From the IMG/VR virus record IMGVR_UViG_3300031555_003603, positions 1-64,000 of that record: a stretch of DNA of 64,000 nucleotides. One strand, written 5' to 3'. The notes under the pieces are model-generated. The model made no database searches. It was given only the letters and a program-made list of their open reading frames with translations, and was not told where the DNA came from. Source of the stretch: a virus. Below are positions 1-64,000 of this stretch, one piece after another; within the stretch, counting starts at the first letter, position 1, and each line of letters opens with the position of its first letter. Made by a program: the position numbers and the translations under genes.

Positions 1-9328: not shown

Positions 9329-10027
9329 ATGAGTGTTTATGCGGTTACCGACCTTCACGGGTGTTGGACGTAATGGAACTCTATAAGAAATTTTCTCAAA
9401 GAAGACGATAAACTATTTGTTTTAGGCGACTGTATTGACCGTGGAGACAGTGGTTTAGCAATTCTCCAAGAGGCACTAGATGACCCAAGATGTGTGGTTT
9501 TGTGCGGAAACCATGAAGATATGATGGCAGATGCGCTTGATGAAGAAGTTCGTTATGGGTATTCTGACTATTGGATTTGGCGCTGGTTTCAGAATGGCGG
9601 TCGTACTACTTATGACCAATGGCAAGAGGCTGGCATGGATTTTAGTTGGATTGGTAAAATCAAAGGATTACCACTTTTTGCTGAATATACAAATACCCAA
9701 GGCGACCATATTCTTATGACACACAGCGGTAGAGTTCCAAGAAAAGGATATGAGAATTCGCCACAGTCCCGTAGATTATTATTATGGGATAGAGACCATC
9801 TGAGAGAAAGAAAGTGGCATCGTGAAGAAAATGAATTTATTGTTCATGGGCATACTCCAATTCTAATCATGCCTCAACTTGAAAGTAAAAATAGTAAAAT
9901 CGAACCAGGAGCATTTCACTATTGTGATGGACATAAAATCAATATTGATAATGCTGTTTATCATACTGGTAATATTTGTTTATTAGATTTAGATACTTTT
10001 GATGAACATATTTTTGGAGTTGATTAA
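9329..10027 (+). pseudogene. lambda-phosphatase/Pnkp-type binuclear metallophosphatase with local -1/+1 frame disturbance (in-frame TAA at 9371)
   Basis: Motifs DLHGC, GDCIDRG, GNHE, HG in frame; between HGC and EDDKLF the -1 frame reads LDVMELYKKFSQRR (phosphatase-like helix) whereas the gene frame reads WT*WNSIRNFL. Confidence 0.5.
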
Positions 10028-10029
10028 TT

Positions 10030-10290
10030 ATGGCTAAATATGAAACGCATGATTTTTATTGTTTGCGCTGTGGACGTGCTGGTGTTCCAGTAATGCGTAA
10101 ACTTGGTAAACAGCATGGAGAATTTCACAGAAAAAAATTATGGTGTCCTTACTGTAAGATGGAACTCAATCATATGGAAATTAGAAACCAACAGGAAAAA
10201 GAGATTTTTATGGAGGGATTCAATAATGGAGAATACAAAGAAGAAGCAAACGAAAGTGTTTGTCATGTGCGGGCCTGCTGGTTCGGGTAA
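10030..10290 (+). CDS. zinc-ribbon protein
   Basis: CLRCG...CPYCK; overlaps kinase gene start. Confidence 0.4.
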   Translation: MAKYETHDFYCLRCGRAGVPVMRKLGKQHGEFHRKKLWCPYCKMELNHMEIRNQQEKEIFMEGFNNGEYKEEANESVCHVRACWFG

Positions 10291-10738
10291 ATCCACTTGG
10301 CTTATCAAACAGATGAAGCCCAAAACCGATATTTGTATTTCTCGTGATAATATCCGATTTGGTTTATTGAAAGAGGGAGAAGATTATTTCGCTCATGAAA
10401 ATGATGTCAAAGAAATCTTTTATAATTCAATTGCCAACAATACCTCTGCCTCTTATTGGGAAAATATTTATATTGATGCCACTCATTTGAATCCAAAAGC
10501 AAGAAGAGCTACAATGTGGAACATTAGTAAGTATTGCTCTGTGGTGGCAGTTAGTTTCGAAGTGCCAGCTAAAGTGGCAATTGAACGCAATAAAAAGCGT
10601 TCTGGATTGGCTCGAGTTCCCGATAATGTAATCTGGAATATGAAAAGCCGCTATAAAATTCCTTCTCTAGATGAAGGATTTGATGAAATTTGGCATATTG
10701 ACGCTGAAGGTGTAATTAGAAAGGAGGTAAAAGAATGA
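10226..10738 (+). CDS. polynucleotide 5'-kinase (P-loop kinase)
   Basis: Walker A VFVMCGPAGSGKST immediately after start; GGAGGG RBS 8 nt upstream of ATG 10226. Confidence 0.55.
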   Translation: MENTKKKQTKVFVMCGPAGSGKSTWLIKQMKPKTDICISRDNIRFGLLKEGEDYFAHENDVKEIFYNSIANNTSASYWENIYIDATHLNPKARRATMWNISKYCSVVAVSFEVPAKVAIERNKKRSGLARVPDNVIWNMKSRYKIPSLDEGFDEIWHIDAEGVIRKEVKE

Positions 10739-11448
10739 GTAAAATTTTTGTAAGTTCTGATTATCATTTCAATCATGATAGAGAATTTATTTGGAAAGCC
10801 CGTGGATTCAATTCTGTTGATGAAATGAATGAAGCTATTATTACTAACCATAACTCGGTAGTTGGACCGGAAGATGATGTTTATATTCTTGGCGATATTT
10901 GCCTGGGTGGCGGAGTGCCCGGTATTACCGCCAAAAATCAAGCTCTTATTGAACGACTAAATGGTCGTATTCATATCATTCTTGGTAATCATGATACTCC
11001 TACCCGTCAAGAAATGTATGCCCTGTGCAAAAATGTATATAGTATCAAATATGCTGATATGTTTTGTTATCATGGTTATCATTTTTATCTATCTCATTTT
11101 CCTACTATCACTTCCAATTTGGAAAAAGAAACACTAAAGCAATGTACTATTTGTTTGTTCGGACATACCCATCAAAATAATAACTTCTTTATGGATATGC
11201 CTTTTATGTATCACGTCGGAGTAGATTCTCACAATTGCATTCCCGTCCTTTTAGATGATGCCATTGAAGATATGAAAACAAAGGTAAAAGAGTGCTTAAA
11301 TACTATTTAGCCTTTTATTGTATCCTTTCCACAAAAGCATTTGGGATGCGAAAAATGCGTATATGAATATAAATGTTATGACGCTCAATTTAATAGGCGT
11401 TGTAATAATTATAAAAAAGACCCACCTGATGGAGGATATTATGGATAA
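10735..11448 (+). CDS. calcineurin-like metallophosphoesterase with Cys-rich C-terminal extension read through TAG at 11308
   Basis: DYHFNH, GD, GNHD motifs; with TAG=Gln the frame continues 46 codons to TAA 11446-11448, abutting the RBS of the next gene; no terminator/promoter in 11311-11448. Confidence 0.45.
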
Positions 11449-11462
11449 AGGAGTGAAAAACA

Positions 11463-11732
11463 ATGAGTCATGCAATTAGGTATATTGATTATCATTGTTC
11501 TGTAAGCGAACACGCAATTCTTAAAGACATTGGAAGATTTGCTTATGACCCACAAGAAACTTCTGGTTATCATGGTAATATGAAGTTCCACAGAGAACCT
11601 GTATATAAGAACCGTGATGAAGCTGAAGCCGCAATTGAAAAGCTAGATAACGGCTGGTATGATGACCACGCTGTTATGTATCGAGAAGGCAGAAAGAAAT
11701 TCTGGCTCGTGAAAGTGGAGTGGCATTGCTAA
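11463..11732 (+). CDS. hypothetical protein
   Basis: AAAGGAG RBS. Confidence 0.5.
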   Translation: MSHAIRYIDYHCSVSEHAILKDIGRFAYDPQETSGYHGNMKFHREPVYKNRDEAEAAIEKLDNGWYDDHAVMYREGRKKFWLVKVEWHC

Positions 11733-12007
11733 TGGATGAAGTTTAGAAAAAAGTTGATGAATTGGCAGTTATTGCCAATGAACTATGGGCAAGAGAATTT
11801 TCAAATAATTGTCCTACTACAAGTCTTCGTGGTATAAGTTGGGATGAACTTTGTAATAAAGTTATTATTTTAGCTTTATCAATCAAAGCTTTTCAAGCTT
11901 CTGAAATGGATATTGAAATTAGAACTGATGATGAACACTATGGATATTATGATAATATTAATAGTGCTATATCAGACCTAATTCATATAGAAAAACTTTA
12001 CAATTAA
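11732..12007 (+). CDS. hypothetical protein (ATG 11732 overlapping upstream TAA; TAG as 5th codon)
   Basis: TAATG overlap; MDEVQKKVDELAVIANELWAREF... Confidence 0.45.
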
Positions 12008-12030
12008 ATATAACAAAGCGAGGAAAATAA

Positions 12031-12231
12031 ATGAGTAGAAAAGAAAAGAAAATTATTTCTTATGCTATTACATTAGGAATATTCTTTATTCCTATATTTA
12101 TCATTTTATTCTTTCCTGCTTTTGGTATTATCTTAACCCTAGGCGGTATTCTTGTATGGCGTTGTTGGGATAAAATTACCGATATTGCCAAAAGAATACA
12201 TAAATTAATTTATAAAACAGAAATGTATTAA
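12031..12231 (+). CDS. small membrane protein
   Basis: Two TM helices. Confidence 0.5.
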   Translation: MSRKEKKIISYAITLGIFFIPIFIILFFPAFGIILTLGGILVWRCWDKITDIAKRIHKLIYKTEMY

Positions 12232-12249
12232 TAAAAAGGAGAAAATAAA

Positions 12250-13773
12250 ATGCCCCAATTTTTGATGCCCGTTTTAACAACTGGCGGTATCGTAATCGCC
12301 GCAATCATCCTGTGCGTTATCCTCTTCAAGTCCTTTTGGAAAGTTGCTGGAACCAATGAAGTCCTTATTGTTTCTGGCCTTGGCAGGGTAAAAACTAAGA
12401 CCGGTGGCGGTATCTTTGTTCTTCCCATTGTTCAAAAGACACAACGAATGACCCTGGAAAACATTCAGGTTGACTTTACTTCCCGTAACGAAATTCCCAC
12501 AAAAGACGCCATTCATGTTCTAGTCGATGCGGTTGCCAATATGGCTATCTCTACTGACCCTGAACGCCAGAAAGTTGCGGCAAGTAAGTTCGCTGGATAT
12601 TCTATTCAGCAAATTCGTGATATTGTTATTCCTGTTCTGGAAGGTAATATTCGTGAAATTATTTCTCAAACCCAGTTCGAAGACCTTATTCGTGGAGATA
12701 AGAAAGCTTTCTCTGAACTGGTTATGGAAAATGTTACTCCCAACCTAGCAGACCTTGGTATTGACCTAACCACCTTCAATATTCAGAACTTCTCTGATAA
12801 GAATGGTGTTATTCAGGACCTTGGTATTGAAAACATCGAAAAAATTAAGAAAGAGGCCCAGATTGCGGCCGCAACTGCAAAGTCTGAAGTTGCTATCGCA
12901 CAGGCTAATGCCAATAAACTTGCTAATGAGGCCGAGGTAGCTGCCGCTACTGAAATTGCACAAAAGCAAACCGAATATGCTATTCGCAAAGCTGAGCTCC
13001 AGGAGCAGGCGGATACAGCTCAAGCCAAAGCTGATGCCGCTAAGGCCATCGAGGCAGAAAATCAGCGTAAAGCTCGTGAAATCGCTGAGGCAAACGCAAA
13101 CCTGGCTCGTCAGGAAAAGGCTATTGAACTACAGGAGCGCGAAGTTGCTATCCAAGAGCGTAAGCTAGAAGCAGAAGTAAAGAAGACTGCTGAGGCCAAG
13201 AAATACGCGGAGGCCCAAGCTGCTGATGCTAAGGCTTACGCCGCACAGAAGGCTGCGGAAGCTGAGCTGTACGAGCGTGAGCGTCAAGCTGAGGCTGCTC
13301 GTATTGAGGCTGAGAAGAAGGCTGCGGCAGACCTTGCTTTGGCTACCGCACAGGCAGAGTCCCAAAAGAAGTTGGCTGAGGCTATCGAGGCCGAAGGTAA
13401 GGCTCGTGCGGCCGCTGCTGAAGCGGAAGGTTTGGCCCGTGCAAAGGCTATTCAGGCTGAAGCCGAGGCTGAAGCAAAGGGTATGCTGGAGAAGGCTGAA
13501 GCTCTGAAGCAGTACGGCGACGCTGCCCGTCAGCAGATGGAACTGGAAGCCACCAAGGTCCTATACGAGCAACTGCCTAAGATTGCCGAAGCAATCGGTA
13601 AGGGTTATAATGGCGCTAACATCCACTTGATTGGTAACGATTCCGGTCAGCTGGCTGGCAACATGATGGGCAATATTACCCAAATCATTGAAGCCTTCAA
13701 GGGCTCTACTGGTATTGACCCTACTGCTGTTATTAGCGGTATGTTAGGCGCAAAAATCTCTGAAAACCAGTAA
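12250..13773 (+). CDS. flotillin-like SPFH/band-7 protein with long EA-rich coiled coil
   Basis: N-terminal TM helix, SPFH core, ~200 aa of A/E/K/Q repeats typical of flotillin (YqiK/FloT-like), Gly-rich C-terminus; elevated GC and biased codon use. Confidence 0.7.
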   Translation: MPQFLMPVLTTGGIVIAAIILCVILFKSFWKVAGTNEVLIVSGLGRVKTKTGGGIFVLPIVQKTQRMTLENIQVDFTSRNEIPTKDAIHVLVDAVANMAISTDPERQKVAASKFAGYSIQQIRDIVIPVLEGNIREIISQTQFEDLIRGDKKAFSELVMENVTPNLADLGIDLTTFNIQNFSDKNGVIQDLGIENIEKIKKEAQIAAATAKSEVAIAQANANKLANEAEVAAATEIAQKQTEYAIRKAELQEQADTAQAKADAAKAIEAENQRKAREIAEANANLARQEKAIELQEREVAIQERKLEAEVKKTAEAKKYAEAQAADAKAYAAQKAAEAELYERERQAEAARIEAEKKAAADLALATAQAESQKKLAEAIEAEGKARAAAAEAEGLARAKAIQAEAEAEAKGMLEKAEALKQYGDAARQQMELEATKVLYEQLPKIAEAIGKGYNGANIHLIGNDSGQLAGNMMGNITQIIEAFKGSTGIDPTAVISGMLGAKISENQ

Positions 13774-13880
13774 ATAAAGAACTAAATATCTAGCCTCGCG
13801 GGAGTTTCCTGCGAGGCTATTAGTCGTTGTGTTGATTACCCTGAACGGTCGTAGTTCCAAATTCCGCCCGCTATAGGAAT

Positions 13881-13918
13881 TTTTGTAGGAAAAAGCTCGA
13901 GTTTGCTTTTTCCTATTT
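13881..13918 (+). terminator. rho-independent terminator
   Basis: aggaaaaagc-tcgagttt-gctttttcct + TTTTTTTT. Confidence 0.65.
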
Positions 13919-13964
13919 TTTTTGATATAATGACTCTATAAATAAACTCAAGGAGGAAAATTTA

Positions 13965-14402
13965 ATGATAAAATCAGTTAGAAGTGAATACGATGAAGAA
14001 TCAAGAATCACATATTGCTATATAAATGATGAAAAAGGTCGTATGTATGTTGGAATTGCTATATGCCACGAAGATGATATTGATATGCTAAGTTGGCGCA
14101 CTGGTGATGAAATCGCCTATAGACGTGCTAGAATGGATTATTTACGTGGGCGACGTGATTCCGAGCTAAAACCTCGTTTAGCCGCTCTAAAACAACTTTA
14201 TTATTCTATGAAACATAGTTCAAAATTCAATCCAAATTCTTATGAAAATTGTATGTTATAGAGACAGATTCGTCTTTTGGAATTTGACTTAGCTACAATA
14301 AAAGAGGAATTAGCTAATTCACAGAAATATTTGAAAGATTATATAAACGGAAAAGATAAAGTCTATAAACGCATTAGAGAACGCAATCAAGGACAAGAGT
14401 AA
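13965..14402 (+). CDS. hypothetical protein (TAG at 14259 read through)
   Basis: AAGGAGG RBS; frame continues from 14262 to TAA 14400-14402. Confidence 0.45.
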
Positions 14403-14461
14403 TTAAGAAAGGGCTTAGAATTTTTATATATTATGTAAAGAATTCTAAGGAGTGATTTCTG

Positions 14462-14692
14462 TTGGAACAATTTATTTTAGGCATGCTTATGGTTCAAACT
14501 TTTTTCCCTTTGGTTGATGGCATTACATCAGTTATATTATCTGGACTTGAAGCTATAAAAGGTTATTTCGGCATGAAAATTGCTGAATATAATCATAGAA
14601 TACGAGAACTAAGTTCAGAAGAACCAGATGTTAAAAATTCAATAGGTTTTTCATATAATAACCAGGAGGAAGAAGAGGATGAATAGGTATAA
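14462..14692 (+). CDS. small hydrophobic protein (TTG start; terminal TAG read through to TAA)
   Basis: TAAGGAG RBS 6 nt upstream of TTG. Confidence 0.25.
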
Positions 14693-15929
14693 ATTTTATG
14701 ATACAAGCAGTTTATTATTACTTTCCGATGAAGAGTTGAAAGAAGAATTTATAATTTCTTCTATCACTCTAGCTGAATTAGAAAGTATAAAAACTTCTCA
14801 CTCAAAAGATTACGAAACCAAGGCGGCCGCTAGAAATGTATTACACCAATTATTTGAAAATCAAGGTAAATATAAGGTGGTTATTTATCAACCTGCCTTT
14901 TTAAATTTATTAGATGGATATGAATTTGAAATCAATAATGATATTCGTATTTTGGCATCTGCGCTTTGGGCAGACCAAAATATTGCGCCAGATGATATTA
15001 CTTTTATAACTAATGATTTAGCTTTAAGTAATATTGCTAATTTATTTTTTGGAAATGATAGTATCGATTATATAACTACAAAAGAAGACAATTATAGTGG
15101 TTATAAAGAAATACGTATGAATCAAAATGAAATGGTAGCTTTTTATATGGAGCCCAATGATAATTGTTTTAATTTGCTGCCAAATGAATATCTTATTATT
15201 TATGAATCTGAAACTGGTAACATAGTAGATAGACTTTGTTGGACAGGAACTGAATATCGTCATTTAAATTATAATAATTTTAAATCAAAATGGTTTGGCG
15301 ACGTTCGTCCAATGTCTGGGGATACATATCAAATGATGGCGGCTGATAGTCTAATGAATAATTAGATTACCATGTTAAAAGGACCCGCTGGAACTGGTAA
15401 AACTTATTTAGCACTTGCTTATTTGCTTCATAAGCTTGACCGTAATAAAATCGATAAAATTATTGTATTTTGTAATACAGTAGCTACAAAAGGTTCGGCT
15501 AAGCTTGGATATTTACCCGGCTCTCGTGATGAAAAATTACTTGATTCTCAAATTGGCAATCTACTTTCAAGTAAATTAGGGGATAGAACTGAAGTAGAGC
15601 GTATGATAGAAGATGGTAAACTACTGTTGCTGCCAATGTCTGATATTCGAGGATATGATACTAGTGGAATGAAAGCAGGCATTTATATTTCTGAGGCACA
15701 AAATATGGATATTTCGCTAATGAAACTTGCTCTTCAACGCATTGGAGAAGATAGTATTTGTATTATTGATGGTGACCCATTAACTCAGGTTGATGATAAT
15801 AGCTTTGCTGGTAATAATAATGGCATGCGCCGTGCTTCACAAGTATTTCGTGGAAACGATATATATGGTGAAGTAGAATTAAAAACAATTCATAGAAGTA
15901 AAATTGCTAATATTGCTCAAAAAATGTGA
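14679..15929 (+). CDS. phoH: PhoH-like ATPase with N-terminal PIN domain (YlaK-like); TAG at 15363 at the domain junction
   Basis: ORF-track 14679..15365 and 15372..15929 share a frame; Walker A GPAGTGKT follows the TAG. Confidence 0.65.
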
Positions 15930-15975
15930 GTAGAAAATTTTCTACTCACATTTTTTATATAAGGAGGGAAAAAAT

Positions 15976-17646
15976 ATGAATGGAATTATAAAAACAAATA
16001 TAGATTTAGTTAATGCAGCAGTTGAAGTTGCAAAAAATTATAAAACCCTATATGTAAATGGTTGCTTTGGAGCGCCAATGAACGATGGAAATAAACAATA
16101 TTTTTGTAATAATACATCATATAATAAAAGACCAGAACGCACTCAAATGATTATGAATGCCAGTTCTGACACTTTTGGATTTGATTGTGTTTGTTTTATA
16201 AAAGGATTGTTATGGGGTTGGAAAGGTGATATTAATCATCCATAGGGTGGAGCCAAATATCAAAGTAATGGTGTACCTGATATTACCGAATCTGGAATGT
16301 TAAATGTATGTACTAATATTAGTAATGATTTTAATAATATAGAAGTTGGAGAATATTTATGGATGCAAGGACATTGTGGCATTTATATAGGAAATGGGCT
16401 TGCTGTTGAATGTACTCCCGCTTGGAGTAATAATGTACAAATCACAGCATGTAATAGAAATGTTGCCGGATATAATCGACGCAATTGGACAAAACATGGT
16501 AAATTACCATATATCTCATATACTCCAGTAGAACTCAAACCATATACCCAAGAAGATTTTATTAAAGACATATAGAGCATTCTCGGAGTTCCAGTTACTG
16601 GAAAATGTGATGATGAGACTCTAAATAAAACTATAACCGTTTCTGAGTTTGTAAATAATAGACATGCTATTGTTGCTCCTATACAAAAATATTTATATAG
16701 TTTAGGATATACTTCCGTTGGTAGTGCCGATGGAGAAGCTGGTCCTAAATTCACTCAGGCAGTAAAAGATTATTAGAAATCTTTTGGTGGAGAAGCTGAT
16801 GGAGAAGTTACTGCTAAAGAAACCACTTGGAAAAAATTATTAAATTATGTTCCAACTCATGTTTGTAATTTTGTACCTAAAATTACAAAACAAGCTAGCT
16901 GTACTGAAAAAGGAATTCAAACTTATTCATGTTCATGTGGAAAATCTTATACAAAAGAAATTCCAATGCTTAATCATAATTATAATTAGAAGATTATTGC
17001 ACCGACCTGTGAAAATGATGGATATACTAATAACACTTGCGTCCGTTGTGGTCATAGTTTTAATAATAATATAATTCAAGCAACTGGACATAATTATATT
17101 ACAACCACAATAGAACCTACTTATGAAACAGAGGGTTACGATTTACATATTTGTCAAATATGTAACAATAATTATAAAGATAACATAATTAACCCCCTAT
17201 AGAAAGAAGAACCAGAAATTACACCTGAGCCTCGGCCTATAGTTCCTGAGCCAGTATTAAAAGATAATTGGGAAATAAATGATGAGGCTAAAATTATAGC
17301 CGGTGCCCGTTTTGTAACTGGTAAAGAAATTTTATCATGGATTGTAAAAAATAAAGTTTATATTAGAGATTTGAGAGAGCATGATTCAGCTGTTATCTCT
17401 ACTCAAAAAGTAGGACCTATTACAGGAGCAGTTTATTTAAAAGATTTATTACCCTATAGTGATAAATTATATGATATTAGTATTACCGCAAATCTTCTAA
17501 ATGTAAGAGAAAATCCGAACACTAATTCAAAAATTATAAATCAAATTAAAAAAGATACAAAACACACAATTATTGAAGAATAGGGCGAATGGGGACATAT
17601 TGCAAATTCCGGTTGGATTATGCTTCAATATACAAGAAAGGTATGA
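15976..17646 (+). CDS. multidomain endolysin: NlpC/P60 peptidase + PG_binding_1 + Cys-rich repeats + SH3b; 6 in-frame TAG
   Basis: GFDCVCF (Cys) and QGHCGIYIG (His) NlpC/P60 motifs; AVKDYQKSFGGEADGEV is the PG_binding_1 signature and its conserved Gln is encoded by TAG; repeated C-x-C-G zinc-ribbon-like modules; SH3b-like GEWGHIANSGWIMLQY; ends TGA 17644-17646. Confidence 0.6.
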
Positions 17647-17650
17647 TTTT

Positions 17651-17944
17651 ATGAATAAACAAAATCAAGGTCTTGAATTTTCTAAAATTTTACTTATCCA
17701 AGAGTCTATACTAATATGGGTTATGACTATTTATTTTATGTATTTAGCATACTTATGCATAGTTAATCAATATTTTGGTGAACTTCCATGGCTTGCTGCT
17801 ATGGTCGGATTCCCATGGACTGCATATGGAGTAAGTCAAATGTACTATTATAAAAAATCAATGAAAGAAAATTCTAAAAATGGAATAAAATACGAAGCTG
17901 TTATGGCTGATATTACTAAAGGCCACCCAACAGCTGAAGGTTAA
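17651..17944 (+). CDS. holin-like small membrane protein
   Basis: Two TM helices with charged C-terminus, directly downstream of endolysin. Confidence 0.45.
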   Translation: MNKQNQGLEFSKILLIQESILIWVMTIYFMYLAYLCIVNQYFGELPWLAAMVGFPWTAYGVSQMYYYKKSMKENSKNGIKYEAVMADITKGHPTAEG

Positions 17945-17947
17945 TTT

Positions 17948-17995
17948 AAAACCTCCAAACAAGAATAAAAGGCTTGTTTGGAGGTTTTTTCTTTT
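17948..17995 (+). terminator. rho-independent terminator
   Basis: aaacctccaaacaag...cttgtttggaggttt + TTTTCTTTT. Confidence 0.75.
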
Positions 17996-18022
17996 GACTT
18001 TTTTTAAAAAATAATGTATAAT
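17994..18022 (+). promoter_or_regulatory. sigma70-like promoter with extended -10 (TTGACT-N17-TGTATAAT)
   Basis: Motif instance. Confidence 0.6.
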
Positions 18023-18052
18023 ATTTATATATAAAATAAAATGAGGTGAAAT

Positions 18053-18274
18053 ATGGAAAATTTGATTGTTTAGATAAGTCATTTGCCTGTTTCTTCCGAA
18101 GATATTATTATTTTAACCTTTGGCGCAAATTACGGTTTTGATGAATTAAATGAGATAATGAAAAATATCGAATCGCGTTTTCCTCAATATAAATTTGTAG
18201 CCAATTTAGAAGGTTTAATAAAAAATATTACCGTATTGAAACATGATGAACCTTTGATAATAACTCTTGATTAA
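18053..18274 (+). CDS. hypothetical protein (TAG as 7th codon)
   Basis: GAGGTG RBS. Confidence 0.4.
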
Positions 18275-18284
18275 GGAGCACAAT

Positions 18285-18788
18285 GTGATAATTTATACTG
18301 ACGGAAGCGCACATCCAAACCCCGGACCGGGTGGTTTTGGGGTGATAGTACTTGACAAAGATAAAAATTTTTGTAATAATAATTATAGTTTAGTTGAAGT
18401 ATATACTAAACAATTTGATAAAACTACTAATAATATATGTGAATTAAAAGCTATATTATATGGTTTTTTAAAATATGGAGTAAATATAAATAATAAGGAG
18501 TTTGCTGAAATTCCAGTTGTATATAGTGATTCCGCCTATGCTATAAATACTTTTGAAAATTGGATGTTCTCTTGGGCCAATAATGGTTGGCGCAAGAGTG
18601 ATAAAAAAATACCAGAAAATTTAGAAATTATTCAAGCCTACTATGATTGGTATCAAAAAGGTTATAGAATTGAACTTCGTAAAGTAAAAGGGCATAGTGG
18701 TAATAAATGGAATGAATATGCTGATAAGCTTGCTACTGGAAAATTAACTCCGGAAGAAATTATAGAATTGGAGAAAATAAATGGCTGA
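18285..18788 (+). CDS. rnhA: ribonuclease H
   Basis: IIYTDGSA...ELKA...YSDSAYAIN...KVKGHSGNKWNEYADKLA; GTG start after AAGGAG. Confidence 0.7.
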   Translation: MIIYTDGSAHPNPGPGGFGVIVLDKDKNFCNNNYSLVEVYTKQFDKTTNNICELKAILYGFLKYGVNINNKEFAEIPVVYSDSAYAINTFENWMFSWANNGWRKSDKKIPENLEIIQAYYDWYQKGYRIELRKVKGHSGNKWNEYADKLATGKLTPEEIIELEKING

Positions 18789-20688
18789 TAAAAAGAAATT
18801 ATATACAGAAGATAGTATTGAAAGCTTAAGCCCTCTTGAATTCACTCGATTAAGACCAGGCGTTTATGCTGGTGATACAACCTATTCTACTCAACTACTG
18901 ATAGAAATTTTATCTAATGCTATTGATGAATTCAATTTAGGACACGGAACAGAAATTAATGTTACTTTAAATAAAGATGTAGTTATCGTAGAAGACCATG
19001 GACAAGGTTTTATTGTAAATCATACAAGAGATGATGGAAAAACTATCCTAGAAGCAGCTTTTTCTGTTCTCAATACTTCTGGTAAATACCGTGAAGACGG
19101 AGCATACGAAGGAACCTCATTAGGTTCTTTTGGTATTGGTTCAAAAATTACAACTTTCCTATCTCATTATCTAGATGTTATCACATTTAGAGATAAACAA
19201 TTTGAGAGAATATATTTTAAAGAGGGCGTATTCAATAAACGAGAGGTTGGAAAACTAAATGATGATACAACTGGCACTATTGTCAAATGGCAACCAAGTG
19301 AAGAATTCTTTACCCATACCGAAGTTGAAATTGGTAAAGTAAAAGAACTTCTACAGACTATTGTTTGCCTATGCCCCGGTCTAACTATCAAGTTAGACAA
19401 TAATGGAGAAAAAACTGAATATTTTTCTCAAAATGGTCTCCGTGATTATGTGGACCAAAAGGTAAAGGATAAAGAAATTATTGATAATAGATTTTATTCC
19501 AAATTTAAGAATGGAAAAGAATCTATTGATTTTATTCTTACTTATACAACTGCTTATAATGGAACGATTATTCCTTATGTAAATACCGGTCTTACAGAGA
19601 AAGGTTCTCATATTACACTTATCAAGGCTCTTATTACGAAAGAATTTAATAAATTTTTCAGAGACCAGAAGTGGTTAAAAGAAAAAGATGAAAATCTAAC
19701 TGGCGAAGATATCGCAGAAGGTCAGTATATTGTATTTAATATTACCGCTTCTGGAGTCGCTTATGATGCACAGGTAAAAAGCAATATTACTAAAATTGAC
19801 ATGAAGCCTTTTATTAATGGTCTAACTGAGGATTTGCGTGTTTGGTTAGAAACTAATAAAAAGGAAATTAAAGATATTGCGGATAAAGCTATTAACGCTC
19901 GGAAAGCTCGTGAAGCAGCCAAGAAAGCAAAAGATGCAGCCCGTAACACATCAACTCAAGGTAAAAGTAAACTGCTTAGCTTACCAACCAAGCTGGTTGA
20001 CTCTTGGGGTAAAAATCGTTCTGAGTGTGAGTTATTGATATCAGAAGGTGATAGTGCGGCCGGCGGTCTAGTTGGTGCGAGAGACGGTGAGTTCCAGGCG
20101 GTATTTCCAGTACGAGGTAAAACTTTGAATTTATATAAGGCAGCAAGTGAAAAAATTTTTGCCAATCAAGAAATTGTAAACATTATCAAAGCCCTTGGCC
20201 TTGAGCTAGACCAAAAGACCAAAAAGCTTAATTATGATAAATCGAAATTGCGTTATGGAAAAATTATTTTATGTGCAGATGCTGACCCAGATGGACAAGC
20301 AATTAAAAACTTGCTTTTAACTTGTTTCTGGTCTTTGTGTCCAGAACTTGTTATCAACGGTCATATTTATGCTGCTATTCCGCCGCTATTTAGAATCACA
20401 ACAAAAAAGAATGAATATATTTATTTAAGAGATACCGCGGCCCTGGAAGAGTATAAAAAGACTCATATCGGAGAAAAGTATGTCGTAAATAGAAATAAGG
20501 GTTTAGGCGAACAAGACCCTCAAGAACTTGCTGAGTGTTTACTAAATCATAAGACACGAAATGTAGCTCAAATTACTGTAGAAGATGTAGAAAAAGCAAA
20601 TAACCTATTTGAAGTGTTTATGGGTCCTAACGCGTCTCTAAGAAAAGATTGGATTCTACAACACTCTGAGGAGGCTAATATAGAATGA
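18781..20688 (+). CDS. type II DNA topoisomerase large subunit (GyrB/ParE-like ATPase-TOPRIM; T4 gp39-like)
   Basis: GHKL ATPase N-terminus, TOPRIM EGDSAAG; no TAG codons. Confidence 0.75.
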   Translation: MADKKKLYTEDSIESLSPLEFTRLRPGVYAGDTTYSTQLLIEILSNAIDEFNLGHGTEINVTLNKDVVIVEDHGQGFIVNHTRDDGKTILEAAFSVLNTSGKYREDGAYEGTSLGSFGIGSKITTFLSHYLDVITFRDKQFERIYFKEGVFNKREVGKLNDDTTGTIVKWQPSEEFFTHTEVEIGKVKELLQTIVCLCPGLTIKLDNNGEKTEYFSQNGLRDYVDQKVKDKEIIDNRFYSKFKNGKESIDFILTYTTAYNGTIIPYVNTGLTEKGSHITLIKALITKEFNKFFRDQKWLKEKDENLTGEDIAEGQYIVFNITASGVAYDAQVKSNITKIDMKPFINGLTEDLRVWLETNKKEIKDIADKAINARKAREAAKKAKDAARNTSTQGKSKLLSLPTKLVDSWGKNRSECELLISEGDSAAGGLVGARDGEFQAVFPVRGKTLNLYKAASEKIFANQEIVNIIKALGLELDQKTKKLNYDKSKLRYGKIILCADADPDGQAIKNLLLTCFWSLCPELVINGHIYAAIPPLFRITTKKNEYIYLRDTAALEEYKKTHIGEKYVVNRNKGLGEQDPQELAECLLNHKTRNVAQITVEDVEKANNLFEVFMGPNASLRKDWILQHSEEANIE

Positions 20689-23033
20689 GTATAGATATTT
20701 GTAAAGAATTAAGTCAAAATTTTATTGATTTTGCCTATGAGGCAAATAGCCAAAGAGCTTTTCCCGACGCTAGGGATGGCTTGAAACCAGGCCAGCGTGC
20801 TTGTTTATGGGAGATGTTTGTAAAAGGATATGCTTCTAATAAACCCCATGTTAAAAGTGCTAAAATTGCCGGTGGAGTTGTTGGTACTTGGTGGCCACAT
20901 GGTGATGTAGCTATTTATGATACATTTACTCGTATGTCACAACCTTGGATTAATAATATACCAGAAGTCGATTGGCACGGTAATAATGGCAATATTGTAA
21001 GTGGCCCTGAGGGTGCTGCACAGCGATATACCGAGGCAAGATTATCTAAGTCTATTGAAGAGGGAATGTTTCATGCAGTAAAGAAAAATACTGTTCCAAT
21101 GATTCAGAACTTCTCTGAGGATGACGAATGGCCCGAAGTTTTACCGGCTTTGATGCCTCGTCTATTAGTAAATGGTTCTCAGGGCATTGGTGTCGCAGTA
21201 GCTCAAGTGTGGTGTCCATACAACTTGCGTGAAGTAGTAGATGTAATTGATAATTATATTTCTACCGGTACACTAAGTAGTGATACTCTATATCCAGACT
21301 TCCCTTCTGGTGGTGTCATTATTAACCAAAAGGATTTGTCAGTAATTCATAAGACTGGTAAGGGTAAAATTATATTACGCGGCAAGGCTGATATTACTGG
21401 TAACATAATTAAAATTACTGCTCTTCCATATCAAACTTATGTAGAACCTTTTATTAATAGTATAAAAACATTAGTCGAAAAACAAGAGCTCACTGGTATT
21501 AAAGATGTTTATAATAAAACAGATTTAAAAACTGGATTATTGATTGAAATTGACTGTGAAACCAGTCCTTTAACAGTTCTAAATAAACTGTATCAAATGA
21601 CAGATTTACAAAAAACTTATAATCCAAATCAGACTGCTTTAGTGGGTAAGACTCCTCAATTACTAACACTTAAGCAATATCTTGATATTTATATTAACCA
21701 TAATATTGAGTGTATAAAAAAAGAGTTTAGCTTTGATTTAGAAAAAGCTCAAATTAAACTAGAAATAGCAGAAGGTTTATTCAAGGCCCTTGAAGATATT
21801 GATAATATCATTGCTGTGATTAAAGCTTCTGAAAGCTCTATTAAAGCAAAAGAAGCTTTAATGGTTAAATATAATTTTACAGAACGTCAAGCCAAAGCAA
21901 TCATTGATATGAAGCTTGGTAAGTTAGCTCACCTTGAAGCCATTGAAATTGAGAAAGAACTAGAGGAACAACAGGCAATCGTTGACCATTGTAATTTTAT
22001 TTTAGCCACAACTGAGAATCAGCAGCGTGAATTTTTAAACCGATTGAAGGGTTTTGCTCAAAAGTATGGTCATCCTCGTCGCACAGAAGTTCTCCAAATT
22101 ACAATTGCTAAAGAAGAAAAAGAAATTGAATTTGTTGAGCCTGAAAAGTGCGTTGTAGTGCTAACAGAGGCCGGTACTATCAAGCGCATTCCTACAACCT
22201 CCTTCCGCGCCCAAAAGCGTAATGGTAAAGGTATTAAGACCCAAGAGGATATTACAAGTATGGTGCTTCGTACTAATACAATTGACAATCTTATGATTTT
22301 TAGTAATAAGGGTCAAATGTATAGGTTGCTTGTAAATGATATTCCTGTTGGTACCAATACGACAAAAGGCGTTCCTGTAAAAGCTCTTGTTTCAATGGAA
22401 CAAGATGAAGAACCAGCTACTATGTATTCCATTTATAGAGATACAGAAGCAAAATATGTATTATTTGTCACTAAAAAAGGTATAGTAAAGAAAACCACCC
22501 TTGAAGAATATACTAACACTAAAAAGAAAAATGGTATTGGAGCTATTGTTCTACGCGAGGGTGATAGTTTAGCTGCTGTTTCCTTGGTAAAAGATGAACC
22601 GCTAATTATTGTAAGTAAGCAAGGCTATGTAATTAGATTTGACTCAATGGAAATTGGTTCAACATCTCGTATGACTACTGGCGTTAAAGGAATTAATCTT
22701 GGAGCAGATGATGAAGTTGTTGCGGCCTTACCCGTTCGGAATAAAGAAGATGCTTTGGCACTCTTCTCTGAAACTGGTTTAGCAAAGAAAATTCTTCCAA
22801 AAGAAGTAGTAGCTCAGAAACGTGGCGGTAAAGGTTTGATTTGTTATAAACCTACCGAGGCGTCCGGTTTGGTCGCTGGTGCAGCTATGGTAAGTGATGA
22901 AGATAATATTTTGATTGTAAGTAATAAATCTTCCATTTGTATTGCGGCTACCGATATTCCTGCCCTTGGCAGAGCAAGCATTGGTAATCAAATGATAAAG
23001 AATGGAAAAGTTTCTACTATTAGTAAAGTATAA
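20685..23033 (+). CDS. type II DNA topoisomerase GyrA-like subunit (T4 gp52-like)
   Basis: RAFPDARDGLKPGQRACLW breakage-reunion signature; ATGA overlap with upstream subunit; no TAG. Confidence 0.75.
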   Translation: MSIDICKELSQNFIDFAYEANSQRAFPDARDGLKPGQRACLWEMFVKGYASNKPHVKSAKIAGGVVGTWWPHGDVAIYDTFTRMSQPWINNIPEVDWHGNNGNIVSGPEGAAQRYTEARLSKSIEEGMFHAVKKNTVPMIQNFSEDDEWPEVLPALMPRLLVNGSQGIGVAVAQVWCPYNLREVVDVIDNYISTGTLSSDTLYPDFPSGGVIINQKDLSVIHKTGKGKIILRGKADITGNIIKITALPYQTYVEPFINSIKTLVEKQELTGIKDVYNKTDLKTGLLIEIDCETSPLTVLNKLYQMTDLQKTYNPNQTALVGKTPQLLTLKQYLDIYINHNIECIKKEFSFDLEKAQIKLEIAEGLFKALEDIDNIIAVIKASESSIKAKEALMVKYNFTERQAKAIIDMKLGKLAHLEAIEIEKELEEQQAIVDHCNFILATTENQQREFLNRLKGFAQKYGHPRRTEVLQITIAKEEKEIEFVEPEKCVVVLTEAGTIKRIPTTSFRAQKRNGKGIKTQEDITSMVLRTNTIDNLMIFSNKGQMYRLLVNDIPVGTNTTKGVPVKALVSMEQDEEPATMYSIYRDTEAKYVLFVTKKGIVKKTTLEEYTNTKKKNGIGAIVLREGDSLAAVSLVKDEPLIIVSKQGYVIRFDSMEIGSTSRMTTGVKGINLGADDEVVAALPVRNKEDALALFSETGLAKKILPKEVVAQKRGGKGLICYKPTEASGLVAGAAMVSDEDNILIVSNKSSICIAATDIPALGRASIGNQMIKNGKVSTISKV

Positions 23034-23037
23034 AAAT

Positions 23038-23064
23038 AAGGAGGTTTTATACCTCCTTATTTTG
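23038..23064 (+). terminator. rho-independent terminator
   Basis: aaggaggt-tttat-acctcctt + ATTTTG. Confidence 0.6.
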
Positions 23065-23092
23065 CTATTCTGAAAAAAATTTGATATAATAT
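23064..23092 (+). promoter_or_regulatory. sigma70-like promoter (TTGCTA-N17-TGATATAAT)
   Basis: Motif instance. Confidence 0.5.
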
Positions 23093-23122
23093 TTATGAAA
23101 TAAAAGAAGGTGAAAAAATTAT

Positions 23123-25123
23123 ATGACTAATTATGAAATCCTAATCGACGAACTAAATAAAGCAACCGAGGCGTATGACCAAGGAAAACCATATATGTCT
23201 GACCACGAATGGGATGCAAGATATTATCATCTTGTTGCTATTGAAAAAGAACAGGGATGGGCTGCGCCCAATAGTCCGACCCAGCAGATTCATTATAAAG
23301 TAGTAAATGAGTTGGCCAAGGTACAACATAATCATCCTATGCTATCCCTTGACAAGACTAAAAGTATTGAAGAACTAAATGAATTTTGCGGCAATCGAAC
23401 TGCCTTCCTATCTTTAAAACTTGATGGTTTAACTTGTTCCCTTTATTATGCGAATGGCCGCCTACAACGAGCAGAAACTCGTGGAAACGGATTAATTGGC
23501 GAAGATATTACTCATAATGCTATGGTTATTCCTTCAATTCCTAAAAGAATTGAATATAAGGAAGAGCTTGTCATTGATGGTGAAATTATTTGCCTCGACA
23601 AAGATTTTGAGCCATTTTCTGAAGAATATGCCAATTCGCGTAATTTTGCGGCAGGTAGTATTCGTCTTTTAGATTCTAGAGAGTGTGCAAAACGCAATCT
23701 TACTTTTGTTGTTTGGGAAATGGTAAAAGGTTATGCGGAAGAACACAGTGCCATTAAGAGGCTTCAGCAATTACAAAAATTGAATTTTCATATTGTTCCT
23801 TTTGAAGTAATTGATAGTAATTGGTGGGAAAAATCAATTGAAAATGCTAAATTAGATATCAAGAGGGAAGAAATCAATCAACAACTTATAGATAGTTTAA
23901 AACTAATGGCAAAAGTTGGTGGTTATCCAATTGATGGATTGGTTGTTAAATATGATGATATTAATTATGGTGCTTCGCTTGGGGCAACAGCTCATCATAG
24001 ACGCGATGGTTTGGCTTATAAATTTTTCAATGAATCAGTTGAAACAACTCTTCGAGATATTGAATGGTCTATGGGACGCACCGGTAAGCTTACCCCAGTT
24101 GCTATTTTCGATGAAATTGAATTAGAAGGCACGAAAGTAAGTAGGGCCAATCTTCATAATTTATCTATTATGTGGGAAACTTTACAATGTGAACGTAATA
24201 TAGTGACTTTAACACCCATTACTCCTCAAACTGTATTTGTGTATAAAGCTAATCAAATTATTCCACAAATAGAACGCAGCGAACCAACAGAGTTAGGAAT
24301 GTATAATTTTATTAAGCTACCTGTTCGTTGTCCTTGTTGCGGCGAGCCCACTATCGCAGTGGTAGAAAATAATATTTCAAATCTTTGGTGTAAAAATTCA
24401 CTGTGCTCTGGTAAATTAGTCAATAAGCTAGACCATTTCTGCGGTAAAAAAGGCCTTGACATAAAAGGACTTTCTGTTGCTACATTAGAAAAGCTTATTG
24501 ATTGGGGTTGGGTAAATTGTTTTGCTGATATTTTCAAACTTGAAGAACACGCTATTGAATGGTATGAAAAACCTGGTTTTGGTCAAAAATCAGTAGAAAA
24601 ACTACTTGACGCCATTAACCAAGCAAAATACAACTCTACTCACGAATCTTTTATTTCTGCTATTGGAATTCCTTTGATTGGAAGAACAATGGTAAAAGAG
24701 CTTATGAAAAATGGTTTGGAGTCTTATGACCAATTACGAATTTGGGTGGCTGAAAAACGCGACCTATCTGAAATAAATGGTTTTGGTTATGAAAAAAGCT
24801 ATTTTATTTTATCTTTTGATTACCAAGAGGCGGATGAGGCAAGAGAGCTAATGTCTCTTATTACTCCAGAGCCAGAAGAGAAAAAGGAGAACACTCTTGA
24901 AGGAAAGTCTATTGTTATTACAGGAACTTTAAAATCTTTCAAAAATAGAACAGAACTTCAAAGAGTAATAGAGGCGGCCGGCGGCAAGGTCGTAGGCTCG
25001 GTAAGTAAGAATACTTCTTATCTTATCAACAATGATATTGAATCAACGAGTGCTAAAAACCAAACAGCAAAACGTTTAGGTGTGCCGATTATTACAGAAG
25101 AAAATTTTTTGAAAATAATTTGA
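23123..25123 (+). CDS. ligA: NAD-dependent DNA ligase
   Basis: KLDG adenylation motif (SLKLDGLT), OB/zinc finger/HhH/BRCT order; no TAG. Confidence 0.8.
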   Translation: MTNYEILIDELNKATEAYDQGKPYMSDHEWDARYYHLVAIEKEQGWAAPNSPTQQIHYKVVNELAKVQHNHPMLSLDKTKSIEELNEFCGNRTAFLSLKLDGLTCSLYYANGRLQRAETRGNGLIGEDITHNAMVIPSIPKRIEYKEELVIDGEIICLDKDFEPFSEEYANSRNFAAGSIRLLDSRECAKRNLTFVVWEMVKGYAEEHSAIKRLQQLQKLNFHIVPFEVIDSNWWEKSIENAKLDIKREEINQQLIDSLKLMAKVGGYPIDGLVVKYDDINYGASLGATAHHRRDGLAYKFFNESVETTLRDIEWSMGRTGKLTPVAIFDEIELEGTKVSRANLHNLSIMWETLQCERNIVTLTPITPQTVFVYKANQIIPQIERSEPTELGMYNFIKLPVRCPCCGEPTIAVVENNISNLWCKNSLCSGKLVNKLDHFCGKKGLDIKGLSVATLEKLIDWGWVNCFADIFKLEEHAIEWYEKPGFGQKSVEKLLDAINQAKYNSTHESFISAIGIPLIGRTMVKELMKNGLESYDQLRIWVAEKRDLSEINGFGYEKSYFILSFDYQEADEARELMSLITPEPEEKKENTLEGKSIVITGTLKSFKNRTELQRVIEAAGGKVVGSVSKNTSYLINNDIESTSAKNQTAKRLGVPIITEENFLKII

Positions 25124-25148
25124 CTTTTTGAAAAATTTTCTATATAAT
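25119..25148 (+). promoter_or_regulatory. sigma70-like promoter (TTGACT ... TATAAT)
   Basis: Motif instance. Confidence 0.5.
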
Positions 25149-25179
25149 ATATTCGTAAAGTTAAGGATGAAAATTTTTT

Positions 25180-25374
25180 ATGAAGCAGAAAGAACTCAAA
25201 AACTTGGCGAAGAAAATTGCCAAATATGAGTTGATTATCCAGAAGGGCGAAGATAAAAAGGCCGTAGCTGACGCAGAGGCATAGATTATAAAACTTTCTG
25301 GTTGCGTCGATAAGATTGAAGATATGGTCATTATTGACGAATTAGTGCAAGAGTATATTGAAGAACTTTCTTGA
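25180..25374 (+). CDS. hypothetical coiled-coil protein (1 TAG at 25282)
   Basis: AAGGATG RBS; stop TGA overlaps -35 of next promoter. Confidence 0.45.
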
Positions 25375-25399
25375 CAAAAGAAAAATTTTTTGATATAAT
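25371..25399 (+). promoter_or_regulatory. strong sigma70-like promoter (TTGACA-N17-TGATATAAT)
   Basis: Near-consensus -35, extended -10. Confidence 0.65.
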
Positions 25400-25466
25400 T
25401 TTTACATAAGCTAAAAGCTTAAAATGAAAAAACAAAAATTATTTATTTTAAAGGAGAAAAAACAAA

Positions 25467-25949
25467 ATGGCAATGAGTGAAAATTCTGTAAAGATTCTAA
25501 ATTATTTGAAGGAGAACCATGGTAAGAACATGACCAGCGCTGATGTTGCTGAGGCTCTTGACCTGGCTAAGGCCACTGTTAATGGCGCATTTACCGCTAT
25601 GCAGAAGAAGGGTCTGGGCGCTCGCGTAGACGCTGAAATTCCTGGCGCAGTTGATGTATCTTTCTTGACTGTTACCGATGATGGTCGCGCTGCTGATATC
25701 AGCGAGATGGGCGAGACTGTTAACAAGATTATCACCTATCTTTCCAACACTACCGACCATGTTACTTTGGACGACCTGGCTACTGCCATCGGTGTTGAAA
25801 AGCGTAGCGTAAATGGTTCTTTCAATGCTCTTGTAAAGAAGGGTCTATGCGCTCGTACCGCTGCTAAGGTTGAGGCTATGGTTCCTGTTAAGTATTTGGT
25901 TCTGACCGATGCTGGCATGGCTTTTGACCCCGCTGCTGACGCTGAATAA
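25467..25949 (+). CDS. tandem winged-helix DNA-binding protein (two internal repeats), high-GC biased codon usage
   Basis: Repeats VKILNYLKENHGKNMTSADVAEALDLAKATVNGAFTAMQKKGLGAR / NKIITYLSNTTDHVTLDDLATAIGVEKRSVNGSFNALVKKGLCAR. Confidence 0.5.
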   Translation: MAMSENSVKILNYLKENHGKNMTSADVAEALDLAKATVNGAFTAMQKKGLGARVDAEIPGAVDVSFLTVTDDGRAADISEMGETVNKIITYLSNTTDHVTLDDLATAIGVEKRSVNGSFNALVKKGLCARTAAKVEAMVPVKYLVLTDAGMAFDPAADAE

Positions 25950-25967
25950 TTTACTATAAATAACCTT

Positions 25968-26004
25968 ATAAGGGGTAAATAAAAATTTACCCCTTATTTT
26001 TTCT
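25968..26004 (+). terminator. rho-independent terminator
   Basis: ataaggggtaaat-aaaaa-atttaccccttat + TTTTTT. Confidence 0.75.
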
Positions 26005-26011
26005 AACTTTT

Positions 26012-27097
26012 ATGCTGGAACTAATAATCGCGTTAATTCTCGGTTTAGCCATTGGCTTTGGCATTGGTTGGCTAATTATGCGCAAACTTCCACAAGATAA
26101 AATCCGAGAAATAAACTATGAACGATTACGTGAAGAATAGGCGATGTTTGAGCATCGCAAGCGAGAAGAAGAAAAAGAGATTGAAGAGATTCTGAATAAA
26201 AGAGTAGAAGCTTATAAAGATTATGAAAATACTCGCAGAGATTGCGATGAAATAAATCGTCGCATTTCTTTATTGACTGCTCAAAAAGATGTATTATCTA
26301 ATGATGTGACTCATTTAGCAAATTAGCGTGAGGATATTTCTCGTAGCTTAGAGCAATCGCGCAAAGATGCAGAAAATACTGCGAAAACTTTCCTAAAACA
26401 ACAAATGGAACTTGTCCAAGAGCAACTTGATAAGTCCTTAGAAGTAATTGCTGCAAAATATCAAGAGGATGAAAATGCTTGTAAAGAACATTATCTCCAA
26501 ATGGCCAAAGAATGTGCAGAAGACTTCCAAGTTGAAATGAATAATCTAACTCATGATTATACAATTTTACAGCAAGCTTTTAGTGAGTTAAAACTGAATG
26601 TTGATACTGCTGTGGCAGCTTCCAAGAGGGAAGAAGAAATACGACAGGAAAAGAATTTCTATCGTTTAGTTCTTCCAGAAAGCGACCTTAATGAAATCGC
26701 GCAATTGCGTGCTGTTGAACCTTATTTACGAGATAAAGAAGCTCTAAACAAGGTTATTTGGAAAGTTTATTATGAAAAACCCTACACCGATATGATTGGT
26801 CGAGTTGTGGGTCAAAAAGTCAAGACTGGTATTTATAAAATTACTAATATTGAAAATCAAATGTGCTATGTAGGATAGGCTGCCGATATAGCGAGTCGGT
26901 GGAAATAGCATATTAAACGTGGACTAGGCGCGGAACCGCCTACACGCAATAAACTATATCCAGTTATGTAGTCTGTTGGAGTAGAAAATTTTACTTTTGA
27001 AATTATTGAAGAATGTGACAGAGATAGATTAGATGCACAAGAAGATTATTGGCAAGAATATTTTCATGCCAAAGATTTTGGTTATAGTATAAAATAA
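26012..27097 (+). CDS. GIY-YIG nuclease-domain protein with N-terminal TM helix and coiled coil; 5 in-frame TAG
   Basis: ORF-track 26144..26326 and 26405..26878 plus unlisted tail share one frame; C-terminal GIYKITNIENQMCYVGQAADIASRWKQH...E..YW GIY-YIG signature. Confidence 0.5.
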
Positions 27098-27113
27098 GAG
27101 GTTTATAGATATA

Positions 27114-27338
27114 ATGTTATACACTATAATTGGATTTTTAATTCCCACTGAAAATGAATATAAAGCCAATTCACTAATTATAGATATTGGAAATACTTTA
27201 TTGGATAAAGGTATAATACAAGATACAACTCCAACTATAACAGCTGCCCAAGAGGTACATGATATTGATGATTTGGGTCAAAATTTGGTAAAATTTTTGG
27301 AGGATTATTATAACAATGATATTAACAAAAGCAGATAA
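27114..27338 (+). CDS. hypothetical protein
   Basis: ORF. Confidence 0.4.
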   Translation: MLYTIIGFLIPTENEYKANSLIIDIGNTLLDKGIIQDTTPTITAAQEVHDIDDLGQNLVKFLEDYYNNDINKSR

Positions 27339-28170
27339 ATATATGGTTGAAATGATACACCGCATTCAAGAGCAAGGATATAAAGATATTAATCCGCGTC
27401 CCAAATACGCAGATGGAACTCCAGCACATACCATTTCAGTAAATCATACTTTTAGAACTTATGACTTAAGTAAGGGTGAGTTTCCTATTTGCACCCTACG
27501 CCCAATTGCTTGGAAGACCGGTATACGAGAAATTTTTACCATTTATCAAAAGCCTACAAATAACATTGCTGAAATGCATAATATGGGTGTTACTTGGTGG
27601 GATGAATGGGATATTGGTGATGGAACAATTGGTCAGCGCTATGGCGCCACAGTAAGCCGCTATGACCTTATCAATAATCTTATCAAAGATATTGAGAATG
27701 ACCCATATGGTCGTCGCAAAATTGTATCATTATGGCAAGAACAAGATTTACATGAGACGCCTGGACTTGCTCCTTGTGCGTTTCTTACTATTTGGAATGT
27801 ACGTGGCGAGTATCTTGATATGATGTTAGTCCAACGTAGTGGCGATATGCTTACTGCGTCTGGTCCCGGTGGCATTAATGAAGTTCAATATGCGGCTTTG
27901 CTTATGATGATTGCCGCCCATACTGGTTATAAACCTGGTGTATTTAGTCATGTAGTTGCTAATGAGCAGATTTATGACCGTCATTTTGACGCTGCTGATG
28001 AAATGCTAGTTCGTGCCGCAATTCCTTGGGAACAGGATACCCTTTATGGTATTCCTTGTTTATATATCAAAGAAGATGTGAATAATTTCTATGATATGAC
28101 TATTGATGATTTTGTAATGACAAATTACAATCCTATAAAACCACAATTGAAATTGGAGTTAGGTATATGA
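27316..28170 (+). CDS. thyA: thymidylate-synthase-family enzyme (ThyA-like; dUMP methylase or hydroxymethylase)
   Basis: TS fold motifs incl. catalytic Cys in LAPCAF and QRSGDM...GINEVQY (Asn at dUMP-specificity position); His after catalytic Cys replaced by Ala. Confidence 0.65.
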   Translation: MILTKADKYMVEMIHRIQEQGYKDINPRPKYADGTPAHTISVNHTFRTYDLSKGEFPICTLRPIAWKTGIREIFTIYQKPTNNIAEMHNMGVTWWDEWDIGDGTIGQRYGATVSRYDLINNLIKDIENDPYGRRKIVSLWQEQDLHETPGLAPCAFLTIWNVRGEYLDMMLVQRSGDMLTASGPGGINEVQYAALLMMIAAHTGYKPGVFSHVVANEQIYDRHFDAADEMLVRAAIPWEQDTLYGIPCLYIKEDVNNFYDMTIDDFVMTNYNPIKPQLKLELGI

Positions 28171-28409
28171 AAGATATTGTAATTCAACCAGAAATAAAAA
28201 TGGAACTTCGTCAATGTGTTTGTGGTAAATACCCGCATTTTGTTCGACCTAATCCTTATTATTCTGATATGTGGTTAGAGTGTGAATGTGGCCGCTATAC
28301 CGAAAATACTGGCGGTTTTCTCTATGGTCGTGAAATCTTAGAAAACGAAGCTCGTATCGCCGCAATTACACTTTGGAATAAAGAAAAAATTATGGAGAAA
28401 TATGCATGA
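28167..28409 (+). CDS. zinc-ribbon protein
   Basis: CVCGK...CECGR. Confidence 0.4.
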   Translation: MKDIVIQPEIKMELRQCVCGKYPHFVRPNPYYSDMWLECECGRYTENTGGFLYGREILENEARIAAITLWNKEKIMEKYA

Positions 28410-28936
28410 TTGCTGCTATTGTTGCTATTGATAATAATTGGGGAATTGGTTACGATGGTGAGCTCCTGGAACAAATTCCAGAAGATATGAAACATTTTAG
28501 AGAACTAACTGAAAATAATATTGTTATTATGGGTAGAAAAACTTGGGATAGTTTGCCTACTCAACCTCTTCCTAATAGAGATAATCTTATTATTAGTTCA
28601 AAATTACATCTTGATTATAATAAATATCAAGATTACGCAGTTGGGACTCAAAATATGGAAAATACAAAGTTTATTCTATCAATGTTGAAGCATAATTATG
28701 CGATACAAAGCAATAATAAAGATATCTTCATAATTGGCGGAGGTTCAATTTACGAACAATTACTCCCCTTTTGCGATACTTTATATCTAACCCATATAGG
28801 TAAAGACCATAAAAATGTAGATACTTATTTCCCTCGTATTGATAAAGACCCTAAATGGGAAATTGATACCTGTACGGAATTGCGAGAGTCTATTACTGGT
28901 ATTCCTTATGCTTTCCTTATTTACAAGAGAGTATAA
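28406..28936 (+). CDS. folA: dihydrofolate reductase
   Basis: MIAAIVAIDNNWGIG...MGRKTWDSLP...IIGGGSIYEQLL. Confidence 0.75.
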   Translation: MIAAIVAIDNNWGIGYDGELLEQIPEDMKHFRELTENNIVIMGRKTWDSLPTQPLPNRDNLIISSKLHLDYNKYQDYAVGTQNMENTKFILSMLKHNYAIQSNNKDIFIIGGGSIYEQLLPFCDTLYLTHIGKDHKNVDTYFPRIDKDPKWEIDTCTELRESITGIPYAFLIYKRV

Positions 28937-28965
28937 TTGACTTTATAAACTAATTTTGTTATAAT
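28937..28965 (+). promoter_or_regulatory. sigma70-like promoter (TTGACT-N17-TATAAT)
   Basis: Motif instance. Confidence 0.55.
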
Positions 28966-29003
28966 ATTTATACAAGATAAAAATTGAAAGTGAGATAATA
29001 AAA

Positions 29004-29357
29004 TTGAAACAAGAATTTATTGATTTTTTGAACGCTCTAATGAATGCTGCGCCCGATGTGGCAAAAGAAAAAATGACCCCAAATATCCAAGCGTATATTG
29101 ACACAATTTTAGATACCAAGAATGACAAGCCTGTCCTAACCGATAATGGTAAACAAATTCTTGTATATATGCGAGAACATCTTGATACGCCTATGATGAA
29201 AGCTCGTGATGTTGCAGAAGGATTGTTTATTTCTTCTCGTGGCGTTTCCGGTGCTTTTAGAAAACTTGTATCTGATGGTTTTTGCGAAAAGATGGGAGAA
29301 TCTCCCGTTATTTACTCTTTAACCGAAAAAGGTAAAAATTTTGTAATTGAAGAATAA
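29004..29357 (+). CDS. winged-helix DNA-binding protein (paralog of 25467/4264)
   Basis: TTG start; ...MKARDVAEGLFISSRGVSGAFRKLVSDGFCEK. Confidence 0.45.
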   Translation: MKQEFIDFLNALMNAAPDVAKEKMTPNIQAYIDTILDTKNDKPVLTDNGKQILVYMREHLDTPMMKARDVAEGLFISSRGVSGAFRKLVSDGFCEKMGESPVIYSLTEKGKNFVIEE

Positions 29358-29371
29358 GGAGAAAAAAGAAA

Positions 29372-30304
29372 ATGAAAGCAAAGATTAATAATAAGACACA
29401 TATTGAAGGTTATTTGTATCAGCACACTTTGGAAATGAAAGAGTCTGGTCCTAACTCTAAGAATCCCGGAACAGTATTTATTAGTGGTAATGTTGATATT
29501 GCTACTGATAATGATATGACAAATATTGTTACCGTTCATTATACTTATACTACTGCTACTACTAGCACCGGTAAAGCCAATAGCACTTTCAATGTATTGA
29601 AGGATATTATTGATGGTAAGCTATGTAGCGTTATGGGTCATGGTGCAGATAAGGCCGCTATGATTGCTATTGATTCTGCCATCGGTCTAAATGAGTTCTA
29701 TTCCGACCGCAATGGTAAGGAAGAGCTTGTTAGTGCTAAGCGCAATGAAGGCGGTTTCGCAGTTGTAAAATCTTCTATCAATGAAGATGAAACCAAGCGT
29801 AACACTTTTGATGTCGATATGGTTATTACTGGTAGCCATATGATTGAAGCCGACGATGAAAAGGGCTTGCCCGAAAAGATGATTATTCATGGAGCCATCT
29901 TTGACTTCCGCAATTCTCTTCTTCCTGTCGAGTTCTCTGTTTTGAATCCTAATGCTATCAACTATTTTGAAGGCTTAGGCGCCTCTCAGGATGAACCTGT
30001 CTTCACCCGTTTACAGGGCCGTTTGGTTTCCGAAGTTGTTAAGCGCACTGTGACTGAAGAGTCTGCTTTTGGCGAACCCATCGTTAAGGAATATTCCAGC
30101 ACTCGTAAAGATTATGTTATTACTTGGGCCGCTGCCGAGCCCTATGCCTGGGAAGATGAGTCCGGTATTACTGCTGCTGAGCTAAAGAAGGCTATGGCTG
30201 ACCGTGAAGTTTATCTTGCTGGTGTTAAATCTCGCCAAGATGAATATAAGGCTTCTAAGGGCCAAGCTGCTGCCGCTCCTGCTACCGGTGGATTTAATTT
30301 CTAA
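29372..30304 (+). CDS. putative ssDNA-binding protein partnering Sak4-like ATPase
   Basis: Position immediately upstream of AAA_24 ATPase, high-expression codon bias, Gly/Ala-rich tail ending GGFNF; assignment is positional inference. Confidence 0.3.
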   Translation: MKAKINNKTHIEGYLYQHTLEMKESGPNSKNPGTVFISGNVDIATDNDMTNIVTVHYTYTTATTSTGKANSTFNVLKDIIDGKLCSVMGHGADKAAMIAIDSAIGLNEFYSDRNGKEELVSAKRNEGGFAVVKSSINEDETKRNTFDVDMVITGSHMIEADDEKGLPEKMIIHGAIFDFRNSLLPVEFSVLNPNAINYFEGLGASQDEPVFTRLQGRLVSEVVKRTVTEESAFGEPIVKEYSSTRKDYVITWAAAEPYAWEDESGITAAELKKAMADREVYLAGVKSRQDEYKASKGQAAAAPATGGFNF

Positions 30305-30327
30305 TCCACCAATAGGAGGATTGAGTT

Positions 30328-31314
30328 ATGGCTATTAATTTATTGGCTTTGAAACCCCATAAAGTCTCTCGTGACCTTTCTGGATATATTACTTATATCT
30401 ACGGCGAAGGCAAAACTGGTAAAACCACTCTTGCCTCAAAAATGCCAAAGGCTCTTTTACTAGCCTTTGAGCGTGGTTATAATGCCATTCCTGGTATTAT
30501 TCCTCAAGATATCACTACCTGGGGTGAACTAAAACAGGTTATTCGTGAATTGAAGAAGCCTGAAGTCCAAGAGGTATATAAGAGTATTCTTGTAGATACT
30601 GTTGATATTGCTGCTGGACTTTGTGAAAAGTATGTTTGTTCTCAGGCCGGCGTTGAGAAGCTAAGTGACATCCCCTATGGCCAAGGTTGGACCAAAGTCA
30701 AAAAGGAATTTGAAGAGGCTTTCCGTTCTATTACTCAGTTGGGCTATGCCGTTGTGTTTATTTCTCATGTAAAGGAAAAGACATTTAAGAAAAAGGATGG
30801 TACTGAATATAATCAGTACATTCCTTCTTGTCCCTCTACTTACAATGAGATTGCTAAGAATATGGCTGACATTTACGCTTTTGCTGAAAAGTATGAAGAT
30901 AATGGAACCGCTAAAGTTCGTTTGGTGTTACGCTCTGTTGATAATAGTGCAGACACAGGTTGCCGTTTCAAGTATATTACTCCTGTCATTGACTTTGAGT
31001 ATAATGAATTGGTAAAAGCTTTGAATGATGCTATCGATAAGGAATCTCAGGTTACTGATGCCTCTCTGTTTACAAATGAAAGAGCTACCGCTGTTGTAGC
31101 AGCTACTTTTGATTATGATGCTTTGATGCGTGAATTTGGTGATATTGTTGGAGACCTTATGAGTAAGGACCCCACTTACTTCCAGCCTCGTATTACCCAA
31201 ATTGTTGATTCCATTTTGGGTAAGGGTAAGAAAGTATCCGATGCTACAATTGACCAAGCTGAATTAGTTAGCTTGATTATTGATGAAATCAAGGCAACCT
31301 TGATTAATAAGTAA
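30328..31314 (+). CDS. Sak4-like RecA-fold recombination ATPase (AAA_24 family)
   Basis: Walker A YGEGKTGKTT, Walker B ILVDTVD. Confidence 0.55.
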   Translation: MAINLLALKPHKVSRDLSGYITYIYGEGKTGKTTLASKMPKALLLAFERGYNAIPGIIPQDITTWGELKQVIRELKKPEVQEVYKSILVDTVDIAAGLCEKYVCSQAGVEKLSDIPYGQGWTKVKKEFEEAFRSITQLGYAVVFISHVKEKTFKKKDGTEYNQYIPSCPSTYNEIAKNMADIYAFAEKYEDNGTAKVRLVLRSVDNSADTGCRFKYITPVIDFEYNELVKALNDAIDKESQVTDASLFTNERATAVVAATFDYDALMREFGDIVGDLMSKDPTYFQPRITQIVDSILGKGKKVSDATIDQAELVSLIIDEIKATLINK

Positions 31315-31321
31315 ATAATTC

Positions 31322-31353
31322 AACCCTGGGTAAAAAACCCAGGGTTTGATTTT
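31322..31353 (+). terminator. rho-independent terminator
   Basis: aaccctgggt-aaaaa-acccagggtt + TGATTTT. Confidence 0.7.
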
Positions 31354-31374
31354 ATATAAAAAAAATGCTATAAT
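31346..31374 (+). promoter_or_regulatory. sigma70-like promoter (TTGATT-N17-TGCTATAAT)
   Basis: Motif instance. Confidence 0.55.
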
Positions 31375-31404
31375 ATTTATATAAAGTTATAAGGAGTGAT
31401 AAAA

Positions 31405-32082
31405 ATAGCACATAGTGTAAAATGTTCTATTTGTGGCGCTCAATTTGACCGAGACAAAATTGCTTTCGTCTAGACGGCCGCAAGGCGCTACGCTCATGCA
31501 AGCTGCGCTCTGCGCCAAGCTGCAGATGAGAATAAAGAATTAGAATTAGAAATAAAAGACCCAAATGATTTTATCACTTGTAAATATTGTAAAAAAGTTT
31601 TTAATAAAAAAGAAGAAGAGTATATTCAAGTTACTAATTCCACTTATGCCCATCTTAAATGCGCAGAATTGGAATCCAAAAGAGAAAAAACTGACGCTGA
31701 GAAACTTGATGATTATATTATGAAACTTTTTAATTATGACTATGTTCCACCAAGAGCGAAGAAGCAGATAAATCAATTTATTCAAGAATATAATTATACT
31801 TATTCTGGAATATTAAAAGCGTTAGTTTATTTTTATGAAATCAAAGGCGGCGACCGCGAAGCGGCGCACGATGGAATTGGCATTGTACCATTTGTATGGC
31901 AAGATGCTTATAATTATTATTATAATTTATGGCTTGCTAAACAAAAAAATGAAGATAAAGACCTATCTCAATTTATTCCACAAACTATAGAAATTAGAAT
32001 TACAAGTCCGGAAAGAGAGCCGCATAAAAAGCCAAGATTCTCTTTCCTCGATGAAGAAGAGGTGACCGCCAATGGCGAGTAA
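31405..32082 (+). CDS. tandem C2HC zinc-finger protein upstream of DnaB (possible helicase-loader/primosome partner); apparent ATA (or GTG 31396) start; TAG at 31471
   Basis: Two repeats KCSICGAQFDRDKIAFVQTAARRYAHASCA / ITCKYCKKVFNKKEEEYIQVTNSTYAHLKCA in which the TAG aligns with Gln of the second repeat; no ATG in frame before the fingers; RBS cassette GGAGUGAUAAAAAUA mirrors GGAAUGAUAAAAAUG of two other genes. Confidence 0.45.
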
Positions 32083-33601
32083 ATATATCGACCCAGTAAG
32101 CATAATCCAAGTAATTGGTAATGTATTTAATTCACCCCGACTTTTGGATTATGAAGATAAATATACTATTACAGAAAATGATTTTGCTGACCAATTTCAT
32201 AAAATTACTTTTGGTGCTATTTATAAACTGCATGAACTTGGAGCTGAAAGTATTACAATTGAAAATATTTTAGACTTTCTAAGCACAAGACCCAAGAGTG
32301 AAGCAATATTCAAACAGCAAAAAGGTGAAGAGTGGCTTATCAAGGCCGCTGATGTCGCAAGTAGTTCAAGCTTTGATTATTATTATGGTCGTATGAAAAA
32401 GATGTCATTGCTTCGAGCTTATGACAATTATGGCGTAGACGTATCTTTTATTTATGACCCCGATAATATTTTAGATGTAAAAAAGAAACAATTACAAGAA
32501 GATTATCTTGATAATGCTACACTTGAGCAAATAGCTCACAAAGTTGATGAACGCATTGATGCTATCCGGATGGAATATGTTGATGATGAGTTTGGCGAAG
32601 CACATCAGGCTGGTGAAGATATATTCGGTTTGATTGACCGATTAAAAGAGCGACCAGAAGTGGGAGTCCCACTATATGGGCCTCTTATCAATACAGTGAC
32701 GCGCGGCGCAAGACTTAAAAAGTTTTATTTGCGTTCAGCACCGACCGGCGTAGGCAAGTCAAGAACAATGATAGCTGATTGCTGCCAGATTGGTTGTAAT
32801 CGAATTTATGATGAAATTTTTGGTTGGATAAAGAATGGTGTTGCTGAACCAACTTTATATATTGCCACAGAACAAGATAAAGAAGAAATTCAAACTATGA
32901 TGTTAGCTTTTCTATCTTGTGTAAATGAAGACCATATTTTGAATGGAAAATACGAAGGCGATGAAGAAGCCCGTGTACGCGAAGCGGCTCGAATTTTATC
33001 AGAAAGTCCAATTTATATTGAAGTCTTACCAGACTTTTCTCTACAAGATGTAGAAAATAAAATCAAGAAAAATATTCGTGACCATAACATTAAATATTGT
33101 TTTCACGATTACATACATACAAGTTTAAAGATTTTGGAAGAAATTTCTAAGAAATCTGGCGGTGTAAAATTAAGAGAAGATAATATTCTATTTATGTTAT
33201 CCACTCGATTGAAAGATATTTGTAATAAATATGGTATTTTTATTATGTCTTCTACTCAGTTGAATGGTGATTATGTTGAATCTGAAACGCCAGACCAAAA
33301 TCTTTTACGTGGTGCAAAAGCTATTGCTGATAAAATTGACTTCGGTAGTATTTTATTACCAGTAAAAGAAAAAGATATTGAGGCTCTTGGAAGAATTCTT
33401 ACTTCCAATACTTTTGATAGACCCAATTTAAAACTTTCTATCTATAAAAATAGACGAGGGAGATATAAAGGTATTTATTTATGGTGTCAAGCAGACCTTG
33501 GCACTTGTAGAGTAAAACCTATGTTTGCAACAGATTATGGATATGAAATTATACCTATGGATGATATAAAAATTATAACAGAAGATAAAGGAGCTTTTTA
33601 A
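32072..33601 (+). CDS. dnaB: DnaB-like replicative helicase
   Basis: N-terminal DnaB domain, Walker A APTGVGKS; no TAG. Confidence 0.75.
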   Translation: MASKYIDPVSIIQVIGNVFNSPRLLDYEDKYTITENDFADQFHKITFGAIYKLHELGAESITIENILDFLSTRPKSEAIFKQQKGEEWLIKAADVASSSSFDYYYGRMKKMSLLRAYDNYGVDVSFIYDPDNILDVKKKQLQEDYLDNATLEQIAHKVDERIDAIRMEYVDDEFGEAHQAGEDIFGLIDRLKERPEVGVPLYGPLINTVTRGARLKKFYLRSAPTGVGKSRTMIADCCQIGCNRIYDEIFGWIKNGVAEPTLYIATEQDKEEIQTMMLAFLSCVNEDHILNGKYEGDEEARVREAARILSESPIYIEVLPDFSLQDVENKIKKNIRDHNIKYCFHDYIHTSLKILEEISKKSGGVKLREDNILFMLSTRLKDICNKYGIFIMSSTQLNGDYVESETPDQNLLRGAKAIADKIDFGSILLPVKEKDIEALGRILTSNTFDRPNLKLSIYKNRRGRYKGIYLWCQADLGTCRVKPMFATDYGYEIIPMDDIKIITEDKGAF

Positions 33602-33603
33602 TT

Positions 33604-33825
33604 ATGAGAAAAGAATTTGGAGTAGTAATTCGTAAAGAAGGTGGCCTAAGCGAAAAGTGCGGTGGTGTTGAATACACTATGACTAGTGCTTTGGCTAATC
33701 ATATTATGAAAACCCATAAAGGCCCTAAAAAGAATAAACAAGAAGTTCTTTGCGCCTATGTCAATGAGCAATTTGGCCTCAAAGGTAAATGCGTAAAGGT
33801 GTTGATTGAACTTGATAAACTTTGA
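33604..33825 (+). CDS. hypothetical protein
   Basis: ORF. Confidence 0.45.
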   Translation: MRKEFGVVIRKEGGLSEKCGGVEYTMTSALANHIMKTHKGPKKNKQEVLCAYVNEQFGLKGKCVKVLIELDKL

Positions 33826-33827
33826 TA

Positions 33828-33868
33828 AAAATTGACCTGGATTTTTATCAAAATCCAGGTCAATTTTA
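33828..33868 (+). terminator. rho-independent terminator
   Basis: aaaattgacctggattttt-atc-aaaaatccaggtcaatttt. Confidence 0.7.
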
Positions 33869-33922
33869 ATGAAGTCTTTATCTCTATTTTTTAAGTAATA
33901 TTGAAAGGAGAGATAAAATAAA

Positions 33923-34798
33923 ATGGTAGGAATATATAAAATTACTAATACATTAAATGGTCACAAATATATAGGTAAATCTAAAAATATAGCAGATAGA
34001 TGGTCTGAACATAAACGAGAAAGCCAATTACCAGAAGAAAAGTGGAGTCAAAATAAAAGACACGAATAGACAAGATTACACAAAGCAATGAGAAAATATG
34101 GTGTAGATTCTTTCTTATTGGAAGTAATTGAAGAATGCTCTATTGAAGATTTAAATAAACGAGAAATTTATTGGATTGCCTACTATAATACCTATTTAAA
34201 CGAAGATGATTATAATATGACGCCTGGTGGCGATGGATATACTTGTGGCTCCGGGGAAAAATCTCCAAGTAGTAAAATTACGCAAAAAGAATGTGATATT
34301 ATCAAGGCTGGTCTTAAAAATCGAATGAGCGCTAACGAAATATTAGAAATTGTGCCCAATGCTACAAGAAGCATAATTACTTCTATAAATTATGGACATA
34401 GCTGGTTTGACAATGCTGAAATTTATCCACTTAGTATTAGAAATGGTAATCGTCTATGGTCCGCGGAAGAGGCTATGCTAATTCGTTCGCAATATGCAAA
34501 AGGAGCTAACTTATAGGATTTGGCTAAAATGTATGGAGGCACTGCGGATACAATTAAAGAACTAGTGTCGGGAAAAACTTATACTGAATTACCCCTAATT
34601 AATAGAACAGTAGATTGGAAACATACTAATAAAAAGGCTCGTAAACTCTCAGATGAAGAAGTAAAATTTTTTAGAAAAGAAGCAAAAAATAATAGCATTT
34701 TAAGCCTATATAATAAATACAAACCTAAAAATATGGGTTATAGCGCCTTTCGTAATATGATAGTAAGAAACACTTATAAGGATGTTTTAGATGATTAA
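33923..34798 (+). CDS. GIY-YIG homing endonuclease (I-TevI-like) with C-terminal DNA-binding modules; 2 in-frame TAG
   Basis: ORF-track 34088..34516 and 34520..34798 plus upstream segment in one frame; MVGIYKITNTLNGHKYIGKSKNIADRWSEH; AAGGAGAG RBS; freestanding between dnaB and dnaG. Confidence 0.65.
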
Positions 34799-35894
34799 TT
34801 ATGATAAGCAAAAAATTAAAGATTTACTTACTATGGAGCAAATTTTTGAATTGGTAAATGATTTTGGAGGAGACCCAGAATATACGCCTTTTGGAATTAT
34901 ATCTACAACCATTTGCCATAATATGCCTGGTGAAGGTAGTCGTAAATTATATATCTATTCCAATACTAAATTATGTAGGTGTTATACTGGTTGTGATGAA
35001 CCAACTTTCGACATTTTTGAACTAACTATTAAAGTTTTTCAAATCCAACAAAGCAGAGAAATTGATTTAAATGATGCTGTGCGTTTTATTGCCGCTAAAT
35101 TTGGTATTGCTGGTGATTATGAAGAATCTGATTTGGATTTACCCGCAGATTGGAAAATATTTGATGGATATTCAAGAGTTCAAGAAGTTGAAATAAAAGA
35201 TTATTCTGTGCAATTGAAAGACTATGACCCAGTTATATTGGAGCGTTTGAATTATAATATAAAAATAACTCCCTGGCTCAATGAAGGAATAAGCCAAGAA
35301 GCTTTAGATAAAGCACAAATTGGATATTTTCCTGGTAGTGATATGATTACAATTCCTCATTATGATAAAGATGGGCGTTTTGTAGGTCTGCGTGGACGCG
35401 CTATGGCCCAAGATGATGTTGAACGCTATGGAAAATACCGCCCAATAAAAATATTTAAACAATTATATAATCATCCCCTTGGAATGAATTTATATGGTTT
35501 AAATTGGGCAAAAGACAATATTGCTGTTTTAGAAAAGGCAATTATTTTTGAGTCAGAAAAATCTGTATTGCTTTATATGAGTCATTTTGGTGCTGATAAT
35601 AGTATTGCTGTAGCTTGTTGCGGTAGTAATGTTTCGGCCTATCACATTCATATGCTATTAGAAGCTGGAGCAAAAGAAATTATTATTGCTTTCGATAGAC
35701 AGTTTCAAGAGATTGGAGATAATGAATTTAAACATTTAACCAATAATCTTACTAAATTACATAATAAATATAAAAATGATGTAAAGCTTAGTTTTATATT
35801 TGACAAAAAAATGATTACAAGTTATAAAGCAAGCCCAATTGATGAGGGTAAAGAAAAATTTTTACAGCTTTTCAAGGAGAGAATAAGGCTATGA
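34791..35894 (+). CDS. dnaG: DnaG-like DNA primase (zinc-binding domain + TOPRIM)
   Basis: CHNMPGEG...CRCYTGCDEP zinc ribbon; TOPRIM FESEKS...D..D; no TAG. Confidence 0.65.
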   Translation: MINYDKQKIKDLLTMEQIFELVNDFGGDPEYTPFGIISTTICHNMPGEGSRKLYIYSNTKLCRCYTGCDEPTFDIFELTIKVFQIQQSREIDLNDAVRFIAAKFGIAGDYEESDLDLPADWKIFDGYSRVQEVEIKDYSVQLKDYDPVILERLNYNIKITPWLNEGISQEALDKAQIGYFPGSDMITIPHYDKDGRFVGLRGRAMAQDDVERYGKYRPIKIFKQLYNHPLGMNLYGLNWAKDNIAVLEKAIIFESEKSVLLYMSHFGADNSIAVACCGSNVSAYHIHMLLEAGAKEIIIAFDRQFQEIGDNEFKHLTNNLTKLHNKYKNDVKLSFIFDKKMITSYKASPIDEGKEKFLQLFKERIRL

Positions 35895-36226
35895 GAGGAA
35901 CTATATGGGGCAGAAATATTGAAAGAGCCCGTCCTATTTTCTGGGAAATAATCAATAATTATAAATATGTAAATATTTAGCCTGTAAAAATTCGAGATAA
36001 TGCACATTGCTGTCAAGTTATATTTGAAAATGGTGATATTTGGACAGCAGTAAGAGCCTCAGAAAGTCAAAGAGGACGCAGGTCAAACATATCTTTAGTC
36101 GATTATAGTATCGATGATGAGATTATTAATTTGGTTATTAGACCAGCAACCTCTGCGTTACCCTATGGTGTATTAGATTATTTTTGGGTAGAAGAGGATA
36201 ATAATATTGAAGAAAAATTCATATAA
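35891..36226 (+). CDS. hypothetical protein (1 TAG at 35978)
   Basis: ATGA overlap with primase stop; continuous frame to TAA 36224-36226. Confidence 0.4.
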
Positions 36227-36263
36227 ATAGTGGGTTGATACCTTGAAAGGAGATTGATAAATT

Positions 36264-38018
36264 ATGAATTATCAACTAATAGCACCTAGGCTGCCCAATA
36301 CCTCAGTCATTGAATAGGTGCTACTAAATAGAGGTATTCAAGCTTAGGATATTAGACACTATTTAAACACAAGTGATAAAGACATTTTAGACCCAACCCT
36401 TATAGATAATATAAAGGAAGGAGCTAAAATGCTTATTTATCACATCTCTCAAGAACATAAAATTTTTATTTAGATAGATAGCGACTGTGATGGCTATACC
36501 AGCTCTGCTTTTCTAATCAACTATCTAAATAGTCTGTTTCCTGGATTTACACAAAATAATATTTATTATCGTGTTCACGAAGGAAAACAACACGGACTTA
36601 TTCTTGAGACAATTCCAGAAGATGTAAAGTTAGTTATTGCGCCCGATTCATCGAGCAATGACTACGAGGTTCATCAAGTCTTGCGTGAGCAAGGCATTGA
36701 TATTTTGGTAATAGACCATCACGAAGCGGAACGTGTATCTGAAAATGCTTGTATAATCAATAACCAACTATGTGATTATCCAACTAAATCACTTTCAGGT
36801 GTCGGAATGGTTTATAAATTTTGTTCTTATATCGATAGTTTATTAGATATAGATAATGCTAATCAATTTGTAGATTTAGTGGCGCTAGGCCTTATAGCCG
36901 ACGTGATGCTAATGCGCGATTTTGAAACAAAACATCTAATAAATATTGGTCTAAAACAAATTACCAATCCGTTTTTTAGGGGAATGACCATCAAAAACGA
37001 ATATTCCCTAGGCGGCGGAGATATTACACCTTTTGGAGTGGCTTTTTATATTGCGCCATATATAAACGCAGTTACTCGGTGTGGCACACAAGAAGAAAAG
37101 CTCTTACTATTCGAATCTATGTTAGATTTTAGAGCCTATGAACAAATTCCATCAACAAAACGAGGTTTTAAAGGAACATATGAAACTCGAGTAGAACAAG
37201 CTTGTCGTAATTGCACGAATATCAAAAATAGGCAAAACAAAGCAAGAGATGCTAGCTTGAAGATAATTGAACAAATTATCGAAGAAGAAAATTTGCTAAG
37301 GAACCAAATTATTTTAGTAAAATTAGATAACGAACATAGTATAGATACAAATCTTACTGGTTTAGTTGCTACCAAAATAGCCAATGAATATCAAAAACCA
37401 ACTTTAATTTTAAATGAAACAATTGATGAAGAAAATAATGAAATAATATGGAAAGGTTCCGGTAGAATATTTAGTCAAAGTAATTTTACTACTTTTAGAA
37501 GTTTTTTAGAGCAATCTAAATATTTCGATTATGCGCAAGGACATGAAGGTGCATTCGGTGCAGGTATAAAAAATAGTCAAGTAAAAGATTTTATTGAATA
37601 TTCGAATACTGAATTAGCAAATTTTGATTTTACCCCAAAGTATTATATTGATTTAGAATATCAAGCTGATTTATTAACGCCAATTGAAGTATTGGGTTTG
37701 GCGAGCTATGATAATCTTTGGGGCCAGGGAGTGGAAGAGCCATTTATTTTAGTAAAAGATATTAGAGTTACAAAAGATAATATTTCCTTATTAAAAGAAA
37801 CAACTCTAAAAATAACACTTCCTGCTGATGGTCAAGATATTAGTTTGATTAAATTCGGTTCGTCTAAGGAAGAATATGATTTATTATATTCGGACTTAGG
37901 TTATGTTACTATTAATGTTATTGGCCATTTCCAGAAAAATGTTTGGAATGGTAATATTAGTCCGCAAATTTTAATAGAAGATTATGAAATTGTAGGAAGG
38001 GCAGTCTATTATTTCTAA
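36264..38018 (+). CDS. RecJ-like DHH/DHHA1 phosphoesterase (ssDNA exonuclease); 3 in-frame TAG
   Basis: DHH motifs IDSDCDGYTSSAF, VIDHHEA, GVGMVYKF; N-terminal 140 aa only visible with TAG=Gln; AAAGGAG RBS. Confidence 0.6.
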
Positions 38019-38060
38019 AACATAACAGAACCTAATAGTAATATTAGGAGGAAAGTTATT

Positions 38061-38894
38061 ATGTATATGAAAGTTGTTGTTGCTATTATGCTAATGGGGT
38101 CAATGTTATTTGCTCCATTAACCTTATCTCAACCAACAGTACAAGAAATTCCAAAACCAACAGTTATTATTGAAAGTACAATAAATTCTACAGATGTTGT
38201 AGAAGATGATACAATTGAAATTCAAACTTCACAACCAATTATTTTGCCAAAATTTCGACTTTATACTTATATGCCAAATCTATCAGAAGAAAAAATTAAT
38301 GGTCAAATTATAAAGTTGCAAAATTATATTGCTTATTTATCCAAGCATAAGCTGCCAAAAGAAAGTGAGGCATATTTCATCTTAGAAGAAGAAATTATGC
38401 GAGTCAATCATATTTTAAATCAATATTATAGTGATTTAGAACTTTTAGCTCAGCAAAAAAGTGAATTTCCAGTAGCTACTACAATTTGGAAATTTATGAA
38501 AGAAGAATTGAATTGGAGTAATGAAGTATGTGCTGGCGTTATGGGTAATATAATGGTAGAATCCGGAGGCCACACTTTAGATATTCAATGGAATATTTAT
38601 GACCCCGATGGAGCTTACTACGGCATTTGCCAATGGTCAAAATACTATTGTCCTGAAGTTATGAATATGACTTTAGAGCAACAATTATTGTATTTGAAAA
38701 ATACTGTTGAAGAAACTTTTAATTATTGGGGTAAAGAATATAAAATAGGTTTTACCTATAAAGATTTTATAGCAATGACTGATGTTCAACAAGTGGCGCT
38801 TGCTTTTGCAATGTGCTATGAACGTTGTAATCCAATACATTACAATGTAAGAACTATTACTGCTTTAGAAGCATATGAATATTATGCAAAATAA
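38061..38894 (+). CDS. secreted phage-tail-lysozyme-family (PF18013-like) cell-wall hydrolase
   Basis: Signal peptide; CAGVMGNIMVESGG...YYGICQWS motif. Confidence 0.4.
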   Translation: MYMKVVVAIMLMGSMLFAPLTLSQPTVQEIPKPTVIIESTINSTDVVEDDTIEIQTSQPIILPKFRLYTYMPNLSEEKINGQIIKLQNYIAYLSKHKLPKESEAYFILEEEIMRVNHILNQYYSDLELLAQQKSEFPVATTIWKFMKEELNWSNEVCAGVMGNIMVESGGHTLDIQWNIYDPDGAYYGICQWSKYYCPEVMNMTLEQQLLYLKNTVEETFNYWGKEYKIGFTYKDFIAMTDVQQVALAFAMCYERCNPIHYNVRTITALEAYEYYAK

Positions 38895-38896
38895 TA

Positions 38897-38938
38897 AAAA
38901 GGCTACACAAGAGAATAACTTGTGTAGCCTTTTTTCTA
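38897..38938 (+). terminator. rho-independent terminator
   Basis: aaaggctacacaag...cttgtgtagcctttt + TTTTT. Confidence 0.75.
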
Positions 38939-38954
38939 TTATAAGGAGAAAATT

Positions 38955-39278
38955 ATGGCAGAAAAATACATATCATCAATTATGATGAATGGTCAAACAT
39001 ATAAAATTAATAATCAAATATCGGCATTGCAAGAAGAATTATCTAATATTAGATATAATAATTACTATATGCCTTTGCAAGAAATTATTGATAATATAGA
39101 GTATCAAATAGAAGACTTAGCCGAGAAAATTTGGTGTATAGAAACAAGCCTTAGAGAAGAAATAGGCATGCTCCGAACGAAAACAAGTGTAAAATCCGAA
39201 AACCCAAAACAAAAATTTGATTTGGAAATTTTTAAGGAAATAGAGGAAAGCAATCCTTTTCTATTAAACTTGAAATAA
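38955..39278 (+). CDS. hypothetical coiled-coil protein
   Basis: ORF. Confidence 0.45.
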   Translation: MAEKYISSIMMNGQTYKINNQISALQEELSNIRYNNYYMPLQEIIDNIEYQIEDLAEKIWCIETSLREEIGMLRTKTSVKSENPKQKFDLEIFKEIEESNPFLLNLK

Positions 39279-39328
39279 TGTAAAAAATATGGTATAATAA
39301 TTATATATAAAAATAAGTGGGTGAAAAA

Positions 39329-39610
39329 ATGACTGAAGAAACAAAGAAAATAAGAGAAGCTCTTAATAAAATGTATGTAGACAAAGACGCTTATAATAAA
39401 TTATGTAAAGACAGATGGGATTTTGGATTCGATAGTATTTATTTTCGTTATGCCATAATTCGTGATGAATTAGCTTATTATAAAGCCGCTTATGAACGAA
39501 ATATAGGTAGCTACGAGACAGAGCGTAAAAGAGCAGAATGCGATAAAATGCATTTTTATAAGGCTTTGGAACAACTTACTCTCGCTCACGAAGGAGAGGT
39601 AGAAGAATGA
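39329..39610 (+). CDS. hypothetical protein
   Basis: ORF; start uncertain (39317 GTG / 39329 ATG). Confidence 0.4.
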   Translation: MTEETKKIREALNKMYVDKDAYNKLCKDRWDFGFDSIYFRYAIIRDELAYYKAAYERNIGSYETERKRAECDKMHFYKALEQLTLAHEGEVEE

Positions 39611-40800
39611 GTATTGAATTAACCAAAAGACAAGAAGAAGGATTGCGTGCTGCGGTTGAGCGCTATAAGCTTGGCGAAAAGTATACGGTTATTTCAGGCT
39701 ATGCCGGCTCTGGTAAATCAACACTAATCAAATTTATTATTGATGCTTTACCCATAAACCCAGAGAAAGATGTGGCTTATGCCGCTTTTACAGGCAAAGC
39801 CGCAACAGTACTTCAACAAAAGGGATGTCAAAATGCGGTGACTGCGCATAAATTATTATATAGAGCAAAACCTATGCCGAACGGTACATATAAATTTTAT
39901 CCTCGCGCAAAAAATGAAATGGAATATAAAGTTATAGTTATTGATGAGGTTTCTATGCTTCCAAAACCAATGTGGGATTTATTGACAACTCATGATGTAT
40001 ATATTCTTGCAACGGGAGACCCCGGTCAGTTGCCCCCTGTAAACCCGGATGATGACAACCACATTTTAGATAAACCCCATATTTTCCTTGATGAAATTAT
40101 GCGGCAGGCGCAAGATAGTGAAATTATACGCCTATCAATGCATATTCGCGAAGGAGGCGCATTATCTTCTTTTGGATGTTCTGGACAACAAGTTCAAATT
40201 TTTGACAAAGGGCAAGTTGTAAGTGGTATGTATGATTGGGCTGACCAAATTCTTTGTGCTACTAATGCCCAAAGAACTAAAATAAATAATTTTGTTCGTC
40301 AACAAAAAGGATTCGGTGAAGAACCAGAAATAGGAGATAAAATTATTAGTCTGCGAAACCATTGGGATTTTGCTTCTTCAAGCGGCACTTGGGCCTTAAC
40401 AAACGGTTCCATCGGCACAATTGAGTATATGGATAAGCAAAATATTTGGCTACCTCGATATATTTATGATAAACCTGTTCCATATTTATTTACAAATATA
40501 TCCTTAGAAGATGGCGATGTTTTTAACGCTATACCGATTGATTATAATTCTTTAAAAAATGGTGAAATGACCCTTAATCCAAAGCAAACTTATCAGCTAA
40601 ATAAAATGAAAGGGTTTATTGAGGCCCCGTTCGAATTTGCCTATGCCTACGCGATTACCTGTCATAAAAGTCAGGGCAGTGAATGGAATAAGGTTTTAGT
40701 GTTTGAAGAATGGTTCCCTAATACTGCCGAAGAACATAAAAAATGGTTATATACAGCTTGCACTAGAGCCTCTGACAAATTAGTAGTTATAAAAAAATAA
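39607..40800 (+). CDS. dda: Dda/RecD-like SF1B DNA helicase
   Basis: Walker A GYAGSGKST, DEVSM, CHKSQGSEW motif. Confidence 0.7.
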   Translation: MSIELTKRQEEGLRAAVERYKLGEKYTVISGYAGSGKSTLIKFIIDALPINPEKDVAYAAFTGKAATVLQQKGCQNAVTAHKLLYRAKPMPNGTYKFYPRAKNEMEYKVIVIDEVSMLPKPMWDLLTTHDVYILATGDPGQLPPVNPDDDNHILDKPHIFLDEIMRQAQDSEIIRLSMHIREGGALSSFGCSGQQVQIFDKGQVVSGMYDWADQILCATNAQRTKINNFVRQQKGFGEEPEIGDKIISLRNHWDFASSSGTWALTNGSIGTIEYMDKQNIWLPRYIYDKPVPYLFTNISLEDGDVFNAIPIDYNSLKNGEMTLNPKQTYQLNKMKGFIEAPFEFAYAYAITCHKSQGSEWNKVLVFEEWFPNTAEEHKKWLYTACTRASDKLVVIKK

Positions 40801-40811
40801 GAGGAAAGATA

Positions 40812-41120
40812 ATGAAACAATTGAATTATAGTGTTATTTCTGCTAGTTACGCAGGAGAAAATAGACATCCACAGGAAGTATTCAAAGATTTAGGGCTAAA
40901 AGTATTACACGCAGTACCCCAATCTATCTCAGATAGTTGGTGGATTACGGTTGAAGATTATGATTTTGATTTACCAGATTATTTCCAAAAAATGGAATAT
41001 AATTTATCTTATTGGCGAGATGGATGTAATAAAAATTGTGAGTTCTTTAAAGATTTTATAGAACAAAAAGATTGGGGCAAGTGTTGTTATGGAGGTTCTA
41101 AATGCCTAAAGAAACAGTAA
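40812..41120 (+). CDS. hypothetical protein
   Basis: ORF. Confidence 0.45.
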   Translation: MKQLNYSVISASYAGENRHPQEVFKDLGLKVLHAVPQSISDSWWITVEDYDFDLPDYFQKMEYNLSYWRDGCNKNCEFFKDFIEQKDWGKCCYGGSKCLKKQ

Positions 41121-41356
41121 AATTACGAGTAGGGGATACGTTAGATAAAAGAGCCCAATGGATTTGGGAAAATATGTGCTATGAACACGATTTATCCCTC
41201 ATTCCTCACAATTGTATTGAAACTAGACGTTTAGTTTTATCTCAAATTGAAAAGAATAAAGAAAGAATCCAATGGATTGATGAAAAATTGGAGAAAAAAT
41301 ATGGAACAAGAGAAGAAGTAATGGAGAAATTGAAAAAAGGAGAGATAACAAAATGA
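41102..41356 (+). CDS. hypothetical protein
   Basis: ORF. Confidence 0.45.
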   Translation: MPKETVKLRVGDTLDKRAQWIWENMCYEHDLSLIPHNCIETRRLVLSQIEKNKERIQWIDEKLEKKYGTREEVMEKLKKGEITK

Positions 41357-41655
41357 AAAGTTATACTTATTACTGGTATCATCATATGATGCCACAAGAA
41401 GAACAAAAACTTATTTTTGAAGCAATTCAAAATAAAGACTATGATAAGTTTATTGAATTATATAAAAAATATAGTATTTTAGCAATTAAACACGGAAAAT
41501 ATTATACAGAGTTTGAATCTTGGATTCCTATGACTTATTTGCCAGATTCCATTAGCGTTTGGGATGACGACAAAATGGAGTTTACAAAATATATTTCAGT
41601 TTTAGATAAAAATAATTTCATGAAGATTACATATACTGAATGCGAATGTGGATAA
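41353..41655 (+). CDS. hypothetical protein
   Basis: ORF. Confidence 0.45.
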   Translation: MKSYTYYWYHHMMPQEEQKLIFEAIQNKDYDKFIELYKKYSILAIKHGKYYTEFESWIPMTYLPDSISVWDDDKMEFTKYISVLDKNNFMKITYTECECG

Positions 41656-41668
41656 GGAGAAAAACAAA

Positions 41669-41848
41669 ATGGATTTAGAAGTATCAGTTGATTTAGAAGA
41701 AGTAAAAAGAGTTATTGAAGCACCCGAATTTGCGCAGTATTTGTTATCACATACAACGCAGTTTTCTTCTGCGGCTTTTATCTTACAAACTCTGTTAGAC
41801 GCGGTTGATGATGCGGCAGCATCACTTGACAATTTAGATAATATTTGA
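41669..41848 (+). CDS. hypothetical small protein
   Basis: AAGGAG RBS. Confidence 0.4.
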   Translation: MDLEVSVDLEEVKRVIEAPEFAQYLLSHTTQFSSAAFILQTLLDAVDDAAASLDNLDNI

Positions 41849-41853
41849 TATAA
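41826..41853 (+). promoter_or_regulatory. sigma70-like promoter (TTGACA-N16-TGATATAAT)
   Basis: Motif instance upstream of dnaE. Confidence 0.55.
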
Positions 41854-41884
41854 TATAATTATATCTTATAAAGGATGTGATATA

Positions 41885-44800
41885 TTGTTAGAATATCCTG
41901 GTTCATTACATAACCATACCGAAATGAGTAATCAGCGTCTTCGTGATTCAATTAACCGAATTGAAGAATTAGTTGATTATGCGATTGAGTTAGGACATAG
42001 TGTTATTGCTTTTACTGAACACGAAACCGTATCTAACGCAATTAAAATAGAAAATTATTATGATAAAATAAAAAAAACTCATCCAGATTTTAAAATCATC
42101 TTAGGCAATGAGATTTATCTATGTCGTGATGATATGACCGCAGAAAATTTCCAAAAGGGAGAGGATAGGTACTTCCACTTTATTCTTTTGGCTAAGGATG
42201 CAGAAGGTCATAAACAAATTAGAGAATTGTCAACACGCGCCTGGATGCGGTCATGGATGAATGGTAAAATGCGTCGAGTACCTACTTATTATCAAGATTT
42301 GATTGATGTTATTGGTGCTAATCCCGGGCATGTAATTGGCTCAACAGCTTGTTTGGGCGGCTTTCTTGGAAGTAAAATCCTACAATGGCATACTCGTGGT
42401 AAAGACCAATATTTTTATAGTAAAATAAAAAACTGGTGCTGTCAAATGGAAGGAGTTTTTGGCAAAGGTAATTTTTATTTGGAAATGCAACCTTCCGCCA
42501 ATGAAGAGCAAGTTATAGTAAATAAAACTATTTATTTACTTTCGCAAGAACTAAATATTCCTTTTATTATTACAACAGATAGTCATTATTGCCGTAAAGA
42601 AGATGCGCCTATTCACAAAGCTTTTTTAAATGCACAAGAAGGCGACCGTGAAGTTGATTCTTTCTATGCAACAACTTATCTAATGGGAACTCAAGAAATA
42701 CAAGATTATATGGACAATTTTACCAATGAAGTGTTTCAAGAGGCTTATGAAAATATTTTACAAATTAGAAACAGTTGTGAAGATTATAGTTTAAAAAAAC
42801 CTTTGAAAATTCCTTCTCTTCAATGGAAAATTCCAACAATTCAATCTGTTTCAGAGTATTGGTTTGAAAAAATTCCATATTTGAGAACTTTTCATTCTTC
42901 TACTTTTGATGGAGATAGACGACTTGTAGAGTTAGTTGTTGAAAAGTTAGAATCTAACCCAAAATTACAAACCCAAGAAATTTATGACGAGATAAATGAT
43001 AATCTAAGAATTACTTGGGTATCCTCAGAGGTAAATAAAGCTCATTGGAGTGCTTACTTCTTGAATTTGCAAAAGATTATTGATATATGTTGGGAAGCTG
43101 GTACAGTTGTAGGACCCGGACGCGGTTCTGGCGTAGGCTTCTTATTACTATATATTTTAGATATAATTCAAATTAACCCTATGTGGGAAACAACTCGTAC
43201 ATTTAGTTGGCGTTTCTTAAACCCCGACCGCGTTTCTGTTCTTGATATTGATACTGATATTGAGGGAAGTCGACGCGGAACAGTCCTTCAAGCATTACGC
43301 GACTATTATGGTGAAGATAGAGTAGCTAATGTCGTTACTTTTGGAACAGAAAAATCCAAGAGTGCAATTCAAACAGCAGCTCGTGGATTAGAAATTGATA
43401 ATGATATAGCACTTTATATTTCTTCATTAATTCCCGCTGACCGTGGACAAACTAGAACATTAGCACAATGCTATTATGGCGATGAAGAAAATGATTTCAA
43501 ACCTATTCCTCTTTTTGTCAAAGAAATGAATAACTATCCAGAACTATGGCAAGTGGCACAACGCATTGAGGGACTTATTTGTCGCGTTGGCGAACACGCA
43601 GGTGGTGTTATCTTTGTTGATGAACCCTTTACTAATTCAACTGCTTTGATGAAAGTTCCAAATGGCGATATAGTGACCCAGTTTGACTTACACGACTGCG
43701 AAGCCGCAAGTCTGATTAAAATTGACTTACTATCAGTTGAAGGTTTAGATAAAATTCATACTTGTCTTGACTTATTATGTGATAATGGTTTTATTGATAG
43801 AGCAAATACCTTGCGTGAAACTTATGAAAAAACTATAGGTATTTATAAATTAGAGCGCGAAGCACCAGAAATGTGGAAAATGGTTTGGGACCATAAAATC
43901 CAGGCATTATTTCAAATGGAAAAGCAAAGTGGCGTTTAGGGTATTGCTTTGACACATCCTGAATCGGTAGACGACTTAGCGGTTCTAAACTCTGTTATTC
44001 GTTTGATGGCACAAGAAAAGGGCGCGGAACAGCCATTAAATAAATATGCTCGTTTTAAAAATAACATAAATCTTTGGTATAAAGAAATGGAAGACTATGG
44101 TCTTACGAAAGAAGAGCAAACTCTTCTTGAGCCAATAGTCAAACAATCTTATGGTATCTGCGAATCTCAAGAAAAGTTTATGCAGTTAGTTCAGATGCCC
44201 GAATGCGGCGGATTTAATCTGACTTGGGCGGATAAATTACGTAAAGCTATTGCTAAGAAGAATCCTAAAGGCTTCTTGGAATTACAAGATGAATATTATA
44301 AAAATATTGATGAAAAAGGTTTGAGCAAAAATCTTTGTAATTATGTTTGGAATGTTCTTGTATCTACAAGTAAGGGATATGGATTTAACGCCTCACATAC
44401 CCTTGCTTATTCACTTGTAGGATTACAAGAAATGAATTTAGCCTATCGTTTTCCTATTATTTTTTGGAATACAGCATGCCTGATTACAGATAGTGGTGGC
44501 GTAGAAGATGCTGATGAAGATGGAAAAAATAATAATTACGATAAGATTGCTACCGCTATTGGTAAAATGAAGCAAGCAGGCATTGAAGTTATGCCTCCTG
44601 ATGTAAATAAATCTCAATATACTTTTGCTCCCGATGTTGAAGAAAATAAAATAGTTTTCGGACTACGCGGCATGCTAAATGTAGGCGAAGAAGTAATTGC
44701 TCGTATTATTGAAAATCGTCCTTACGCTTCACCAAAAGACTTTTTGCAAAAAGTTAATCCAAATAAGCAAGCTATGATTTCTCTTATCAAGGGCGGAGCT

Positions 44801-45769
44801 TTTGATGAAATGGAAGACCGTAAATTTATTATGGCTTGGTATATTTGGGAAACTTGTGATAAAAAAGCTCGTATTACTTTACAAAATATGCCCGGGCTTA
44901 TCAAATATGGTATATTGCCAGAAGATACAGAAGAAAGAGTTATGGCGCGACGCGTTTATGAATTTAATCGTTATCTAAAAGCCATAACAAAGGCCGATGA
45001 ATCTGCCTATAAAGATTATTATACTTTAGACAGCCGAGCTCTTGATTTTCTAAATGAATTAGAGCTAGATGAATTAGCAACTTCTGATAATTTAGCTTGG
45101 TTCTTACCAATTAAGTCTTGGGAAAAGATTTATCAAAAATGGATGAATGTGTTTCGAGATTGGATTGCTGCGGATAAAGACAATATTCTTCGTAATCTAA
45201 ATGAAAAAATCTTTATGGAAGATTGGAATAAATATGCAAGCGGTTCTATCTCAGCTTGGGAAATGGAAGCTCTATGTTTCTATTATCATGACCACGAACT
45301 TGCCAATGTTAATAACGGCAAATATGGTTTAGTAGACTTCTTTACTTTACCAGAAGACCCAATAGTAGATAGAGTATTTTATAAAGGTGATAAAGAAATC
45401 AAAATGTTTAAGCTTTGTAAAATTTGCGGTACTTGCATAGCTAAAGACAAGAATAAATCTATGGTTACTCTATTGACTACTTCTGGCGTGGTAAATATTA
45501 AATTTAGAAAAGAATATTTTTCTATTTTCGATAAGCAAATCTCTGAACGTCAATTTGATGGTACTAAAAAAGTAATTGAAAAATCTTGGTTCAATCGTGG
45601 TAATATGATTTTGGTTCAAGGCATTCGTTCCGGAGATAGCTTTATTCCCAAGAAATATGCTTCATCGGGCGGACATCAATTATACAAAATCAATGAGCTA
45701 TTACCAAGTGGCGATTTAGTATTACAAACTGAAAGATATCAAGGAGGATATGAAGAAGATGTAGACTAA
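41885..45769 (+). CDS. dnaE: DNA polymerase III alpha subunit (DnaE-type, PHP domain); single in-frame TAG at 43937
   Basis: ORF-track 41885..43939 and 43949..45769 same frame; PHP LHNHTEMS, palm GRGSGVGFLLLY; TTG start. Confidence 0.75.
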
Positions 45770-46121
45770 ACAAAAGTGTATATGTTGTCAAAGAATTTTG
45801 CCTTTCTCTTCTTTTTGGAAGAGAAAGGCAAATCCTCCAATTTACAAAGGACATTTAGAATTAGAGCGATTTGATAATAAGTGTAAAGAATGTTATTTAG
45901 CCTCAGTAGATAATAATAATCCAGATACTTTTATACCAATTCTACAACATTTCAATATTCCTTATATTGAAAAGGATTGGCAAAGAACTCGTGAATATGC
46001 CGAAGGAAGACCAGGAAGTGTTTTAGGAAGATACTTATCCAGAATGAAATTATGCGCCTACTACCCTTTTGGCTTTGAGGACAGTGACCATTTTAATGAG
46101 GTACGTAAAAATGAAAAATAA
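45759..46121 (+). CDS. zinc-ribbon protein; ATG followed immediately by TAG (Gln) as codon 2
   Basis: AAGGAGGA RBS 10 nt upstream of ATG 45759; MQTKQKCICCQRIL...; overlaps dnaE stop by 11 nt. Confidence 0.4.
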
Positions 46122-46698
46122 AGTAAAAATTATAGCAATCTGCGGCAAGTCTGCCGCAGGTAAAGATACCTTACTACAAGAAATACTAAAACTCGATAGA
46201 AATGATATACATGAAATCATAAGTTGCACCACTCGCCCTCCTCGAGAGGGCGAGATTGATGGTATCAACTATCACTTTCTAACCAATCAAGAATTTGCTG
46301 ATAAAATCGAAAATGGTCAAATGTTAGAAGCAACAGTATTTAGAGATTGGTGCTATGGTACTTCTTTAGATAGTCTACGTGCTGATGGTATCAATGTAGG
46401 TGTATTTAACTTAGATGGAATAGATATTTTACTTGATAATCCAAAAGTGAGTTTATACATAGTTGAGGTTTATGCGCCAGACAAATTACGCTTACTGCGC
46501 TCTTTGAATCGTGAAACCAATCCCGATGTGAAAGAAATTATTCGTCGTTATGAAGCCGATGAACAAGATTTCGCGGGTTTTGACTATGCTCATTATCGAG
46601 TTGAAAATTTAGATGATACACGATGGATGGACTTGCGCGACCACGCAAGATTTATCCTGGTAAAATCCGCGCACTTTTGGGCAAATTCTGCTAATTAA
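46111..46698 (+). CDS. guanylate-kinase-family nucleoside monophosphate kinase
   Basis: P-loop AICGKSAAGKDTL; TTRPPREGEIDGINYHF matches Gmk signature. Confidence 0.6.
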   Translation: MKNKVKIIAICGKSAAGKDTLLQEILKLDRNDIHEIISCTTRPPREGEIDGINYHFLTNQEFADKIENGQMLEATVFRDWCYGTSLDSLRADGINVGVFNLDGIDILLDNPKVSLYIVEVYAPDKLRLLRSLNRETNPDVKEIIRRYEADEQDFAGFDYAHYRVENLDDTRWMDLRDHARFILVKSAHFWANSAN

Positions 46699-46771
46699 AA
46701 CCCTGTAAAAACTAAATATAGTGGATACGCAAAAAAAATTCACTATATTTAGTTATGAGGAGGTAATAAAT

Positions 46772-49012
46772 ATGATTATTATAAAAAGAGATGGAAGTAA
46801 AGCTCCATTCGACAAACAAAAAGTTATTGATGCTGTAAATAAAGCATTGTATGAAGTAGATGGTTGTCTATATGAAACGGAAACCGCAGAAGAAATTGGT
46901 GAGGCTGTTGAGGCGCATGTAATGGGTGCTGAAATGATTGGCGAACGCCTTACCGTTGAAGATATTCAAGATAGAGTAGAAGATTATCTTATGCAATCCG
47001 AACGACGCGATGTAGCACGCGCCTATATTCGTTATCGCTATAAAAAAGAAGTCGCCCGCAATTATAAAGATGATTTCATCACTGCTATTGGTGAGAAGCT
47101 AAACGCTTCTAATGTTCAAAATCAAAACGCCAACCTTGATGAAAAATCATTCGGTGGTCGCATTGGTGAAGCATCAAGCTATATGACAAAGGATTATGCT
47201 TTAAATTATATTGTTTCTGATATGGCTCGTGAGAATCATTTGGGCAATATGATTTATATTCATGACCTTGATGCCTATGCAGTTGGCAGTCATAATTGCT
47301 TAACTATTCCGTTCGATAAACTATTGGCCGAAGGATTTAATACTCGCCAGTGCGATGTACGTCCTGCCAATTCCGTAAATACTGCTTTCCAATTGGTGGC
47401 AGTTATTTTCCAATTACAAAGCCTATGTCAGTTTGGCGGTGTTAGTGCGAGCCATATTGACTGGACTATGGTTCCTTATGTAAGAAAAAGCTTTAGAAAG
47501 CATTGGAATGATGGTGTAAAATATATTAGTGATGAACATTTTCCCGAACATTGGAAAGATATTAAAGATAATTTAGCCATTACTGATTATCCAGATTATG
47601 ATGATTGCGCAGCTGTATACAACTACGCTCTAGACATGACTGAACGTGAGATTTACCAGGCGGTTGAGGCTATGTATCACAATCTTAATACTTTACAAAG
47701 TCGTTCAGGTAATCAACTGCCTTTCACATCTATCAACTACGGTACTTGTACGCTTCCAGAAGGACGCATGGTGACTAAAGCTATTCTTGATGTTTCTATT
47801 AAGGGCCTTGGCAGACTACATAAGACTTCTATTTTCCCTTGCGGTATTTTCCAAGTGATGAAGGGTGTAAATAAAGAACCTGGAACTCCTAACTATGATT
47901 TATATCGTCTGGCGCTACGTTCTACTGCTCAGCGACTATATCCTAACTATGCCAATGTTGATTGGAGCGTAAATAAAGGATATAATCCCGATAAACCGTC
48001 CGAGTATACGAGCACAATGGGATGCCGGACGTATAACGGCTTTGACATAAACGGTCTTGGTTTTGAGAAAGATGGTCGCGGCAACATTGCACCCGTTACT
48101 ATTATTATGCCAACTTTGGCCATGATGGCAAAAGAAAAAGTAATGAAAGAATGTGAACCTTTTGCCGAAGATTTGGAAGGCCAAACTCTTGATGAATTTA
48201 TGTTCCTGTTGGAATCTAAAATCTATGAGGCAAAAGATATGCTTCTTGAACGCTATCATTGGATTTGCTCTCAATCACCTGATTCTGCTAAATTTATGTA
48301 TGAAAATGGTGTGATGGCCGGTTATATTCCAGAGGAAGGAATTCAAAGCGCTTTACGCCACGGAACTCTTGTAATTGGTTCTCTTGGTTTAGCAGAAACT
48401 TTACAAATTTTAATTGGTTGCGACCATACCACTCCCGCTGGCATGGGATTAGCCAAGCATATTTATAAAAAGTTTAATGAACTTTGTGCCATGTTTAAAA
48501 AAGAGCTTCATCTGAACTTTGGAGTTTATTTGACTCCCGCAGAAAATCTTTGCCATACCGCAATGAAAAAATTCCGCGAAAAGTATGGAGTTATTGAAAA
48601 TGTATCTGATAAAGAATATTTTACTAACTCTACTCATGTTCCCGTATGGAAAGAAATGAGTCCTTTTGAAAAGATTGATATTGAGAGTCAATTATCTGGT
48701 TATTCCAATGCGGGATGTATTACTTATGTTGAACTGGAAAGTGGCGTCAAGAATAATATTGATGCGCTTGAAACTTTAGTAAACTATGCTATGGATAAAG
48801 ACTTACCTTACTTCGCGATAAATGTTCCTAATGACACGTGCTTATCGTGCGGATATTGTGATGAATTTAATGATAAGTGCCCCGAATGCGGTAGTGAAGA
48901 GATTCAGCAATTACGTCGCGTTACCGGCTATCTAACTGGTTCATATAAAACAGCTTTTAATAAAGGTAAAATTCAAGAAACGGAAATGCGCGTTAAGCAT
49001 GGAGGATATTAG
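46772..49012 (+). CDS. nrdD: anaerobic ribonucleoside-triphosphate reductase
   Basis: ATP-cone N-terminus, C-terminal zinc ribbon CPECGS and glycyl-radical motif RVTGYL; GAGGAGG RBS; no TAG. Confidence 0.8.
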   Translation: MIIIKRDGSKAPFDKQKVIDAVNKALYEVDGCLYETETAEEIGEAVEAHVMGAEMIGERLTVEDIQDRVEDYLMQSERRDVARAYIRYRYKKEVARNYKDDFITAIGEKLNASNVQNQNANLDEKSFGGRIGEASSYMTKDYALNYIVSDMARENHLGNMIYIHDLDAYAVGSHNCLTIPFDKLLAEGFNTRQCDVRPANSVNTAFQLVAVIFQLQSLCQFGGVSASHIDWTMVPYVRKSFRKHWNDGVKYISDEHFPEHWKDIKDNLAITDYPDYDDCAAVYNYALDMTEREIYQAVEAMYHNLNTLQSRSGNQLPFTSINYGTCTLPEGRMVTKAILDVSIKGLGRLHKTSIFPCGIFQVMKGVNKEPGTPNYDLYRLALRSTAQRLYPNYANVDWSVNKGYNPDKPSEYTSTMGCRTYNGFDINGLGFEKDGRGNIAPVTIIMPTLAMMAKEKVMKECEPFAEDLEGQTLDEFMFLLESKIYEAKDMLLERYHWICSQSPDSAKFMYENGVMAGYIPEEGIQSALRHGTLVIGSLGLAETLQILIGCDHTTPAGMGLAKHIYKKFNELCAMFKKELHLNFGVYLTPAENLCHTAMKKFREKYGVIENVSDKEYFTNSTHVPVWKEMSPFEKIDIESQLSGYSNAGCITYVELESGVKNNIDALETLVNYAMDKDLPYFAINVPNDTCLSCGYCDEFNDKCPECGSEEIQQLRRVTGYLTGSYKTAFNKGKIQETEMRVKHGGY

Positions 49013-49013
49013 G

Positions 49014-49736
49014 ATGGGCCGACCCGCAATTGATTTAACTGGTATGGAATTTGGCCGGTTAAGCGTATTAAACCGAGATGAAACAAAACCCTCTGGCGCT
49101 GGTAAATCAGTTTATTGGAACTGTTAGTGTGAGTGTGGAAATATTAAATCCGTAAGAATGGATAAATTACGTAAAGGCGAAATTCGCTCTTGTGGATGTT
49201 TATCGAAAGAAATAAGAACATAGTTGTTTCTAAAAAACTTAGAAAATCAAAATATTGGATATCTTCATGTTCTTAAACGAGATATGAGTAAGCCCATTGG
49301 CAAAGGTTGTTTTGCTTATTGGATATGTAAGTGTAGATGCGGTAATATGGTTTCTGTTAGAGGAGACCATTTACGCGATGGCACAACTCAATCTTGTGGA
49401 TGTTTAAATTCAGCAGGTGAATTATTAATTTCTACTATTTTACAAGAAAATAATATTTCTTATACAACGTAGTATTCTTTTCCAGACCTTAAAGGTGATT
49501 ATAATGCTTTGCGCTTTGATTTTGCTATTTTTAATGAAGATAAAACATTAAGTCATCTTATTGAATATCAGGGTGAATAGCATTATAGGCCTTGGGGCAA
49601 TGAAGAAATAGAACGCTTTCACAAGAGGATTGAATATGATTGTAAAAAAATAGAATATTGTAAAAACAATAATATCCCCTTAATTATTATTCCATTTGAT
49701 AAATCGAATATCGTTTTAGAGGATTTATTATTATGA
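49014..49736 (+). CDS. freestanding homing-endonuclease-like protein (duplicated zinc ribbon + Vsr/PD-(D/E)xK-like C-terminus), paralog of 3142..3840; 4 in-frame TAG
   Basis: Inserted between nrdD and nrdG; two copies of W.C.C.CG...SCGCL; FDFAIF...IEYQGEQH. Confidence 0.55.
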
Positions 49737-50185
49737 GATATGCAGGTATAAATAAAAATGATTTCGCGGCTGCGCCCGGCGTGTCTGTTTCATTCTTTGT
49801 TCAAGGCTGTCCGTTCCACTGTAAAGGCTGTCATAATCCAGAAACTTGGGATTTTAATGGGGGTAAAGAATTTACCCCCCAAGTCCTTGACGAAGTTGTA
49901 GAGGCAATTACAGCGAATGGAATGATGCGTTCTTTATGTATTATGGGTGGCGAACCACTTTGTGAAGAAAATTTATTTCTTACACATCTTGTAATTTCTC
50001 ACGTACGAGAAAAAGTGCCAGGCGTGAAAGTGTATATATGGACTGGATTTTATTATGAGGATTTGCTAAAAAATTCAAGTTCTCATCTACAAAAAATTTT
50101 GGAACTCACCGATGTTTTAGTAGATGGACCTTATATAGAACAATTACGTGATATTACGCTACCTATGCGAGGTAGTTCAAATTAG
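49733..50185 (+). CDS. nrdG: anaerobic RNR activating protein (radical SAM)
   Basis: CPFHCKGCHN cluster motif. Confidence 0.75.
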   Translation: MRYAGINKNDFAAAPGVSVSFFVQGCPFHCKGCHNPETWDFNGGKEFTPQVLDEVVEAITANGMMRSLCIMGGEPLCEENLFLTHLVISHVREKVPGVKVYIWTGFYYEDLLKNSSSHLQKILELTDVLVDGPYIEQLRDITLPMRGSSN

Positions 50186-50197
50186 TCTATTATAAAT

Positions 50198-50226
50198 TTG
50201 ACAAAAGAAGAAAATTTTGATATAAT
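50198..50226 (+). promoter_or_regulatory. sigma70-like promoter (TTGACA-N17-TGATATAAT)
   Basis: Motif instance. Confidence 0.6.
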
Positions 50227-50255
50227 AAAAGAAAAAAATTGAGGTGAAAAATCCT

Positions 50256-50759
50256 ATGATTGAACAGGTAGAAAAATTAGAAGATATTCTTGAGCCTTAT
50301 CATGGTCAAACCGTTTGGTGCTCCGATGAAGACAAAGTCTATCGCTTTGATGTTATTGAAGGATGGCAAGAAATTCCAGAGGGGGCTGATGTTGGATTTA
50401 ATATGAATATTTATGAAATGAATAAACAAATTATTGGTCAATTAGAAATTCTTGATGATGTCGCAATGAAAGAAAAAAGCGAATTTGTAAGAAACTTTAT
50501 TGGTAAATGGAATCATTAGTATTATATGCTTTTGTGCAGAGAATTAAATTATTATACCTTATTCCACATTGACTTAAAAAATGCTGATGAAACAGTTGAA
50601 GACGTTTTATTTGAGTGTGCTGGTGTAATTGGCGATATCAAATCTATTGAAGCCACAAGCGATGAATGTGCCATTGAGATTTGGGTAACCAATAGAGATA
50701 ATGAAACTTATGCTATGTATTTCTTTCCCTATGATAATGGAGTAGTAGTATGCGGATAA
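50256..50759 (+). CDS. hypothetical protein (TAG at 50517 joins ORF-track 50244..50519 and 50526..50759)
   Basis: Same frame; GAGGTG RBS. Confidence 0.4.
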
Positions 50760-51016
50760 TTATTTGTAATATTCAAATGTTTTCTAATGACCAAATGGTT
50801 TATATTTTTGACACAGAGACCAAAAAAAACATTTTTGCTCAAAAAGTAGATTTGAATAGTATTCCTGATGTTGTATGCGCTTTGGCGCATCAATACGGCA
50901 TTACTGACGTCAAACTTCATGGAGATTTATCTTTCAATACTTTATTTGCTCAAGAAATTGAGACCCAATATGCACTAAATCATAATTATACAAAATTGAA
51001 CGTAGAGGTAATATAA
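50750..51016 (+). CDS. hypothetical protein
   Basis: ORF. Confidence 0.45.
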   Translation: MRIIICNIQMFSNDQMVYIFDTETKKNIFAQKVDLNSIPDVVCALAHQYGITDVKLHGDLSFNTLFAQEIETQYALNHNYTKLNVEVI

Positions 51017-51258
51017 TGTCTAAATATTTGATTCAAACAACAGAAGTGTATCGTGTAGATACCGAACCAGAAGTGGAGAACTTGATTGCGGAAGCTAAAG
51101 AAGATACTCTTTGCGCCGTAGTAAAATATAATTGCGAACATAAAGAACGTAAAGCAAAAGGAGAGATTATTGATGAATGGTATAAAGTGTCCATTGTCAA
51201 GGGCTTTACCGATGAAAAGGAGCCTGAAACTCAGGTATTTGTAAGTTATGAAATTTGA
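51016..51258 (+). CDS. hypothetical protein
   Basis: ORF. Confidence 0.45.
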   Translation: MSKYLIQTTEVYRVDTEPEVENLIAEAKEDTLCAVVKYNCEHKERKAKGEIIDEWYKVSIVKGFTDEKEPETQVFVSYEI

Positions 51259-51892
51259 AATAGTTTCTAAATATGCTGATGCAGGTCTTAGTTTACCCGT
51301 TCGGAAAACAAAGGCAAGCGCCGGATATGATTTTTAGGTGGCAGAAGATACAATTATTCCAAGTTATCAAAAGTTAATTTATAACCTGGTTGATTACGCA
51401 GACCCCTCATGTGAAAGAACTCTTGAGGAGATAGCAATATTCACAAAAGCCACAAAAGCCAAACCAACACTTGTTCCCACTGGTATCAAATGCGAAATGC
51501 CCGAAGATATGTATCTCGAACTTTCCGTCCGTAGTTCTTGTCCCCTGAAACATTGGCTTATTCTTGCTAATGGCGTCGGCATTATCGATGCTGATTATTA
51601 TAATAATCCAGATAATGAAGGCCATATTTTCTTCCAAATTATCAATCTTTCCCCCTTTGATATTATTTTGAAAAAGGGTGATACAATTGGTCAGGGTATT
51701 TTCAAAAAATACTATTTAACAGAAGATGATGCGGCAACTGCCGAACGGCAAGGTGGCTTTGGCTCTACCGATACCATTCCCGAGTCGGTCATCGATGCTT
51801 TCAATGAAACCGGTCATTCTCATATCTTAACCACTGACGAATGGTTTAAGGTTGGTATGAAAATATTCAAAGGGAATCCTTCTCATGAATAA
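51248..51892 (+). CDS. dut: dUTP diphosphatase (long form); TAG at 51335
   Basis: MKFEIVSKYADAGLSLP...SAGYDF(Q)VAED; RSS, GIIDADYYN, ERQGGFGSTD dUTPase motifs. Confidence 0.7.
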
Positions 51893-52361
51893 TATTCTTG
51901 CTTTAGATTAGGCTTCTCGCACAAGTGGTTGGGCTATTTTTCAAGAGGATAAACTAATAGCAAGTGGAACTTTTACTTATGATGACGATGATTTCTCTTT
52001 ACGACTTGTAAAAATTCGCAAAAAAGTATTTTCTCTTATACACGAATATTGTATAAATAAAATTCTTCTTGAAGATATTTAGCTTCAAGGTCAAACAAAT
52101 AATGTCTCCACTTATAAAGCCTTGGCTGAAGTGCTTGGAGTGCTTGAAGAATTGGCTCGTGAGTGCGAGATTCCGCACGAAATAGTTCATTCACAAACCT
52201 GGAAATCGACTCTTGGAATCAAGGGACGAGACCGAGCTACACAAAAGCGTAATGCGCAAGCCTTTGTATTAGCGACCTATGGCAAAAAAGTTTCATAGGA
52301 TGAAAGTGACGCAATTTGTATTGGAACTCATTATATAAAAAGTAATAAGTCGGCCTTTTAA
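51885..52361 (+). CDS. ruvC: RuvC-like Holliday-junction resolvase; 3 in-frame TAG
   Basis: ILALDQASRTSGWAIF and DESDAICIGTHY catalytic motifs; ATGAATAA overlap with dut stop. Confidence 0.6.
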
Positions 52362-52377
52362 TAAGGCCGACTTTTTT
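52346..52377 (+). terminator. rho-independent terminator overlapping ruvC stop
   Basis: aagtcggcctt-ttaat-aaggccgactt + TTTTTC. Confidence 0.7.
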
Positions 52378-52450
52378 CAGTTTGTTTGCTGTCTTTTTGA
52401 TATTATATAGACACAGGAAACAATAATACAGGAAAGGGGAACGAATTCAA

Positions 52451-52888
52451 ATGGGCGATTGGATTGCTGCCAACTGGGGCGGCATTTTATTATCTTTAGT
52501 CACTGCCGGCGCATTAACTTTTTGTGGCTGGTGTTGGAAACAATTAAAAACCTATAAGGGTCTGTTGGATAAAAAGAAAGAAGCTGCAATTGATGATGCC
52601 ATTGACGAGAAAATTGAGCCTGTCAAACAAGATATCCAACAATTGCGTGACTATGTTACTTAGGTTGACGTAGCCGAAAAGCACAAGATGGACCTAATTG
52701 TTTCTTCTTATAGATATAGATTAACTCAATTATGTCGTTTGTATTTGGGTCGTGGTTATATTACTACTGGAGAGTATGATTAGCTAAATGAATTTTTCCA
52801 TTTATACACCGGTTTAGGTGGAAATGGTGAAGCCAAAATTTGGTTTGATAGAGCAATTTAGCTACCAATCGAAAATGACCATGAATAA
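52451..52888 (+). CDS. membrane protein with N-terminal TM helix (3 in-frame TAG)
   Basis: ORF-track 52451..52663 extended through TAGs to TAA 52886-52888. Confidence 0.4.
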
Positions 52889-52892
52889 AAAA

Positions 52893-52926
52893 AATAGGGA
52901 AGCCTTAGCAAAAGGCTTCCCTATTT
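52893..52926. terminator. bidirectional terminator between convergent gene blocks
   Basis: aatagggaagcctt-agcaa-aaggcttccctatt flanked by A/T runs on both sides. Confidence 0.65.

Positions 52927-64000: not shown

Follow-up and report, generated by a model that had tools for sequence, protein, structure and literature searches.

A phage-specific flotillin from a large TAG-recoded gut phage and its possible role as a membrane cage

Flotillins have been studied as cellular membrane organisers. Flotillin-1/2 is described as a membrane-attached 44-mer dome (PMC11260169, PMC13000311). The protein described here is encoded by a bacteriophage. It shows full-length homology to this eukaryotic flotillin-1/2 (reggie) cage (9bq2, 9l3g) at ~25% identity and shares its Ala/Glu-rich helices; by analogy, a membrane-attached dome may be common to both. 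Unlike the eukaryotic flotillins, which are anchored by a hairpin and acylation, the phage flotillin has a true N-terminal transmembrane helix, and because it is the product of a single gene, it is expected to form a homo-oligomer rather than a Flot1/Flot2 hetero-oligomer. The bacterial FloT/YuaG-YqiK type shares its architecture and length, and in Clostridia flotillins, as in the phage copy, the N-terminal transmembrane segment is followed by a conserved 'xGxxEALIVSG'-like entry into the SPFH domain. SPFH-fold (SPFH/Band-7) membrane proteins also occur in other viruses, including Rhizobium phage Pasto, Vibrio phage pVa5, Streptomyces phage StarPlatinum, phage GIB1, and giant viruses; the authors of the GIB1 report call the reason for the presence of such a protein unclear (PMC13239085). 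Although these proteins resemble the one described here in fold, most are ~170-340 aa long, are stomatin- or HflC-like, and are without the long hairpin and the C-terminal domain. In BFVD, only A0A679DKI1 aligned over the full flotillin length. A 'flotillin family protein' annotated in csAssE-Sib (OR575929) is only 26-28% identical to the phage flotillin and sits in a different genomic context, and is thus a separate acquisition. Our literature search found no paper that treats the flotillins of phages as a family; the mentions found were annotations in individual genomes.

We analyzed a stretch of 64,000 nucleotides from an IMG/VR virus record (the window), in which the flotillin coding sequence occupies 12250..13773 on the + strand, the strand of all flotillin and MVP-like gene features given below. 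It runs from ATG to TAA and encodes 507 aa with zero internal stops. The gene has a canonical Shine-Dalgarno sequence and a terminator-like site of its own: AAGGAG (12236..12241), read off the sequence, lies 8 nt 5' of the ATG, and an intrinsic-terminator-like hairpin (12 bp) with a T-run, followed by a TGnTATAAT-like element, is found at 13885..13926 as a consensus match only. The initial annotation had described a membrane-anchored SPFH domain joined to a long EA-rich coiled coil, and both the anchor and the coiled coil were verified. The N-terminal transmembrane helix (12265..12330, residues ~6-27) is the only segment with a KD19 hydrophobicity above 1.6 (residues 6-27, maximum 2.8), corresponds to helix 5-29 of an AF2 model, and has a transmembrane-like counterpart in every phage relative examined. 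The SPFH / Band_7 domain (12343..12879, residues 32-210) is supported by Pfam PF01145, AF2, and fold match; in the AF2 model, a monomer built from a 73-sequence alignment, this alpha/beta domain had a pLDDT of 80-92. The Ala/Glu/Lys-rich helical hairpin (12808..13515, residues ~187-422) was recognized by composition, AF2, and flotillin-1 alignment. Ala makes up 34%, Glu 18%, and Lys 11% of residues 201-420, Pro is absent from residues 193-382, and the model places a helix at 187-290, a low-confidence turn at 288-316, and a second helix at 317-422, ~230 residues overall. The hairpin helices align to the wall helices of flotillin-1 by both phmmer and Foldseek, and the C-terminal helical, Gly-rich domain (13519..13767, residues ~424-506) aligns to the flotillin-1 C-terminus. 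Together, these data indicate a complete flotillin architecture, with a transmembrane anchor, an SPFH domain, a long helical hairpin, and a C-terminal domain recognized by its alignment to flotillin-1.

The assignment to the flotillins, first made from the letters and translations, was confirmed by profile, sequence, and fold searches. Both an SPFH and a flotillin profile matched: Pfam Band_7 PF01145 at E 4.2e-12 (46.9 bits vs a cut-off of 23.6, residues 32-210) and the NCBIfam FloT model NF058507 at E 1.3e-58. The FloT score of 199.3 bits is, however, far under the equivalog cut-off of 700, so that the phage protein belongs to the flotillin family without being a FloT equivalog. Of the two Pfam models that had been proposed for a search, Band_7 scored above its cut-off, but Flot PF15975 gave no match at E<=1 in the window flotillin. 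PF15975 was detected in syntenic phage relatives carrying a second flotillin type (type B, below), above the cut-off of 27 in one (L013, 37.3 bits) and below it in two others (L010, L015). In a phmmer search against the PDB, flotillin-1 (E 1.8e-39, in two stretches, residues 32-339 and 381-490) and flotillin-2 (E 3e-32) were the sole matches, and residues 381-490 paired with flotillin-1 307-415 (i-E 1.2e-05). Among solved structures, Foldseek ranked the flotillin-1/2 cage chains 9l3g and 9bq2 at the top (E 7e-20 to 4e-17, ~470 columns); the four best were flotillin chains, ~8 orders of magnitude ahead of other matches, and HflK/C, stomatin, prohibitin, and erlin ranked lower. The SPFH domain of the AF2 model matched the mouse flotillin-2 Band 7 domain 1win with an rmsd of 2.4 A, and the alpha/beta domain also matched 3bk6 and 4fvf. 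A PHROGs tape-measure match (E 0.009) was rejected as a spurious, compositional coiled-coil hit. Thus 12250..13773 encodes a new, phage-specific member of the flotillin family.

The window belongs to a large TAG-recoded gut phage that is known only from metagenomes. Genes for gyrase, NAD ligase, ThyA, DnaB, a DnaE-like polymerase, NrdD, holin (56195..56584), lysin, and tail proteins were found in it, in agreement with the phage context assumed from the start, and in-frame TAGs occur within conserved genes (PIN-PhoH, lysin, DNA polymerase, and tail genes). At six TAG positions compared in two relatives, Q was found in three cases and K, Y, V, or another residue in the rest, which, though only six positions, is consistent with TAG = Gln (genetic code 15). 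No tRNA genes were found within the 64-kb window, itself part of the genome. Megablast of 10 kb around the flotillin against INPHARED returned no match. Its nearest relatives among isolates, SPbeta-like and Enterocloster phages, reach ~38% identity in the polymerase. Flotillin-carrying contigs bear MAG labels of Acutalibacteraceae, Bacilli, and Eubacterium, but also of Nanosyncoccus and Bacteroidales; we judged these to be phage-sized contigs binned into MAGs and weak evidence of host, which is probably a member of the Clostridia. Near the flotillin, neither a conserved gene for a membrane partner nor one for a protease or NfeD was found that would point to a client. The small ORFs flanking it had no Pfam match, and no NfeD or protease gene is adjacent. 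We also considered an upstream 66-aa transmembrane ORF as a conserved or NfeD-like partner, but only the closest relative has it and it had no Pfam match.

The initial annotation had called a phage copy of flotillin uncommon. This held among isolate/GenBank phages, in which 7 of 50,697 records carried one (best 41% identity), but not among metagenomic large phages, which yielded upwards of 120 protein clusters, 84-98% identical, and, in IMG/VR, at least 118 phage flotillin loci. In 15 of 18 loci anchored on PIN-PhoH, the flotillin lay 1-3 kb upstream, and this slot is conserved and syntenic across relatives in many independent assemblies; the three anchored relatives without a flotillin indicate that the gene is not essential to the clade. 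Two phage flotillin types were distinguished, with the window copy belonging to type A and type-B copies occupying the same slot in relatives. Type A forms a divergent branch in sequence comparisons and appears so far only on phage-like contigs. Identity of the flotillin to its relatives (87%, 61%, and 40%) was uncoupled from backbone divergence, a discordance suggestive of allele turnover, for which an arms-race function could just as well be responsible. However, dS between the window and the relative L003 ranged from 0.23 to 1.4 across genes, and given this general genome mosaicism the decoupling is real but not unique to flotillin. We accordingly softened the idea of an allele replacement specific to flotillin, as synonymous divergence from the nearest relative is mosaic over many genes.

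The nearest labelled bacterial flotillins were from Clostridia (42-43% by tblastn). A chromosomal flotillin of Subdoligranulum variabile is 50-54% identical to type-B phage copies and, over the full length, 38-42% identical to the window type A. It clusters with a stomatin-like gene and a gene that inspection showed to be probably NfeD-like, the arrangement of the bacterial locus examined (L207), whereas the phage flotillin has neither neighbour. Descent of the phage gene from a Clostridia-type bacterial flotillin is therefore part of what we regard as the best explanation, and would be in keeping with these identities.

As stated in the initial annotation, both the flotillin and an MVP-like gene have raised GC and biased codons relative to their neighbours. 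The GC content of the flotillin is 48% vs ~33% in neighbouring genes, and its GC3 is 0.44 vs ~0.2-0.25; AAG is preferred over AAA and CAG over CAA, while ATA, AGA, and GGA are absent, and the MVP-like gene has the same codon pattern. In 13 of 16 related loci, with genome backgrounds of ~33-42% GC, the flotillin ranked 1st or 2nd in GC3. GC1 reaches 0.74 within the coiled coil. The flotillin is under strong purifying selection, with a dN/dS of ~0.06 vs relatives in all three regions (dS >1). Recent horizontal transfer as the cause of the high GC is countered by this dN/dS and by the GC3 ranking across backgrounds; the raised GC reflects Ala-rich composition and selected codon usage, not foreign origin. 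The codon class-mates of the flotillin are MVP, a tandem wHTH protein, and a Sak4-like annealing protein with its upstream neighbour. All of these, like the flotillin, lack in-frame TAGs, in contrast to the tail genes and lysin, in which 4-18 occur. The TAG-free, codon-optimized signature points to high expression rather than recent transfer. Codon usage and TAG absence suggest that the flotillin is made early and in quantity, and it probably belongs to a small set of abundant, pre-late proteins.

The MVP-like (major vault protein) gene is itself real. It occupies 504..2966 as one 821-codon frame, interrupted here by an in-frame TGA at 1848-1850, and matched MVP_shoulder at 1920..2966 (E about 2e-18 to 2.7e-19, 67 bits) and Vault_3 (29.1 bits vs a cut-off of 28.8). 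The TGA sits at a Trp that is invariant in 13/13 relatives, whose ORFs are all intact (815-857 codons). The gene is of the same kind as the viral MVP homologues of the gut Caudoviricetes ctOa11 and ct2Ri15 (Santos et al. 2023 preprint, 10.1101/2023.11.10.566534), with which it shares a length of ~820 aa, vault repeats followed by shoulder and cap helix, and occurrence in large Bacillota-associated gut phages, and from which it differs by the TGA interruption. The same preprint mentions neither flotillin nor SPFH, and ctOa11 has been placed near the TAG-recoded phAss-1 group (PMC10607447). The SPFH-like character that had been ascribed to the MVP shoulder was upheld at the level of fold (Foldseek from the flotillin model to MVP, E ~1e-7) but not of sequence: hhalign between the phage flotillin and MVP families gave a probability of 30%, in the helical part only, and we rejected sequence-level homology as unsupported.

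Several other accounts of the phage flotillin were weighed. A host gene recently captured and without any role in infection, or a mis-assembled bacterial fragment, would fit the GC difference from the neighbours and the bacterial origin of the family. Such a passenger or artefact is hardly credible and largely refuted, since the slot is occupied alike in many independent assemblies, dS is saturated while dN/dS remains low, GC3 follows the background of each phage yet stays top-ranked, the GC excess lies largely in Ala and Glu codons, and the closest labelled bacterial copy is only ~40% identical. The cage might instead serve in conflict at the membrane, either barring competing phage genomes (superinfection exclusion) or shielding and repairing the membrane against depolarizing or perforating abortive-infection effectors. 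SPFH proteins are described as acting in membrane-stress responses (PMC8581546). The flotillin lies in a counter-defence-looking auxiliary region with an RNA ligase, an AAA_33 kinase, and a Metallophos phosphatase, with NAD-salvage genes found in the relative L001, and flotillin subtypes in one slot decoupled from the backbone are expected of loci in conflict. We nevertheless consider this role unlikely: the very low dN/dS gave no sign of diversifying selection within type A, PADLOC defence-protein models matched neither the flotillin nor its small neighbours, and the decoupling is shared with the mosaic genome at large.

Cages of the same fold class are also known to regulate proteases. HflK/C surrounds FtsH and modulates its degradation of lambda cII, stomatin and QmcA act with NfeD-type proteases, and in B. 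subtilis, too, flotillins have been connected with FtsH. The phage flotillin could by this logic enclose a host membrane protease (e.g., FtsH), shielding phage proteins or redirecting proteolysis, and the HflK/C-FtsH, QmcA-YbbJ, and stomatin cages were indeed among the structural matches (E 1e-10 to 1e-12). The best matches were flotillins, however, and not HflK/C; a flotillin HMM run on all window ORFs found a single SPFH gene and no HflK/HflC-type pair; and neither an NfeD nor a protease gene adjoins the flotillin, making an enclosed protease improbable. A last alternative joins the flotillin to MVP, with the flotillin dome docking or nucleating a vault-like MVP shell that sequesters cargo. 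Both proteins would be cage-forming members of the SPFH fold class, the genes share the unusual codon and TAG-free signature, and both fall within one region of the genome, separated by ~10-25 kb, on at least 14 large contigs and on 21 contigs overall. The check on co-occurrence that had been proposed thus found the pair to be frequent but not obligate: among contigs of >=100 kb, motif-based scans, whose counts are bounds only, found flotillin in 45, MVP in 51, and both in 14, so that each gene is often alone. Moreover, two anchored relatives without flotillin retain MVP, the MVP-bearing huge phages (LR7565xx) had no flotillin match, the two genes are never adjacent, and the window MVP has its premature TGA. 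Such docking is very unlikely on this evidence. More broadly, the two SPFH-fold cage builders would make up a viral compartment system, in which a flotillin dome at the membrane and a vault-like shell of MVP in the cytosol would be produced in bulk ahead of the late genes, enclosing membrane patches or cargo, which might be host defence factors or phage replication or assembly intermediates; this we regard as a quite improbable arrangement.

We tentatively favor, at somewhat less than an even chance, a functional, Clostridia-derived phage flotillin that forms a membrane SPFH cage and keeps the infected membrane organized and energized through a long replication phase. The N-terminal helix would insert into the host cytoplasmic membrane, and the hairpin and C-terminal domain would drive oligomerization into a dome-like SPFH cage, as in flotillin-1/2, that would partition off membrane microdomains with neither an NfeD nor a stomatin partner. 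Its most likely role would be to keep the infected cell membrane organized, intact, and energized after host gene expression has been subverted, which would also delay membrane failure until translation of the late, TAG-dependent lysis genes. Both the architecture and the predicted cage assembly are strong steps in this reading, and homology gives good support to the expectation that the phage protein forms a membrane cage. The proposed physiology is the weakest step, and the part played in infection is put forward on that footing. The suggestion in the initial annotation that the phage manipulates host membrane or compartment organization remains a reasonable inference.

Working without NfeD or stomatin partners, the phage protein would be a naturally minimal flotillin, which might serve structural or synthetic-biology studies of SPFH cages. 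With MVP, it offers a gene pair for testing intracellular protein compartments in phages outside Chimalliviridae; a compartment system, if true, would be the counterpart, in viruses of bacteria, of the raft and vault organization of eukaryotes, and would add to the chimallin nucleus a second way in which phages build compartments. For the phages themselves, a constrained and apparently highly expressed flotillin across a common gut-phage clade implies that, in Gram-positive anaerobes, selection can act on the organizing of the host membrane as a step of infection.

The initial annotation placed a flotillin-like gene at 12250..13773 on the plus strand, and this position was exact: the reading frame runs uninterrupted for 507 codons from ATG to TAA with no internal stops. 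Its assignment to the SPFH/flotillin family also held in profile searches, with matches to both Pfam Band_7 (46.9 bits against a threshold of 23.6, residues 32-210) and the NCBIfam FloT model (199 bits, E 1e-58). Because the latter score lies far under the equivalog cut-off of 700, the product belongs to the flotillin family without being a FloT orthologue. Every phmmer match among all PDB sequences was a flotillin, including human flotillin-1 (E 1.8e-39, covering residues 32-339 and 381-490 of the phage protein) and flotillin-2 (E 3e-32). On these profile and sequence searches, family membership is beyond doubt. The computed composition agreed with the TM anchor and EA-rich coiled coil originally described: there is one hydrophobic helix (residues 6-27), residues 201-420 contain 34% Ala, 18% Glu and 11% Lys, Pro is absent from residues 193-382, and the C-terminus is Gly-rich. 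The finding as first reported is therefore correct and well described. A canonical Shine-Dalgarno sequence (AAGGAG) precedes the start codon by 8 nt, and ~110 nt 3' of the stop there is a hairpin with a T-run. Upstream of this terminator-like hairpin, directly 3' of the stop, is a perfect 9-bp GC-rich hairpin (TAGCCTCGC ... GCGAGGCTA, 13791-13819) that lacks a T-run; Rfam families gave no match anywhere in the 64-kb window.

The AF2 model used was built from a 73-sequence alignment with identities down to ~30% and reached a mean pLDDT of 76, with 80-92 in the SPFH domain; 37 near-identical sequences gave a pLDDT of 53. In the model, the TM helix spans residues 5-29 and the alpha/beta SPFH domain residues 30-186; two arms (187-290 and 317-422), joined by a turn of low confidence, form a helical hairpin, and C-terminal helices follow. 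The best Foldseek matches in the PDB were four flotillin-1/2 chains of solved cages (E 7e-20 to 4e-17, ~470 columns aligned), and we regard both the architecture and the homology to cage-forming flotillins as directly established.

The MVP-like gene (major vault protein homologue) paired with flotillin in the initial annotation proved real: one 821-codon frame at 504..2966 (plus strand) matches MVP_shoulder (E 2.7e-19) and, after joining of the frame, a Vault_3 repeat. The interruption is a TGA at 1848-1850 in place of an invariant TGG (Trp), which is intact in 13 of 13 IMG/VR relatives examined; since TGA is a normal stop elsewhere in the window, the candidate explanations are a nonsense allele, an assembly error and a read-through site. 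No second SPFH gene was detectable by sequence in the window. The flotillin model matched major vault protein in Foldseek at E ~1e-7; the two proteins are related at the fold level only. A 2023 preprint described viral MVPs in gut Caudoviricetes and makes no mention of flotillin (10.1101/2023.11.10.566534).

Deposited phage genomes yielded seven weak flotillin matches, at 41% identity or less, one of them a 'flotillin family protein' of csAssE-Sib that is an independent acquisition. A two-motif scan of IMG/VR confirmed at least 118 flotillin loci, most of them on 100-245-kb contigs. In BFVD, short SPFH/Band-7 proteins are scattered over phages and giant viruses, and one entry is a full-length flotillin-like protein. 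Our literature search found no paper on phage flotillins as a topic; an SPFH lipoprotein has been noted in a phage by authors who in 2026 called the reason for its presence unclear (PMC13239085). The 402-kb record IMGVR_UViG_3300032167_000002 (loci L007, L012, L026 and L031) has two distinct flotillin genes and two distinct MVP genes, and is probably two joined phage genomes, not one huge phage, because its loci match two separate contigs of ~172 and ~177 kb.

The nearest organism-labelled sequences were Clostridia flotillins (Acetoanaerobium, 43%; Subdoligranulum, 42%; SPFH domain and proximal helix), with Bacillus and Enterococcus FloT-type proteins at ~30%. As a reference for the bacterial gene arrangement we used L207 (OY725857.1 220105-236941), part of a 334-kb Subdoligranulum variabile record labelled plasmid; the stretch examined looks chromosomal, with 60% GC and flanking glycolysis genes. 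There, an NfeD-like membrane protein (by inspection) and a stomatin-like SPFH gene precede flotillin, whereas the phage gene lacks these neighbours, and neither an NfeD-like nor another conserved membrane partner was found in its flanking ORFs or in relatives. Two flotillin classes occupy the phage slot: type A, to which the window copy belongs, carries the motif 'WKVAGTNEVLIVSG', and type B carries 'YxKAPPDxAxIISG', as does the Subdoligranulum protein. Since the bacterial protein is nearer to type B (50-54% identity) than to type A (38-42%), type A, so far seen only on phage-like contigs, is a derived branch. Identity to the window copy (87%, 61% or 40%) is decoupled from a roughly constant divergence of flanking genes; the genomes are mosaic in general, so we claim no flotillin-specific replacement. 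MAG labels of the flotillin-bearing phage-like contigs L041-L047 clash (Acutalibacteraceae, Bacilli, Eubacterium, Candidatus Nanosyncoccus, Bacteroidales), which indicates mis-binned phage contigs and makes these host labels unreliable.

The best 120 metagenomic protein matches were 84-98% identical, and the contigs that carry them reach 221 kb in length. The fetched contexts share a gene order of AAA_33 kinase, Metallophos, small ORFs, flotillin, two small ORFs, PIN-PhoH, lysin, RNase H and gyrase. In a flotillin-independent test anchored on PIN-PhoH (18 IMG/VR loci whose upstream sequence extends for 4.5 kb or more), flotillin lay 1-3 kb upstream of the anchor in 15 loci and was missing from three, and is therefore near-core but dispensable. 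The three exceptions (L219, L220 and L222; IMG/VR 3300045988_084596, _081499 and _093451) keep PIN-PhoH and have no flotillin within 8 kb of it on either side; two of them still carry an MVP homologue. These natural flotillin-minus relatives are of use for comparison. An 89-aa protein usually found just upstream of flotillin (11463-11732) is 74-92% identical in six relatives, against 37-60% for other neighbours, and has no Pfam or PADLOC match.

The window encodes GyrB, GyrA, NAD-dependent ligase, ThyA, DnaB, a primase-like protein, RecJ and an SF1 helicase, together with a DnaE-type polymerase, NrdD, PIN-PhoH, RNase H, RNA ligase, holin, lysin and tail proteins. No close relative was found among 50,697 deposited phage genomes when the 10 kb around flotillin were compared; the polymerase shares ~38% identity with its counterparts in SPbeta-like and Enterocloster phages. 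In-frame TAG codons split several genes that relatives encode as one ORF each (PIN-PhoH, 1; lysin, 6; DnaE-like polymerase, 1; tail genes, 11, 4 and 18) and also interrupt a GIY-YIG ORF (5), such that standard-code calling breaks them into fragments; interrupted genes include 14679-15929, 15976-17583, 41885-45769 and 56603-63825. At six TAG positions checked in two relatives, the residue was Gln three times and otherwise K, Y, V and others. The phage probably reads TAG as Gln (code 15), a pattern that agrees with the recoding documented for gut phages in the literature consulted. No tRNA genes lie within the 64-kb window. The published TAG-recoded group phAss-1 has predicted Clostridia/Eubacteriales hosts and counts the MVP-bearing ctOa11 among its relatives (PMC10607447).

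Flotillin itself contains no TAG. The raised GC and codon bias first noted for it are true (GC 0.48 and GC3 0.44, against ~0.2-0.25 in neighbours) and shared with the MVP-like gene, whose synonymous preferences match those of flotillin. Part of the excess is compositional (GC1 0.74 in the Ala-rich region), and the remainder reflects preference for AAG, CAG and CTG, with ATA, AGA and GGA never used. Its GC3 is the highest or second highest of the locus in 13 of 16 relatives' loci, while absolute GC3 tracks genome background (0.37 in 33%-GC phages, 0.61 in 41%-GC phages). Foreign origin was rejected as the cause, given the Ala-rich composition, the synonymous choice and the tracking of each genome. 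A small, TAG-free class avoids ATA altogether and favours AAG, CAG and CTG; the rest of the window is AT-rich at third positions, and tail, lysin and homing-endonuclease genes are both AT-rich and TAG-bearing. Besides MVP (504-2966) and flotillin (12250-13773), whose codon and TAG class is directly observed, this class holds a tandem winged-helix protein (25467..25949), a 310-aa protein (29372..30304) with the adjacent Sak4-like annealing protein (together 29372-31314), and, on the minus strand, a 282-aa Gly/Asn/Cys-rich membrane protein (54420..55268; phrog_16490). The last lies near the holin and contains a single hydrophobic segment, with a cluster of Cys residues at its C-terminus. The signature may result from selection to translate abundant proteins efficiently, these being proteins whose synthesis needs no suppressor. 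With TAG read through, 26012-27097 encodes a 361-aa ORF with an unusual combination of N-terminal TM helix, long coiled coil and C-terminal GIY-YIG homing-endonuclease-like domain.

That flotillin is a passenger gene or an artefact is essentially excluded: dN/dS against six relatives is ~0.06, equal in SPFH domain, coiled coil and C-terminus, with synonymous sites near saturation. Phage residence and constraint are directly established, and the gene is a stable, selected component of the phage genome. A protease-regulating cage is an unlikely reading; HflK/C ranked after the flotillins in Foldseek, alongside stomatin, prohibitin, erlin and QmcA-YbbJ (~1e-10 to 1e-12). An exclusion or counter-defence function we consider equally improbable. 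The region upstream resembles a counter-defence/auxiliary island, and its RNA ligase (5980-7416), AAA_33 kinase (10103-10738) and calcineurin-like phosphoesterase (10735-11448) look like an RNA-repair (Pnkp/ligase-like) module; defence-system models gave no match to flotillin. At that place the relative L001 instead carries NAD-salvage genes (NAMPT, NAD synthase, NADAR, SIR2). Less likely still is a compartment built jointly with MVP. Among contigs 100 kb or longer, flotillin occurred on at least 45, MVP on at least 51 and both on at least 14, figures that are bounds only because the scans were motif-based; where both occur they lie ~10-25 kb apart, and each gene is often found alone.

The role we prefer is that flotillin would keep the infected cell's membrane maintained and organised through the replication phase. 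Fairly confident predictions can be made about its biochemistry: it would insert into the membrane via its N-terminal helix and, by analogy with the flotillin-1/2 dome reported to delimit a membrane patch (PMC11260169, PMC13000311), would homo-oligomerise into a similar dome. Membrane upkeep during replication would, we propose, therefore give control over the timing of membrane failure. With this gene the flotillin family gains a new, phage-specific member that is widespread among uncultivated gut phages, and if it is true that it acts together with the vault homologue, interest in the finding would rise sharply from moderate.
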